A stretch of 53,600 nt of DNA from Candidatus Methanomethylicia archaeon (GTDB lineage Archaea; Thermoproteota; Methanomethylicia; Nezhaarchaeales; B40-G2): contig JAPDJI010000019.1 of NCBI GenBank assembly GCA_029259155.1, positions 1-53,600 of the forward strand, written 5' to 3'. Each line of letters starts with the position of its first letter. Within the stretch, counting starts at the first letter, position 1. Shown here piece by piece: positions 1 to 53,600 of the stretch. Under the pieces are notes generated by a model. The model was not told the DNA's origin. It was given only the letters and a program-made list of their open reading frames with translations, and made no database searches. A program made the position numbers and the translations under genes.

Positions 1-853
1 GATTACTTGTTGGACAGTGAACCACCTTAACCCCACGCCTAGCTAAAACCTCAACATCCCTATCACTAAGCCAAACACAGTGAGCAGCCACCACATCAGG
101 CCCAAGCACACCCAAACCATCAAGATAAGCTGCTACGCCTTCGCCGACATCTACCTTAAAGGCCTCCTTTATCTTTAAGTGTTCATCTTCAGTCTCCGCC
201 AGGTGTATGTGCCATAGGATCTTTTCACCGTATTTACTACTTAGCTCCTCGGAAAGTTGCCGTAGCTCCTTCAAGTATTCTGGGTCTACGGTGTAGGGGG
301 CATGGGGGTCTATGGTGACCCTTATTCGTCCATTAAAAGAGCCATGCCACTTAACCATCATGTCATTTATAGCCTTTAGGTCAGCTTCCTTACGCCAGGA
401 GAAACATACATGCCCCACCATCCCTCTAAGCCCTGCCTCAGCTATCGCCTTAGCCTCGTTGTAGTCTGGGAAGAAATGGTACATGGTGTTTAGTACCGTT
501 ACACCCATTAATGCAGACTCAACAGCAGCTAAAAGAGCACCCACATAGATAGAGTAGCCGTCCATATGGGCTTCCAGCGGCCAGATTTTTTGTTCTAGCC
601 ATTGTTTTAGGGGTAGGTCGTCGGCGTAGCCTCTCAGCAGCGTCATAGCGGCGTGTGTATGAGCATTAACCAAACCAGGCAAAACTACGCAGCTTGAGGC
701 ATCGAGAACATCGTAGCCCCTATACTTAGAGGCTAGGTTTCTTCGAGGACCCACGTCGACTATTCGGCCGTCCTCCACCACTATAATGGCGTCTCGTAAC
801 ACTTCTCTATTTGACATGGTGATTACAGAGCCTGCTTTAACCACGAGGCTCAT
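1..853 (-). CDS. mtaD: Amidohydrolase, MTA/SAH deaminase family (runs off the left edge; not in the ORF track)
   Basis: Manual translation from ATG at 853: MSLVVKAGSVITM...VVLPGLVNAHTHAAMTLLRGYADDLPLKQWLEQKIWPLEA, with the HxH metal motif; later PHAPYT, HIHLAET and VAAHCVWL motifs. Confidence 0.8.
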   Translation of the reverse strand, partial: MSLVVKAGSVITMSNREVLRDAIIVVEDGRIVDVGPRRNLASKYRGYDVLDASSCVVLPGLVNAHTHAAMTLLRGYADDLPLKQWLEQKIWPLEAHMDGYSIYVGALLAAVESALMGVTVLNTMYHFFPDYNEAKAIAEAGLRGMVGHVCFSWRKEADLKAINDMMVKWHGSFNGRIRVTIDPHAPYTVDPEYLKELRQLSEELSSKYGEKILWHIHLAETEDEHLKIKEAFKVDVGEGVAAYLDGLGVLGPDVVAAHCVWLSDRDVEVLARRGVKVVHCPTSN

Positions 854-1929
854 GTAGAAGCCTCCAGGTAGTCGTTGACTTTGTCTGGGTCGAAGTTTTC
901 TGTCTTTAAAGAGTTAAAGGCGAAGTTGAGTAGTTTTTTCCTGACATCTTTAGCTAGGGTTGGGTACCAGACGGGGCTTGCGATTACTAGAGCTCGCCAG
1001 GCATAGAAGGGTTGAATGACCTTGAAGAGCTCTTCATCGCCTGTGCGGTCTAGGTAGTTAGAGATGAAGAGTTTATAGAGCTCCTCGAAGCCTCCTTCAA
1101 GCCTTCCCTTACTTCTAAGCGAGAAGAAGAGGTAGTTTATGGTCATAGCTGCTACATCATCAGCAGCCTCCCCAAACTCCCCTCTGCTCCGGTCAAGTAC
1201 CGTGAACTCTGTGCCGTGGGTGAAGAGGACGTTCCATGGATGATAGTCACCATGTACTCGGCATAACCTATAGGTTTTCTCCTTAAGCCTCCATCTCCAC
1301 TCTACGCAGAGCTTCTCGAGCTCGATGAACTCTTCTCTGCTAATGAAGTCGGTGGGAGCTGGATAGTTGTCGATGATACCCATTATACACTCGCCGTGGC
1401 CGATGAGCTCTCTGACCCTTCTAACGTATAGCTCAGGCTCCTTACTCTTCACAGAATGGATCTCAACCAGATAGTCGGAGAGGGCTTTACAACGTTTCCT
1501 ATCCAAGTCCACTATGTGACCTCTCTCCGCTATTTCTTCTAGGTCTCTCCAGTACTCTCTACCTTCAGCTTTCTCTACGAGGAGGAAGAATTCCTCAAAG
1601 TTCTTGAGGCTTATCAGCTCTTTATCGCAGGTGAAGACCCCTAAGTCCAGAGCCTTAACATGTCTAGGAAGCTTAGAGTAGGCGGAGTATGCCCAGATTA
1701 AGGACTGAGCTCTATCAGCTGGGTGTTCATGTCCAAAGTGGTCGGGCTTCATGGTTTGAAGTACCGCTCTCTTAATCTCACCTGATACCTTAAACTCAAG
1801 TAGGTATGGGACGCCGTAGCCAAACTCCTTTACATCGCCAGGCCCTCCTCCAAGCCTCTCCGCTCTAACCAACTCCACTGATTGATTGAAAACCCTAGAA
1901 AGGTAGTGTTCAAGCTGAGCCTTATCCAA
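850..1929 (-). CDS. Aminoglycoside phosphotransferase/choline kinase-like small-molecule kinase
   Basis: Brenner-type motif RVHGDYHPWNVLF followed by VLD...GE..DDVA; overlaps the downstream start by 4 nt. Confidence 0.75.
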   Translation of the reverse strand: MDKAQLEHYLSRVFNQSVELVRAERLGGGPGDVKEFGYGVPYLLEFKVSGEIKRAVLQTMKPDHFGHEHPADRAQSLIWAYSAYSKLPRHVKALDLGVFTCDKELISLKNFEEFFLLVEKAEGREYWRDLEEIAERGHIVDLDRKRCKALSDYLVEIHSVKSKEPELYVRRVRELIGHGECIMGIIDNYPAPTDFISREEFIELEKLCVEWRWRLKEKTYRLCRVHGDYHPWNVLFTHGTEFTVLDRSRGEFGEAADDVAAMTINYLFFSLRSKGRLEGGFEELYKLFISNYLDRTGDEELFKVIQPFYAWRALVIASPVWYPTLAKDVRKKLLNFAFNSLKTENFDPDKVNDYLEAST

Positions 1930-1980
1930 AGCTCCTTCCCCGTTTAAGGCTTAGCCTTCGAGGTATAATAAGCCTGACCG

Positions 1981-2514
1981 TTAAAGGTAGCCTAGCTCCT
2001 TAAGCTTACGTTCAATTTTAGCTGCCGCGTCCTCAGGTCTCTCTCTATCGGCTTCCACTACCACCTCCGGGTTTAAAGGCTCTTCATAGGGTTTTTGGAG
2101 TCCTGGGAGCTCTGTAATTTCGCCTCTGAGAGCTTTCCTATACAGCCCCTTAGGGTCTCTGTTAATAGCTACCTCCAAGGGGCACTTAACGTAAACCTCC
2201 AAGAACCTAGATAGCCTCCTTCTAGCTTCATCTCTATAAACCCTTTTATTAGCGGTGGCGTCAAAAATCACGTTAACTCCATGTTTAACCAGTAGCTCCC
2301 CAATGTACACTAGCGCTCTATAAAAGGCTTCCCTCTCATCCTCTGTGTAGGTAGGGCGTGGAGTTAAAGACTTACGTACCTCATCAGACTCGAGGATCTG
2401 CACCTTAACCCCCCTAGCTTTAATCCTCTCTTCGAGCGCTCGCGCTATGGTGCTCTTCCCCGACGAAGGTATGCCGGTGAGCCAAACCGCGAAGCCTTCC
2501 ACCCTTAACCCCAC
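1981..2514 (-). CDS. cysC: Adenylylsulfate kinase-like P-loop kinase
   Basis: WLTGIPSSGKSTIA P-loop; RDPKGLY and PGLQKPYEEPLNPE motifs. Confidence 0.75.
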   Translation of the reverse strand: MGLRVEGFAVWLTGIPSSGKSTIARALEERIKARGVKVQILESDEVRKSLTPRPTYTEDEREAFYRALVYIGELLVKHGVNVIFDATANKRVYRDEARRRLSRFLEVYVKCPLEVAINRDPKGLYRKALRGEITELPGLQKPYEEPLNPEVVVEADRERPEDAAAKIERKLKELGYL

Positions 2515-2573
2515 CTATACTCTGAGAGGCGGCAAGCTTAAGTCTCGCTCAGTCTTCATGCACCTGAATAGAC

Positions 2574-4271
2574 ATGGACAAGAAACTAGTAGTCACTGCA
2601 GCTTTACCTTACGCTAACGGAGACTTACATGTAGGCCACGCTATAAGCACCTATATCCCAGCCGACATCTATGTTAGGTTTAAGCGGTTAAAGGGCTACG
2701 ACGTGGTTTTCGTTTGTGGAAGTGACGACCACGGCACTCCCATAGAGGTCTCGGCGTTGAAAGCGGGCAGGTCTCCGCTGGAACATGCAAGGTACTATCA
2801 TGATAGACACGCTGAAGATTTCAGGCTCCTCAACATCTCCTTCGATAACTACCACTATACTCATAGTGAGGAGAACAGGGAGCTAACGGAGAGCTTCCTG
2901 ATCAAAGCCAGGGAGGGAGGTTTCATCTACACTAGGGAAGTTGAACAGTACTACTGCGAGAGGGATCGAAAGTTTCTTCCTGACCGTTTCGTGGTGGGCA
3001 CATGCCCTTACTGCGGTGCTGAAAACCAGTTCAGCGACCTTTGCGAGAAGTGCGGTAGGGTCATAGAGCCTGGAAAGATACTTAACCCTAAATGCGCTGT
3101 ATGCGGCTCAACCCCTATTAAACGTAGATCCCTCCACTTCTTCTTCAAGCTCAGCGCTTTCAGGGAGAAGCTATACTCTTGGCTAAGCTCAGCTTCAAGC
3201 CGTGACTTCCCCAAGGAGGTGGTTAACTACGTGCTCAACTGGCTCCAAGCAGGCCTTGAAGACTGGGACATAACACGTGAAGATTACTGGGGCTTTAAGT
3301 TACCTTTCAAGGAGGCCTCCGACAACCAGTACGTCTATGTCTGGTGGGACGCGCCTATAGGTTACATAGCCTCTACTGTGAATTACTGCCGTAGAGCAGG
3401 TAGGGATTGGGAGACGTACTGGAAGGACCCTTCAAGCAAGGTAGTCCACTTCATAGGCAAGGACATAGTCTACCACCACTTCATCTTCTGGCCAGCCATG
3501 CTCCTAGCTGCTGGTTTTCCGCTACCAGGGAAGTACGTAGTCAACGGGTACTTGACCCTTGAAGGAGAAAAGATGTCTAAGAGTAGGGGGTGGCTGATAC
3601 CTTTAAGGTACCTGCTCGAACGCTACCCATCAGACTACCTGAGGTACTATGCTTGTTTCAAAGCCGCTAACTCCACGAGGGATAGCGACTTTAGCTTAAG
3701 GGAGTTCCAACGCAAAGTCAACAACGAGCTTGCTGATAACATAGGTAACTATGCTCACAGAGTGCTCGTATTAATACATAGATTTTTCGATGGAATCGTG
3801 CCCAACCCCTCTTGCTTTGATCAGGACGATGAAAGGTTTAAGGCCTTCATTGAGAAAGCGCCTTCAGAACTCGAACCGATCTACGAGGAAGCCGACTTCA
3901 CGAAGGTGGGCGACCGTATACTACAAGCCTTCTCCGAGGCTAACAGCTATCTTAACTTAAAGGAGCCTTGGAGGAAAGCTAAGCAAAACGTAGAGGAAGC
4001 GGCTACAGCTATTTACTTAAGTGTAAATTTCCTGAGGGACGCCATGGTGGCCATGTACCCCATCACACCCACCTTATCCTCCCGAGTGTTGTCCTTCATT
4101 CACGTTGACGGAGACCTACAGCTCAGCTGGGATAGCCTAGGCAGGTTTCTCGTGAAGCCTGGACAGCGCATAGCTCGCCCTCAGCCCGTAGTCAAGAAGA
4201 TCATCGACGCAGAGATTGAGGAGGACTTGGAGAGGCTTAGGAGAGGCTTCCTAGAAGAAGAGCCTGGTTGA
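2574..4271 (+). CDS. metG: Methionyl-tRNA synthetase (short form, no C-terminal tRNA-binding domain)
   Basis: ALPYANGDLHVGH, GSDDHGTPI, Zn-knuckle CPYC/CEKC, YVWWDAPIGY, GKDI, KMSKSRG. Confidence 0.97.
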   Translation: MDKKLVVTAALPYANGDLHVGHAISTYIPADIYVRFKRLKGYDVVFVCGSDDHGTPIEVSALKAGRSPLEHARYYHDRHAEDFRLLNISFDNYHYTHSEENRELTESFLIKAREGGFIYTREVEQYYCERDRKFLPDRFVVGTCPYCGAENQFSDLCEKCGRVIEPGKILNPKCAVCGSTPIKRRSLHFFFKLSAFREKLYSWLSSASSRDFPKEVVNYVLNWLQAGLEDWDITREDYWGFKLPFKEASDNQYVYVWWDAPIGYIASTVNYCRRAGRDWETYWKDPSSKVVHFIGKDIVYHHFIFWPAMLLAAGFPLPGKYVVNGYLTLEGEKMSKSRGWLIPLRYLLERYPSDYLRYYACFKAANSTRDSDFSLREFQRKVNNELADNIGNYAHRVLVLIHRFFDGIVPNPSCFDQDDERFKAFIEKAPSELEPIYEEADFTKVGDRILQAFSEANSYLNLKEPWRKAKQNVEEAATAIYLSVNFLRDAMVAMYPITPTLSSRVLSFIHVDGDLQLSWDSLGRFLVKPGQRIARPQPVVKKIIDAEIEEDLERLRRGFLEEEPG

Positions 4272-4317
4272 GGTTTTCTCACACTTATAGACCTCGCTGT
4301 CTATATCTACGGAGAGA

Positions 4318-5607
4318 GTGAAGGTGACTATTACGCCGACGGTATACCTTGAAACCTACGGTTGCTGGCTCAATCAAGGCGACTCAGAGATAATGCTGGC
4401 TCTCCTCGAAGACATAGGCTTTACAAAGGTGAAGGCTCCTGAGCAAGCCGACCTCATACTTGTCAACACCTGTGCGGTTAGAGGCGAAACAGAACGTAAA
4501 ATCTTGAGAAGGCTCAAGGCTTTAGACGCTATACGTAAACCTGGCTCGAAGCTCATAGTTGCTGGATGCTTAGCTACCTATAGGCCGGCTCTGATTGCCT
4601 CAACAGCTCCTTCAGCTAGTCTACTCTCCACTTTCTCCGTCGAAAAGGTGGTTGAGGTCACCCTCACGCCGGGGAGGTTGGCAGTTTTAGATAAGGGTCC
4701 TAGGAGGTACCTGCGCCTCCCGAGGTTTAAGGGAGGTAGAAGGTGTGTAGTCCCCATAGCTGTAGGGTGTTTAGGTAGCTGTGCTTACTGCGTCATGCCG
4801 CTGTCTAGAGGACCGCTACGGAGCTATCCTCCAAGCGAAGTGTTGAGGTATGTTAAGGAGGCGGTGGAGGCTGGGGCGAGGGAGGTCTACCTAGTGGCTC
4901 AAGACGCTGCTGCTTATGGACGAGACATAGGATACTCTCTTCCAAACCTCCTCCGCGACATATGTAAAGTGGAGGGAGAGTTTATGGTGAGGGTCGGCAT
5001 GATGGAGCCTTCCACCACGCTTAAGGTACTTCAACCGCTCCTCGAAGCCTTTAGCGATGATAAGGTTTACAAGTTTCTCCACTGTCCCGTGCAGTCTGGG
5101 AGCGATAAGGTGTTGGAACTGATGAATAGAAGGTATAACGTGGACGTTTTCCTGTCCATTGTGGAGGCTTATCGCTCAAGTTTCCCTGATGGAAGCTTGG
5201 CTACCGACATCATGGTAGGGCTGCCGGGCGAGGAGGAGGCGGACTTTAAACAGACCTGTGAGCTACTTAAGAGGATAGAGCCGGATAAAGTACACATAGC
5301 CCGTTTCACCCCCAGACCACTTACGCCAGCTGCCTCCATGCCTCATCCACCCGACTGGGTTAAGAAGGAGAGGTCTAGGAGGCTCACCCTCCTTGTTGAT
5401 GAGCTTACTCTCCAACGTAATAGGCGCTGGCTAGGCAGAGAGGTGAAGGTTCTCGTTACGGGCGAGGTTAAGGAAGGTTCTCTCATGGGGAGAACCTATA
5501 CCTATAAACCTGTTGTCTTGCCTAAGCAGCCAGGCTTAGCTTGGAGATGGGTCAATGCATCGATCACCGAGGCCCACCCATACTACCTTAAAGCCACCTT
5601 ACTTTAA
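4318..5607 (+). CDS. mtaB: tRNA t6A37 methylthiotransferase (archaeal MtaB/CDKAL1 type); start codon uncertain
   Basis: ETYGC...NTCAV...GCLA UPF0004 domain, CLGSCAYC radical SAM motif, C-terminal TRAM-like domain. Confidence 0.88.
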   Translation: MKVTITPTVYLETYGCWLNQGDSEIMLALLEDIGFTKVKAPEQADLILVNTCAVRGETERKILRRLKALDAIRKPGSKLIVAGCLATYRPALIASTAPSASLLSTFSVEKVVEVTLTPGRLAVLDKGPRRYLRLPRFKGGRRCVVPIAVGCLGSCAYCVMPLSRGPLRSYPPSEVLRYVKEAVEAGAREVYLVAQDAAAYGRDIGYSLPNLLRDICKVEGEFMVRVGMMEPSTTLKVLQPLLEAFSDDKVYKFLHCPVQSGSDKVLELMNRRYNVDVFLSIVEAYRSSFPDGSLATDIMVGLPGEEEADFKQTCELLKRIEPDKVHIARFTPRPLTPAASMPHPPDWVKKERSRRLTLLVDELTLQRNRRWLGREVKVLVTGEVKEGSLMGRTYTYKPVVLPKQPGLAWRWVNASITEAHPYYLKATLL

Positions 5608-5876
5608 CCTCCTCCAACGGGAGGGAGTAGGGCTACTACGTCTCCATCCTTAAGCTCATGTTCCAGGCCGACGCTTTTAGCGTTCACCAACACAGTGTAG
5701 CCTTTAGCTAGCTCCCCGCTCTCATTTAACGCTGTGCCTAGGAATACTTGAGGCCACCTACCAGCGAGAAGGCGGAGGAGGTCGCTTAGCTTAGCTCCAT
5801 CCTTTAACTCCACTTCAACCCTACCACTGCTCATTTTTTCCCTGAGCTGAGCAAATAGCTTAACCTCCACCTTCAC
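5604..5876 (-). CDS. MoaD/ThiS/SAMP ubiquitin-like sulfur carrier
   Basis: VKLFAQLRE N-terminus, LKDGDVVALLPPVGGG C-terminal di-glycine. Confidence 0.92.
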   Translation of the reverse strand: MKVEVKLFAQLREKMSSGRVEVELKDGAKLSDLLRLLAGRWPQVFLGTALNESGELAKGYTVLVNAKSVGLEHELKDGDVVALLPPVGGG

Positions 5877-5962
5877 TTACCTTCACCTCAAACGTTGACC
5901 TGCCGTGGCTGAGAAGCTACTTAACGAGGGGTTTAAGAGGCTTTACTTAACCTTAAAGCTAG

Positions 5963-7060
5963 ATGCAGGGTAAGGAGCGTAAGTGGGCCTATTTAACCCT
6001 TCATTCTAAGTGGGATCGCACAGACCTTGACATACCTATCTACAGAGCTTCGGCTCGCGGCCGAGTAGTCCCCCTCTTTAAAGCTTTAACCTCAAGCTTC
6101 TGCCTGAATGAATGTCTCTACTGCGCTCTACGTGCCCCTCGAAGTATAGCTAGAGCTAGATGGACCCCTGAGCTTCTCGCGGAGGTTGGTTTTAAGTTAT
6201 GGAAGAGCGGCCTCGTGGAAGGTGTTTTCTTAACATCTACTGTTGACCGTGACCCTGACCGCTCAATGGAGGTGGAGTTAGAAACCGCTGAGAGGCTTAG
6301 AGCTATGGGTTTCACAGGCTACATTCACCTGCGCGTAATGCCTGGATGTAGCCGCCACTTAATAGCTAGGGCAGCTGAGCTAGCTAACCGTATAGGTGTT
6401 AACTTAGAGGCAGCTTCCTCTGACATATTCGGTGAGCTCTGTCCAGACAAGGGGGATTATCTTAACGACCTAGTAAAGAGGTTGGAGTGGTGTGTAGAGG
6501 AGGCTTCAAGGGCTAGGAGTGAAGGTTTCAACATCGACGTGGACACCCAAGTAATAGTAGGCGCCTCTATGGACAACGACCTCTCATTTCTGGAGCTGAC
6601 TTGGCGCCTCTATAGGCACCGTCTACTTCGAAGAGTCTACTATAGCGGTTTCGAGCCCATTAAAAATACTCCTCTACAGCAGCATCCTCCATGCTCTAGG
6701 CTCCGTGAACATAGGCTCTACCAGGCCTCCTTCCTCCTACGAGACTACGGCTTCACGTTAAACGACTTAAACCCTCTCCTAGACGGCCGAGGCATGTTGC
6801 CCAACGCTAGCAACCTTAAGCTCCTCTACGCTAAACGTAACCCAGAACTATACCCCGTAGACCTCAACGAGGCCTCCTACGACATGCTGCTTAAGGTACC
6901 CTTCATAGGCCCTAGGACAGCCAAGAAGCTAGTGAAGCTACGAAAGGAGAAAGGTAAGGTAACACCAGGCGACTTAAAGCTGCTTCTCGGCGAAGCAAGG
7001 TTTAGGTTAGCCAAGCTCTACGTAGCTGTTCAAGGGAAAAGCCTAGTAGACTTTATATAA
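5963..7060 (+). CDS. Putative DNA modification/repair radical SAM protein with C-terminal helix-hairpin-helix
   Basis: CLNECLYC, GYIHLRVMPG, RRVYYSGFEPI, REHRLYQASFLLRDYGF, VDLNEAS..LLKVPFIGPRTA (HhH). Confidence 0.85.
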   Translation: MQGKERKWAYLTLHSKWDRTDLDIPIYRASARGRVVPLFKALTSSFCLNECLYCALRAPRSIARARWTPELLAEVGFKLWKSGLVEGVFLTSTVDRDPDRSMEVELETAERLRAMGFTGYIHLRVMPGCSRHLIARAAELANRIGVNLEAASSDIFGELCPDKGDYLNDLVKRLEWCVEEASRARSEGFNIDVDTQVIVGASMDNDLSFLELTWRLYRHRLLRRVYYSGFEPIKNTPLQQHPPCSRLREHRLYQASFLLRDYGFTLNDLNPLLDGRGMLPNASNLKLLYAKRNPELYPVDLNEASYDMLLKVPFIGPRTAKKLVKLRKEKGKVTPGDLKLLLGEARFRLAKLYVAVQGKSLVDFI

Positions 7061-8751
7061 TGCGTTCCTCAACAGCCTTAGAACAGTGCATCTCCATGGC
7101 TCGCTGGCTTAATCTCACGCTCTTAACCTTAACATTCCTTGTCGTAGCCCTTACTCCTCAAGCCTATGCTCAGCCCAGCGTCTACGCTGAGCGTAGGGTA
7201 GAGGTTTACCTAAACCACCTGGTTTTAAAGGACACCATAACCATCCTCTCAGCCCCCTTTAACTTAACCTTCGCGCTTCCAACCTCCATCGAGGAGGACC
7301 TCTTAACCATCTATGTAACCTCACCTAGCGGAGAAATTATTCAGCCTACAAGGCTTGGAGTAGAAGGAAACCTAACATTGTTCAGCTGCCTCATCCAGGA
7401 TGAGGGCAGAGCGGAGGTCGTATACACCCTCTTTAACCCTGCCCAAGGCTTAAACAGGACTTTAATCCTACCGCTCTATCCCATTTTAGGCTTCGATGTC
7501 GAGCAGTGTAACGTCACCTTCACCTACCCTCAGGAAGCCTACGTAGTCCAGGTCTACACGTTGGGTGTAGAGGTCTTAGAGGGTGAGAGGCCTATCAAGG
7601 CGGTTAACATTTCAGGCCCTCTTCCTCCTTTCACGTTGACCTGGCTCAACTCCACCTACGCATTGAACCGTGAAGTCGAGAAATTCATCTGTGTTGAAGC
7701 CTTACGAGAACTGAACCTAGAACCTAACGGCGAGTTTGAAGCCTCTGAGACCTTGACCTTCCAGGGCTTAAACCCCAGCGACAGGGTCCAAGTAATAGAG
7801 TTCACCCTACCACCAGGCGTTGAGGAGGTAAAGGTGAGAGACTTCTTTGGCTTCTTCGAAAAACGAGATAGCTTAGATCTTTTACTGTCAGCTAACTACG
7901 AAGTAGACCAGCTGGAGAACGCTACCATCATTAAGGTTAGGCCTAGGTTCACCCTTGGCTACGGAGAAAACGTCACCTTCACCGTCACCTACCACTCTTG
8001 CCTAGAAGGGACGGGTGAAGTCACCCTACCCACCCTACCCTTCAATGACCAACCCATCCTTCACTTAACCCTAATCCTCCATCCTCCTCCGGGAACCACA
8101 GAATTTGAGGCTGATCCTCCACTAAGCCTAGAACAAGTCGACGGTTCAACCATAGCTAAATATACCTGTATAAACCTCTACCCTCCTCCTACCACCTCAG
8201 TCACCGTGAGGTTCACCCTAGGTTTTACTCTACCTATCGCGTTGACACCTATGCTCTTAGTTCTCGTGGTGGTCCTCGTAGCCTCCACCTTCATCATGGT
8301 TAAGGCCAGGAGACCTCTCCCCACACCAACCATAGCTGAGCCGTACCCTCAGTGGCTTATCGACCACTACGACGAGAAAATCGCGATACTTGACAAGCGA
8401 AGAAGACTCTACAGAGACTTCGGTGCAGGCAAGATCAAACGGAGAATCTACGAACACCAGCTACGCGCCCTTAACATCGAGCTCTCCAAGTTAGAAGACC
8501 GGATCAAAGAGCTCAAGAAGAAAGTAAAGGAGGCTAAACCAAGCTATGTGGACTCCTTATCCATGCTTGATGAAATCGATAAAGAACTAGAAGAACTCGA
8601 GGAGACTAGGAGAAACATCGAGTCCAAGTTCAGGACAGGGAAAACGACTAGGAGGGAGTTCGAGGAAAACATGACAAAACTCTCTGAGAGACAAGCTGCT
8701 CTCCAAGCCAAACTAAGAGAAGCCCTCTCTAAATTAAGGGCGCAACGCTAA
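7060..8751 (+). CDS. Ribophorin I (OST1/RPN1)-like single-pass membrane protein; likely start at 7096
   Basis: Signal peptide, beta-rich ectodomain with FTLPPGVEEVKVRDFFG and KVRPRFTLGYGENVTFTVTY, one TM helix, C-terminal helical/coiled-coil domain. Confidence 0.6.
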   Translation: MRSSTALEQCISMARWLNLTLLTLTFLVVALTPQAYAQPSVYAERRVEVYLNHLVLKDTITILSAPFNLTFALPTSIEEDLLTIYVTSPSGEIIQPTRLGVEGNLTLFSCLIQDEGRAEVVYTLFNPAQGLNRTLILPLYPILGFDVEQCNVTFTYPQEAYVVQVYTLGVEVLEGERPIKAVNISGPLPPFTLTWLNSTYALNREVEKFICVEALRELNLEPNGEFEASETLTFQGLNPSDRVQVIEFTLPPGVEEVKVRDFFGFFEKRDSLDLLLSANYEVDQLENATIIKVRPRFTLGYGENVTFTVTYHSCLEGTGEVTLPTLPFNDQPILHLTLILHPPPGTTEFEADPPLSLEQVDGSTIAKYTCINLYPPPTTSVTVRFTLGFTLPIALTPMLLVLVVVLVASTFIMVKARRPLPTPTIAEPYPQWLIDHYDEKIAILDKRRRLYRDFGAGKIKRRIYEHQLRALNIELSKLEDRIKELKKKVKEAKPSYVDSLSMLDEIDKELEELEETRRNIESKFRTGKTTRREFEENMTKLSERQAALQAKLREALSKLRAQR

Positions 8752-8779
8752 AAAACAACTTCATAAACCCTACTTCCGA

Positions 8780-8852
8780 AGCCGGGTGGTGTAGCGGCCA
8801 AGCATCACGGGCTCTGGCCCCGTGGACGGCGGTTCAAATCCGCCCCCGGCTA
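8780..8852 (+). tRNA. tRNA-Gln(CTG), no intron
   Basis: AGCCGGG/CCCGGCT acceptor stem (A1-U72), ACGGG-CT-CTG-GC-CCCGT anticodon arm, GGTTCAAATCC T-arm. Confidence 0.96.
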
Positions 8853-8988
8853 TAATTAAAACATTACTGTAACTTCTTAACGCAACACACATCCTCTTGT
8901 TATCTAATGATAGGCTCTTCTTGTCTAATGTTTTAAAGAGCCTGTTAATGTAAATCTTTTATAAATGTTGATCTTCAGATTCTTTGAT

Positions 8989-9177
8989 ATGAGCGACGAA
9001 GCTAAGATCGTTGGGATATTGAAGCAGAATCCGGCTGGGCTTGGTACCATGCAGATAGTTAAACTAAGTGGGTTAAAGAGGGCTCAGGTATCGAGGATCT
9101 TAGAGGAGCTTGTAAGTAAAGGGGTCGTTGTTAAGAAGACGAAGGGTTGCCGCGTAACTTACGTGGTTAAAGAATAA
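8989..9177 (+). CDS. Small winged helix-turn-helix protein
   Basis: MSDEAKIVGILKQNPAGLGTMQIVKLSGLKRAQVSRILEELVSKGVVVK...RVTYVV wHTH pattern. Confidence 0.7.
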   Translation: MSDEAKIVGILKQNPAGLGTMQIVKLSGLKRAQVSRILEELVSKGVVVKKTKGCRVTYVVKE

Positions 9178-9324
9178 CGTGTTGTAATAGCGGTTTCAAT
9201 GTTTTCGGGCTCGTCGGGCCGCGATGACCATTGTAAAAAAACTCTACGTAAACCTGCTCTTCCACGTAGTAATGATGTTTATAAAAAATATTGAACTTTA
9301 GTTGAATGCTGATTATCGATCTGC

Positions 9325-9693
9325 CTACGTAGTCTTTGTGGTTATGGCTAAGAGCCCGCCTACGAAACCAAGCACAGATCCGATGATGAGGCCGCCGCCG
9401 GCTATGAGGCTCAGGAGGGAGAAGACGAGTACGATGATCCCCCAAGTGCTAAGCTGTTGAGGAACTTTATACATCATAATGGCCCCTGCAAACACCAAAG
9501 CTCCCGCTATGATTCCTATTATGGAGAAGGTCGACATCATGCTTTGAAGACCGTTCATCCAAGGTCCCATCATCCAATGTTCATGAGAAATAGGCATTAC
9601 GAGAAGGCTCCAGTAAAGCCTCAGTGTGCTGTATATCAGAATTGTTGTGCCGGATATCAATGAAAGCATGAATGCTGGATAGCTATTACTCAA
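9325..9693 (-). CDS. Small integral membrane protein, unknown function
   Basis: Four hydrophobic segments, GGGLIIGSVLGFVGGLLAI motif, His/Met-rich loop (SHEHWMMGPWM). Confidence 0.7.
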   Translation of the reverse strand: MSNSYPAFMLSLISGTTILIYSTLRLYWSLLVMPISHEHWMMGPWMNGLQSMMSTFSIIGIIAGALVFAGAIMMYKVPQQLSTWGIIVLVFSLLSLIAGGGLIIGSVLGFVGGLLAITTKTT

Positions 9694-9777
9694 GATTTAC
9701 AACTCTACATGTGTTACTTATCGTGTTATAAATGCGTTTCCCCAAGATCATGCGCGTTTCTTTTTCTACGTTGTAAA

Positions 9778-9900
9778 TGCGGGGGGTGGGATTTGAACCC
9801 ACGATGGCCTTCGCCAACGGATACCCCAGGCCACCTCTTGAGTTTAGGCAGAGCTTCTCGGCTTCTTCCGCCCCCTTGGACCTGGCTCGGGAACCCCCGC
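9778..9900 (-). tRNA. tRNA-Leu(CAA) with two introns: 30/31 (9844-9867, 24 nt) and 37/38 (9823-9836, 14 nt)
   Basis: Removing both inserts restores GCGGA-CT-CAA-GA-TCCGT with a Leu-type long variable arm; both inserts fold as BHB/BHL motifs. Confidence 0.9.
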
Positions 9901-9956
9901 CTATGGTAGACAGCTTAAAGGGTGAGTTTTAAGCTTAGCCTTTTGAGGGGGGTTTT

Positions 9957-10385
9957 ATGGGACGATACTCCTTGATGTCCATGAGTGTAACGAGCTCGCT
10001 TTTGAAGAATGCAGACCTCCTGCTCTACAGCTCATGTATAGAAAGGGAGTACCCTGAGGTTGTCGAGAAACAGTCCATGGACAAGACTGCTCTTCACGTC
10101 TGCCTCCAAGAGCGACACATGGACCCTGTGGGGTTTAAGGTAGCTACCATCATCTATAAGTCACATCCCAGGTCAATAACCGTGCTGACCATGAACGGCT
10201 CTCCGCACTGCGTGCAGCTTCACATGGCAGTTGAACAAGCCAAGCAGCTGACGAACTATGCCGGGGCAGTAAAACATCTAGTGGTTGAGCGTGGAGCTCT
10301 GATTGAGGTAAGCTCAGAGGCCGTGAAGGCGGCTAGACACCTAGCTATGGTGGAAGAGCTGCTTAGGCTCGCGAGGAGGAGTTGA
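9957..10385 (+). CDS. Putative Fe-S binding protein (stand-alone C-terminal-type domain of a ferredoxin-like family)
   Basis: DLLLYSSC, HVCLQE, TMNGSPHCVQL Cys motifs. Confidence 0.6.
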   Translation: MGRYSLMSMSVTSSLLKNADLLLYSSCIEREYPEVVEKQSMDKTALHVCLQERHMDPVGFKVATIIYKSHPRSITVLTMNGSPHCVQLHMAVEQAKQLTNYAGAVKHLVVERGALIEVSSEAVKAARHLAMVEELLRLARRS

Positions 10386-10573
10386 TGTGATTTTCTAAGT
10401 TTTTCAACAGGCTTTAGCATCCAGTACGGGATGTTGCAAAGTACGTGGAAAGCCTTAGTCCTTGAGAGACGATACAGCTTTCATGTTACACATAGAAATC
10501 GTGCTTGACATAACCTCGGTCATGGTTTAATGATAGTGAAACTTATTAAATGCATAAAACTCTCTAACAAAAC

Positions 10574-10670
10574 GCGGCCGTGGTCTAGCCTGGTCTAGGA
10601 CTCGGGCCTTCCACGCCCGCTAAGAGCCTAAAGCTCTCGGGAAACCCGGGTTCAAATCCCGGCGGCCGCA
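10574..10670 (+). tRNA. tRNA-Gly(TCC) with non-canonical intron at about 45/46 (10622-10643, 22 nt)
   Basis: GCGGCCG acceptor, CGGGC-CT-TCC-AC-GCCCG; insert folds CCCG-CT|A-AGAGC-loop-GCTCT-CGGG-AA|A. Confidence 0.92.
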
Positions 10671-10826
10671 TTTTCTTGGCTAGAAAGATGTAGATGCGCG
10701 GAGGCTTTGGCCAGCTACCTTCGAATCAGCTTTTTTCTAAGAAACGTCAACGATCAGCCCTTAACGGTCAAGATGAAGTTAGAGTTACTAAACTTAAACT
10801 GCATGGTCTAAAGTTTCTGTTCAAGC

Positions 10827-11105
10827 CTAGCGATAAATTCTATGTAATCCACGTAAAGGAGGGGAAGCTGCCGCCTTTCTAGGAGGCTTGGGCATGGGAG
10901 AACCAGCAGGTACGATCTCTATCAGCTCAGGCTTCAAGTTAAGAGGCTTCATACATCTAGGGCAGCGGCTCCCATATCTCCTAGAAATCTCCACTAATAT
11001 GGGCGTCCTAGCTGTGAAGGCAGGCTCCTCAGCCTCCACCCTCCTTAAGACGAAGCCGCACCTTGAACAGGCAAAAATTAAAGCCATAATCATCAGCCAA
11101 GTCAA
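10827..11105 (-). CDS. Small Zn-ribbon protein (CxxC...CPxC)
   Basis: FACSRCGFVL...RYGSRCPRCMKPL; similar to the ORF at 52449-52616. Confidence 0.75.
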   Translation of the reverse strand: MTWLMIMALIFACSRCGFVLRRVEAEEPAFTARTPILVEISRRYGSRCPRCMKPLNLKPELIEIVPAGSPMPKPPRKAAASPPLRGLHRIYR

Positions 11106-11303
11106 TTCTTTTCGCAGGAAACCTACTTAACCTAAGCGCCTTGACAAAACGAGGCTTACGCTAAGAATACCCAGCGATTATCAACGAAATACCTAAAGAT
11201 TAAAACTTACATCGACGACCCTCGATGAACTTTACTTAAAACCAGCATCCCGGTAAGATTTAAGAAACCGACAGCACCAACCTACACCACGCCCCGGCCC
11301 GTC

Positions 11304-11396
11304 GCCCCGGTAGTATAGCCATGCGAAGAGCACTAGAACGGTCAAGTATACCGGCCTTTCGAGCCGGCGACCCGGGTTCAAATCCCGGCCGGGGCA
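11304..11396 (+). tRNA. tRNA-Glu(TTC) with D-loop intron (11321-11338, 18 nt)
   Basis: After intron removal it is almost identical to the intronless tRNA-Glu(CTC) at 25529-25603; insert folds ATAG-CC|A-TGC-loop-GCA-CTAG-AA|C. Confidence 0.93.
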
Positions 11397-11454
11397 TCTT
11401 CACATTTTTCATCGTTTTCATTAAATAAGATAGTATTTAAGGGACTTCTTTGTT

Positions 11455-13146
11455 TTACGTCTTTCTTTTGAAGAGTTCACGTATTTTTTGCTGGATCCAC
11501 CATTGAGGCACTTCCCAAGGATTCTTCTCTTTATTTTTATGAAACTCCTCTGTTTCTTCTTCAGTTAGCTTCCCTCCTCTATGGTTCTTGTAAAAGCTAT
11601 ACACCTTCTCAAGTACTGTTGATTTCCAAGTACTTGGAAGCATACCGTAGTAATCGTGGATAAGGTCAACCCATCCTTGCTTCTTTATTTCCATTACCCA
11701 ACGTACCGTAACTTTATCGTCCTTCGTCTTAATTATTCGTTCAGGATGGGGATGAGGTAGAGGAAGCATTTGAGCCACGAAGCCATGTCTTCTATTTAAC
11801 TCCATGAATTCAGCTATTAATATTGAAGGAGGTTTCCGAGCTATTAGCTTTTGGATGGCTCGTTCTTTAATGGTTTTTATGCTATAGGATCCTTCATCTA
11901 GCGTTTCTACGAAGCTCCTTGGAAGAAAAGCTGTTACATCTATGGTTCTTGTAAGAGAAAATTTAGCAGCTAGTATATTTTGCTTGGTCAAGACGAGTGT
12001 GAAGCTACCTTCTTCAGTAAGCGTCGTTTGAAAATAGTATCTCCATAGGTCATCACTTAGAGGTCTAAGATTCATAAATGGTTGTTTAGTGGACTTTGAA
12101 CCGTAAGGTACTCCAATGGCATTTATTAGCCGCCCTGTTAGTGAATCGGCATAGGACACTAGGACTCTAGAAGCTCTAAAGGGACCAGTGTATTTCCCGC
12201 CAAGGTCCTCGACTGCGCGTTTAAAATAGTAATGTAAAACTGGATCTTTATTGTAGTACTCTATTTCTTTAGTTTTCGTCCTCATGTGACCTTCGTTGAT
12301 GATGTGGACGGCGGCCTTAAGGAGGGCAGGGGTGTTGAGGTCAATAGGGTAGTTTGGATTAGCGATTATTTTTCTTCTCTCGAGCTCTATATATGGTATT
12401 TTGAGGTCGTTGCAAAGTCTCCTTAAATTTTGTGTCTCAATGGATCTTAGCCCTCCCTTTTTTAATATATAAATGTAGTAATCATATCTTGTCTTCGGGA
12501 GGCCTAAGGTTCTTACTATGTAGTTCTTCAGGTTAGGTTCTTCCAGCAATTTAAGTCTTTCTATGATAATTTCTTGAAGTTTCTCCATATCTGCTTTCAC
12601 CGTTACCTTGGCTGGTTCCTGCCACCAGTGGTAAAAGCGATTTAAGAGATTGATGAGGTTTAGCTCGCTAAGTCTATCGAGACGTCGTAGGGAGGGGTCA
12701 TTCATGAGGTCCAACAAGGTATTTAGAAAATTCCCCTTCCATCTTGAGTTAATCATGTGAGCTAGTTCAACCTCATCGAGTAATAGATAATTTAATGCAT
12801 CAATTAACGCTCTACTCTCAGTTATTGATATGGCTTTCCCGAGCTCATTGATCTTAGTGATCTCCCCTGTGCGCCAATCTAATCTATATACTGGCTTCCC
12901 TTTGCTTAAGGCGTGTTCTACTTCACTTGCTACGCCAGTCGTTACGAATCCACCAAGATCACTGTAGACCACCACATCACATGAGCTAACTATTTTGAGA
13001 AAATATTCAAGGTCTTCGTGAGGATGACGCAGCGTTGATGGATTTACAATCTCAGCATCAGGGAATTTTTCCTTAATAAGCTCTAGTTCTTTGCGTTCAC
13101 GAACCGTATAGTAGGTTTCTAGTGGATGGGCATAGTATATCTTCAA
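11455..13146 (-). CDS. Fusion protein: nucleoside 2'-deoxyribosyltransferase-like domain + HTH + two LAGLIDADG-like motifs
   Basis: N-terminal KIYYAHP...SCDVVVY...TGVASEVEHALSKGKPVY; LRRLCNDLKIPY HTH-like end; KAAVHIINEGH and YYFQTTLTEEGSF; visibly AT-richer than the flanks. Confidence 0.6.
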   Translation of the reverse strand: MKIYYAHPLETYYTVRERKELELIKEKFPDAEIVNPSTLRHPHEDLEYFLKIVSSCDVVVYSDLGGFVTTGVASEVEHALSKGKPVYRLDWRTGEITKINELGKAISITESRALIDALNYLLLDEVELAHMINSRWKGNFLNTLLDLMNDPSLRRLDRLSELNLINLLNRFYHWWQEPAKVTVKADMEKLQEIIIERLKLLEEPNLKNYIVRTLGLPKTRYDYYIYILKKGGLRSIETQNLRRLCNDLKIPYIELERRKIIANPNYPIDLNTPALLKAAVHIINEGHMRTKTKEIEYYNKDPVLHYYFKRAVEDLGGKYTGPFRASRVLVSYADSLTGRLINAIGVPYGSKSTKQPFMNLRPLSDDLWRYYFQTTLTEEGSFTLVLTKQNILAAKFSLTRTIDVTAFLPRSFVETLDEGSYSIKTIKERAIQKLIARKPPSILIAEFMELNRRHGFVAQMLPLPHPHPERIIKTKDDKVTVRWVMEIKKQGWVDLIHDYYGMLPSTWKSTVLEKVYSFYKNHRGGKLTEEETEEFHKNKEKNPWEVPQWWIQQKIRELFKRKT

Positions 13147-13161
13147 TCATAATGGCCTCTT

Positions 13162-13416
13162 CTATTCCTCCTCTTCCCTAACTATCGTGAACTCAAAATC
13201 ACCATTAACGGGAGTGCTAGAGATCTGAATGAGCCCTCTCTCATACGCTTGACCCCATATTTCCTCTATTTCCTCGTTTGTGTATCCTTTGGCTTCTAGG
13301 TAGGGTTTGAACTCGGATTCAAGGATCCATGTTTTATTGAAGTGCTTGAAGAGCTTGTCTATAATGTCTTTCAGCTCTTCGTCTGTAAATTTTCTTTTGC
13401 TCATGTTTAGGCCCAT
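13162..13416 (-). CDS. Small hypothetical protein, possibly winged-helix (likely start 13404)
   Basis: Clean ORF co-oriented with and 15 nt upstream of the fusion gene; helical then beta-hairpin pattern. Confidence 0.6.
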   Translation of the reverse strand: MGLNMSKRKFTDEELKDIIDKLFKHFNKTWILESEFKPYLEAKGYTNEEIEEIWGQAYERGLIQISSTPVNGDFEFTIVREEEE

Positions 13417-13556
13417 TATTCTATTATTGATTAAGCCTTAAAACCTATGCGCTGTGGCTTGGATCTATGGGTGATCGATGTAGTCGTGGCTCCGAGTTGC
13501 TTTGATGCCGCTGCTTATCGAAGCGTTTTAGTGAAATTGGGTCGAGGTTTTTTCTC

Positions 13557-14190
13557 GTGGAGATTGGTAGGGCTGCGGTATTGGCTCTGGTGTTCATCGC
13601 AGTGGTTGGCGCAGCCATGGCTACGTGGTGGCTTAGGGGTCATTTTACCGTTCATGTCGAAGGAACTTTAGGTCAGGGGCAAGCTCCTCCTAAGCCTATG
13701 TCGAGTGGGGAGGTCTTTGTCGACTGGTCTGACGCTAAGGTCTTCTCTGACTCGGAGGGGTTTTGACTAGGCGAGGGCTCACCGCCCAATAACACCGTTT
13801 CCTCTCTGCGACATATTGAAGGTCTACGTGAAGGAGGACGGCGCCTGGCTGTACTTTAAGTTTGAACTAGCTGAGGAGTTTCCAAAACTACCTTTAGACT
13901 ACGAAGATGAAATGGTAGTAGAAATCACGTGCGTGTTGCTCATCACGTTATGCCATGGTTACCCACTGCTTTGCATAGCCATCTACAACGCTACTACGGG
14001 TGAGAAAATACGTGTACATCCTCCGTTCATGTTTTTATATTGATGACCACTACGCTCCAGCCAAGTGAAGCGAAAACTTCGATTTACGGACTTGTATTCG
14101 ATAAACCTGGTAGCTACGCCGTAGCGGGCTTCGCGTCTTTCAGTTTACAAGAAGATGGAGAAGACATAAGCTTGCTCACAGAATGAGTAG
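13557..14190 (+). pseudogene. Fragmented gene for a secreted/membrane-anchored protein
   Basis: Signal-anchor ORF 13557-13766 ends at TGA; further coding-like fragments (LKVYVKEDGAWLYFKFEL) follow in other frames. Confidence 0.45.
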
Positions 14191-14358
14191 AGATTAAGGT
14201 TCAAGGGCTCAATTGACTTATGGATGTAACTTATCACTGCCTGCACTTTCTATCCTTCTCGTCACTTTCGAAATCTAAGTAGAACACTCGATACTTTAAC
14301 TTTTGATAATTTTGATTACATGGCTTAAGGAGAAGTTTTTTAGTGATGCCGTGAAATA

Positions 14359-14757
14359 TTGAGTGGTGATGAAAAAACGGCCGAGTTAAAGAGGATATAT
14401 AAATGTGATGTTTGCGGAAATATCGTTGAGGTGTTGCACAGCGGTGTCGGTCAACTGGTTTGTTGCGGCCAACCCATGCGCTTAGTGGCAGAGGTAGAGG
14501 AAGGTTCCGCTGCGGAGAAACATGTCCCCATAGTGGACTATGGCGAGAAGATTACGGTTAAAGTGGGAAGCGTACCTCATCCCATGGAAGAGAAGCATTA
14601 CATTGAGTGGATTGCGGTCGAAACAGATGATGCTACATACAGGAAATACTTGCAGCCTGGCGCCAAGCCTGAAGCCCAATTTGAGTTAAAAGCGGATAAA
14701 GTACTTATTAAAGCGTACTGCAACATACATGGTCTATGGGTAAGGGGGAGGCTATAG
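14359..14757 (+). CDS. dfx: Desulfoferrodoxin (class I superoxide reductase); start may be ACG at 14377
   Basis: YKCDVCGN...[33 protein letters not shown]. Confidence 0.95.
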
Positions 14758-14759
14758 CT

Positions 14760-15329
14760 ATGGAAACCCTAAAAAACCTAGTTAAGGCTTTCATCGGAGA
14801 GTCCCAAGCTAGAAATCGCTACACCTTCTATGCAAAGAAAGCTAAGGAGGAAGGATACCATCAAATCGCCGAGGTTTTCCTCATGACCGCTGAAAACGAG
14901 AAAGAGCACGCCGAATCTCTCTTTGAGATGATACAGGAGCTTAAAGGTGATGTCAAGGAGATAACTGTAGATGCTACAGCACCTTTAATCATAGGGAACA
15001 CTGTGGAGAATTTGAAGGCTGCCATTGCTGGAGAACACCATGAGAACGCGAAGATGTACCCTGCCTTCGCGGAAGTTGCTGAGAGAGAGGGCTTAGTGAA
15101 GATAGCTAACAGGCTGAGGGCGATAGGTGTAGCTGAAAAACACCATGAGGAGAGGTACACCAAGCTGTTAAAAGAGGTTGAAAACGGTACTGTTTGGAAG
15201 AAGGATAGGGAAGTCTATTGGGTTTGCCTTGAATGTGGATATGTACACTTTGGTAAAGAACCTCCCGGTAAGTGTCCGTCCTGCGGCCACTCAAGAAACT
15301 ACTTCGTAGTGAAATGCGAGGAATATTAG
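14760..15329 (+). CDS. rbr: Rubrerythrin
   Basis: AFIGESQARNRY, ENEKEHA, EKHHEERY, C-terminal CLECGY...CPSC. Confidence 0.95.
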   Translation: METLKNLVKAFIGESQARNRYTFYAKKAKEEGYHQIAEVFLMTAENEKEHAESLFEMIQELKGDVKEITVDATAPLIIGNTVENLKAAIAGEHHENAKMYPAFAEVAEREGLVKIANRLRAIGVAEKHHEERYTKLLKEVENGTVWKKDREVYWVCLECGYVHFGKEPPGKCPSCGHSRNYFVVKCEEY

Positions 15330-15521
15330 GCTATTAAGATGATTGGTCAAAGAGCTCTCTTAAAGATAGGGTTACACGCAGGAAATGGAAGAATTCATCC
15401 TTTCATTATGTTATTAAGAAGATGAAGTAGGTTAAAAGAGTGGAGTTTCTAAGCTCACCGCTCATGTTCCTAAATGAAAATCCTTATACAGCTCGTCGGA
15501 CAACATAAGGTTTTGATGGAC

Positions 15522-15683
15522 ATGGCTAATTGGAGATGTAAGATCTGTGGCTACCTATTTGACGAAGAGGAAGGCCACCCTTCTCAGAATATTCCTCCAG
15601 GGACTCGTCTTGAAGAGCTACCTGAAGACTGGGTTTGTCCAATCTGTGGAGTTTCGAAAAGTGAGTTTGAGAGGGAAGAGTGA
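15522..15683 (+). CDS. Rubredoxin
   Basis: WRCKICGYLFDEEEG...IPPGT..EELPEDWVCPICG. Confidence 0.95.
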   Translation: MANWRCKICGYLFDEEEGHPSQNIPPGTRLEELPEDWVCPICGVSKSEFEREE

Positions 15684-16894
15684 TGCCAGCTGTAAAGTTG
15701 GCTAAGGATGTCTACTGGGTTGGAGCTGTGGACTGGACGCTAAGAGATTTTCATGGATATACGACTTCGAGGGGTACTACCTACAACGCCTACCTCATAA
15801 TTGATGAGAGGCCTACGCTAATCGACGTGGTTAAGCGTGGCTTTTTCGACGAGCTGGTTTTTAATATCGAGGAAGTCATACCTTTACGGGAGCTTAAATA
15901 CGTAGTTCTCAACCACATGGAGCCTGACCATACAGGAGTATTGACCCAGATGCTTAAGGAAGCTCCTCAAGCTGAGCTAGTAGCTAGTCAACGCTGTGAA
16001 CCTGCTTTATCGAAGTATCATAAGCTCGATCGCCAAGCCTTAAAAGTTAAGACAGGAGATGAGCTTCTCCTCGGCAGTAGGAAGCTACGTTTCATTGAGG
16101 TCCCTATGCTGCATTGGCCAGACTCGATGATGACGTACCTTGTTGATGAAGACATTCTCTTTAGTAGCGATGCTTTTGGACAACACTTAGCCACGGCGAC
16201 GAGGTTCGATGATCAATGCGATCTAGAAGTGTTGATGTATGAAGCTGCAAAGTACTACGCTAACATAATTCTGCCCTACAGCTCCTTAGTCTTGAACAAG
16301 CTCAACGAGCTTGAGAAGCTTCAGCTCAATATTAAGCTCCTGGCTCCAGGCCACGGTGTTATTTGGCGCGCACACATAACAGATATCGTCGAATCCTATA
16401 AGTACTGGGCATCTGCTTCTTCGACGAATAAAGTTGTGATTGTCTACGATACCATGTGGGGAAGCACTGAGCAAATGGCGAAGGCAGTGATGGAAGGAGT
16501 TGCGAACGAGGGTGTGGAGGTGCAGCTTTACCATTTAAGGAAGAGCGAATGGAGCCATATCATCAAGGAGCTCATGGATGCTAAGGCTCTCCTCGTTGGG
16601 ACACCTACTCTCAACAACACGACGTTTCCTACGGTTGCCGGTTTTCTAAACCATGTGAGAGGCCTCTTTACAAGGTACCTTAAGAGAGTAGGGGTGGAGA
16701 AGAAAAGATTTGCATTGGCCTTCGGCTCCTATGGTTGGAGCGGTGAAGCTGTTAAGGAGGTTGGTAAACAGCTCGAGGAAATGGGCTTTGAGGTACTTCC
16801 GCCGCTATCCATACAGTATCTCCCTTCAAGGGAAGAGATTAGATCGTTAGTGGAGTTTGGGAGAAAGGTGGCTGAAAAGGTCAAAGCAGCTTAG
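15680..16894 (+). CDS. fprA: Flavodiiron protein (FprA/NorV family)
   Basis: GTTYNAYLI, NHMEPDH, HWPDSM, SSDAFGQH, APGHG, flavodoxin YDTMWGST and FGSYGWSGEA. Confidence 0.95.
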   Translation: MMPAVKLAKDVYWVGAVDWTLRDFHGYTTSRGTTYNAYLIIDERPTLIDVVKRGFFDELVFNIEEVIPLRELKYVVLNHMEPDHTGVLTQMLKEAPQAELVASQRCEPALSKYHKLDRQALKVKTGDELLLGSRKLRFIEVPMLHWPDSMMTYLVDEDILFSSDAFGQHLATATRFDDQCDLEVLMYEAAKYYANIILPYSSLVLNKLNELEKLQLNIKLLAPGHGVIWRAHITDIVESYKYWASASSTNKVVIVYDTMWGSTEQMAKAVMEGVANEGVEVQLYHLRKSEWSHIIKELMDAKALLVGTPTLNNTTFPTVAGFLNHVRGLFTRYLKRVGVEKKRFALAFGSYGWSGEAVKEVGKQLEEMGFEVLPPLSIQYLPSREEIRSLVEFGRKVAEKVKAA

Positions 16895-16971
16895 CTTGGA
16901 GGTCACATTAACATTTTTTTGTTAAGCCCAACCCACGTCAGCTTCTTTATGCTTGACAGTTGAGTATGAGG

Positions 16972-17394
16972 TCAACGAGTAGTCCACGGTTTATACAGCC
17001 AGATGAAAGCTAACATGGCGAGTGCTATGATTACACCCGCGATGATCAAGTGGGATCCGTGAGGTCCTGCGCCGAAAGCTATGGGGAAGGGACCTATGAA
17101 GACTATGAAGCCTCCGCTTCCCTGTATCCCTGCTTGCTCTAGGAGCAGCGGTACCATTAGCATTACTATCATCCCTAGGAATATCATGGCCAGCCCGGCG
17201 ATGAACAAGACTTTAGGGAGCATGGACGTGGCTGAAGGTGTAAAAGCTCCGTATTCCACTCTCTTATGTAGAGGTTCGTAGCATAGTTTACAGAGCCAAG
17301 AGTAAGGCTCGAAACAGTCAGGACATACACGTCTAGAGCAACGTCTACAAACGTAGGCTGCTTCCCTTTCACCGCAGACCTCGCAGCGAGCCAT
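16972..17394 (-). CDS. Zn-finger + DUF131-like membrane protein
   Basis: CEVC..CRRC..CPDC..CKLC N-terminus; GGFIVFIGPFPIAFG motif between TM helices. Confidence 0.7.
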   Translation of the reverse strand: MARCEVCGEREAAYVCRRCSRRVCPDCFEPYSWLCKLCYEPLHKRVEYGAFTPSATSMLPKVLFIAGLAMIFLGMIVMLMVPLLLEQAGIQGSGGFIVFIGPFPIAFGAGPHGSHLIIAGVIIALAMLAFIWLYKPWTTR

Positions 17395-17466
17395 GCAAAC
17401 TTAAAGGAAGGCTTAGCTAGAGAAAAACCTAGTGGCCCTTAAAGCCATGTAACATGGAGGTCAAGG

Positions 17467-18192
17467 TTGCTAGGCTGGATAATACCGCCTCCGAAGCCTA
17501 GGGTCACGAAGAGCTCTGAAGAGTTTAGGGCTGAGCGTGAAGCCATGGTCAGGAGGCTTGAAGGAGAAGGCTTTCTTCGGTCTCCTAGGCTCAAGGAAGC
17601 CATGCTAAAGGTACCTAGGGAGCTCTTCATTCCTGAGCCCTATGCCGACTACGCCTACGAAGAAGTACCTCTACCTCTGCCTGGCGACGGCTGTAATCAG
17701 ACGATCTCCTGCCCGCACAGCTATCCTCTTTTCTATGAAGCTTTGGAGCTATCACCTGGCGACCGCTTCCTAGAGATTGGGGCGGGCTCTGGATATGGAG
17801 CTGCTTTAGCTAGAGAAGTGGTTGGTGAACAAGGCTTAGTGATTACCGTTGAGATAAACCCTAACACCTACAGGTTTGCGAGATCGAACCTAGAGAAGCT
17901 AGGTTACCGTGATGTGATTACCATCCTAGGCGACGGTTCACTGGGGTATCCTCCACTGGCACCATACAATAAGATATGCGTAACCGCCACGTGCCCCACC
18001 ATACCTCCACCATTAATAGACCAATTAGCCTTAAGCGGCAAGCTGATCGCACCTGTTGGTAGTCCACATAGCGTTCAAGCCCTTATATTGCTAAGTAAGC
18101 TTCCTTCGGGTGAGGTAAAGAAGGCTAAGGTGGATGAGGTGCTTTATGTTCCATTAAAGGGGAAGTATGGATGGAGGCTAGGCTCAATATAA
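17467..18192 (+). CDS. pcm: Protein-L-isoaspartate O-methyltransferase
   Basis: VPRELF, QTISCPH, LEIGAGSGY, GDGSLGYPPLAPYNKI. Confidence 0.93.
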   Translation: MLGWIIPPPKPRVTKSSEEFRAEREAMVRRLEGEGFLRSPRLKEAMLKVPRELFIPEPYADYAYEEVPLPLPGDGCNQTISCPHSYPLFYEALELSPGDRFLEIGAGSGYGAALAREVVGEQGLVITVEINPNTYRFARSNLEKLGYRDVITILGDGSLGYPPLAPYNKICVTATCPTIPPPLIDQLALSGKLIAPVGSPHSVQALILLSKLPSGEVKKAKVDEVLYVPLKGKYGWRLGSI

Positions 18193-18433
18193 GGCTGGAA
18201 GAGAGGTTTTGTTAGCTTCGTGTTAATCATGCTTGTGGAGGGGGATAGGCTTTTCTTTGCGGTCGATGATAAAACCGCATTAATTAATGGGAAAACATGT
18301 TTCTCCTAACAACTTGATGACAATAAAGCAGCGCTCCAGGGACATTTTGGACATTTTCTGTTATGGGCGTAGATTCTAGCGACAAACTTAGCTTTTAAAG
18401 CAGCTTATACCTGGACACTTAAAGGGAGATCGA

Positions 18434-18958
18434 TTGCCTCTTAGCATAATTCCATATAACGGGAGGAGGCCCTCCGTAGACCCCTCAGCTTTCATAGACC
18501 CTACGTCTCGCCTAGTAGGCTTTGTTAAGGTGGGTAGAGGGTCAGCTGTGTTTTACGGCTCGGTTTTGAGGGCCGAGGAGGGCGAGGTATGGATCGGCGA
18601 GCACGTGGCTATACTTGAACACTGTTTAGTTGAGGCTCCTAGTGGGGTTAGAGTGACTATAGGTGATGGATCGCTCATATCGCACCGCGCTGTGGTACAT
18701 GGGGCGAGCATAGGTAGAGGAGCCTTAGTGGGTATAGGTGCCATATTACTGGATGGAGTTGAGGTAGGGGACGAAGCAATGGTGGCGGCCGGCACCGTGG
18801 TACCCTCAGGCTTCAAGGTGGAGCCTAGATCACTCGTTGCAGGGGTTCCAGCTAGGTTGGTTAGAAGGCTGAGCGAGGACGAGGTTAACGCCATAGAAAG
18901 TTCCTTAGAGGAGGCTCTCCGTAAGGCTGAGCGCTATAAACAGTTGATCAAGCTTTAG
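18434..18958 (+). CDS. Gamma carbonic anhydrase-like hexapeptide-repeat protein
   Basis: PSVDPSAFIDP, ISHRAVVHGASIG, LVAGVPARLVRRL. Confidence 0.88.
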   Translation: MPLSIIPYNGRRPSVDPSAFIDPTSRLVGFVKVGRGSAVFYGSVLRAEEGEVWIGEHVAILEHCLVEAPSGVRVTIGDGSLISHRAVVHGASIGRGALVGIGAILLDGVEVGDEAMVAAGTVVPSGFKVEPRSLVAGVPARLVRRLSEDEVNAIESSLEEALRKAERYKQLIKL

Positions 18959-18960
18959 CC

Positions 18961-19719
18961 CTACCTTATGAGTCCTTGAGGGTCGACTTCCTCCCTAAGT
19001 ATCTTAAGCTCTCTCTCACCTGGGGGTTGTGCTTCGAAGGCCCTCGATACATCGAGCTCGAAGCCAGTGTTTTCTTGTATTTGTCTGGGAGTTACGCTTG
19101 GGTAGTACTCGGCTAAGTACATTTCCCGGGTTTCTTCATCAAATTTCAATATGCCTAAGTCGGTAACCACGGCTATTGGCCCTCCTCTAGGTAGTCCAGC
19201 TTCCCTGCGCGAGTTGCCTCCATTAATCCACCCTGGGCTGGTGAGGTAATCGAGCTTTTCCACGAACCTTCTACGCTCATGGGGGATGAAGACTATGAAG
19301 CCCCACGCCAGCGAAGCTCCGTCACATGCCCCTCCACTTCCAGGCAGTCTCCTCGAGGGTTTATGGTAGTCGCCTATACAAGTCGAGTTTAAGTTCCCAT
19401 ACTTATCTACTTGAGCGGCGCCTAGTAAGGCTATGGTTCTCAGCTTAGGGCTGGATAGTATGGAGAAGGCTTCAAGGAGGCCTGCGTTTATGCTGGCTCC
19501 ATACATAACCCTGGAGTCAGCCACGTAAAGCGGTAGTTCAGGTAAGGCTGAGTCTATGGCGCCGGTCTCGAAGAAGATGACGCACCGAGGAGCATGTATC
19601 TTCTTGGCCACAGTGGCTGCTAGAAGTGGCAAGCCTGTGCCTGCGAAGACGACATCACCGTCCCTTATCAACCTCCCTGCAGCTATAGCCATCATTTCTC
19701 TACGCGTGTAGCTCATCAC
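18961..19719 (-). CDS. CoA-transferase subunit B (glutaconate CoA-transferase-like)
   Basis: GTGLP, FETG, GAAQVDKYGNLNST, LPGSGGACD, VVTDLG. Confidence 0.88.
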   Translation of the reverse strand: MMSYTRREMMAIAAGRLIRDGDVVFAGTGLPLLAATVAKKIHAPRCVIFFETGAIDSALPELPLYVADSRVMYGASINAGLLEAFSILSSPKLRTIALLGAAQVDKYGNLNSTCIGDYHKPSRRLPGSGGACDGASLAWGFIVFIPHERRRFVEKLDYLTSPGWINGGNSRREAGLPRGGPIAVVTDLGILKFDEETREMYLAEYYPSVTPRQIQENTGFELDVSRAFEAQPPGERELKILREEVDPQGLIR

Positions 19720-20684
19720 TTAGGCCTCCTCCTATCCAAGCCCAGCCTGAAGCCATAGGGCTGAGTAGCTGTTATCTCCTTCAACCTTTCTTCGCCCACT
19801 TTCCTAAGATATTCCTCGTGACATGAAACTCCATAGACCCACTCTTCAAGATACTTCTGGAAGCTCTTATCACTCAGCGCAGAGTCGTAGTACATGTAGA
19901 GGTGTTTAGCGTCAACATCATAAAAGCCATAGCAGGCTGTGGGATGGGCGCCAAAGGGCACCTCAACTACTGCGTCGACGAGGAAGCCCGGAAGACAGTT
20001 AAGCTCTGGCTCGTGTCTCAGCTTTTCCTCTGAAACTATTTCCTCGCAAGTAACTATCAGGTGTCTAGAAGCTTTAGCCATCTCGACATCTGCGAACTTA
20101 AGTCCTTTCACCCTAACCGTGCCTTTCTCGCCTACGTACTGAGCGTGGATAATGGTTACATCTGGCTTTATAGCTGGTAGCAAGAGCACTTTTCCTCCAT
20201 TGAAGGGGTCCTCCGCTACGAGAAGTTTTCTCCTAGCTACCTTAGATTCTCGGCGAGTTTCAGGCCTTAAACCCTCTTTGGCAGCAATATCAGTGCCTAG
20301 ACCTGTCCTTGTAGGGATGAAAGGGATATCTAGGGCACCTGCGAGGAAGCGAAGCACCATTTGATAGTTGGAATAGTCCTCCCACTCAACTTCTCCTCGC
20401 TCAACTGCGAGCCTAAACCTAGGACATGTAGGTGCATACCTACCTAAGGCTCCATATGCCAGCTCGATCCTCTTGACGCAGCCAGCTCCTATTAAAAGGT
20501 CCATGGCTTGACCGTGAGAGTGCACATATAAATGCAGGTTTCTCACCCTCTGCCTAATGATCTCGTAGATAGCCGCCATGGGATTGCGATTAGCTGTAAA
20601 ACCACCAAGCGCTATGTGCGCGCCGTCTGGCACATGCTTCTTTACGGCCTCCTTAAGCGTCATCAGCTTACTGCCGAGCTCCAA
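19716..20684 (-). CDS. CoA-transferase subunit A (glutaconate CoA-transferase-like)
   Basis: GGFTANRNPMA, DLLIGAG, RFLAGALDIPFIP, PFGAHPT. Confidence 0.88.
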   Translation of the reverse strand: MELGSKLMTLKEAVKKHVPDGAHIALGGFTANRNPMAAIYEIIRQRVRNLHLYVHSHGQAMDLLIGAGCVKRIELAYGALGRYAPTCPRFRLAVERGEVEWEDYSNYQMVLRFLAGALDIPFIPTRTGLGTDIAAKEGLRPETRRESKVARRKLLVAEDPFNGGKVLLLPAIKPDVTIIHAQYVGEKGTVRVKGLKFADVEMAKASRHLIVTCEEIVSEEKLRHEPELNCLPGFLVDAVVEVPFGAHPTACYGFYDVDAKHLYMYYDSALSDKSFQKYLEEWVYGVSCHEEYLRKVGEERLKEITATQPYGFRLGLDRRRPK

Positions 20685-20852
20685 GCCCAGTCGCCACTAC
20701 CCAGTAAGGCTTTTAAGATAAAAGCTGATACACGTGAGCCTTAAGATATACCCCCTAAAATCCATGAGGTAATAAATATTCAAGATTAAGTTGCATATGT
20801 GAAGTTGAAGCGGCATAGGAGTAATGCATTAAAATTCAAGTATGTATTCTTA

Positions 20853-20883
20853 CCAGGGTTGGAACCCGGCCCTCGCTCGAGGG
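20853..20883 (-). repeat. Degenerate copy of the tRNA-Glu(CTC) 3' half (putative eroded att site)
   Basis: ccagggttggaacccggccctc-gctcgaggg aligns with ccgggatttgaacccgggccgccggctcgagag in the tRNA at about 25537-25569, same orientation. Confidence 0.6.
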
Positions 20884-20990
20884 ATGCGTCCACGTAAAAG
20901 CCTATGTAAAAGAGTTGAAGACACTACAGCCCGCTGTTCAGAACTGCTTCATGGCGCTGTAATACATTAAGCCTCCATGCAAAACTCTGG

Positions 20991-21430
20991 CTAGGCCGCC
21001 ACCTTCCTTAAGACGTCCTCGGCGGCCACCCGCTCCCTGTAGTGAAGAGTACAGTCCAGCTTCCTATGCCCTGTAAGCTTGGCGATTAGCTGGCTGGGTT
21101 GCTCTGTTTGGCTAGGTGGGTTATGAAGGCGTAGCGTAGCGCGGTGTTGAAGCCCAAGCTCCTCGTGGATTATGACGAGGCGCTCGTAGCTTTCTTTGCG
21201 CTTGAGCACCCTAACCTTAACCTCGCGCTCACCGCTCGAGGCCCATTAAAGCGCAACGTCTACAGTCTCGCTAATGCTAGGCCGTTAGCCAGTTGGGTTA
21301 GGAGGATTGGGCTTAGGCATGTCTTGTTAAGCTTCAAGCCCTTTGGCCTCCTTGCTCTTGAGGACTTTGAGCAGCTAACGCCTAGCCTGCTCGAACTCCA
21401 AGCTCTTCCCAAGCATAGAGCCTGACCATA
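20991..21430 (-). pseudogene. Tyrosine recombinase/integrase pseudogene (frameshifts, internal stops, deletions)
   Basis: Fragments in different frames: ILLTQLANG / ISETVD, REVKVRVLKRK, GFNT-ALRYAFITHLAK (HxxR His missing), IAKLTGHRKLDCTLHY. Confidence 0.8.
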
Positions 21431-21820
21431 GCTGTAACCTTTGAGCCCTAAGGTATCTATCCCCTCTACTGCCTCAAACCAACCAGGTGAAGGGCGAAGA
21501 AATCCTAGTAGGTATCTGGAACAGCAGAGATACCTCAAGGCTCCCAGAGGATAGAGAGGATTGTTGAGAACGAGGCTTAACAATAAATCCTAAGTAAACG
21601 TACAATCATACAAGTTGCGTGTTCAAGGATTCTATTGAAGGTGTACCAAGGTCGCAGTTCTAGTTGTAGATGAAGCAAGAGGCATAGCGAGGATGTTGCG
21701 TGTGCGATAGCTACATTGATAACCACTCAAGTCGTAAGCGGCTCGGTTATCAAGAAGAAGTGCCTTGAAAGATCCTACATCGACGCGATGAGATGCGAAG
21801 GACGAGTAGGTGCTACTATA

Positions 21821-21853
21821 GTATTAATATTCTAATATTCGTAACATTTATAA
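21821..21853 (+). promoter_or_regulatory. Imperfect palindromic operator GTATTA-N15-TAACAT abutting TATA box TTTATAA (NikR-like)
   Basis: Same spacing and same position relative to the TATA box as the motif at 24879-24905. Confidence 0.55.
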
Positions 21854-21888
21854 ACTAGTGGGGCTATCCTCTCCTGGGTCGTAAGAGA

Positions 21889-22056
21889 ATGTGTACGGCT
21901 ATCGCTACCAACACAGCTTCTGCCATGCTCGTGGCACAGGCTGCCTTAATGAGCAAGGTCATTGCTTTAAGCGCCTTAGTAAGTATAGTAGCACTGAACC
22001 TGAGGGGGAAACTGGCAGGGTTCTTTAAGGCCCTTCCTAAGGTGTTTAAACTTTAG
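21889..22056 (+). CDS. 55-aa peptide not in the ORF track; candidate radical SAM substrate or small membrane peptide
   Basis: MCTAIATNTASAMLVAQAALMSKVIALSALVSIVALNLRGKLAGFFKALPKVFKL; fills the gap between promoter and radical SAM gene. Confidence 0.6.
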   Translation: MCTAIATNTASAMLVAQAALMSKVIALSALVSIVALNLRGKLAGFFKALPKVFKL

Positions 22057-22077
22057 CTTCTTTTTTAGGGTTGGGAA

Positions 22078-22911
22078 GTGTTTGGTAGACCGATAATACA
22101 GGTTGAACCTACAAACCATTGTAATGAAAATTGTGACATTTGCGTGAGGATGTATCAGAAGAGGGAGCTAGGCTTCATGGACTTCGATGACTTTAAACGA
22201 TTCGTGGACTTAAATAGGCCTTACTATCTGGGTTTCCATGGCTGGGGAGAGCCACTTTTACATGAGAAAATACATGACATGGTGGCGTACGCAGCTTCTA
22301 AGGGCTCCATCACCAGTCTGATAACTAACGGTACGCTAGTGAGCTATGAGGAACTCAGGAGGCTCTTTAACTCAGGGCTCAAGGAGCTGGCCTTCGGGGT
22401 GTATCGAGTTGAAAAGCTTAAACGTATCTCGAAGAAAGTAGAGTACGCAGTTAAGATAAAGAGGGAGCTTCACTTAAAGAAGCCTAGGCTCTTTCTTGAC
22501 ATAGCGTTCTACGAAGGAAACGTAGATGAAGTTCCTGCTATTATAGAGGAAGGACGACGACTTGGGATTGAAGCTATAAATCTACATAGAGTCTTCAACC
22601 CCTACGATGAATCGATTATGCCACTAAGCAAAGAAAGGGAAAGGGAGCTTATGACAAAGGTAAAGAAGATCTCTAAAGAGCTAGGTCTGAAGATCTCCTT
22701 ACCTGGAAAACACAGCTTACCTTGCAGGGTCGCAAAGTTCAGCATTTTTATTACATGGGACTTCAAGATTACTCCTTGCTGTTTCCTTCCTGACCTCTCC
22801 TTCGCTCACGGGCCGAGTATTAAAGTAAGTGACATCGTAGGCTCGCAGAGTTACAAGGCTTTCCTCAAATCGATGTCGAAAAACACCATTTGTAGTAGGT
22901 GTACCTTATGA
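22078..22911 (+). CDS. Radical SAM enzyme with SPASM/Twitch-like C-terminal domain
   Basis: EPTNHCNENCDIC, GWGEPLLH, ITNGTL, C...ITWDFKITPCC...CSRC. Confidence 0.88.
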   Translation: MFGRPIIQVEPTNHCNENCDICVRMYQKRELGFMDFDDFKRFVDLNRPYYLGFHGWGEPLLHEKIHDMVAYAASKGSITSLITNGTLVSYEELRRLFNSGLKELAFGVYRVEKLKRISKKVEYAVKIKRELHLKKPRLFLDIAFYEGNVDEVPAIIEEGRRLGIEAINLHRVFNPYDESIMPLSKERERELMTKVKKISKELGLKISLPGKHSLPCRVAKFSIFITWDFKITPCCFLPDLSFAHGPSIKVSDIVGSQSYKAFLKSMSKNTICSRCTL

Positions 22912-23468
22912 AGAAGACAGACCCTCCAATAACCCTTAAACTGACAATCATGTTTCTCTCAGCTGCCATAAGCACATCTTTAAACCTTGTCCTTCCTATT
23001 AGAGAGGTCCTTAGCATCTTAGGAATACCTGGGCCAGCTGGAGGGATTGCAGTCTTCGGGGGCTTCATCTTCACCTTCTGGATCGTAGCTGCCTACTTAA
23101 TAGCAGGCTGTCAGCGACTAAGCTGTCTATCTACAGCTATCCTTATACCCTCCTTCTGCATGCTCTTTTCCCCGTGGTACGGCGTCGTTGATCCTCCCTG
23201 GTTTGGGATTTACGGAATTTTAGCATTTACAGTAGCCGGTGCAATAGTGGAATGGATGTATAGGTGTGAAGGAGGACTTAAGTCACTTGCTCTTGGAGGG
23301 GGGTTGTCCAATATGCTTTGTTACCTAGTCACCTTGATAGCGATAGGAGCACATACGGATCTCTGGCCTCCTCAAGCATTCATTCCCTTAAACACCTCGT
23401 TATCCTTCACTTCAGGGCTTATTGGCTCTCTCCTAGCATATTTACTAATAAAAACAGGTAAAGTTTAG
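22899..23468 (+). CDS. Integral membrane protein with about 5-6 TM helices, possibly ECF S-component-like (likely start 22908)
   Basis: Hydrophobic profile; GIPGPAGG and SPWYGVVDPPWFG loops; overlaps the radical SAM stop codon. Confidence 0.65.
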   Translation: MYLMKKTDPPITLKLTIMFLSAAISTSLNLVLPIREVLSILGIPGPAGGIAVFGGFIFTFWIVAAYLIAGCQRLSCLSTAILIPSFCMLFSPWYGVVDPPWFGIYGILAFTVAGAIVEWMYRCEGGLKSLALGGGLSNMLCYLVTLIAIGAHTDLWPPQAFIPLNTSLSFTSGLIGSLLAYLLIKTGKV

Positions 23469-23488
23469 AGAAAAACTACGTCGCAAAC

Positions 23489-24847
23489 CTACCTTGTCTT
23501 CCTCAACTTAACAATGCAGGCAGTCGTAATTAGTATAGTAACCAGTATTAGTATAGCAATCACAGCGTAGATCCAAGTAGGCACCACCTCTACTTGCACC
23601 TCTATGGTCTCCTGCTCAGGAGCTGGCATGAGGCCGATGTTGACATACGGGTTAACACCAGCTATTCTCAGATTGGTGAGCTCCGAGGAGCTTTCAATAG
23701 TAAACTCCTCTACAGTCGAAACTAGCTCCTCTGGCTCTCCAAGTTTGTCGAGTAGGTCTAGGTCCATCTTGAGCCTCGCGTACCACCATTTATAAGTGTT
23801 GAAATCTTTGAACCAACTCCTCTCAATACCGCTCTGCTCACAGGCCCTATCCCAGTCAAAGGTTAGCACTACAGCATCCCCGCGACCGTCTCCTCTATCC
23901 CACCTAACGTAAATCCCTGCTACATTGGACGGCAATTGCTGGCTTTGCTCTCTGCTTAACATCATAACCGTCATCCTCCTCTTACCGACGGTGGAGTCGT
24001 AAACCGCTTGGAAGGCGTCATCCTTGCACCAGGGTGGAACCGCTAGTATTATGTAGTATTGGTCATTTTCTTGAATGGGCAAGTATTTATCCAAGTACTC
24101 AATTATAATGGTACCGCTGATGAGCCCTGGGCATATGTGATTATGAAGCTCCGCTGCTCTATACAGCTCGTAAGGTAAGCCCTTGTCCCAACATGCAGCT
24201 ATGGTCATTATTGAGAACTCGTTGCCACCAAAAACCTTACTCTCCATCCTTTCATGCCAAGCCTCCGGGTTGTTCAACAAGTTCTCAGCACCTACGTTCT
24301 CAACCGCTACTCTCTCGAAAAGCTCTTCATCAGCTAAGTTCATGAAGGCTTCTAGAACCGCCCCTTTATCAGTTGCAGCTCTCCACTCCTCCATGTATGA
24401 GGCTAGCACGTTGCTATTGGCCTCTATGTAGACGCAGTCACCTGAGCCCTTACGGTAAAAAGCGAACCAGACCGCTTTCCACTTGGGTGAGTTAACTGAG
24501 ATAAGGTTTCCGCGGCTCTCACAGCAGCCAGAGATTAACGCTAGAGCATCTAGGCAGTCTGATGTCGGGTACTCGTCCATAATGATTGATGCCCCTGCAT
24601 TAGTGATAACTAGTACATCAATATTTCCTCGCTGAAAGCCCAGCCTCTCCATAGCTACGTTAACGGCCCGGTATGCTAGTAGGTGCATAGGGCTTATCTC
24701 CTCTTCATTGATCAACACTTCTAAGTACTCTAGGTCAGGGTAGTCATCCATCAAGCTGGCGCCAACAGCCGTCATGGAGGTAGCAGTCACGAAGAGTATT
24801 AGAAAGGCGAACAAGACGCATAGACGAAGTAACTGCATTAACACCAC
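23489..24847 (-). CDS. Exported, C-terminally anchored FmdE-family protein (degenerate + intact FmdE domain)
   Basis: Signal peptide; ELHNHICPGLISG and PPWCKDDAFQ metal motifs; N-terminal CLDAL..SGC..RGNL repeat; C-terminal TM plus basic tail. Confidence 0.8.
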   Translation of the reverse strand: MVLMQLLRLCVLFAFLILFVTATSMTAVGASLMDDYPDLEYLEVLINEEEISPMHLLAYRAVNVAMERLGFQRGNIDVLVITNAGASIIMDEYPTSDCLDALALISGCCESRGNLISVNSPKWKAVWFAFYRKGSGDCVYIEANSNVLASYMEEWRAATDKGAVLEAFMNLADEELFERVAVENVGAENLLNNPEAWHERMESKVFGGNEFSIMTIAACWDKGLPYELYRAAELHNHICPGLISGTIIIEYLDKYLPIQENDQYYIILAVPPWCKDDAFQAVYDSTVGKRRMTVMMLSREQSQQLPSNVAGIYVRWDRGDGRGDAVVLTFDWDRACEQSGIERSWFKDFNTYKWWYARLKMDLDLLDKLGEPEELVSTVEEFTIESSSELTNLRIAGVNPYVNIGLMPAPEQETIEVQVEVVPTWIYAVIAILILVTILITTACIVKLRKTR

Positions 24848-24871
24848 CTTGGAGAGGGTTAGGTGTGCTTC

Positions 24872-24905
24872 TATTTAAATGCTACTTTTTTATAAAAAGT
24901 ATTAC
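24872..24905 (-). promoter_or_regulatory. Operator GTAATA-N15-TAGCAT abutting TATA box TTTAAATA upstream of the FmdE-like gene (NikR-like)
   Basis: Palindromic core TACTTTTT..AAAAAGTA; mirrors the motif at 21821-21847. Confidence 0.55.
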
Positions 24906-25528
24906 TAATGTAGATCGAGAGAGCTGCAAGCCTCTAGGGTCTAAGAAAACGAGCTGCCTAGCATACTGAGAAGCCTCTTTAGAAACGCGTAGGCTGTGTG
25001 GTTTGAGCTAGATTGAGAAGGCTAGCCGGTTAAGCTGAACGTGGCGGTTAAAGCTGCTTCCTTAGCCCTCCATCGCTCATCTAGGGAGCGAACGATCACC
25101 ATGTCTCATTCCTCGAGCTTAAAGAGCTCTTAGCCACGCTGGGACTGCCCTCTTTTAAGTGCTCCTTAACTCTAGGTAGCAAGAGCTACCCTCCCTAAAT
25201 ACAGGGTTAAAGCGCCTCGCGCCTCTGCCTTAATGGATTTGTCGTGCAGCCCTACGCCTATTTTCACCTTAGGAGCAACTCCTTTCACGTGGATCGCTAC
25301 CTCGAAGGCCCCATCCCTAAAGGAGTGGTCGTCAATAGCTTTAAGCCAGCTACTCCATAAGCATGAAGCAGCACTTGGCTTAAGCACCTTAGCTCAGCGG
25401 AGTTTAGCTCGACCACGCGCCGCCTCCCTCTGAAAACTGTAATCAGAGTTGATATAAAACCTGTTGTAAAAACTTGAAGGCATTGTGGAGGAGGCTGGAC
25501 CCTCTCCCTTCAATTGATGAGAAAATGA

Positions 25529-25603
25529 TGCCCCGGCCGGGATTTGAACCCGGGCCGCCGGCTCGAGAGGCCGGTATACTTAACCGGGCTATACTACCGG
25601 GGC
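25529..25603 (-). tRNA. tRNA-Glu(CTC), no intron
   Basis: GCCCCGG acceptor, CCGGC-CT-CTC-GA-GCCGG, GGTTCAAATCC. Confidence 0.97.
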
Positions 25604-25677
25604 CTAGGGTAGGTGGTTGGGTAGGGTTTCTTAAAATTTATGTCAGTTTTGTTGTTTTTCGAGGGACTTAATTAGTA

Positions 25678-25962
25678 TTGAGCGAGTTTTTTCTAGCGAG
25701 AATGTGGTTTAAGAGTGGTTGGGTGGTTGGGTTTAAGCTTAGATACCCTTCGAGTGGTGAGGTTGCTGAAGCTATTAGGGAGGTATTAGCGAAGTATCCT
25801 TTGCTTAAGCCTGATGAATTGGTGGATAGGGTTAGGGAGGTTCTGGAGGAGGATGGTAGGTATGCTGGTTTGGTTACGGCTAAGAGGGTTTGGAGGCTTT
25901 ATGAAGAGATGGTGCGGCGTGGAGTGATTTATGATGTGCTCGGGGTGGTTGAAGGCAAATAA
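25678..25962 (+). CDS. Small archaeal hypothetical protein, winged-helix-like (true start probably later)
   Basis: RYPSSGEVAEAIREVL...KRVWRLYEEMVRRGVIYDVLGVV. Confidence 0.65.
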   Translation: MSEFFLARMWFKSGWVVGFKLRYPSSGEVAEAIREVLAKYPLLKPDELVDRVREVLEEDGRYAGLVTAKRVWRLYEEMVRRGVIYDVLGVVEGK

Positions 25963-25998
25963 AAGCTTTTAATCGCCCAGCCCTTTTGTTTCATTGAC

Positions 25999-26105
25999 GC
26001 CGGGGTCGCCTAGCTGGCCTAGGGCGCCAGACTCATAGTCAGACGTTGAGGCCAGGCGCCTGAGGGGGTATCTGGTCATCGCGGGTTCGAATCCCGCCCC
26101 CGGCA
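25999..26105 (+). tRNA. tRNA-Met(CAT), elongator type, canonical 37/38 intron (26038-26069, 32 nt)
   Basis: GCCGGGG acceptor, CCAGA-CT-CAT-A|intron|A-TCTGG. Confidence 0.92.
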
Positions 26106-26184
26106 TGATGTTTCGAAATGTAAAGATGCTACGGTGGATGTTTCTTAAGGTAGATGCAGGTCAAAGTCGACTATGTTGCTTTCC

Positions 26185-26316
26185 TTACTCTTTAGGTACA
26201 TATGCCATGCATGAAGAAGTCTCTGTAACCCAAATGCCGTAGTATTCGCATAGATAGGCTCCATCGGGCCTAGTTTTCCTCGCCTTTAAACAAGTTTTAC
26301 AGGAGATGTCACTCAT
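26185..26316 (-). CDS. 43-aa Cys-rich small protein
   Basis: GGAGG SD before ATG 26316; MSDISCKTC...YLCEYYG...SSCMAY, four Cys. Confidence 0.55.
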   Translation of the reverse strand: MSDISCKTCLKARKTRPDGAYLCEYYGIWVTETSSCMAYVPKE

Positions 26317-26438
26317 GGCTCCTCCCACCTGCGCCTTTAATGTAACAGGGGGTTTTAGGTTTTCATGCAGAAAATTTAATATGTTCATTAAGTTGGTAAT
26401 TTTGTAATGGTGGCTACTTAACACAGGTGGAGTAGGAC

Positions 26439-26774
26439 GTGGCTACTAAGCATCGATTAGAGGTGGATTTTGAGGAGTTAGTAATGAAAGCTATAGAAGA
26501 AGCTCTTTCATTATTCGGCGGGTGCGTTAAGGATGTTGTGCTGTATTATTGTTCTAAGAAGCATGGAGTAGCTGGACAGGAGCTTTCTGAAAAGCTTAGA
26601 AAATTTACGCGCTGCCTAGAGGAGATTTTTAGTTACGCTGCATATATAATAGAGCTTCAGGTAGTCTCCTGCTTGTTTACTAAGGTGGGTCTGAGGTTTG
26701 TGGAGAGGAGGGGGTGGGGGTTGGTAGATTACGTGGAGGAGGCTCGTAGTTTTTATCTGGGGGGTAGAGGTTGA
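26439..26774 (+). CDS. DUF3227/NitrOD5-like small protein, likely partner of the KaiC-like ATPase
   Basis: AIEEALSLFGGCVKDVVLYY...FTRCLEEIFSYAAYIIE pattern; overlaps the next gene. Confidence 0.6.
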   Translation: MATKHRLEVDFEELVMKAIEEALSLFGGCVKDVVLYYCSKKHGVAGQELSEKLRKFTRCLEEIFSYAAYIIELQVVSCLFTKVGLRFVERRGWGLVDYVEEARSFYLGGRG

Positions 26775-28201
26775 GGCGTCGGTTTTCAGTTAGTGTAGGG
26801 GACCCTTTCCTAGATTATTTGCTTGGAGGGGCTGCGCGAGGTTATTTGATTATAGTTGCGGGTAACCCTGGTACGGGGAAGACCATTTTTTCAGCTCAGT
26901 GTGCTTATAGAAACATTTTGAGGGGGCTTAAAGCAGCTTATATTTCGTTGGCGGAGCCTCGAGAGGTTTTCCTTAGATGTATGGAAGGTCTAGGGATGAA
27001 GTTTAAGCGTTTGGAGGAAAAAGGCCTTTTTAAGTTCCTAGACCTCGCCTCCCCAACCGACCCTTCCTTTATGGATAGAATGTTGGAGGTGTCTTTGAAG
27101 GAGGTTTTAGACTTTAAGGCTGACGTGCTCGTAGTTGACTCGTTGAGCGCTTTGTTACAGCTTACTGAGAGGGAGAAGGCGAGAAGCCTTGTTCATAACC
27201 TTTTCACGAGGGTTATTAGAGCAGGCGGTGTAACTACCGTCGCCGTCGTGGAGGTTCCAAGAGGTGAGAAGAGGATAGGGTTGGGTGTAGAGGAGTTCAT
27301 TGCTGATATGGTGTTTTTCCTGGTTAGGAGGGAGATTGAGGCTAGGCTGGGTAGACAGTTGGAGGTGGTTAAGGCTAGAGGAGTGGAGGTTAAGTATCCG
27401 AGAATGCTCTACACGCTTCATGGAGGTTTCAAGACTATACCTCCCTTTAGCTTTAAGCCTCCAAGGTATGTCGAACCCTTTAAACCTATAGAGGACTTTC
27501 CAAACGCATACTCAACGGGCGTATCGGACTTAGACGCTATGCTAGGAGGTTATCCGAAACGTGGTGTTGTCCACCTTGAAATAGGGGAGAATGTGGAGGT
27601 TCCCATGTATCATCTCTTCGCGGCCACCCCTCTTGTTAACTTCATAGTTAAAGGGAGAGGAGTACTGCTCTTCCCTACTACAGGAGTAGATGCAGGGATT
27701 GTCCATAGGGCGGGGAGATCCTATGGTCTCGCTGATGAGTCTCTTCGTAAATGTGTTAGGGTAGTTCAATTAGGTCCTCCAAGCCCTGGCATGGAGGACT
27801 GGGTGGTTGAGGTAAAAGGCGCAAGTTTTAAGGAGGATTATAAGCAATGGCTTACCTCTCTGAGGACTTTACAGGAAGTCACAGGTAGTAAAGAAGTGGC
27901 AGTTTTCATCGGAGCTGATAGCGTATACCATCAATACGGCGAGGACTGTATGCATAGATTCCTAAGCCTAGAAGCTTTGAGAACAAGGATGGAAGGGGGT
28001 CTATTATTGATAGCAACAAAGCCTGGGCTTGAGTCCAGGGCGGTGAAGGCAGTGTCAAACGTAGCTGACGTACATCTTAAACTGGTTAGGAGGCGCGGCG
28101 CCTTACTTATTTATGGCCTTAAACCGAGGACGGAATTACACGCAGTGTCGGTTGATGTCTCTCAGGGCTACCCTATACCTAAGCTGACACCTATGGTTTA
28201 A
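26771..28201 (+). CDS. KaiC/RAD55/GvpD-like ATPase, two RecA-fold domains (second degenerate)
   Basis: GNPGTGKT, VVDSL, EEFIAD, VVKARG; second domain begins YSTGVSDLDAMLGG and lacks Walker A. Confidence 0.85.
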   Translation: MRRRFSVSVGDPFLDYLLGGAARGYLIIVAGNPGTGKTIFSAQCAYRNILRGLKAAYISLAEPREVFLRCMEGLGMKFKRLEEKGLFKFLDLASPTDPSFMDRMLEVSLKEVLDFKADVLVVDSLSALLQLTEREKARSLVHNLFTRVIRAGGVTTVAVVEVPRGEKRIGLGVEEFIADMVFFLVRREIEARLGRQLEVVKARGVEVKYPRMLYTLHGGFKTIPPFSFKPPRYVEPFKPIEDFPNAYSTGVSDLDAMLGGYPKRGVVHLEIGENVEVPMYHLFAATPLVNFIVKGRGVLLFPTTGVDAGIVHRAGRSYGLADESLRKCVRVVQLGPPSPGMEDWVVEVKGASFKEDYKQWLTSLRTLQEVTGSKEVAVFIGADSVYHQYGEDCMHRFLSLEALRTRMEGGLLLIATKPGLESRAVKAVSNVADVHLKLVRRRGALLIYGLKPRTELHAVSVDVSQGYPIPKLTPMV

Positions 28202-28887
28202 CTTCTCCTTAAAACTTCCACTTTATCGGGGTAGCCTACATACACTATGTCAGCCAGCCCAGTGAAGATGCCGACCTCAACGACACCTGGTATGCGTTTA
28301 ATCTCCTCTTCAAGCTTTGCTGGATACTGGATGGGTTGGAACTCAACATCTAGGATGAAGTTTCCATTATCGGTGACGACAGGTCCATCTTTAACTTCCC
28401 CAGCCATTCTAAGCTTAGGCTCTCCTCCAAGCTCCTTGAGTTTCCCTGCCACGTACGTATAGGCGAAGGGTAAAACCTCTACGGGTATGGGTTTAGTTTC
28501 ACCTAGCCTCCTGACCAGCTTAGAGGAGTCTACTATAATTGCTAACAACTTTGCTGCTGAGTCTATTACTTTCTCGCGTGTTAAAGCCGCCCCCATGCCT
28601 TTAACTAAGTTTAAAGACATATCTACTTCGTCAGCTCCATCCACCGCTAAGTCTATTCTCTGCGCTTCGTCGAGCGTGGTTAAGGGTAGTCCTTTTTCTA
28701 AGGCTTTAAGGTATGCTTGATAGGAGGTAGGGATACCCTTAATCCTTAATCCTTCTTTGGCCTTCTCTCCGAGGGCCTCGATGAAGTAAGCTACGGTAGA
28801 GCCTGTGCCTAAGCCTATGACCATGCCGTCTTTCACGAGTTCTAAAGCAGCTAGGGCTGCTTTACGTTTAGCTTCCTCTACGTTCAT
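28198..28887 (-). CDS. rpiA: Ribose-5-phosphate isomerase A
   Basis: GLGTGST, DGADEVD, KGMGAALTREK, TDNGNFILD. Confidence 0.97.
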   Translation of the reverse strand: MNVEEAKRKAALAALELVKDGMVIGLGTGSTVAYFIEALGEKAKEGLRIKGIPTSYQAYLKALEKGLPLTTLDEAQRIDLAVDGADEVDMSLNLVKGMGAALTREKVIDSAAKLLAIIVDSSKLVRRLGETKPIPVEVLPFAYTYVAGKLKELGGEPKLRMAGEVKDGPVVTDNGNFILDVEFQPIQYPAKLEEEIKRIPGVVEVGIFTGLADIVYVGYPDKVEVLRRS

Positions 28888-29095
28888 CGAGCCTTAGCGC
28901 ACGGGACGCTTAATAAACCTTGCCACGATGTGGGTTGATATCAACGGCGGTAGCAGTATAGTTGTAAGGGCTAGGATGGGAGTTGAAGCTAGGAGTAGTG
29001 GTTTGAACGATACTGAGGAGCCAAGAGCGGTCGAGACCAAGGAGGTTGACCTGAACATAAAGCAGCCTTTAAGAATTCGCCGCGGCGACCAGCCC

Positions 29096-29680
29096 TTAGG
29101 TAAGTAGCCAAGAGGGATAGGGGGTTAGGTAGATGAGACCTAACAGGAGACAGGCGAGGAGACCAGTAGCTATGACAGCTACCTCTAGGCAGCTAGTTAA
29201 GGCTTCGTAGACCTGCTTGGATGCTTGGAGAGCTTCTATGAGTGGATATAGGGCTAGACGCATTGATCCTTTAAGAGCTTCATTATCGGCTATCGCCTCG
29301 GCCACGTAGGGGCTCCCCATTTCTGTCGTTGTCTAGGTAGAGCCCCGCCTCGGGGTCGTATCGTAGCGTAGAGAAGTTTATGGTACACCCCTCTTCGCTG
29401 GCTGTGTAAAGAACATAGTTAGGGTTCCTATAGTCGTTCCAGGGAAGCCCGTCGCTATCGGCATCGGAGCTAGGATTAGGGTTGTCAGCCACTCTACCGT
29501 GGTCTGTGGTTGCGAAGTAGCAGCAAGGAGGGACTCGTAGAAAACTATGTACTTAACCCCCCTTCAACACTGAGGAATACTTGGCGAAGACTAAAGCTGA
29601 TATGACGCCGCCGTAGGAGGAGCCGTATAGACCCACGTCGTTGGTGAGAACTTCATAGTCTACGTAGTCTCCCCAGCAGC
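29096..29680 (-). pseudogene. Remnant of a secreted alpha/beta hydrolase with CFI-box-CTERM-like anchor
   Basis: NDVGLYGSSYGGVISA nucleophile elbow near 29600-29650; frameshifted fragments; C-terminal SPYVAEAI...LALYPLI...GLIYLTP. Confidence 0.55.
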
Positions 29681-29893
29681 TTCACATGGAACCCAGAAGT
29701 ACACATAGCTACACTTATCGAGTATGTATGGGCCGTACTCGACGTTGTTGATAGAGCTGGAAGCTGAGGATGAAGGTGATATATACGTGGAGAAGATTAA
29801 CGTGAAAGTTAAGGCTAGTAGGACATAGACGAACCGCGTCCTCAGATCTTACCACCACTATCTATTGGCAGGCTATAAGCTGTTAATAGATCC

Positions 29894-30193
29894 TTAAGTT
29901 AAGGTTTCCACGCAGTGAATCTCGTCTCTATACCTACGTATAAACCTTGGACACTTGGCGCACTCGGAAGTCAACACCACGTTGCTGTCCTCAGGGCACA
30001 CCAGCACTTCGAGATCTATGACCCTATATCTCTCAGGGTCAGGGTTAGAGCCCTGCAGCTTCATAAAGTCCTCTAGAATGATAGGAGGAGCGAGAAAATC
30101 TTGGAGATCTACTACGACGCTGAGCCTCCTAATCTTCGTCCTTCTAACCTCTCTCAACTTTCCCTTCCCTTTGAGGAGAGTATCTTGAGCCAT
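29894..30193 (-). CDS. Arcadin-1-like protein
   Basis: Third gene of the crenactin operon; ILEDFMKL...YRVIDLEV plus Cys-rich tail; call rests mainly on synteny. Confidence 0.5.
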   Translation of the reverse strand: MAQDTLLKGKGKLREVRRTKIRRLSVVVDLQDFLAPPIILEDFMKLQGSNPDPERYRVIDLEVLVCPEDSNVVLTSECAKCPRFIRRYRDEIHCVETLT

Positions 30194-30876
30194 GGATTAT
30201 CCTTAAAGAAGGAGGGGAGTCCTTCATCCGCAACGGTAACACCAGGCTCTAATCCAGGCTCCTTAACACTAACCGCTGGCATCTTAACGCGTTTTAGGCT
30301 TACAAGTACCTCCTCTAAGGCGTTAACCTTAGCTAAGATGCCGCTCAGCGTGGCGTCAAGCCTCCTGAGGGATTTGGAGATATTATCCTTTAATGCTTCG
30401 ACTTCTAACTCTAACCTCGTAATCCTTTCGGTAAGGCTCTCTACCCCTTCACTCCTAGCCTCTTCTGCCTCTAAAGCATCAATTCTCTCCTCTAGCCTCA
30501 TTAACCTACGCCTAAGATCTTCACCGATGATCGGTTGACTACGCTTCTTGGCTGGAGCAGCTTCTACCACATTTTCTCCCACGACTATTAAGCCTACACC
30601 GAGCTCAACGAAGACTGAAGCATCTAAGACTGTGGCTATTAGCTTAGGAGCGGCTACATAAACGAGGTCGAAGTTTTCTCCTCTGGAGGCTTTCATAAGC
30701 CTCTTGATCAGCTCTCCTCTTAGCTTAACGGCTTCCTCATCAATAATGAATACTGCAACCCTCTCATCCCCCTTCTCAAAGGCTAAGCCAAGCCCACCTT
30801 GTAGAGGCATGGAGACCTCTACGTATCCTCTAGAGGAGAAGTATCTCCTTAAAGTGTCGAGAAACGGCCTAGTCAT
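30154..30876 (-). CDS. Arcadin-2-like protein
   Basis: Directly downstream of crenactin; coiled coil; C-terminal FFKDNPWLKILSSK resembles the crenactin-binding tail of Pyrobaculum arcadin-2. Confidence 0.75.
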   Translation of the reverse strand: MTRPFLDTLRRYFSSRGYVEVSMPLQGGLGLAFEKGDERVAVFIIDEEAVKLRGELIKRLMKASRGENFDLVYVAAPKLIATVLDASVFVELGVGLIVVGENVVEAAPAKKRSQPIIGEDLRRRLMRLEERIDALEAEEARSEGVESLTERITRLELEVEALKDNISKSLRRLDATLSGILAKVNALEEVLVSLKRVKMPAVSVKEPGLEPGVTVADEGLPSFFKDNPWLKILSSKGRES

Positions 30877-32140
30877 GTATCCTTAGCCATCCCTCCATAT
30901 TATCCCAAGACCAAGTATAATCTTCAGGTACAGCATAGCCATAGATGATGCAGCCTCTCCACACGCTAAATTTAGGTTCAGGAGCAACTTCTACAGTCAC
31001 GTTCTCCACGCCTTTCTCAGCTAACAGTAACTTAAGCTTCGTCGCTGAGTCTACTGCGACTTCTCTAAATTGTGGAGGAGCTCTCCAGTGAAAGTTGCCT
31101 CCAGAGAGGAGGACTTTGCCGTAAAGATAGGGTTGCAGCTCGATGGGACATTTCTCCACAGATTCTATCACAGACTCACCTAGATCTAACATGCCTCTAA
31201 AGAGTATTTCTCCAACCTTCACGTCCTTAGGCTTTGGCATGCCTCTCTTGAAGTAGCTCTTGAAGATTTCATGTTTAGGGTTGAATACGTATTCACCTAT
31301 AAGGAACCTTGCCCAAGACTCCTTGCCTAGATCAACCTCTATCCTTGTTCCCGGAACTCTATACTTGGCCCTAAAAAGCTCGGGTTTTTGCTTAGCGACC
31401 TCCACTGCTTCGTCGAGCTTCCTCGGAACTAGACCGAGCGCTTCCTTAATTCTCCTGACGAGGGCTTCCTCCTTGGCTATGTCACTATAACCTGCATCGT
31501 AAAGTATCTGGCTAGTTAAAGCATCCGCGTCGCTGCCTCCACGGTTTAACACCACCATAGCTCCCTTCACCGGGTACCTGGAGATAGGACACACTTGCGT
31601 GTTTCCGTGGCCGCTTTCTATCACTATGCATGTAGGTACCTTGTGAGCAATAGCTACGGCCAGTGGTTGAGGTATAATGGTCACCGCCTTAATGAGCTTC
31701 GTTTCCTCATCGATTTTTCTATGAATTTCGAAGATCTTCTCATACATGTAACGTGGAGCAATGGCTGATAAAGCGGCGCATACATAAAATCCTTTAAAGT
31801 CAGGGTCACTCTGCCTAAAAAAGTCTAAGCCGTACCTGGTTATCTCGTAAATCACCTTCCAAGCCTTTTCATCCCCCCTATCTACAACCCCTTTTCTCAT
31901 GGGATAAACGAGGTGCGACGTCAGTTCTTCCCTTGAGCCTAAGTGTACGGCTAGGTCTTTACCTACTATGACGTCCTTCTTGACACCCATGAGCTTAAAC
32001 ATGATGGATGACGTATCTGGGAAATAACCCCTATTCTCAATTACCTCCGGCCTCTCCCCCAGAGTTATAGGGCCAAACTTGTAGTCACTAGTCCCATAAT
32101 CCTCACCGAACGTATACTTACGCTTGTAAACTTCGCTCAA
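30869..32140 (-). CDS. Crenactin (archaeal actin homolog)
   Basis: GEDYGTSDYKFG (phosphate 1), YPMRKGVV, IPQPLAVA, IESGHGNTQVCPI (phosphate 2), LLSGGNF, FSVWRGC. Confidence 0.93.
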   Translation of the reverse strand: MSEVYKRKYTFGEDYGTSDYKFGPITLGERPEVIENRGYFPDTSSIMFKLMGVKKDVIVGKDLAVHLGSREELTSHLVYPMRKGVVDRGDEKAWKVIYEITRYGLDFFRQSDPDFKGFYVCAALSAIAPRYMYEKIFEIHRKIDEETKLIKAVTIIPQPLAVAIAHKVPTCIVIESGHGNTQVCPISRYPVKGAMVVLNRGGSDADALTSQILYDAGYSDIAKEEALVRRIKEALGLVPRKLDEAVEVAKQKPELFRAKYRVPGTRIEVDLGKESWARFLIGEYVFNPKHEIFKSYFKRGMPKPKDVKVGEILFRGMLDLGESVIESVEKCPIELQPYLYGKVLLSGGNFHWRAPPQFREVAVDSATKLKLLLAEKGVENVTVEVAPEPKFSVWRGCIIYGYAVPEDYTWSWDNMEGWLRIHD

Positions 32141-32269
32141 AACTATGCCTCCCTTCCAACAAGGAGCTTTGGAATTAAACGATTTAAACCTATCTAAAAG
32201 CTGCTTCTGCTCTTTTAGAACTATTTATACTATATGAAACGATGCTCAACGTAAAGCTAAAAGCGTTAA

Positions 32270-32581
32270 GTGAGCTTCGATAAGCGGGGTTGGGGGTTGG
32301 CCAAGCTTAAAGCTTCGCTTACCCGCCTTGTTAAGCTTAGTTTAGACCCCATGGAGCTTATTGACGACTCTGTAGCGTATAAGAAGTTACAGGACTTAGC
32401 TTCTAAGCCGATGGAGGTTTCAGTGGATGTTGAACAGGTTTTCGTTAGAGCCACGAAGGTTGGCGACCAAGTAGCCGTAGTGGCTAGGGGTTGGTCTTTA
32501 ACGCCTGCCGTGACCATCATTATGACTAGAGATGAAGCTTTTAAGTTCATCGAAGAGCTCTCGGCAGTACTTAAGAAGTAA
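32270..32581 (+). CDS. Hypothetical protein divergent from crenactin (possible further arcade-cluster member)
   Basis: Clean 103-aa ORF sharing the intergenic promoter region with crenactin. Confidence 0.55.
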   Translation: MSFDKRGWGLAKLKASLTRLVKLSLDPMELIDDSVAYKKLQDLASKPMEVSVDVEQVFVRATKVGDQVAVVARGWSLTPAVTIIMTRDEAFKFIEELSAVLKK

Positions 32582-32622
32582 AGTAGGTTCTCGAAGAGGT
32601 GATGTAATCTTGTCTTCGGGGT

Positions 32623-33606
32623 CTAGGTGTATAGGTGGCAAGCTACGAAGTGTTCCTTAACAGCTTCTACTAAGCCTGGCTCCTCCGCTTTACACTTATC
32701 CATGGCATAGACGCATCGTGTATGGAACCTACAGCCTGAAGGCAAGTCTACCGGGCTGGCTACCTCTCCTATGATAGGGATTTCACCGATTTTTACCCTA
32801 GGGTCAGGGACAGGTACGGCGGCCAATAGAGCTTTGGTGTACGGATGCAGCGGATTGTCTATGATTTCTTCAACTTTTCCCATTTCCACTATCTTGCCTA
32901 AATACATTACAGCTATACGGTCGCAGAAGTACTTTGCCACTGCTAGGTCATGGGTTATGAAGAGGTAGGTTAGCCCATACTTGTCCTTTAGGTCTAACAT
33001 GATGTTTAATATTTCAGCTCTGATGGAGAGGTCTAACATGGAGACAGGTTCATCGGCTACTATGAACTCGGGATTTAATATGAGAGCTCTTGCTATCGCT
33101 ACTCTTTGCCTCTGGCCTCCGCTGAGCTCATGTGGATATCGATGCATGAAGTCGTCTGGCGGCACTAGCTTTACGTCTTCTAAGGCCTTAGCTACTGAGG
33201 CTTCTACCTCTTCTTCGCTGCTTACAGCTTTATGAACCCTTAAGGGCTCGGCTACCACATCCCTTATCAGCATCCTTGGGTTTATGGATTCATATGGGTC
33301 TTGGAATATCATCTGCATTTTCCTGCGCAACATTCTAAGCTTAGAGCCACTGTACTTCAGAAGGTCCTCTCCTCTATAGAGGATTTTTCCTGAGGTAGGC
33401 TCTATGAGTCTAAGGATGAGGCGACCCGTTGTGGTCTTGCCACAACCTGACTCGCCTACGAGGCCGAAGATCTCTCCCTCCTTTACCTGGAAGCTTACCC
33501 CATCTACTGCCTTAACGTATCGTTTGGGCTGCCTACTGATTAACGGTAATCTTACGGTCCTTACCTCGAAATACTTTTTCAAGTCTTCAACTGTTATTAG
33601 TTCCAT
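32623..33606 (-). CDS. oppF: Oligopeptide/dipeptide ABC transporter ATPase
   Basis: [33 protein letters not shown]. Confidence 0.93.
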
Positions 33607-34565
33607 AGCTCACCAGCCCTATGGCATGCAACCATTACTCCATCGACCTCCTGCATAGTAGGCTCCTCTTTACTGCAGATTTCGATGGCGTATGGACAAC
33701 GTGGATGAAATCTGCAGCCTGGTGGAGGCTCTAATAGGTCAGGTGGGGCTCCTGGTATGAACTCTAGTCTTCTCTTTTTGCCTTTAACGCTAGGCATGGC
33801 TCCTAGTAGCTTATAAGTGTAGGGATGTCGAGGCTTATAATACACTTCGTTCGTGGAGCCATACTCAACTATTTTCCCAGCATACATTACAGCTACTTTA
33901 TCGCATAGCTCAGCCACTATGCTTAGATCATGAGTAACCAGTAGCGTTGAGATGCCCACTTGCTGCTGTATGTCTCTGATCAGTTTGAGCACTTGGGCTT
34001 GAACTATCACGTCCAAAGCGGTTGTCGGTTCGTCGGCTATGAGTAAGGCTGGATTACAAGCTAAAGCCATAGCTATCATGGCTCGTTGCCTCATCCCGCC
34101 GCTAAACTCGTGAGGATAGTGGTTTACCCGGCTGGGGTCTATGCCTACCAGCTTCAATAGTTGCTTAACTCTTTCAATAGCTTCCTTTTTGCTTACATTC
34201 TCATGTATCATTATGGCTTCTGCTATCTGGTCTCCTATCTTCATAACCGGGTTGAGCGCGTTCATGGCTCCTTGAAATACCATAGATATCTTCTTCCACC
34301 TAACCTCCTTACGGAATTGTTCCTCTGGTATGGATAGTACATCGCGCCCTTCCAGTATTACTTTGCCTCCAAGGATTCTTGCGTTGTAAGGTAAAATCCT
34401 GAGTATTGTAATCCCTAAGCTGCTTTTACCGCAGCCTGATTCACCCACCAATCCTAGTGCTTCTCCTTTATCTATATGGAAGCTTACTCTGTCCACTGCT
34501 TTAACCCAACCTCTCCTCTCGATGAGGTAATACATTGTCAGTTCCTGTACGTCTAAGAGGTGCAC
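33597..34565 (-). CDS. oppD: Oligopeptide/dipeptide ABC transporter ATPase
   Basis: [34 protein letters not shown]. Confidence 0.93.
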
Positions 34566-36067
34566 TATCTCCTCCTCCTTAACCTAGGATTTAAGATTTC
34601 GTCGATAGCGTAGCCTATCAGGATGAAGGACAACGAGATTAGAGCTATGCCTACTCCTGGAGGTATAACCCACCATAGATCTACGTAGGCCCCGTAGTAG
34701 TGGACGTCATGCAGCATTCTTCCCCAGGACATGACGAAGGGGTCGCCGAACCCTAAGAAGCTTAGGGCTGCCTCAGCTACTATGGCTGAAGGGACCGATA
34801 GAGCTAAGGTCACATAAACTAACGATACCACGTTAGGTATGATGTGCTTGGTTATAATGTGTAGGCTTCCAGCACCTATTGCTCGAGCAGCCTCGACGAA
34901 AGGCCTCTCCTTTAAGCTTAAGACTTGAGACCTTATAACACGGGCGAAGCTCATCCACCCTAAGAGGCCTAGGATCAGTATTATTATCCATATGTTAGAG
35001 CCGAAGAGGGCTACTAGCACCAATAGCAGTGGCAAGTATGGTAGTACAAGTAGAAGGTCTGTGAACCTCATTAAGATTTCGTCCACCGCTTTTCCGAAGT
35101 ACCCTGCGACTACGCCTACCGCTAAGCCAGCTATGACTGCGATTGTTGAGGCTAATAGGCCTACGAGCAGTGATATTCTCGTGCCCTGGACGAACTGGGA
35201 CCAGATATCCCTACCGAAAAAGTCTGTTCCTAGTAAGCCAAAGGCCTCTCCAAAGAGCTTTATGTCTATCTGATCGATGTAGACCTCTGCTTCACAGGTT
35301 TCTCCTTCATCCAATATTTCTATCTCTACTTCTAGGAGATAGTTTCCTTTGCTGTCGAAGATCACTTCAGCTGGATCCTTCTGGGTGGTCTGGAATAGCC
35401 TCATGCGTAGCTCAGCTTGCCTTGAATCTATGTAGGGTGTAGAGGCGGTCCATCTATCTTGCCTCAGCCCTTCCTCCCAGATAGTGTACCTTTCTCCATC
35501 ATCGTCAACTATGTACACCCTTACTGTTGCTGGGCTTTCAGTCGGTGAAGAGTACTTCACGGCTACGAAAGCTTTGAAATGTGCTGGTGGACTCGAGTAG
35601 ATGTATTCGAAGGGGATAGTTAGTCTTAATTTGACAGGCCCTAGAGCTTCACCTGTCGTCCTATGATAGACTGCATATATGACGCCGGGGTCTCTATAAC
35701 CTTCACCATCCATATAGCTTACCGTGAAGGGAGCGTAGCTAGGATCTAAGGTTATCAAGAATGTGTCAAAGCTTTCAGGGCTTGTCAAGCCAGGATCGCT
35801 TATGGGGAAGTAGTTTTCACTCAGATCGGGATAAGCTAGCTGCTTCAACCATACTGGCTTGGCTCTATAACCTGCTAGGTCGGTGTCTAGGATGGGGTCA
35901 TATGGAGCCAATAGTGGAGCAGAAGCTGCTAGCACTATGAAGAATAAAAGTATAGCTAAGCCAAGTAGCCCTTTACGGCTTGTCTTGAAGAGGCTCCAAA
36001 ACTCCTTCGCTCTACGCTTGTACAGCCACGCTTTGCTCCACTTAGCTTTTTTTGTCATACAGCTCAC
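34565..36067 (-). CDS. oppC: Oligopeptide ABC permease with large extracytoplasmic insertion
   Basis: LAPYDP...long insert...LLGTDFFGRD; FVEAARAIGA; EAALSFLG. Confidence 0.9.
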   Translation of the reverse strand: MSCMTKKAKWSKAWLYKRRAKEFWSLFKTSRKGLLGLAILLFFIVLAASAPLLAPYDPILDTDLAGYRAKPVWLKQLAYPDLSENYFPISDPGLTSPESFDTFLITLDPSYAPFTVSYMDGEGYRDPGVIYAVYHRTTGEALGPVKLRLTIPFEYIYSSPPAHFKAFVAVKYSSPTESPATVRVYIVDDDGERYTIWEEGLRQDRWTASTPYIDSRQAELRMRLFQTTQKDPAEVIFDSKGNYLLEVEIEILDEGETCEAEVYIDQIDIKLFGEAFGLLGTDFFGRDIWSQFVQGTRISLLVGLLASTIAVIAGLAVGVVAGYFGKAVDEILMRFTDLLLVLPYLPLLLVLVALFGSNIWIIILILGLLGWMSFARVIRSQVLSLKERPFVEAARAIGAGSLHIITKHIIPNVVSLVYVTLALSVPSAIVAEAALSFLGFGDPFVMSWGRMLHDVHYYGAYVDLWWVIPPGVGIALISLSFILIGYAIDEILNPRLRRRR

Positions 36068-36068
36068 C

Positions 36069-37040
36069 TCAGTACTTAATCCTAGGATCTATGAAGCCGT
36101 AGATGATGTCGGCGATGAAGTTAGCGAGTATGACGGCTAACGCGAAGATGTAAAAGCATGCTTGGAGTACAGGGTAGTCGTATCTTAGTACGGCCATCCA
36201 TATCAGGTACCCCATGCCCTCATACGTGAAGATCTGCTCCGTGATGATGGCGCCTCCTATCACCTGGGCTAGCCAGATCGCTGCTGTGGTAACTATTGGA
36301 AGTAGGGCGTTTCGCAGCGCATGTTTAATTAGCACCGATCTACTGCTGAGGCCCTTTGCCTTGGCTGTTAGGATGTAGTCTTCCGTCAAGGTTTCGAGGA
36401 CCGCGCTTCTAGCAAGCAAGGCGAAGGTGCCATAGAAGAAGAGGAAGAGGGTTAAGCCTGGTAGTGTAAGGTGCCAAAGCCGGTCTAAGACTTGCGACCA
36501 GAATTCAGGTGGTGGCGGTCTACTAATAGCACCTGCAAGAGGAAAAGCTCTTAGCTGGACGCCGAAGATTAGTAAGAGCATCATCCCTGTCCAGAAAGTA
36601 GGTAGAGCTGTGGTTAAGAGCGAGAAAGTTATTGAACCTACGTCGAAACGCCGACCTCTCTTATAAGCAGCTACCGCTCCTATAATAGTACCTATAATTA
36701 TTGCGAAGATAGTAGATACCCCTAATAGTACGATGGTATTAGGAAGTCTTTCCATGATTAGGTCAGCTACCGGTCTTCCACCGTAGTAGTAGGAGTAGCC
36801 GAAGTTAAAGGTGAGCATGGATTGTAGATACCTGACATACCTTACGTGGAGCGGCTGGTCGAGTCCGAACATCTTGATAACTATTTGCACCTGGTCTGGC
36901 CTAAGCCTAAGCGATGACGCAAGTAGAGCAACAGGATCGCCGGGCATAGCTACGAAAAGTATGAAGTTTAAGGTTAAGACGAGCAGTAGAAGGATTAAGG
37001 TGTACATTGATCGCCTAACTATGTAAGCTAGGAGACCCAT
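36069..37040 (-). CDS. oppB: Oligopeptide ABC permease
   Basis: MPGDP, FGLDQPL, EDYILTAKAKGL, DYPVLQ, DPRIKY. Confidence 0.93.
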   Translation of the reverse strand: MGLLAYIVRRSMYTLILLLLVLTLNFILFVAMPGDPVALLASSLRLRPDQVQIVIKMFGLDQPLHVRYVRYLQSMLTFNFGYSYYYGGRPVADLIMERLPNTIVLLGVSTIFAIIIGTIIGAVAAYKRGRRFDVGSITFSLLTTALPTFWTGMMLLLIFGVQLRAFPLAGAISRPPPPEFWSQVLDRLWHLTLPGLTLFLFFYGTFALLARSAVLETLTEDYILTAKAKGLSSRSVLIKHALRNALLPIVTTAAIWLAQVIGGAIITEQIFTYEGMGYLIWMAVLRYDYPVLQACFYIFALAVILANFIADIIYGFIDPRIKY

Positions 37041-37097
37041 GCTCTACCACATTAACCTTGTCTCTCACAGCGGAGAGGAAAAAATAGGGAGTGTAAA

Positions 37098-38972
37098 TTA
37101 GGCTTTACGCTTAAAGATCGAAACTACAGCAACAAGTAAGGCTATTATAGCTATGGCTAAACCGGCCATGCCCAGGTTCATCGCCGTGTTCATAGTGCCT
37201 CTAATGGCTGCAAGTTCTTCCTCGACCTGCTCCACGGCGCTGACAGCAGATTGTAGCTCCTCACCCGTAACTTCCAGCGACATTATTTTAGCAGGGTTTC
37301 TAGCAAAGTACTTGGGGTTCCAGACTAAGTGAATGTATTCGCCAGGTCTCCATTCCTTAAATATGAAAGGCCCTGTCCCGATCAGTTTAGTGAGTCCGGA
37401 TACTGTGGGGTGCTCCTCTTCCCAAGGTCTTGCTGCAGTTGGGTCGTCGTAATTCTCCCATATATGCTTTGGCAATATGTAAATAGCGCCTGGCCACCTG
37501 TAAGCTATGTAGCTCTTTACGTCAAAGTAACATATGACCGTGTACGGGTCTGGTGTTTCAACGTTGACTATGTGCTCAACGTAGGACAGCCAGTAGGGTG
37601 ACCATTCCTTATATAACTCTATGGTGAACTTGACGTCCTCCGACGTAAGTGGGACTCCATCCTGCCATAATACATCGTTCCTTAACTTGTAGGTAACTAT
37701 TGTTCCGTCCTCTGTGAATTCTACGGTCCAACTCTCAGCTAGCCAAGGAATATCGTGTTGTAGGTCATATGGATCTACAGCGATTAATGTATCAAAGACC
37801 TTATTCAACACTTCATGGTCCCAATACCATTGAGCTGTGACTGGGTTTAGAGTCTCAACGTCGCTCTTAAATCCGTAGTTAATCGTGCCTCCTAAAGGCT
37901 CGCCTTCTCTATATACGTTTAGAAATGTCCAGACGTTGTTTACTCCTTGTCCCACCATGTTTATGACTCCCCTGAGGTCTGCACGGTAAGCCTTAACGCC
38001 TGCCGTTGACCATAGAGGTATCATCGGTACCTGCTCCATGAATATCTCCTGGGCTCTCCAGGCAGCTTCCTTAAACTCCTCGAAGTTGGAGCTGTTATAC
38101 TTCATCTGATATGCCCAATAATCGAACTCTGAATTATTGAATCCGATGTAGTTTAAGCTCCAAGGCTCAGGGTATACGTCGATATAGCTGGTGTATAGGT
38201 CGTATAGGTAAGTACCATCCCTGTCTAGTATCCAGCCTCCGGTGTATATGTCGTAGTCATACTCTGTCATTACCTTCTCGTAGGCAATGGTTCTATCCAC
38301 AACTTGCTCATCGACAGGTATACCTATGTTTTCGAGCTCCTCGACGAGCATTAAGCCGGCCTGGCTTCTTAGCGGGTCATCAGCCCTTATGATGAAGACC
38401 AGCGGTCTTAAAGTTTCGCCAGTCTGCGGATCAATTCTCCAGCCGTCAGGCCCCATAACGAAGCCTGCCTCGTCTAGCAATTGAGCTGCCAACTCAGGGT
38501 CATATTCATATTTAGGTACATTCGGGTTGTATAGATCGCCCCACTGAGGCCCTATGATGGAGTCCAGCACCATGCCATATCCTTTCACTACCTCGGTCAC
38601 TATCCTGTCCTTATCAACTAGATGAGCTATAGCTTTTCTAAAGTTTAGGTTACTCATCGGCCAGCGCCTGTTATTGAAGTCAAACTCAAACATGCCCAGC
38701 TCAGTGTACTCGGCCAACACTATGTCGGGATTATCCATAAACTCCTCGATTTTAGCTGATGTCAGAGGCCAGTCGATGATATCTATCTCGCCCGCCTCTA
38801 ATGCCATGAACTCCGGCTCTGGTGATAGGTAGATCTTAATTACCAGCTCATCAATGCGAGGACCTGTAGTGTCAAAGTTTTCCTGCGCCTCTGTGGTTGA
38901 AGGTGCAGCGGCTACAATTATGGAGAGCAATAGGATGGTTACTATAGTTAGTGTTAGTGCAATTCTTTTCAT
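37098..38972 (-). CDS. oppA: Family-5 peptide-binding protein, circularly permuted, C-terminal TM anchor
   Basis: FRKAIAHLVDK early; TLNP, PWLAESW, WQDGVPLTSEDVKFT and IGTGPF late. Confidence 0.85.
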   Translation of the reverse strand: MKRIALTLTIVTILLLSIIVAAAPSTTEAQENFDTTGPRIDELVIKIYLSPEPEFMALEAGEIDIIDWPLTSAKIEEFMDNPDIVLAEYTELGMFEFDFNNRRWPMSNLNFRKAIAHLVDKDRIVTEVVKGYGMVLDSIIGPQWGDLYNPNVPKYEYDPELAAQLLDEAGFVMGPDGWRIDPQTGETLRPLVFIIRADDPLRSQAGLMLVEELENIGIPVDEQVVDRTIAYEKVMTEYDYDIYTGGWILDRDGTYLYDLYTSYIDVYPEPWSLNYIGFNNSEFDYWAYQMKYNSSNFEEFKEAAWRAQEIFMEQVPMIPLWSTAGVKAYRADLRGVINMVGQGVNNVWTFLNVYREGEPLGGTINYGFKSDVETLNPVTAQWYWDHEVLNKVFDTLIAVDPYDLQHDIPWLAESWTVEFTEDGTIVTYKLRNDVLWQDGVPLTSEDVKFTIELYKEWSPYWLSYVEHIVNVETPDPYTVICYFDVKSYIAYRWPGAIYILPKHIWENYDDPTAARPWEEEHPTVSGLTKLIGTGPFIFKEWRPGEYIHLVWNPKYFARNPAKIMSLEVTGEELQSAVSAVEQVEEELAAIRGTMNTAMNLGMAGLAIAIIALLVAVVSIFKRKA

Positions 38973-39123
38973 TTTCCCCCCTCGTACTTCGAGACCTTTT
39001 TTCTATGACAATGGGTATATAAGGTATCTAGGCCTTTTTACATTGAAGGGAGAGCTCTTAAATCTATAAAGCAGTTTATAGAAGCTTTCCGATAAGTAGA
39101 ATCTAGCCGATGATGCTGTGGAA

Positions 39124-39198
39124 AGCCCCGGGCGGGGTTTGAACCCGCGACCCCCGCCTTACCAAGGCGGTGCTCCAACCAGGCTGAGCTACCGGGGC
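39124..39198 (-). tRNA. tRNA-Thr(GGT), no intron
   Basis: GCCCCGG acceptor, CCGCC-TT-GGT-AA-GGCGG. Confidence 0.96.
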
Positions 39199-39278
39199 CT
39201 TAACGTTAGAGACCCTACTAGGAAAAAAACTTTATGAAACACCTCTAGTAGTCGACGACGAAGAAAGGTAAAAATATC

Positions 39279-40475
39279 CTAAGCCTGCCGCTCTCCTGCC
39301 GCTAAAGCCCTGATCGAGATGGCTGAGACTATCATCATTAAGATCATCAAGACCACGATGAAAGAGTAGAGCTCATTGGTTAGAGCGCCGAACACCATCG
39401 CGAAGGGCAAGATAGCTAGCTCGACTCCTCCCTTAGCCAGCAATCCGAGCGCCACCATGCCAGAGATCTTCCTAGGTAGTAGGATCCTCGAGCCGATGTA
39501 TCCTCCCAATAGTTTGCCACCTATGATTACAGCTGAGAGCAGTAGGATGGCGAGAGGGCTTAACGCCAGGAAGTCTTTCGTCACGTATAGCCCAGCTCCA
39601 GCGAAGAAAATGGGTATGAATATTCCATGGGCAAAGCCCTCTAGCTGCTGTACTGTCTTGCTTATTATGGGGTCCCCTTTAGCTGTGGATAGTGCAAAGC
39701 CTAGGGTCAACGCGCCGAAAACGCCATGTAGCCCAGCTACGCTCGCTCCATAGGAAAACACAAGGATGGAAGCTATCAACACGGCAAAGGACGCTTCCCT
39801 GATCTTAAGCAACTCCTCTGCCTTCCTAATTAGCGAGGGCACCACGTAATACCCTGCTAACCCAGCTAGGAAGAAGAAGGCTATCACCTTGAGGGACCTT
39901 GAAAGAAGGAAGTAGTATTCATAAGTGCTTGGGTATAGCAATACCTCTAAAGCTAGGCTCGCAGCTAGTAGACCGAAAAGCTCGTTGAGCATTGCCATGT
40001 TAACTAGGTTCACACCGCTTGCTGTACCTGTTATCTTAAAGTCGGCGACACACCTCAAAACTACACCCATACTCGTAAGCGCAAGCACTATGGCAACTAG
40101 GATATTGGCTGCCAGCTCTCCTCCGAGGTACATCAGGAGGAAGGGAAGGAAGATGGAGAAAGGTACGAGTAGGGACATTATGGCGGCTACCAGGGTTTTA
40201 AGACGCATCGCTTTAGCTAAGTCAGCGAGGTCGATCTCTTCAAAGCCTGCGAAGAAAAGTAAGAAATAGATGCCAAGAGCTATGAAGAGCTTGATATCGG
40301 GGTTTACAAATATTAAACCTAAGACAGCCGGTCCTAGAAGAATGCCAGTAATTATCTCGCCAGCAACAGCAGGAAGCTTAAGCCTCGCGAATACTTCACC
40401 GAAACACCTAGAGACTATTATTAACACCGCGATATGGAACAGTGTAATCTCGAAAATTAGCTCTTCATTCATCAC
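39279..40475 (-). CDS. Cation:proton antiporter (CPA2/NapA-like)
   Basis: LPAVAGEIITGILLGP, LTSMGVV, FIPIFF, AKGGVEL; about 12 TM helices. Confidence 0.88.
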   Translation of the reverse strand: MMNEELIFEITLFHIAVLIIVSRCFGEVFARLKLPAVAGEIITGILLGPAVLGLIFVNPDIKLFIALGIYFLLFFAGFEEIDLADLAKAMRLKTLVAAIMSLLVPFSIFLPFLLMYLGGELAANILVAIVLALTSMGVVLRCVADFKITGTASGVNLVNMAMLNELFGLLAASLALEVLLYPSTYEYYFLLSRSLKVIAFFFLAGLAGYYVVPSLIRKAEELLKIREASFAVLIASILVFSYGASVAGLHGVFGALTLGFALSTAKGDPIISKTVQQLEGFAHGIFIPIFFAGAGLYVTKDFLALSPLAILLLSAVIIGGKLLGGYIGSRILLPRKISGMVALGLLAKGGVELAILPFAMVFGALTNELYSFIVVLMILMMIVSAISIRALAAGERQA

Positions 40476-40805
40476 TTGCTCTCTCTAGGCATAGATAGTT
40501 ACGACAAAGCCTTATTGAGCCTTCTGTTCCGACTAATGGTCTTAAAAGGTTTCCCTCGTTAGAGGAGAGGCGGGTCGTTTAAGTCTCAAGGGTGATTGTG
40601 TAGTCCTTACTTACCTTAAAGGTGAGGGGCAACCACATCAACAACCATCGGGTCCTTGACCACCCCTATGCTTCGATAAGCATAGCAGCATTGTTAGGGT
40701 TAAGGCGAAACAATTTCGATAGTTGTCGAGTGGCTTGCTGGTGATGCTGAAGGCTTGAAGGAACATTAAACCTCAGTTCATAGAAATGACTCTAGAAAGA
40801 ATTGA

Positions 40806-40890
40806 TGCGGGGGGTGGGATTTGAACCCACGAACCCCTACGGGACAAGGTCCTGAACCTTGCGCCTTTGACCTGGCTCGGCAACCCCCGC
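40806..40890 (-). tRNA. tRNA-Leu(CAG), no intron
   Basis: GCGGGGG acceptor, CAAGG-TT-CAG-GA-CCTTG, long variable arm. Confidence 0.96.
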
Positions 40891-41178
40891 TCGTCCCCAA
40901 AAAAATGTATTGAACCTAAACTTTTTATTTCTAAATCCAGCATTCAGGCCTCTTAGCCTCATGTAACTACACGCGTAGACGTTGTTTGGATTGATTGGAG
41001 GGAACTATTACTGTTTTTCCCTCAGCGCAGATGCTGGCTGAGACGCTGTATATTAGGGGAGTTGATGGGCATCAACGACCTACCGTTTGACGAGAAGAAA
41101 GGCAAGCCGTGGCGTCTTTCATATTAAGATGGAGCTCGTGAGAGGAAAAAATAAGAGCCTCTTCAAAGGGGCAATTAA

Positions 41179-41280
41179 GGGCCCGTAGCTCAGCATGGTA
41201 GAGCAACGGGCTTTTAACCCGGAAGGGGGGCCATTAGCCCTCCTGGGGAGTGGTCGCGGGTTCAAATCCCGCCGGGCCCG
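41179..41280 (+). tRNA. tRNA-Lys(TTT) with non-canonical intron at about 43/44 (41223-41250, 28 nt)
   Basis: GGGCCCG acceptor, CT-TTT-AA loop; insert folds ACCC-GG|A-AGGGGGGC-loop-GCCCTCCT-GGGG-AG|T; exact junction less certain. Confidence 0.88.
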
Positions 41281-41395
41281 CTTTTACTTATTACATGAGG
41301 CCGTCGCTGATGCTAGTAAAGTTTATAAGAGCTACCTTGTGGCTTCTACTGCGAGCTCTTTGGTGATGGTGTGGCGGGTTTTAGAGGTGTTTGGT

Positions 41396-41635
41396 TTGGT
41401 TAGGAAACTCGATCTACTTAATCATGAGCTTGTTCCTAAACATGAGGTTTTATCGGCTGAGGAGAAGCGTAAGGTTTTGAAGGAGTTAGGTATCCGTGCC
41501 GAGATGCTTCCTTGGATTAGAAGTAGTGATCCTATTGCTAGGATTATTGGAGCTAAGCCTGGAGATGTAGTGAAGATTACTAGGCATAGTAAGACTGCTG
41601 GTGTGTTCGTGGCGTATCGCTTCGTGGTGCCTTGA
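41396..41635 (+). CDS. rpoH: RNA polymerase subunit Rpo5 (H); the ORF-track start at 41195 wrongly runs through the tRNA
   Basis: [34 protein letters not shown]; GAGGTG SD before TTG 41396. Confidence 0.95.
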
Positions 41636-41648
41636 GGAGGTGTGTTTT

Positions 41649-44600
41649 TTGCTTAGTGTTGAGGATAGATGGACGCTGGTGGAGGCTTTCATTAAGGAGC
41701 ACGGCTTAGTTAGACAGCACTTGGACTCGTATAACGACTTCGTGACTAACGTTATCCAGCGCATCGTCGAGGAGCAGGGTGAAGTGTCGGCAGGAGATGT
41801 CAAGGTTAAGTTCCTCAAGATCAGCATTACGGAGCCCTACGCCCGCGAGGCTGACGGCTCAGAGCGTAAGGAGCATAACCCGGTCCTTCCCATGGAGGCT
41901 AGGCTACGGAACATAACGTATGCCAAGTCGCTCAGGCTGATGGTAAAGGTATCGGCGGGAGGGGTTGAAGGGCCTCCTGTGGAGGTCTTCATCGGTTACT
42001 TCCCTATCATGGTTAAGTCGGTCCTTTGCCCGCTGTCCAAGAAAAGCGAGGAGGAGCTGATGGCTTATGGCGAAGACCCACGCGATCCTGGAGGCTACTT
42101 CATCATTAATGGCTCTGAACGTGTTTTGGTATCTCAGGAGGACTTAGCCACTAACCATGTATTAGTGGATGTGCAGAGTGAGTCTTCAGCGGCGCCCTAC
42201 ATAGCTAAGGTGTTGTCGGCAGCTGCCGGTTTCAGGATGCCTACTGCGGTAGAGAGGCTCAAAGATAGCACGCTCCATGTGTCATTCCCCGCGGTGGCTG
42301 GTAGGATACCGCTGGTTATAATGATGAGGGCGTTAGGCCTTAAGACGGATAAGGAGATCACTGAGGCTGTTTCACACGACTCTGAGATCAGGCGAGAGTT
42401 GCTGGCTTCTCTCGAGGCGGCGTCCTCGATTTTAACAGTGGAGGATGCACTTGACTTCGTGGGAAGCAAGATAGTGTTTGGTCAGCCTAGGGAGCGTAGG
42501 ATTGAGCGGGCTTGCATGGTCATAGATAGGTACTTCCTTCCTCACCTCGGTAATCGTCCTGAGGATAGGTTGAAGAAGGCTTACTTCCTGGGACAGATGG
42601 CGGAGAAGCTTATAGAGCTAGTTTTGGGTAGGAGGAAGCCTGACGATAAGGATCATTATGCTAATAAGCGTCTTAGGCTGGCCGGTGACTTACTGGCAAG
42701 CCTGTTTAGGGTGGCTTTTAGGAACTTCTGCCGCGACCTACAGTACCAATTGGAGAGGCTTAAGGATAGAGGGTTAGGGATTCATGTGGAGACGTTGGTC
42801 AGGGCTGACGTCATTACTGAGCGGCTACGCCATGCATTAGCTACCGGTAACTGGGTGGGCGGAAAAGTAGGGGTCAGCCAGCTCTTGGACAGGACTAACT
42901 TCATCTCTACCCTGAGCCACATGAGACGTGTAATCTCGCCGCTTAGTCGAAGCCAACCTCACTTCGAGGCTAGAGATCTACATGCTACGCAGTGGGGGCG
43001 CATGTGCCCTAACGAGACCCCTGAAGGCCCTAACTGCGGCTTAGTCAAGAACTTGGCTTTACTCGCTAGGGCTTCAGTAGGCGTTGACGAAAAGGAAGTA
43101 GAACACTTGCTATATGGCTTAGGAGTTAAGCCCACTCGTAGGCTTAAGGGAGAGTCCTCTACAATGACAGGAGCTAAGGTGTTTCTAAACGGTAGGCTCA
43201 TAGGTTTCCACGAATATCCTGAGCTTTTAGCTAATGAGGTTAGGGAGCGTCGCAGGGCTGGGAAGATAAGCTTTGAGGTGAACATAGCTCATATAAAGAC
43301 AGACTACATAAATGAGGTTCACGTCAACTGCGACGCAGGTCGTATATGTAGGCCTTTGATAGTGGTGAAGGACGGTAAACCATGCATTAAGCCTGAACAC
43401 GTAGAGAAGCTTAGGTTCGGTAAGATAACCTGGCTCCAGTTAGTGAAGGCAGGCCTTATAGAGTACTTGGATGCTGAGGAGGAGGAAAACGCCTATGTTG
43501 CTTTAAACCCTGAGGACGTTACGCCTAAACACACTCACCTCGAGATCATACCGGCCACGATACTGGGCATCTGCGCATCCCTAATACCATACGCCGAGCA
43601 TAACCAGTCTCCGCGCAACTCCTACGAAGCGGCCATGGCCAAGCAAGCGCTGGGGTTCCCAGCAGCTAACTTCCTCTTAAGGATGGATTCCCGAGGCCAC
43701 CTACTGCACTACCCACAGAGGCCTTTAGTCCAAACAAGGCCTATGTCCTTCATAGGCTATAACGATAGGCCGGCTGGCCAAAACTTTATCGTCGCCGTCC
43801 TCTCCTACTCCGGGTATAACATAGAGGACGCCTTGATCATCAATAAGTCCTCGGTGGAGCGAGGCTTAGGTAGATCCACTTTCTTCAGGGTGTATGAAGC
43901 TGAGGAGCGTAAATACCCAGGCGGCCAGGAAGATAAGATAGAGATACCCACCCCTGACGTCAGAGGGTATAGGGCTGAGGAAGCCTATAGGAACCTTGGA
44001 GAGGACGGCATAGCTGAACCTGAATCCATAGTGAAGGGTGGAGACGTAATCATAGGTAGGACGAGCCCGCCACGCTTCTTAGAGGAGTATAAAGAGTTCG
44101 AGACCGCTGAGTCGGTAAGGAGAGAGACGTCCGTTGATGTGAGGCACGGTGAGCTGGGCGTAGTGGACACGGTGATGATAACCGAGACCATCGATGGCAA
44201 TAAGCTTGTCAAGGTAAAGGTTAGGGACCAGAGGGTCCCTGAGCTTGGAGATAAATTTGCTTCGCGCCACGGCCAGAAGGGCGTGATAGGGCTTCTTGTC
44301 CCACAGGAGGATATGCCATTTACCGAGCAGGGCATCGTGCCCGACTTAATCATCAACCCTCACGCTTTCCCCTCTAGGATGACGGTGGGACAGCTTCTTG
44401 AGTCTCTTGCAGGTAAAGTGGCAGCGCTTGAAGGTAGGTTTGTGGATGGAACTACCTTTAACAATGAGAAGGAGGAGGAATTGAAGGAAGCGCTTCGAAA
44501 GCTTGGTTTTAAGCCTTCAGGCTACGAGGTCATGTATGACGGCGTCAGGGGTAGGATGTTTAAAGCTCAGATCTTCATAGGCCCCGTGTATTACCAGAAG

Positions 44601-44975
44601 CTACACCATATGGTAGCGGATAAAATGCATGCACGGGCTCGTGGCCCAGTGCAGATATTGACGAGGCAGCCTACTGAAGGTAGAGCGCGTGAAGGAGGAC
44701 TTAGGTTCGGGGAGATGGAGAGGGACTGTTTGATAGCTCATGGCGCAGCTTCCCTATTGAAGGAGCGCCTTCTCGACGAGTCGGATAGGTTCATCGCTTA
44801 CGTATGTGAGAACTGCGGCTTCATAGCTTACTACGATAGAAACGCCGACACTTACCGGTGCTCGGTGTGTGGAGATAAAGCTTCTATATCCCCGGTGATC
44901 ATGTCTTACGCCTTCAAGCTGCTCCTACAGGAGCTCATGAGTCTAGGCATAGCTCCCCGCATTAAAGTGTCGTAG
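41649..44975 (+). CDS. rpoB: RNA polymerase subunit Rpo2 (B), unsplit
   Basis: [55 protein letters not shown]; GAGGAGGTG SD. Confidence 0.98.
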
Positions 44976-44986
44976 GGGTGAGAGGT

Positions 44987-47656
44987 ATGAGTGAACCTCA
45001 ACTAAGGTTTAAACGGATCAAGTCCCTTACCTTCGGCGTCCTCTCTCCTGACGATATAAGGAAGCTTTCAGTGGTAAACATCATAACGCCTGACACTTAC
45101 GATGAGGATGGGACTCCTATCGATACCGGCTTGGTTAGCCGCAGGCTGGGCACCATCGAGCCGGGGCAGCGCTGCCAAACCTGCGGCAATAGGGTAGGTG
45201 AATGCCCCGGCCACTTTGGACATATAGAGCTTGCCCGCCCCGTTGTCCATGTAGGCTTCGTTAAGCTGATTCAACAGCTTCTACAGGCAACTTGTCCTAG
45301 GTGCGGTAGGCTTTCTATTCCACCAGAGGATGTTAAAAGGTACAGGGAGTATAAGGAGAAGAAGGCTAGGCTCTGGGAGTTAATGAAGCAGAGAATTGTG
45401 AATAGGCTGCTAAAGCGGGCTATGAAGGCTACGGAGTGTCCATACTGCCATGCTCATAAAGGTAGGATTAGGCTTGAGAAACCCACTACTTTTTATGAGA
45501 GGACGAGGGAAGGTGAGCGTCGCCTCTTTCCCGTCGAGATAAGGGCTAGATTAGAGCTCATCCCTGACGAGGACTATGAGCTACTTGGCTTCAACTCCAA
45601 GCTCTCAAGGCCTGAATGGACTGTACTAACCGTGTTGCCTGTACCTCCTATAGCGGTCAGGCCTTCCATTACTCTCGAGTCGGGCATTAGATCGGAGGAC
45701 GATTTAACCCATAAGCTTGTTGATATTGTGAGGATCAATGAGCGTCTCCGCGAACAACTAGAGTTAGGGGCTCCTATGGCTATAATAGAGGAGCTCTGGG
45801 ACCTCCTCCAGTACCATGTCACCACGTACTTCGACAATGAAGTTTCAGGAATTCCTCCCGCTCGTCATAGGTCGGGGAGGGCCTTAAGGACCTTAGCTCA
45901 GAGACTTAAAGGTAAGGAGGGTAGGTTTAGGAGTAGCCTTTCAGGTAAGAGGGTAGACTTCTCGGCTCGGACCGTGATCTCTCCAGACCCTAACCTTAGC
46001 ATTAATGAAGTGGGAGTACCCATCGACGTAGCTAAGATATTGACCATTCCTGAAAAGGTGACTGAGTGGAACCTTAAGGAGATGAGAGAACTGGTGCTTA
46101 GAGGTCCTCACGAACATCCGGGGGCTAACTACGTCATCAGGCCTGACGGCCGTAGAGTAGACTTAAGGTACGTCAAGGACAGAAGCATACTTGCTGAAGC
46201 CTTAGGTCCAGGCTTCATCGTGGAGAGGCATATAAGGAATGGTGACATCGTGCTTTTCAACAGGCAACCTTCTCTTCACCGCATGTCCATCATGGCCCAT
46301 AAGGTTAAGGTGTTGCCCTACAAGACCTTCAGATTAAACCTATGTGTTTGTCCTCCCTACAATGCTGACTTCGACGGAGACGAAATGAACCTCCACGTAC
46401 CTCAAAGCGAAGAAGCTAGGTCTGAAGCTTTAACGCTAATGCTTGTCCAGGAACAGATGTTATCGCCAAGGTATGGAGGTCCTATCATAGGAGGAATACA
46501 GGACTACATATCGGGGGCCTACTTACTTACGAGGAAGACCACGCTACTAACTTCCGAAGAGGCTCAAGATCTTCTTTACAACGCTAAGTATGAAGGAGGA
46601 CTCCCTGAACCAACGATACTTAAGCCAGGTCCTTACTGGACAGGTAAACAACTGCTTAGCTTAATGCTTCCTAAAGGCTTAAACTGCGCCCTCAAAGCCA
46701 ATGCATGTATTAAATGCGATCGCTGCGTTAAGGAGGATTGTCCCTACGATGCCTTTGTCCTTGTCTTAGATGGAGAACTCCTCATGGGGGTAGTAGATAA
46801 GAAATCCATAGGTGCACAACAGCCGGACAGCGTACTACACCGTATCATAAAGGATTATGGGGTAGAGGTTGGTAGAGAATTCATTGATAATACGTTTAAG
46901 CTCTTCCTCACCTTCATGAACTCTTGGGGCCTAACCACAGGCCTCAGCGACGAGGAACTGCCTTTAGAGGCAAAGATGAGGATACACGATATATTGGAGC
47001 GTGAAAAGCAAAGGGTTCTCGACATAATAGAAGCCTACCTTAGAGGAGAGCTTGAACCAGCACCGGGCCAGACCTTGGAGGAGACGCTAGAGATGAAGAT
47101 ACATGAGGTGCTAGCTGAAGCTAGAGATAAGGCCGGGGAGATAGCTTCAAGGTACCTCGATCCTTACAGCCACACCTTAATCATGGCTAGAGCAGGCTCC
47201 AGAGGCTCTATCTTAAACCTCACTCAGCTGACTGCCTGTGTTGGACAACAAACAGTGAGAGGTGAACGTATACACAGAGGTTATATGGATAGGACGCTTC
47301 CTCACTTCGAAGTAGGGGACAAAGGGCCAACCTCTAGGGGCTTCGTAACCAGCAACTATAAAGATGGTCTCTCACCCACAGAGTTCTTCTTCCATGCTAT
47401 GGGTGGACGCGAAGGTTTAGTAGACACGGCTGTACGTACTTCTCAGAGCGGTTATATGCAGCGTAGGTTAATCAATGCGCTTCAAGACCTCCGCGTAGAT
47501 TACGACCAGACTGTGAGAGATGCTACAGGGAGAATCATTCAGTTCAAGTATGGAGAAGATGGTGTAGATCCTTCGAAGAGTGATCATGGTAAGCCTGTTA
47601 ACGTAGACAAGATTGTTGAGAAAGTTTTAGGTCCAAAGGCGGTGGTGAAATGGTGA
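44987..47656 (+). CDS. rpoA1: RNA polymerase subunit Rpo1N (A')
   Basis: [32 protein letters not shown]. Confidence 0.98.
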
Positions 47657-48837
47657 CCTTAACCAAGGAACAAGTAGAGGCTAGGTTGGAGAAGCTCATA
47701 GAGGAAGGAGTACTTCCTGCGTCCTTAGTCGAGGAGTTAAAGAATAAGCTTTTAGCTTATGAATTGACTGAGGAGGAGCTCGAGAAGATAATCGAGGAGA
47801 CCATTAAGGCCTATGAGAGCTCTCTCGTAGAGCCAGGTGAAGCTGTGGGCACGGTTAGCGCGCAGTCTATAGGTGAGCCTGGCACACAGATGACTCTTAG
47901 AACTTTCCACTATGCAGGGGTTCGAGAGCTTAACGTAACCTTAGGCCTTCCAAGGCTTATAGAGATCCTCGACGCTAGGCGAAATCCCTCCACGCCAATC
48001 ATGGTGGTGCACTTAAAGGGAGATGCCAAGAAGGATAGGGAAAAGGCTAACGAGGTAGCCAATAAACTCACCCAGACTACGGTGGAGAATGTAACCAAGT
48101 TTATCGACTACGACCTTCTCTCGCAGAGCATAACCATCAAGCTGGACATGAATATAATGCGTGATAGGCAGCTCACGCCCGAACAGGTGGCTAAAGCTAT
48201 TGAGAAGTATAAGGTGGGCTCCGTGGAGGTGGAGGAAGACACGATTATTGTTAAGCCTCCGACGCTTCTCGACTTAAACAAGTTCACGAGGCTTCGTCAA
48301 AAGATCCTTGGGATTAAGCTTAAGGGTGTTAGAGGGCTAAAGCGACCTGTGATAAAGAAGGAAGGGGACGAGTGGGTTCTTTACTTCGATGGTTCAAACT
48401 TAGCAGGGGTACTTAAGAAAGCTGAAGAGATACCTGAAATAGACGCCACGAGGGTCTTTACGAATAACATCCATGAGATAGCAGCGGTGTTGGGAATAGA
48501 AGCTGCCAGAAACGCCATTATAAACGAGACCATGAGAGTGCTCGAGGAACAAGGCTTAGACGTGGATATTAGACACGTGATGCTGGTGGCAGATCTAATG
48601 ACCGCTACAGGTAGAGTGAGGCAGATAGGTCGTCATGGCGTTAGCGGAGAGAAAGGTAGTGTACTCGCGAGAGCGGCCTTTGAGGTGACCACTAAGCAAC
48701 TTCTTGAGGCAGGTATTAGAGGTGAACGTGATGACTTAAAAGGAGTTACCGAGAACGTTATCGTGGGTCAGATTATACCGCTGGGCAGTGGGATGGTCGA
48801 CTTACTAATGAGATACTTGGAGGAGGAAGAACCATGA
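47650..48837 (+). CDS. rpoA2: RNA polymerase subunit Rpo1C (A'')
   Basis: [30 protein letters not shown]. Confidence 0.98.
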
Positions 48838-49148
48838 TAAGCCTGGAGAATGAGCTCAAAGTCGCGATGAAGACTGGGAAGGTAATCTTAGGTAGCCGAG
48901 AGACCCTTAGAACCGTGGCTCATGGTAGAGGTAGACTTATTATCTTGGCGCGCAACTGCCCTCCAGACATGAAGGACCTGATAGTACATCACGCGAAACT
49001 CTCAAATATACCGACCTATGTCTGCCCTCTAAGCAGTAAGGAGCTAGGGGAGACCTGCGGGAGACGCTTTATGGTAGCAGCCCTTACGGTGCTAGATGAA
49101 GGTGACTCCGAGATAATGAAACTGGTTGAAGAGCAGGAGGTAGGGTAG
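48834..49148 (+). CDS. rpl30e: 50S ribosomal protein L30e
   Basis: [26 protein letters not shown]. Confidence 0.96.
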
Positions 49149-49149
49149 C

Positions 49150-49584
49150 GTGCCTCAGATAAGGCTGTTTAATGAAGAGCTCCGCTACCTAAGCCTCTTC
49201 GAATCCATCACTGGGGCGCAGGCCAAGGACTGCGTAATTGACCAGGAGAGAAGCAGGATTCTCTTTGTGGTTAAGCAGGGCCACATGGGTTTAGCCATAG
49301 GGCGAAATGGATCCAACGTTAAGAGGCTTACAAAGCTAATAGGTAAGAGTGTGGAGGTAGTGGAAGATGCAGACAAACCTGAAGACCTTATAAAGAATAG
49401 CCTACTGCCCGCTAAGGTCCACTCCGTCAAGATAATTAAATCTCCTGACGGCAAGACCGTAGCCTTCGTGACCGTTAACCCTCAAGAAAAAGGAGTAGCC
49501 ATCGGCAGGGATGGAAACAAAATCCTGAGAGCCAGGATTTTAGCTAAGAGATACTTCGATATAGATAACGTCGTCATTAACTAA
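49150..49584 (+). CDS. nusA: Archaeal NusA (two KH domains)
   Basis: GLAIGRNGSNV, GVAIGRDGNKI. Confidence 0.96.
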   Translation: MPQIRLFNEELRYLSLFESITGAQAKDCVIDQERSRILFVVKQGHMGLAIGRNGSNVKRLTKLIGKSVEVVEDADKPEDLIKNSLLPAKVHSVKIIKSPDGKTVAFVTVNPQEKGVAIGRDGNKILRARILAKRYFDIDNVVIN

Positions 49585-49636
49585 GACCGAAATAGTTTTA
49601 TTCGCGCCCCCTGTAGGGAAGCGAAGGTGATGGGTT

Positions 49637-50074
49637 ACGGGTAAGTCTCCTCGAGGCCTCTTCGCTGCGAGGAAGCTTATGGCTAAAAGGCAGAAGTTCA
49701 GGTGGAGTCAGAGCAGCTATAAGAGGAGAATGTTACGCCTAGACGTGAAAGTTGACCCCCTCGAAGGAGCCCCTATGGCTAGAGGCCTCGTCTTAGAGAA
49801 GGTCGGTATTGAGAGTAGACAGCCCAACTCGGCTGTGAGGAAGTGCGTGAGGGTTCAACTTATTAAAAATGGTAAGCAGGTAACTGCTTTTGTCCCGGGT
49901 GACGGAGCTCTAAACTTCATCGATGAGCACGACGAAGTGTTGATAGAGAGGATAGGGGGGCCTCAAGGAAAGGCTTATGGAGACCTACCTGGAGTGAGGT
50001 TTAAGGTTGTATCGGTTAATGGTGTTTCACTTAGGGCTTTGATGTCTGGGAAGAAGACTAAACCCTTAAGATGA
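49637..50074 (+). CDS. rps12: 30S ribosomal protein S12 (uS12); conserved N-terminus starts at a non-canonical ACG codon
   Basis: (ACG)[13 protein letters not shown] precedes the ORF-track ATG 49679; [25 protein letters not shown]. Confidence 0.95.
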
Positions 50075-50077
50075 GCG

Positions 50078-50653
50078 GTGGCGGTTTTGGTGGAGGTGAA
50101 GCTTTTCAATAAATGGTCTATGGAGGGCGTCGAGGTACATGATCCAGGTTTACGCAGATATATCTGCTTAAAGCCTGTCTTTCTTCCTCATACTGAAGGT
50201 AGACATGAACATAAAAGGTTTGGGAAGGCTGAGGTACCTATCGTTGAGAGGCTCATAAACCACTTGATGAAGGTCGGGAAGAACCAAGGCAAGAAACAGC
50301 TAGCTACTAGCATAGTTAAACAGGCTTTTGGGATTATAAGTTTAAAGACCAAGCAGAACCCCGTTCAAGTACTAATTAACGCCATAGAAAATGCGGCTCC
50401 GCGAGAGGAGACCACCCGTATAGCTTACGGAGGCATAGTTTACCACCAGTCGGTTGATGTAGCCCCTCAACGCAGGGTAGATCTAGCTTTAAGGTGGATT
50501 ACCGAAGGGGCTAGGATAGCTTCTTTCGGTAGCCCTAAAAGTATTGAGGAGTGTCTTGCTGAAGAGATAATGCTGGCAGCTGAGGGGAGCTCGAGGAGCT
50601 ACGCGATTAGCCGGAAGGATGAGATGGAAAGAATAGCTATGGCCTCTAGGTGA
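50078..50653 (+). CDS. rps7: 30S ribosomal protein S7
   Basis: [28 protein letters not shown]. Confidence 0.97.
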
Positions 50654-50754
50654 GGCCTTTCCTTGACAGTTATGTTGCAGAGGTTAACGGTAAAGGCGTG
50701 AAGCTTAATAGGAGGTCTTCTCGAAACACCTAGCGGCAAGAGGTGTAAGTAAGG

Positions 50755-52062
50755 TTGTCAAGCGCTAAGCCTCACCTGAACCTTGTGGTCATAGGACACG
50801 TAGACCACGGCAAGTCAACACTGACAGGTCACTTGCTGTTCAGGACAGGCCACATAGATGATAGGAAGTTAAAGGAGCTCGAAGAAATAGCCAAGAAAAG
50901 TGGTAAGGAGTTTGCCAAGTATGCATGGATTCTCGACACCTACAAGGAAGAGCGAGAGCGAGATATGACCATCGACCTCTCCTTCTTCAAGTTCGAAACC
51001 AAGAAAAACTTCTTCACCCTCATAGACTGCCCTGGACATAGAGACTTCGTGAAGAATATGGTTACTGGAGCTTCGCAAGCAGACTGCGCTATCCTAGTGA
51101 TATCCGCTAAGAGAGGAGAGTACGAGGCCGGTATAGGCCCTGCAGGGCAGACAAGGGAACACGCCTTCCTGGCTAAGACCATGGGCATTAACCAGCTCGT
51201 TGTGGCGGTCAACAAGATGGATGACCCCACGGTGAACTGGAGCGAAGCTAGGTTTAACGAGGTCAAGGAAGGTACCTTAAAGCTACTTAAGATGATCGGC
51301 TACGATGTATCAAAGATCAATGTAGTACCCGTCTCCGCCTGGTACGGCGACAACCTTGTTGAGAGAAGCAATAATACACCTTGGTATAAAGGACCAACAA
51401 TAGTTGAAGCTCTAGACACCTTCCAACCTCCTCCGAAACCTGTAGATAAACCTCTCCGATTGCCGGTACAGGACGTATACTCGATCACCGGCGTAGGGAC
51501 TGTGCCAGTGGGTAGGGTGGAGACGGGAGTGATAAAGGTTGGAGATACAGTGCTCTTCATGCCCTCCAATAAGAAGGGTGAGGTTAAGTCCATTGAGACG
51601 CATCATACACGTTTGGAGAGGGCTGAGCCAGGAGACAACATAGGCTTTAACGTCCGTGGCTTGGCTAGAACTGATATAAGGAGAGGAGATGTAGCTGGCC
51701 CACCTGACAAACCTCCAACTGTCGTGCAAGAGTTCATCGGTAGGATATTCGTGCTATACCATCCGACCTCCATCGCCGTGGGCTACACGCCTGTGCTTCA
51801 TGTACACACAGCTACGGTGGCTTGCCGCTTTGACGAGATTTTACAGAAGATCGACCCAAGGACAGGCAGCGTGATAGAGGAGAAGCCCAGCTTCATAAAG
51901 CAGGGTGACAGCGCAATAGTTAGGTTCAAGCCTATTCGCCCTGTGGTAATAGAAAAGTACTCAGAGTTTCCACCGCTAGGTCGCTTTGCTATCAGAGATA
52001 TGGGTAGAACCATAGCTGCTGGCATAGTCATAGATTCCACCCCACTTAAGGTGGAGAAATAA
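50755..52062 (+). CDS. tuf: Translation elongation factor EF-1 alpha
   Basis: GHVDHGKST, DCPGHRDF, NKMD, GRFAIRDMG. Confidence 0.98.
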   Translation: MSSAKPHLNLVVIGHVDHGKSTLTGHLLFRTGHIDDRKLKELEEIAKKSGKEFAKYAWILDTYKEERERDMTIDLSFFKFETKKNFFTLIDCPGHRDFVKNMVTGASQADCAILVISAKRGEYEAGIGPAGQTREHAFLAKTMGINQLVVAVNKMDDPTVNWSEARFNEVKEGTLKLLKMIGYDVSKINVVPVSAWYGDNLVERSNNTPWYKGPTIVEALDTFQPPPKPVDKPLRLPVQDVYSITGVGTVPVGRVETGVIKVGDTVLFMPSNKKGEVKSIETHHTRLERAEPGDNIGFNVRGLARTDIRRGDVAGPPDKPPTVVQEFIGRIFVLYHPTSIAVGYTPVLHVHTATVACRFDEILQKIDPRTGSVIEEKPSFIKQGDSAIVRFKPIRPVVIEKYSEFPPLGRFAIRDMGRTIAAGIVIDSTPLKVEK

Positions 52063-52139
52063 TAAACCCCCAGCACTTTTCTTTAGCGAGTGTTTTAAAA
52101 ACCAGTTTAGCTAGGGCTTAGAAGACTAAGGTGGCGTAG

Positions 52140-52448
52140 ATGGTGCGAAAAGCTAGGATAAGGCTTTCAAGCCCTAACCTTAATGACCTTCAGGCAGTAT
52201 GTAGTGAAATAGTAGGTCTAGCTAGAAAGACAGGAGTACATGTCAAGGGCCCTATCCCGCTACCGACTAAAAAAATGGTGATACCGGTTAGGAAGGCTCC
52301 TTCAGGTGAGGGAACTCACACCTTCGATCACTACGAGCTACGCATTCATAAGAGAATTATAGATATAGACGCGGAGGAGAGAGCATTAAGATCACTCATG
52401 AGAATCAGGATGCCAGATACAATACATATAGAGATAGAGTTGGTTTAG
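52140..52448 (+). CDS. rps10: 30S ribosomal protein S10
   Basis: [21 protein letters not shown]. Confidence 0.97.
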
Positions 52449-52616
52449 TTAGCGCCTACCTTTACTGATTATCTGTATCTTTGTTCCCTTAGCGTTTAGA
52501 GGGTTGAGGCATTTCGGGCAGCGTCCATTATACTTCTTGGCTATATCCTTAGGCGTTACAAGCTCATCTCCTTTATGTAGGACATGCCCACACTGGCTAC
52601 AGAGCACAATCTCCAA
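52449..52616 (-). CDS. 55-aa Zn-ribbon protein not in the ORF track
   Basis: TTG start after GGAG; MEIVLCSQCGHVLHKGDELVTPKDIAKKYNGRCPKCLNPLNAKGTKIQIISKGRR. Confidence 0.75.
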   Translation of the reverse strand: MEIVLCSQCGHVLHKGDELVTPKDIAKKYNGRCPKCLNPLNAKGTKIQIISKGRR

Positions 52617-52749
52617 CTCCCCCAGCCTCCTTGGAGGGTACTAGAGAGGGTGGTTTGTTAACTTAACGCTTAGAAATCCGATGTTCTTCATCTTTTATCT
52701 CCGGTTCTCGAAGACTTTAAATTGAGGCTTGGGCTGTAAGGTGATTGAC

Positions 52750-53157
52750 ATGTCGTTGTTGCAGTCCATAGTTAGGCGTGTCAAGAAGATTAAGATTCCT
52801 TCACAGCTCTTACCTATCCTGGTGATTATTTGGTGTATAATTTTAGTCAGTGGTTTCCTCTTCTGTGTTATAAACTGGGAGAGTGTGTCTTTTGTTTCTG
52901 CTCAAGCAGCTGCTGCAGGTAGAACCTTCGCCTTTGAGCTGGGTCTAAGCCCGCTTTCCGCCCAGACCTTCTATGAAGCCTTTTTCTTAGCCATAATGTT
53001 TACGTTGACTTTCCTAGGCCTATTAATCGTACATGACAGTGCTTCTAAACCAAGAGATGAGAAGAGCGCCTTAATTGTTTCTTTAATAGGTCTTCTATTA
53101 CTCTTAGCAGGGCTGACAGGCTTCTGGTGGATAGCCTTAAGGGTCTTTGTCTCTTAA
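52750..53157 (+). CDS. OST3/OST6/OSTC(DC2)-like three-TM membrane protein
   Basis: LVSGFLFCVIN...LSAQTFYEAF...LGLLIVHDS...LIGLLLL pattern parallels eukaryotic DC2/OSTC; GGTGAT SD. Confidence 0.55.
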   Translation: MSLLQSIVRRVKKIKIPSQLLPILVIIWCIILVSGFLFCVINWESVSFVSAQAAAAGRTFAFELGLSPLSAQTFYEAFFLAIMFTLTFLGLLIVHDSASKPRDEKSALIVSLIGLLLLLAGLTGFWWIALRVFVS

Positions 53158-53600
53158 TAAGGCCTATCTTTAAAGCCTAGTAAATAAGCAAAGGTGTTAG
53201 TGGCTAGATGTATAGGTGGCGTTATGACTACTAATATCAACACCTTAACTGGACTTAAAGTTTCCCCCAAGATGTAAGCAAGTATGAGAGCTCCTACAAG
53301 GAAATCCAGCTGATCTAGGACGGGTATTGGATGGCCTGGCTCAATACCTGCCCTACGTTTAATGAAGGACCCTGCTAGGTCACCTATCATAGCGCCTACG
53401 CTCAAGGCTAAGCCTAGTAAAGGCTTGGAGATCAAAGCCCCAGTAAAGGTACCTAGGGTAATTCCAAAAGCAAACCCCTCCCAACTCTTGGTATCGCCAA
53501 GTATTCTTTTCCCATCGGACATGGATAAGCCAAAGTCCATTGGATGGCGTACCCTCATCCAAGGTGTTAATAGGAGAGGAGCGGCATTAGCTACGTAAGC
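53154..53600 (-). CDS. carS: CDP-archaeol synthase (runs off the right edge)
   Basis: AYVANAAP...PMDFG..DGKRILGDTKSWEG, GDLAGSFIKRR, PVLDQLDF. Confidence 0.92.
   Translation of the reverse strand, partial: AYVANAAPLLLTPWMRVRHPMDFGLSMSDGKRILGDTKSWEGFAFGITLGTFTGALISKPLLGLALSVGAMIGDLAGSFIKRRAGIEPGHPIPVLDQLDFLVGALILAYILGETLSPVKVLILVVITPPIHLATNTFAYLLGFKDRPY

Follow-up and report, generated by a model that had tools for sequence, protein, structure and literature searches.

A conserved gene module of anaerobes pairing a Met-Cys membrane peptide with a radical-SAM enzyme, and its possible role in trace-metal capture

Gene content and organization of the locus

Four genes lie together in the window, that is, the whole 53,600-nucleotide stretch of a Candidatus Methanomethylicia archaeon contig analysed here (Table 1). 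Three of them form a unit on one strand, in which the radical-SAM gene starts 22 nt downstream of the peptide ORF and the membrane-protein ATG at 22908 overlaps the enzyme TGA as ATGA. The FmdE gene is convergent with this unit, and its likely true start is the ATG at 24838. An earlier note on this DNA had described a 55-aa ORF with a hydrophobic helix and a basic tail, a radical-SAM SPASM/Twitch gene in the same unit, a small multi-TM protein, and a convergent, exported and membrane-anchored FmdE protein with an HxHxC..C motif; each of these descriptions was borne out. The neighbours of the locus in the window are CoA-transferase, tRNA and KaiC-like genes. A metal gene or regulator was looked for nearby and none was seen.

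Table 1. Features of the locus, in positions of the window
Feature	Position	Strand	Basis
Peptide gene, 55 aa, MCTAIATNT...	21889..22056	+	ORF reading and HMM family
Radical-SAM enzyme gene, 277 aa	22078..22911	+	Pfam Radical_SAM and SPASM
S-component-fold membrane protein gene, six helices, 189 aa	22908..23468	+	AF2 fold; longest ORF from GTG 22899
FmdE-family protein gene, 452 aa, exported and C-terminally anchored	23489..24847	-	Pfam FmdE
TATA-like box TTTATAAA, putative promoter of the peptide-enzyme-membrane protein unit	21847..21854	+	Sequence reading
TATA-like box TTTATAAA, putative promoter of the FmdE gene	24889..24896	-	Sequence reading

Only the palindromic TATA-like 8-mer TTTATAAA is common to the two promoter regions, its first copy lying 35 nt upstream of the peptide start codon. 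Shuffling gave a shared word of at least this length in 188 of 500 trials and equalled the best local alignment score of the two regions in 81 of 300. Their likeness is no greater than in shuffled sequence, and the proposal that both units share an operator is not supported by this comparison.

The distribution of the genes was followed over 81 loci, comprising the window and 80 public contigs with the cassette (53 archaeal and 27 bacterial). Those with at least 3 kb of sequence on both sides were counted as complete (n = 35); related loci are non-independent samples. Among the complete loci the peptide is encoded in 34, the membrane protein in 26, FmdE in 21 and a TPR protein in 20, with FmdE or TPR in 34 of the 35. 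The co-occurrence of the four genes, for which the earlier note had proposed a neighbourhood analysis, proved to be wide, with all four together in 18 of the complete loci. The S-component-like gene is absent from nine of the 35; over a larger set it lies within 3 kb in 51 of 66 loci. The module consists of four or five co-inherited genes.

The Met-Cys peptide family

An iterated HMM found the peptide in 79 locus records, at lengths of 45-80 aa. The earlier note had proposed a search for conserved small ORFs starting with Met-Cys upstream of homologous enzymes. Among the 80 loci whose upstream sequence is long enough, 74 have the peptide gene as the immediate same-strand neighbour 5' of the radical-SAM gene; it lies within 3 kb of that gene in 77 of 80. 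Met1 and Cys2 are invariant (102 of 102 unique peptides) and Pro4 is nearly so (100 of 102), the window peptide, with Ala at position 4, accounting for one of the two departures. ATG serves as the start codon in 103 of 104 cases; Shine-Dalgarno-like purine runs of the GGAGG type precede it in most of the 40 upstream stretches inspected, chiefly bacterial and ANME ones; and pN/pS, pooled over 23 non-overlapping gene pairs, is 0.255. The small ORF is a real, constrained and conserved gene, far beyond chance. No Pfam or NCBIfam family matches the peptide, and a literature search found no description of it or of the membrane protein family.

The peptide is made up of an uncharged N-terminal tail, one hydrophobic helix and a basic C-terminal tail, and its conserved portion is the first seven residues. 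A charged residue occurs within the first nine positions in only one of 101 peptides, and the C-side (mean net charge +3.67) is more positive than the N-side (+0.25) in 99 of 101, with a predicted single-pass, N-out/C-in topology. Two bacterial subtypes can be told apart, of which MC[V/L]P...WP goes with the TPR protein and MCAP...MPQI with the membrane protein; where a locus has both partners, there are usually two peptides.

A peptide gene followed by a radical-SAM gene is an order typical of bacteriocin-like RiPP clusters, and several loci hold two to four peptide copies, as might be expected if the peptide were the precursor of a secreted bioactive product and the other genes served immunity or export. 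This explanation is hardly credible, given that no leader or cleavage motif is evident, that the invariance lies at the extreme N-terminus with the remainder being a membrane helix and a positive-inside tail, and that the same architecture is found across very distant phyla. Moreover, neither a protease nor a peptide-exporting ABC transporter occurs among the neighbour clusters that were annotated, namely those recurring over several loci, in agreement with what had been claimed for the window locus. Because the peptide keeps its membrane helix, it is probably retained at the membrane, unlike methanobactin.

The radical-SAM enzyme and its likely substrate

The enzyme scores 39.2 bits against Pfam Radical_SAM (PF04055), above the cut-off of 29.5, and 26.9 bits against SPASM, for which the cut-off is 21.5. 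The CX3CX2C motif of the SAM-binding [4Fe-4S] cluster, at C15/C19/C22, is kept in 77 of 77 homologues, and by motif and model match alike the protein is a member of the radical SAM superfamily. Four C-terminal cysteines (C216, C234, C272 and C275) are kept in 73-77 of 77 sequences, while C235 is present in 60 of 77. A SPASM protein with two auxiliary [4Fe-4S] clusters would be expected to have seven to eight; the four conserved here would suffice for a single auxiliary cluster, as in Twitch domains such as that of BtrN. No NCBIfam model reaches its cut-off, and membership in the best-matching family, the tungsten cofactor oxidoreductase radical SAM maturases (TIGR04317), was rejected at 85.6 bits against a curated cut-off of 380.

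The solved folds nearest to the AF2 model (pLDDT 92.6) are SkfB (Z 23.1), BlsE (22.2), SuiB (22.2) and PqqE (21.7), with viperin (20.6), anSME (20.3), CteB (19.7), DesII (19.3), MoaA (19.0) and BtrN (17.3) also matching. Judged by this predicted fold, the enzyme is a member of the SPASM/Twitch group, and its nearest solved members are peptide maturases and dehydrogenases. With the maturases and dehydrogenases SkfB, CteB, SuiB, PqqE, anSME and BtrN (Z 17-23) it shares a core and a C-terminal auxiliary-cluster domain, a putative substrate gene immediately upstream and Cys as the likely target. It differs from them in its lower number of conserved C-terminal cysteines and, at 277 aa, in the lack of an N-terminal recognition domain. 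No peptide-recognition domain (RRE) is recognisable at the N-terminus of the enzyme, since the cluster motif starts at residue 15; the structural alignments start past the RRE of both SuiB and CteB, from position 103 in the former and 90 in the latter. Of the hallmarks of a RiPP precursor-maturase pair, the adjacent precursor gene is found (74 of 80 loci), whereas leader and RRE are not, the conserved part of the peptide being its first seven residues.

The enzyme anSME oxidises the C-x-P-x-R motif of sulfatases, which the C-x-P of the peptide resembles. The locus does not encode an anaerobic sulfatase-maturing system of that kind, as the residue at +4 of the motif is S/A/T/Y in 101 of 102 peptides and never Arg, and the enzyme has one auxiliary Cys set where such a system would have two auxiliary clusters. 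By analogy with the SPASM/Twitch maturases we infer that the enzyme modifies the peptide, likely at Cys2.

Alternatively, the peptide could be an unmodified small subunit of a membrane complex, comparable to CbiN with CbiM, and the enzyme could act elsewhere, on a small molecule (a metallophore or cofactor precursor, for instance) or on the FmdE/TPR protein. Such an arrangement, which we consider unlikely, would agree with the lack of a peptide-recognition domain, with the small-molecule enzymes near in fold (BlsE, viperin, DesII, MoaA and BtrN), with a best NCBIfam match to a cofactor maturase model, far under cut-off as that match is, and with peptide subtypes that vary with the membrane or TPR partner and not with the enzyme. 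However, the link between peptide and enzyme is the tightest and most constant one at these loci and persists where the membrane protein is missing, and no other biosynthetic genes occur among the recurrent neighbours. In addition, the peptide has one feature that never varies, its N-terminal Cys, and this is the class of residue on which SPASM/Twitch peptide maturases such as anSME, sactisynthases and ranthipeptide synthases act.

The FmdE protein and its TPR alternative

The FmdE protein scores 73.9 bits against Pfam FmdE (PF02663; cut-off 22.9), and its metal ligands H235-x-H237-x-C239...C274, assigned that role after PMC2954224, are invariant in 31 of 31 long homologues, so that score and ligands both place it in the family and the metal site proposed earlier is upheld. 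The window protein carries a hydrophobic signal at its N-terminus and, at the other end, a TM segment and then KLRKTR; among the homologues a hydrophobic segment is found at the N-terminus in 29 of 31 and at the C-terminus in 21 of 31. The sequences thus point to an FmdE protein that is exported and keeps its His2Cys2 site. Members of solved structure have 150-200 aa, are cytoplasmic and in some cases contain a zinc ribbon, whereas the subfamily of the window has about 420-460 aa, an extra N-terminal half, export and, in those 21 homologues, a C-terminal anchor. As described in the structural report on this family, two solved members hold Zn/Ni at this site and most FmdE genes adjoin metal transporters (PMC2954224). 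That report already notes a fusion of FmdE to UPF0066/TrmO_N (PMC2954224), and TrmO_N genes are present in four of the loci studied here. A membrane-anchored TPR protein substitutes for FmdE or accompanies it.

The S-component-like membrane protein

The AF2 model of the membrane protein (pLDDT 93.8) has the six-helix fold of ECF-transporter S-components, and the earlier suggestion of an S-component-like permease is sustained at the level of predicted fold. The best 14 of 48,161 structure chains were all S-components, led by 5edl (Z 16.6, rmsd 3.1 over 164 of 189 residues); further matches include NikM (4m5c, Z 10.9), CbiM (5x3x, Z 8.8) and BtuM (Z 7.6). Foldseek E-values were weak (best 0.045). 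No S-component model of Pfam or NCBIfam matched at E up to 1, and no other family of either collection matches the protein. The protein is not a CbiM/NikM member, as there is no match to PF01891, and it begins MKKTDPP or MYLMKK, with no metal-ligating N-terminus of the CbiM/NikM kind. The cassette encodes no T or A component; in the window's genome a CbiQ/EcfT-family protein and two ECF-type ATPases lie on another contig.

Co-folding of peptide and membrane protein gave a weak pass at a score of 0.34 (runs 0.40, 0.20 and 0.34; controls, best of three, 0.01), and a pass at this level is more often wrong than right unless the guess is already likely. In calibration 116 of 157 solved complexes and two of 215 mismatched pairs attained the mark, scores of 0.60 or less comprising just 18 of the 157 but both passing mismatches; these counts hold only roughly, as alignments made for this analysis were used. 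The runs agree in at least 97% of contacts, with a partner pLDDT of at least 62.

Metal genes in the neighbourhood

A metal-acquisition context had been suggested from the window, and metal-uptake genes recur beside the cassette in 19 of 81 loci, the other 62 having no annotated metal neighbour and many contigs being short. These neighbours include TonB receptors (6), DUF4198 (5) and Fur-family proteins (5), the last all below NCBIfam cut-offs. Downstream of the cassette, loci L021, L024 and L051 have genuine CbiM/NikL-like/CbiQ/ATPase genes; in the first two, this NikMNQO-like set lies beside CbiX, CobB/Q-like and NifH-like genes resembling F430 biosynthesis. Nik/Opp-type ATPases are found at L068 and L069 and Znu/Azt-type permeases at L065, while TonB-dependent receptors, ECF sigma/anti-sigma pairs and periplasmic binding proteins are found at L059, L073, L075, L077 and L082. 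One DUF4198 member is a Zn-capture protein. Because the solved FmdE site held both Zn and Ni, and in view of DUF4198 Zn capture and the Znu-type permeases, Zn is an equally possible metal to Ni or Co.

It is conceivable, and in our view distinctly unlikely, that what the module imports or salvages is an organic cofactor, be it a corrinoid, a tetrapyrrole of the F430 or siroheme type or some other vitamin, with the peptide Cys as a ligand; cobalamin is bound by the Cys of BtuM in a comparable way. Vitamins rather than metals are the usual cargo of S-components, and the fold matches include BtuM. For the TonB receptors the best-scoring models are those of heme, B12 or siderophore receptors; L075 and L078 have Peripla_BP_2 proteins, and tetrapyrrole-pathway genes flank L021 and L024. 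However, all receptor scores are below cut-off, every B12-model score being well under it (280 bits against 600 for the L075 receptor), no riboswitch, cobalamin or other, reached the gathering score in 30 loci, and ion transporters of the Znu/Nik/CbiM type, along with Fur-family regulators, occur more often beside the cassette. In crystals, moreover, the FmdE site binds bare Zn/Ni (PMC2954224).

Buffering, sensing or detoxification of metal in the envelope, in the manner of the copper-binding bufferin peptides, is an improbable role in place of import. In L075 and L082 the enzyme gene is followed by genes for an ECF sigma, an anti-sigma and a Metal_resist (PF13801) protein, and ribosomal peptide metallophores for metal stress are known (PMC11626156). 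Against this, uptake machinery dominates the neighbourhoods (TonB receptors, ExbB, the S-component, NikMNQO-like and Znu-type systems), together with the Fur-family regulators.

Proposed function and relation to known systems

The gene set is probably a previously undescribed trace-metal capture system. The reading that we favour, with a probability of roughly 0.45, is that of a conserved cell-envelope module of anaerobes which most likely helps to acquire a scarce transition metal (Ni, Zn or Co); metal identity, transport and peptide modification are what we infer. The cytoplasmic enzyme, with one auxiliary cluster and no leader-binding domain, would act on the peptide N-terminus, most likely at Cys2. 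The peptide would then enter the membrane so that its short, uncharged N-tail faces outward and its basic tail inward, and the N-tail may cooperate with the outward-facing FmdE or TPR domain, which would capture the metal. The peptide helix would pack on the S-component-like protein to give a split analogue of NikM/CbiM, and the substrate would be handed inward, possibly with energy from an ECF module encoded elsewhere.

In NikM and CbiM an extracellular N-terminus (Met-His...) on an extra helix enters the pocket and ligates the metal. The present module resembles NikMNQO/CbiMNQO in combining a membrane protein of S-component fold with a small membrane partner. It differs in that the putative metal-bearing N-terminus (Met-Cys-x-Pro) is on a separate peptide of 45-80 aa, in having a radical-SAM enzyme and an exported FmdE or TPR protein as obligatory companions, and in a membrane protein outside CbiM and the other S-component sequence families.

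A second likeness is to methanobactin and bufferins, in which a Cys of a small ribosomal peptide is altered by an enzyme for metal binding, as would be the case here. Methanobactin operons are laid out with receptors, sigma/anti-sigma pairs and binding proteins, and TonB-dependent receptors, ECF sigma/anti-sigma pairs and periplasmic binding proteins likewise accompany some of the present loci. In contrast to methanobactin, the enzyme is an oxygen-independent radical-SAM protein rather than an MbnBC/DUF692-type iron enzyme, the peptide has no leader, and the hosts are strict anaerobes, many of them archaea. No MbnB/MbnC (DUF692-type) enzyme was found among the neighbour clusters that were annotated, namely those recurring over several loci.

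A bolder and rather unlikely version holds that the peptide is a ribosomal metallophore tethered to the membrane, which would make it the first of radical-SAM origin, and that, modified at Cys2, it serves as the detachable binding element of a split S-component, loaded by FmdE/TPR outside the cell. The enzyme might take a hydrogen from Cys2, as anSME does, and in anaerobes the outcome could be a sulfur/nitrogen chelating group of the methanobactin kind. Alternatively, it could be a protected N-terminal amine-amide-thiolate hook such as Ni-superoxide dismutase has. If true, this would be a new route to Ni, Zn or Co for archaea and bacteria of sulfidic sediments, methane-oxidising ANME-1 among them.

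The acquisition of Ni, Co and Zn by anaerobes in such sediments is poorly understood; these metals are locked up as sulfides, yet large quantities of them are required for F430, CODH/ACS, hydrogenases and corrinoids. The gap concerns ANME-1 methane oxidisers, the sulfate reducers that partner them, Bathyarchaeia and Dehalococcoidia, and a conserved and compact cassette, amenable to experiment, of a peptide of about 50 aa, a small enzyme, an S-component-like protein and a surface metal-binding protein would offer a direct handle on the process. The proposed function would be the first for a peptide family so far annotated only as "hypothetical protein", and would give the FmdE domain a defined role, something it has lacked ever since its structures were determined in 2010. 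The SPASM/Twitch radical-SAM enzymes, for their part, would gain a new class of substrate and perhaps new chemistry.

Conservation of the cassette and its Met-Cys peptide

The 55-residue reading frame at the head of the cassette is a real, conserved gene. A species-level scan (one genome per species) returned 307 relatives of the radical-SAM enzyme, and the best 80 loci of these (53 archaeal and 27 bacterial by record title; designated L0xx, on public contigs) were kept. From these and the window's own locus, an iterated HMM recovered 107 ORFs of the peptide family, spread over 79 locus records; 59 records gave the membrane protein and 51 gave FmdE. When positional counts were restricted to loci with enough flanking DNA, the peptide gene was found directly upstream of the enzyme gene and on the same strand in 74 of 80 loci, the outcome sought by the earlier note's suggested check for MC-starting ORFs upstream of homologous radical SAM genes. 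Six loci (L042, L047, L052, L061, L063, L065) have no peptide gene in that position, and in three of them it is located elsewhere in the locus.

Met1 and Cys2 are invariant among 102 unique peptides. Pro4 is present in 100 of them, the exceptions being the window (Ala) and the related genome G014 (Thr); 96 have Val or Ile at position 5, and 90 have Val at position 7. ATG serves as the Met codon in 103 of 104 cases, and most of 40 upstream stretches, chiefly bacterial and ANME ones, carry GGAGG-type, Shine-Dalgarno-like purine runs before it. Thus, the protein starts at Met-Cys, whatever longer ORF may be possible. Across 23 non-overlapping pairs of related peptide genes (two peptides skipped), pS is 0.203 and pN 0.052, which gives a pN/pS of 0.255. 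The family is matched by no model in Pfam or NCBIfam, and the 105 clusters that it forms in a collection of 5.8 billion proteins are named only "hypothetical protein", apart from one evident mislabel ("FliO").

Closer to the window, only G014 among 60 related genomes has a true enzyme orthologue (53% identity); its locus keeps the same four genes in the same order, with a peptide beginning MCTTIAAN. Eight more relatives have matches at E 1e-10 or lower, but to radical-SAM proteins that are only distantly related (25-35% identity).

In the window the enzyme matches Pfam Radical_SAM (39.2 bits, cut-off 29.5) and SPASM (26.9 bits, cut-off 21.5), and the fourth gene matches FmdE (73.9 bits, cut-off 22.9); the peptide and membrane protein have no Pfam match. 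For the enzyme, the highest-scoring NCBIfam model is TIGR04317 (85.6 bits, cut-off 380); none of the other three proteins has a meaningful NCBIfam match. An operator common to both units, claimed previously, was rejected: the two promoter regions share only a TATA-like 8-mer, a shared word of that length or longer was reached in 188 of 500 shuffles, and the local alignment score was equalled or exceeded in 81 of 300. No riboswitch reached the gathering score in the window or in 30 related loci.

Cassette genes and other features of the window and of related loci (L0xx)
Feature	Location	Strand	Remarks
Peptide ORF, 55 aa	21889-22056	+	ORF listing, sequence reading
Radical-SAM enzyme ORF, 277 aa	22078-22911	+	22 nt downstream of peptide ORF
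Membrane-protein ORF, 189 aa	22899-23468	+	Internal ATG 22908 overlaps enzyme TGA as ATGA
FmdE ORF, 452 aa	23489-24847	-	Convergent; 20 nt from membrane-protein gene end
tRNA gene	11309-11390
tRNA gene	25999-26105
tRNA gene	41179-41280
563-aa ORF	11455-13146	-	No Pfam family
Desulfoferrodoxin	14359-14757		Oxygen-stress cluster, 14359-16894
Rubrerythrin	14736-15329		Same cluster
Flavodiiron-type protein	15680-16894		Same cluster; ODP/lactamase_B and flavodoxin domains
Stretch of ~1.2 kb	20690-21885		Between CoA-transferase genes and peptide gene
tRNA-like fragment	~20847-20900		Weak mascRNA-model match, E 0.34
240-aa ORF	30154-30876		Adjoins actin gene; no family
Actin-like protein, 423 aa	30869-32140	-	Pfam Actin, E 2.6e-14, 53.1 bits (cut-off 27)
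CobB/CobQ-like, NifH-like, CbiX genes	L021 513-3520		Upstream of cassette
CobB/CobQ-like, NifH-like, CbiX genes	L024 156-3148		Upstream of cassette
TrmO/TsaA-like (PF01980) gene	L041 227-790
TrmO/TsaA-like (PF01980) gene	L046 5352-5744
TrmO/TsaA-like (PF01980) gene	L049 3902-4306		NCBIfam TrmO, 165 bits (cut-off 93)
TrmO/TsaA-like (PF01980) gene	L081 1261-1665
Tandem TPR-peptide pairs	L047 7045-11419
Tandem TPR-peptide pairs	L061 7035-12727
Tandem TPR-peptide pairs	L063 7269-9449

Peptide anatomy and subtypes

The most hydrophobic 17-residue window of the peptides begins at about residue 22. Mean net charge is +3.67 after this segment as against +0.25 before it, the C-terminal side being the more positive in 99 of 101 peptides, and only one of the 101 has a charged residue within its first nine positions. 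Because the basic side of a membrane segment stays inside (the positive-inside rule), this bias suggests a single-pass peptide with its short uncharged N-terminal tail outside and its basic tail inside. Cys2 is the sole cysteine in 63 of 101 peptides.

In bacteria, peptides of the form MC[V/L]P...WP occur only in loci with a gene for a membrane-anchored TPR-repeat protein, while those of the form MCAP...MPQI adjoin the enzyme and membrane protein. Bacterial loci with both partners usually carry both peptide types (L041, L050, L084), and three have the V-type peptide only (L020, L022, L083); these loci are interrelated, so that this is a pattern and not a statistic.

The radical-SAM enzyme

Five cysteines (C15, C19, C22, C216 and C234) are kept in 77 of 77 enzyme homologues, C272 in 75, C275 in 73 and C235 in 60. 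Besides the radical-SAM cluster motif, the enzyme thus has four cysteine ligands, the number for one auxiliary cluster, and is Twitch-like. The earlier SPASM/Twitch label stands as to the Pfam SPASM match and the Twitch-like part, but not as a two-cluster SPASM protein, given four conserved auxiliary cysteines. BtrN has the same C-x17-C...C-x2-C spacing. The C-terminal 78 residues matched no sequence of solved structure at E up to 10.

Ranked by Z score, the structural neighbours of the enzyme's AF2 model (pLDDT 92.6) are SkfB (Z 23.1, rmsd 2.8 over 254 residues), BlsE (22.2), SuiB (22.2), PqqE (21.7), viperin (20.6), anSME (20.3) and CteB (19.7), with Foldseek concordant. SuiB aligns from its residue 103 onward and CteB from its residue 90, in each case past the peptide-recognition domain, so that the enzyme lacks a recognisable domain of that kind.

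The S-component-like membrane protein

No sequence family matched the membrane protein; at the level of fold, however, its description as S-component-like is upheld. Six long helices make up the AF2 model (pLDDT 93.8). When it was searched against 48,161 representative chains, the top 14 were all ECF S-components, including ThiT, PanT, RibU, FolT and BioY. The best match is 5edl (Z 16.6, rmsd 3.1, 164 residues); NikM (4m5c) scores Z 10.9 and CbiM (5x3x) 8.8, with BtuM below them at 7.6. Foldseek puts the same S-components first, with weak E-values (best 0.045). Helices 4 to 6 carry the conserved polar residues E118, C141 and S172. The window's genome also has, on another contig (C8), an EcfT-family gene and two ECF-type ATPases.

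Co-folding of peptide and membrane protein scored 0.34 (runs 0.40, 0.20 and 0.34), the best of three controls scoring 0.01; contact agreement between runs is at least 97% and partner pLDDT is at least 62. Of 157 solved complexes, 116 reached the mark used, as did 2 of 215 mismatched pairs; scores of 0.60 or under account for only 18 of the 157 and for both passing mismatches. These calibration counts hold only roughly for the author-built alignments used here. The co-fold is weak support for a peptide-membrane protein contact, a small increment and no more.

FmdE and TPR partners

The expectation that the cassette genes recur together was confirmed. The membrane-protein gene lies within 3 kb of the enzyme gene in 51 of 66 loci with enough flanking DNA, and neighbor clustering found a TPR-repeat protein (Pfam) in 34 loci. 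Of the 35 loci flanked by 3 kb or more at each end, 21 have FmdE, 20 have TPR and 34 have at least one of the two; 34 also have either the membrane protein or TPR. In the TPR protein a single hydrophobic helix comes after a basic N-terminus, an order which suggests that the TPR domain faces outward.

Residues H235, H237, C239 and C274 are invariant in 31 long FmdE homologues, which have a hydrophobic segment at the N-terminus in 29 and at the C-terminus in 21. In the available text of PMC2954224, the FmdE family has a solvent-exposed tetrahedral site of exactly these four ligands, where one crystal had both Zn and Ni bound and a second had Zn; most PF02663 genes adjoin metal-ion transporter genes, and fusions of PF02663 to UPF0066 (PF01980) are known. 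Genes of PF01980 (TrmO_N), small and in or beside the cassette, occur in four loci, where the product is a candidate SAM-binding partner. The window's FmdE protein matched no solved-structure sequence at E up to 0.01, and the ESM Atlas returned only a generic FmdE cluster (score 0.76).

On three ANME-1/Methanophagales-type contigs (L047, L061, L063), two to three tandem TPR-peptide pairs follow a single radical-SAM gene, and a divergent third peptide type, MCAPISVA[VI]GG..., is also present. A PD40 beta-propeller protein comes next in L047 and L063; L061 ends before that point.

Metal-related gene context

By our count, 19 of the 81 loci have at least one metal-context neighbor; none of the recurrent ones is found at the window's own locus, whose neighbors are CoA-transferase subunits, a 1.2-kb stretch in which no gene was recognised, a tRNA-Glu gene and a KaiC-like ATPase. 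Fur-family regulators are near the cassette in five loci and TonB-dependent receptors in six (with ExbB and DUF3450 in L073 and L077); every NCBIfam score of these proteins is below its cut-off, and a metal is therefore not assignable from them. Other neighbors include Opp/Nik-type ATPase pairs (L068, L069), Znu/Azt-type permeases (L065), Peripla_BP_2 proteins (L075, L078) and an ECF sigma factor, anti-sigma factor and Metal_resist protein (L075, L082). DUF4198 occurs in five loci; according to the available part of PMC12663993, recent work on one protein of that family describes it as capturing zinc in the periplasm.

Immediately after the cassette, L021, L024 and L051 carry genes for CbiM (which passes one NCBIfam cut-off), a NikL-like protein (which passes none), CbiQ and an ATPase. 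Two of the three, L021 and L024, are Methanosarcinales contigs in which this transporter set is preceded by CbiX, CobB/CobQ-like and NifH-like genes, which we take to be cfbA, cfbB and cfbC of the F430 pathway; DUF4198 accompanies the set downstream. The F430 and Nik contexts favor Ni, and the FmdE crystals, DUF4198 and Znu-type neighbors favor Zn; no single metal is assignable.

In L026, L035 and L040 (Methanophagales/Methanobacteriota), a GNAT acetyltransferase gene and two further radical-SAM genes (Radical_SAM plus Fer4_12), themselves a pair, lie convergent to the cassette, downstream of the membrane-protein gene.

Other features of the window

The window is archaeal, with intron-bearing tRNAs, an actin-like protein (crenactin-like) and RNA polymerase-sized ORFs. 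The three tabulated tRNA genes were found by Rfam and missed by ARAGORN, and two of them probably contain introns, because they are 102-107 nt long. The 563-aa ORF is in the lowest-GC part of the window (0.41-0.43 as against ~0.48).

Nothing in the stretch before the peptide gene is convincing as a gene. Neither of the two ORFs there (93 and 107 aa) has a Pfam match or a homologue in related loci, the stretch has no second copy in the genome, and an Rfam search of 20650-21900 at relaxed threshold gave two sub-threshold matches and no family at threshold. A mobile island was considered there and dropped, the tRNA-like fragment having no significant match to the window's tRNAs.

Proposed function and novelty

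Taken together, these parts suggest a scheme in which the enzyme would act on the peptide, most likely at Cys2, since this is the only invariant side chain and cysteine is the usual target in this enzyme group. The peptide would insert into the membrane N-out, and FmdE or TPR would capture or present metal outside the cell. Together, the N-terminus and helix of the peptide may complete the binding site of the S-component-like protein, a role analogous to that of the N-terminal helix in NikM/CbiM, and an ECF module or other transporter would finish import.

Such a system resembles Nik/Cbi ECF transporters, methanobactin-type peptide metallophore operons and SPASM/Twitch peptide maturation, but falls outside each by that system's defining tests. 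Literature searches found no description of it, no paper combining FmdE with SPASM and none combining three of SPASM, S-component, precursor peptide and ECF transporter; FmdE, radical SAM and nickel came together only in a general methanogen genome survey, so far as its available text goes. The nearest recent archaeal radical-SAM peptide system, as outlined in the accessible part of PMC13692751, is that of CrpC, with three clusters, an RRE and a Cys-rich protein substrate, and thus differs from the cassette in both enzyme and substrate. If a membrane-tethered metallophore made by a radical-SAM enzyme were confirmed, this would be a categorically new system.

Follow-up and report, generated by a model that had tools for sequence, protein, structure and literature searches.

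Where does translation of the ribosomal protein uS12 (rps12) begin in a gene whose reading frame offers no ordinary start codon ahead of its conserved N-terminus? The gene lies in a 53,600-nucleotide stretch of archaeal DNA (the window), which is contig C11 of assembly G000 (1.55 Mb, 47 contigs, 94% complete). Its frame reads TGA (49628) TGG GTT ACG (49637) GGT AAG TCT CCT CGA GGC CTC TTC GCT GCG AGG AAG CTT ATG (49679). We re-read this frame and confirmed the observation of the initial annotation that the conserved segment is not preceded by a canonical start: there is no ATG, GTG or TTG between TGA 49628 and ATG 49679. Only three sense codons, TGG, GTT and ACG, lead from the in-frame TGA to the conserved segment, and ACG is the sole single-mismatch neighbor of AUG among them. 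We therefore examined ACG (49637..49639, + strand) as the proposed initiation codon of a uS12 coding sequence of 145 codons plus stop (49637..50074, + strand).

The identity of the gene is clear. A profile search gave 257.7 bits against NF003254 (cut-off 196), aligning residues 3–145 counted from the ACG to positions 4–146 of the 146-position profile, and 251.5 bits against TIGR00982 (cut-off 140.2), with the alignment beginning at residue 7 by the same count. The protein thus scores above the curated cut-offs for uS12 of the archaeal/eukaryotic type over its full length. A single S12 match is found in G000, and the gene order is RNA-polymerase-subunit-like, L30e-like, NusA-like, S12, S7-like and EF-1alpha-like frames, where the neighbors of S12 are named from their translations and not by family search. 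The gene is single-copy and sits in a conserved operon context.

Next, we considered the ribosome-binding site. The 3′ end of the G000 16S rRNA is ...GGATCACCTCCT, from which we derived the Shine-Dalgarno (SD) consensus AGGAGGTGATCC. The motif AGGTGAT at 49625..49631 (+ strand) is complementary to the 16S 3′ end, with a longest contiguous match of 7 nt, or 8 of 9 positions if GAAGGTGAT from 49623 is counted. It contains the GGTGA (49626–49630) that had been noted 6 nt ahead of ACG 49637, and that spacing is correct. The ACG falls at consensus offset 15, within the range of 13–16 where most SD-led ATG and TTG starts lie. In a tally of 6-mer SD matches, in which offset 8 itself was not tabulated, 62 first-in-frame ATGs lie at offsets 13–16 vs 13 at offsets 9–12. 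Thus, uS12 has an SD complementary to the 16S rRNA of G000 itself, at the spacing used for canonical starts. Another frame at this 5′ end holds GTG 49627 and ATG 49630, at consensus offsets 5 and 8 respectively, both inside the SD. The ATG opens an out-of-frame mini-ORF, ATG GGT TAC GGG TAA (49630..49644, + strand), which is absent from the closest genome, G001, and which we judge to be incidental.

We compared S12 5′ ends across 29 relatives. G001 belongs to the same family as G000 and to another genus, and its S12 shares 93% protein identity with that of the window. The 13 codons from GGT to CTT (49640..49678, + strand), which precede the first canonical start, differ from G001 at nine nucleotides, of which nine are synonymous and none non-synonymous. 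Since all of these differences are silent and the family profile covers the segment, the 13 codons ahead of Met 49679 are translated, and a segment constrained at the protein level requires translation to begin at or before 49640. This bears on the reading in which uS12 starts at Met 49679 (Met 15; 49679..49681, + strand) and lacks its first 14 residues, or in which the gene has been freshly damaged and is decaying. Met 49679 is the first canonical in-frame start and the one that a gene caller would choose. However, the substitution pattern in the 13 upstream codons speaks against both truncation and decay, and no SD lies ahead of 49679. Starting there would cost approximately 17 of the 146 NF003254 positions, and the codon is ATA in G001; most of the remaining relatives carry a residue other than Met at this position, with M in G002/L003 only. 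Also against this reading are the single S12 match in the genome and the recovery of the same sequence from sequencing runs dated 2018 and 2022. These comparisons make a start at Met 49679 unlikely, and we consider truncation or decay together to be very improbable.

The relatives also locate the start. In the sister genus (G002 and G003) S12 reads ATG GGT AAA TCY, a codon-for-codon match to the ACG GGT AAG TCT of the window, and in this alignment ACG 49637 takes the position at which G002 and G003 have their ATG start, making it the positional homolog of that codon. In G001 the sequence is AAG GTG GTA AGT ACG GGC AAG TCC, with ACG likewise placed 6 nt behind AGGTG; here an in-frame GTG lies three codons upstream of the ACG, inside the SD, so that ACG is not forced in G001. 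GTG and ACG span 12 nt in G001, compared with 13 nt in the window. This difference is upstream of the shared ACG, so the frame difference falls in the spacer, as expected if the spacer is untranslated. In the remaining relatives the conserved segment is immediately preceded by ATG or TTG, and a canonical start is present in 28 of the 29, the sequence read for L027 ending before that codon. Similarly, among 80 metagenome S12 loci (67–83% identity) 76 have a canonical start (ATG 58, TTG 13, GTG 5); three of the remaining four were scored as having none through alignment offset only (ATGCCAGGA is visible), and one lies at a contig edge. This metagenome search for nearer S12 relatives gave a best match of 83% identity, and none from this family. 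The comparison of rps12 in sister genomes thus places ATG (G002 and G003) and ACG (G001) at the position of the ACG of the window. We propose, on the basis of this distribution, that the ATG-to-ACG change in S12 predates the split of G000 and G001. Compared across these genomes, ACG 49637 has the features of a putative near-cognate start, with a single-base difference from AUG, no canonical rival, positional homology and constraint downstream.

The initial annotation had also raised a simpler explanation, that one G too many in ATGGGTT reflects an assembly or sequencing error and that the true start is ATG GTT ACG GGT (MVTGKSP). Dropping one G does give a clean ATG-led frame, which resembles the M-V-S-T-G-K-S-P of G001. 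To address this we compared Logan contigs of four public runs over 49000–50300. The contigs of X1 (11.1 kb, depth 11.9) and X3 (10.4 kb, depth 14.1) are identical to the window over the ACG site, with 0 differences and 0 gaps, as is a 404-nt contig of X6 (49574–49977, depth 8.8), while X7 lacks coverage of the site. Among the public runs listed as containing the stretch, none was of RNA. X1, X3 and X6 belong to three studies, dated 2018 and 2022. The assembly may have been built from X1 and X3, and X6 is not flagged as a source of it. A contig comparison hides rare variants, so that the population may be heterogeneous. Given identical contigs in three runs, at depths of 8.8–14.1 and with no indel listed, and a 1-nt length difference to G001 upstream of an ACG common to both genomes, we reject the assembly error. 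In addition, an ATG restored in this way would fall within the SD all the same, and the genome-wide ACG pattern described below requires no errors. An extra G introduced in error has next to no chance of being the explanation.

A second, diverged S12 was seen in X1, matching window positions 49658–49782 with 16 differences and 2 gaps in 125 nt (2.5-kb contig, depth 13.9). It represents a related population, and its 5′ end stops short of the start region.

The mini-ORF raises a further alternative, in which translation starts at ATG 49630 (or GTG 49627) and shifts by +1 at GGG-TAA-G, the tRNA-Gly slipping from GGG to GGU at a slow stop. The elements of such a site exist: a codon that can re-pair is followed by a stop (GGG TAA G, 49639–49645) with an SD just upstream, genes for tRNA-Gly(CCC) and tRNA-Gly(UCC) are present, and the product would retain GKSPRGLF. 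However, a usable upstream initiation site and conservation are both missing. ATG 49630 and GTG 49627 lie inside the SD (offsets 8 and 5), and few SD-led starts have offsets this short; the mini-ORF and the frame change are both absent from G001, which yet carries the same ACG, and the two-frame arrangement is found in 0 of the 29 relatives by their 5′ regions. Moreover, four other ACG genes, introduced below, have no comparable shift site, with no nearby stop in the alternative frame of uL6 and HisA. The ABC ATPase among the ACG genes has an out-of-frame ATG before its ACG, and this is also found in G001, where an in-frame ATG directly follows. Reading of the ACG accounts for uS12 and the other genes together, and more simply. 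Of the frameshift from the MGYG* mini-ORF that had been suggested, the mini-ORF itself therefore stands, whereas its start inside the SD and its absence from G001 make the frameshift a weaker rival, to which we give only a slim chance.

We propose that uS12 is probably translated from ACG 49637 by SD-guided near-cognate initiation. AGGTGAT would pair with the 16S rRNA 3′ end and so position the 30S subunit. This would bring the ACG into the P site, to be read there by the ordinary initiator Met-tRNA, whose anticodon CAU mismatches it at the middle base only. The protein would then begin M-G-K-S-P-R-G-L-F, as in the sister genera, and all sequence upstream of the ACG would be non-coding spacer, in which the extra G is harmless. 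The same tolerance of near-cognate starts behind a strong SD would cover CTG and ATT as well as ACG, as about a dozen other G000 genes suggest. The sequence of the locus, the constraint acting on the 13 codons, the homology of position and the codon enrichment behind the SD are observed; from these we infer that the ribosome starts at the ACG, and with Met.

We then explored whether other genes of G000 share this arrangement. Five genes have ACG 6 nt behind the SD (SD+6): uS12, uL6, HisA, pantoate kinase and an Mrp/Mnh subunit-E-like membrane protein. In the gene of a LivG-like ABC ATPase, 8 nt separate AGGAGG from ACG. In this set the next canonical start is 11–40 codons downstream; for the ortholog-checked genes the distance is 14–40 codons, and this start falls inside conserved profile positions. 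The profiles align from residues 3–13. For the LivG-like ATPase, the next canonical start comes 35 codons on, a few residues from the GPNGSGK motif. Ortholog N-termini were aligned by tblastn on loci from as many as 16 relatives for each gene. At the ACG position uL6 has TTG in G001 and ATG in G002 and G003, and pantoate kinase has ATG in G001, TTG in G003, GTG in G002 and ATG in G004. HisA has ATG in G002 and TTG in G004, and in the other family checked TTG in G006, G007, G008 and G010 and GTG in G014; in G001, TCG stands at SD+6 where G000 has ACG, with TTG three codons on. The LivG-like ATPase of G001 reads GAA TGG ATG vs AAA TGG ACG in G000, and G004 has TTG.

Two further cases lie in the window and had been listed by the initial annotation beside uS12. 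In dfx (14365..14379, + strand) GGTGA is followed by a 7-nt spacer and ACG 14377, and all five orthologs place ATG, TTG or GTG precisely where the ACG stands. In the mtaB-like methylthiotransferase gene (4323..4335, + strand) GGTGA is followed by a 5-nt spacer and ACG 4333; the TTG of G001 aligns with this ACG, and the other orthologs start one or two codons from its position. The SD-plus-ACG arrangement is thus real in both genes, but upstream in-frame starts had gone unmentioned and the ACG is not strictly needed in either: dfx has the alternative TTG 14359, which lacks an SD, and the mtaB-like gene has GTG 4318 and GTG 4324, the latter inside the SD. Altogether, the ACG aligns with a canonical start of orthologs in seven genes, S12, dfx, the mtaB-like gene and four outside the window. 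The comparison with G001 gave further candidates (HdrA-like, ThiD-like, UPF0179-like, one on C16 and one on C8), bringing the ACG-start candidates in G000 to approximately 13, of which these seven were checked against orthologs. Judged by their sequences, about a dozen other G000 genes also seem to use near-cognate starts behind a strong SD.

A polymerase-like frame may be mentioned alongside these genes. G000:C30:6640-8088 (− strand) is a 482-codon frame that resembles the C-terminal part of a family-B DNA polymerase, a name given from its translation alone. It has ACG behind AGGAGGT and no canonical start for 16 codons, and may be a split polB or a frameshift.

The initial annotation had called for a genome-wide count of SD-led ACG codons at ortholog Met1 positions. 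We counted the codons behind the SD across the genome. GGTGA itself contains TGA, so frames that open behind it form a clean sample. We collected 71 ORFs, each 100 codons or longer, that open behind the TGA of GGTGA and have no stop or canonical start in the next two codons. At SD+6 these have TTG 15 times, ATG 10, GTG 5, ACG 5, CTG 3 and ATT 3, with all other codons at two or fewer. Among the 41 non-canonical cases ACG was seen five times vs 0.55 expected (binomial P of 2e-4 uncorrected, ~0.01 corrected for 58 codons). The codons ACA (0), ACC (0), ACT (1), TCG (0) and GCG (1) are rare, and AAG, AGG, ATA and ATC show no enrichment. Among the non-canonical codons, ACG alone is clearly enriched at SD+6. 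The initial annotation had held that ATG in sister genomes together with a lack of ACG enrichment would count against ACG; G002 and G003 do have ATG, yet the ACG is shared with G001 and is enriched at SD+6.

Other counts gave no such signal. The raw pattern GGTGA-N6-ACG, taken without ORF context, occurs 52 times, a ratio of 1.18 and no enrichment. With any 5-mer SD at offsets 14–16, 4.4% of pre-start ACGs have an SD, compared with 2.5–4.5% for many codons, and there is no clear excess; the looser SD tests (5-mers at offsets 14–16, 6-mers at offsets 13–17) are noisy, as they include antisense shadow ORFs and codons adjoining the true start. In G001 the GGTGA+6 position has no ACG among the 30 non-canonical cases of 50 ORFs, and ATT three times. 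We also compared the stop-to-stop ORFs of G000 with 1.06 Mb of G001 by reciprocal best hits, without contig-edge pairs and without ORFs that a longer ORF overlaps by more than 35%. This gave 934 pairs at ≥35% identity, 477 of which have a canonical start in common on the same diagonal. Of 228 SD-led canonical starts of G001, 4 align with an ACG in G000, not above TTA, AGG or GAG (5 each), and two of these four ACGs have TTG one codon upstream. A strict test for start-less genes, on 914 pairs at ≥40% identity, listed 26 matches for G000 (CTG 5, ACG 3, AAG 3, the rest two or fewer), many of which reflect one-codon alignment slack.

Several individual CTG and ATT cases were recorded on the way. 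The start-less ORFs with CTG or ATT at SD+6 (three each) include C15:12017-12592 (+), C1:135388-135705 (−), C5:58873-59334 (−) and C9:1-745 (−) of G000, with others on C4 and C8. A HisB-like gene has CTG at SD+6 and its next canonical start 14 codons on. Lipoate-ligase-like and EcfT-like genes are start-less in G000 and have TTG or ATG at the same position in G001. Conversely, the L10e/uL16 gene of G001 has an ATT start behind GGTGGTGAT where G000 has ATG, and a kinase gene of G001 likewise begins with ATT. The G001 sites with ATT or TCG (L10e/uL16, kinase, HisA) lie on C7 at ~39.7 kb (+), C9 at ~7.4 kb (+) and C14 at ~16.7 kb (+).

The codon counts also bear on how an ACG would be used. The proposal that this lineage uses ACG-coded starts, whether read directly or edited, is supported by the positional homology, the SD spacing and the enrichment at SD+6. 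C-to-U editing of the mRNA could convert ACG to AUG before translation, as in plant organelles. All of the evidence for ACG at the start position would fit editing equally well, and editing would remove the problem of ACG efficiency discussed below. In HisA, the TCG of G001 at SD+6, where G000 has ACG and other relatives ATG or TTG, would become UUG. However, editing should also yield UUG and GUG starts: TTG is the commonest start at SD+6 (15 vs 10 ATG), yet TCG is found there 0 times and GCG once, vs five times for ACG. Nor can editing repair CTG and ATT, which are also enriched (three each). The observed pattern is thus unlike editing. By contrast, ACG, CTG and ATT are each one mismatch from AUG, the pattern expected if they are read by the ordinary initiator tRNA. 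A search for a DYW-type deaminase (PF14432) found no match in G000, but also none in 14 control genomes, and the one PF00383 deaminase present in G000 is of the ordinary CMP/dCMP type. Editing of mRNA is not known to occur in archaea. Of the two mechanisms initially put forward, direct near-cognate reading therefore fits better, whereas editing, with no enrichment of TCG or GCG at SD+6, fits less well and seems to us improbable, if somewhat short of negligible.

Direct reading meets a difficulty of its own. Initiation at ACG reaches 0.1–1% of the AUG level in E. coli, according to bioRxiv 10.1101/063800, and ~0.4–0.5% in yeast CYC7, as given in PMC4705826. Initiation this weak sits uneasily with the abundance of essential proteins such as uS12 and uL6. 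We inspected the initiator tRNA, tRNA-Thr(CGU) and aIF1 and saw nothing in these three that explains an efficient use of ACG. The sole initiator tRNA (anticodon CAU) has A1:U72, and its anticodon stem contains three G:C pairs. G002 and G005 share the gene at 100% identity and six other genomes at 99%, and in all of these S12 is ATG-started. The tRNA-Thr(CGU) is an ordinary elongator, and aIF1 is present in G000 with a normal ATG start. It is conceivable, though we think it unlikely, that this family has made ACG efficient, not leaky, for ~1% of its genes including uS12 and uL6, by means of a dedicated mechanism that would leave no trace in the gene sequences compared. Candidates may be an anticodon modification of the initiator tRNA, a change in how aIF1/aIF2 proofread the start codon, or mRNA editing of the C-to-U kind.

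We compared the proposed near-cognate initiation at ACG to known systems. The VP2 protein of AAV and the C′ protein of Sendai virus are examples of near-cognate ACG initiation. As proposed here for uS12, the ACG of these eukaryotic and viral cases is read by the ordinary initiator tRNA, giving Met; it works only in a favorable context, and archaea have eIF1/eIF2-type factors in common with eukaryotes, of which aIF1 is present here. In contrast, eukaryotic ACG starts depend on Kozak context and scanning and give alternative N-terminal isoforms, whereas the starts considered here would depend on SD pairing in essential, single-product housekeeping genes. In yeast, ACG is among the stronger non-AUG codons (PMC4705826).

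In E. coli, AUU starts are used by infC and pcnB, and initiation from all 64 codons has been measured (available text of bioRxiv 10.1101/063800); as in uS12 here, these rare starts combine an SD-led mRNA with a single-mismatch start codon. A protein expressed from ACG in E. coli carried an N-terminal Met by mass spectrometry (same text), and the part of that report available names no natural ACG-started gene of E. coli, vs about a dozen seeming users here. The autoregulation of the infC/IF3 type is a feature of E. coli, with no counterpart shown for the ACG genes here.

Plant organelles create AUG from ACG starts by C-to-U editing. The likeness is that a genomic ACG stands at an ancestral ATG position in a conserved gene of prokaryotic type, rps12-like genes included; a parallel excess of TCG or GCG is absent here. 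In the programmed +1 frameshift of prfB, CUU UGA C lies behind an internal SD. The uS12 locus is similar in that a short frame lies upstream, that a stop follows a shift-prone codon (GGG UAA G) and that an SD stands a few bases ahead; unlike prfB, its site is not conserved in G001 and its upstream ATG is badly placed for initiation.

The start codons of NCBI table 11 do not include ACG. In the full-text literature library that we searched, we found no description of a natural ACG start codon in archaea. Archaea permit AUG, GUG and UUG starts, as stated in PMC4705826. The putative ACG starts of G000 would differ from the known cases in being SD-led, in serving archaeal housekeeping and ribosomal-protein genes, and in using a codon outside that table. 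Gene callers disallow ACG and would leave such essential genes truncated (uS12 by 14 conserved residues), over-extended or missed, and ACG-start genes are easily taken for frameshifts or assembly errors. If near-cognate initiation at ACG holds true, an SD-led archaeal system that works with eukaryote-type factors accepts a mismatch at the middle base of the start codon, even where the protein is essential and abundant. The uS12 ACG makes the start-codon stringency of archaea directly testable, and the locus is a compact test case, with a 7-nt SD, a 5-nt spacer and ACG, where sister genomes have ATG in the same place. Should ACG be efficient here, it belongs among the prokaryotic start codons.

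Finally, we note some unrelated features of the window. The RpoH ORF (41195–41635, + strand) has 146 codons from its first ATG, and the 80-position RpoH profile matches residues 70–145 only; its true start is probably internal, as suggested by this alignment. In an oligopeptide-binding protein gene (37098–38972, − strand) the halves of the profile are swapped, the C-terminal half matching residues 28–341 and the N-terminal half residues 372–555, and by this profile match the gene is permuted, fused or mis-joined. Two intron-bearing tRNA genes, tRNA-Gly(UCC) at 10574–10670 (+ strand) and tRNA-Met(CAU) at 25999–26105 (+ strand), were identified with aragorn in intron mode.
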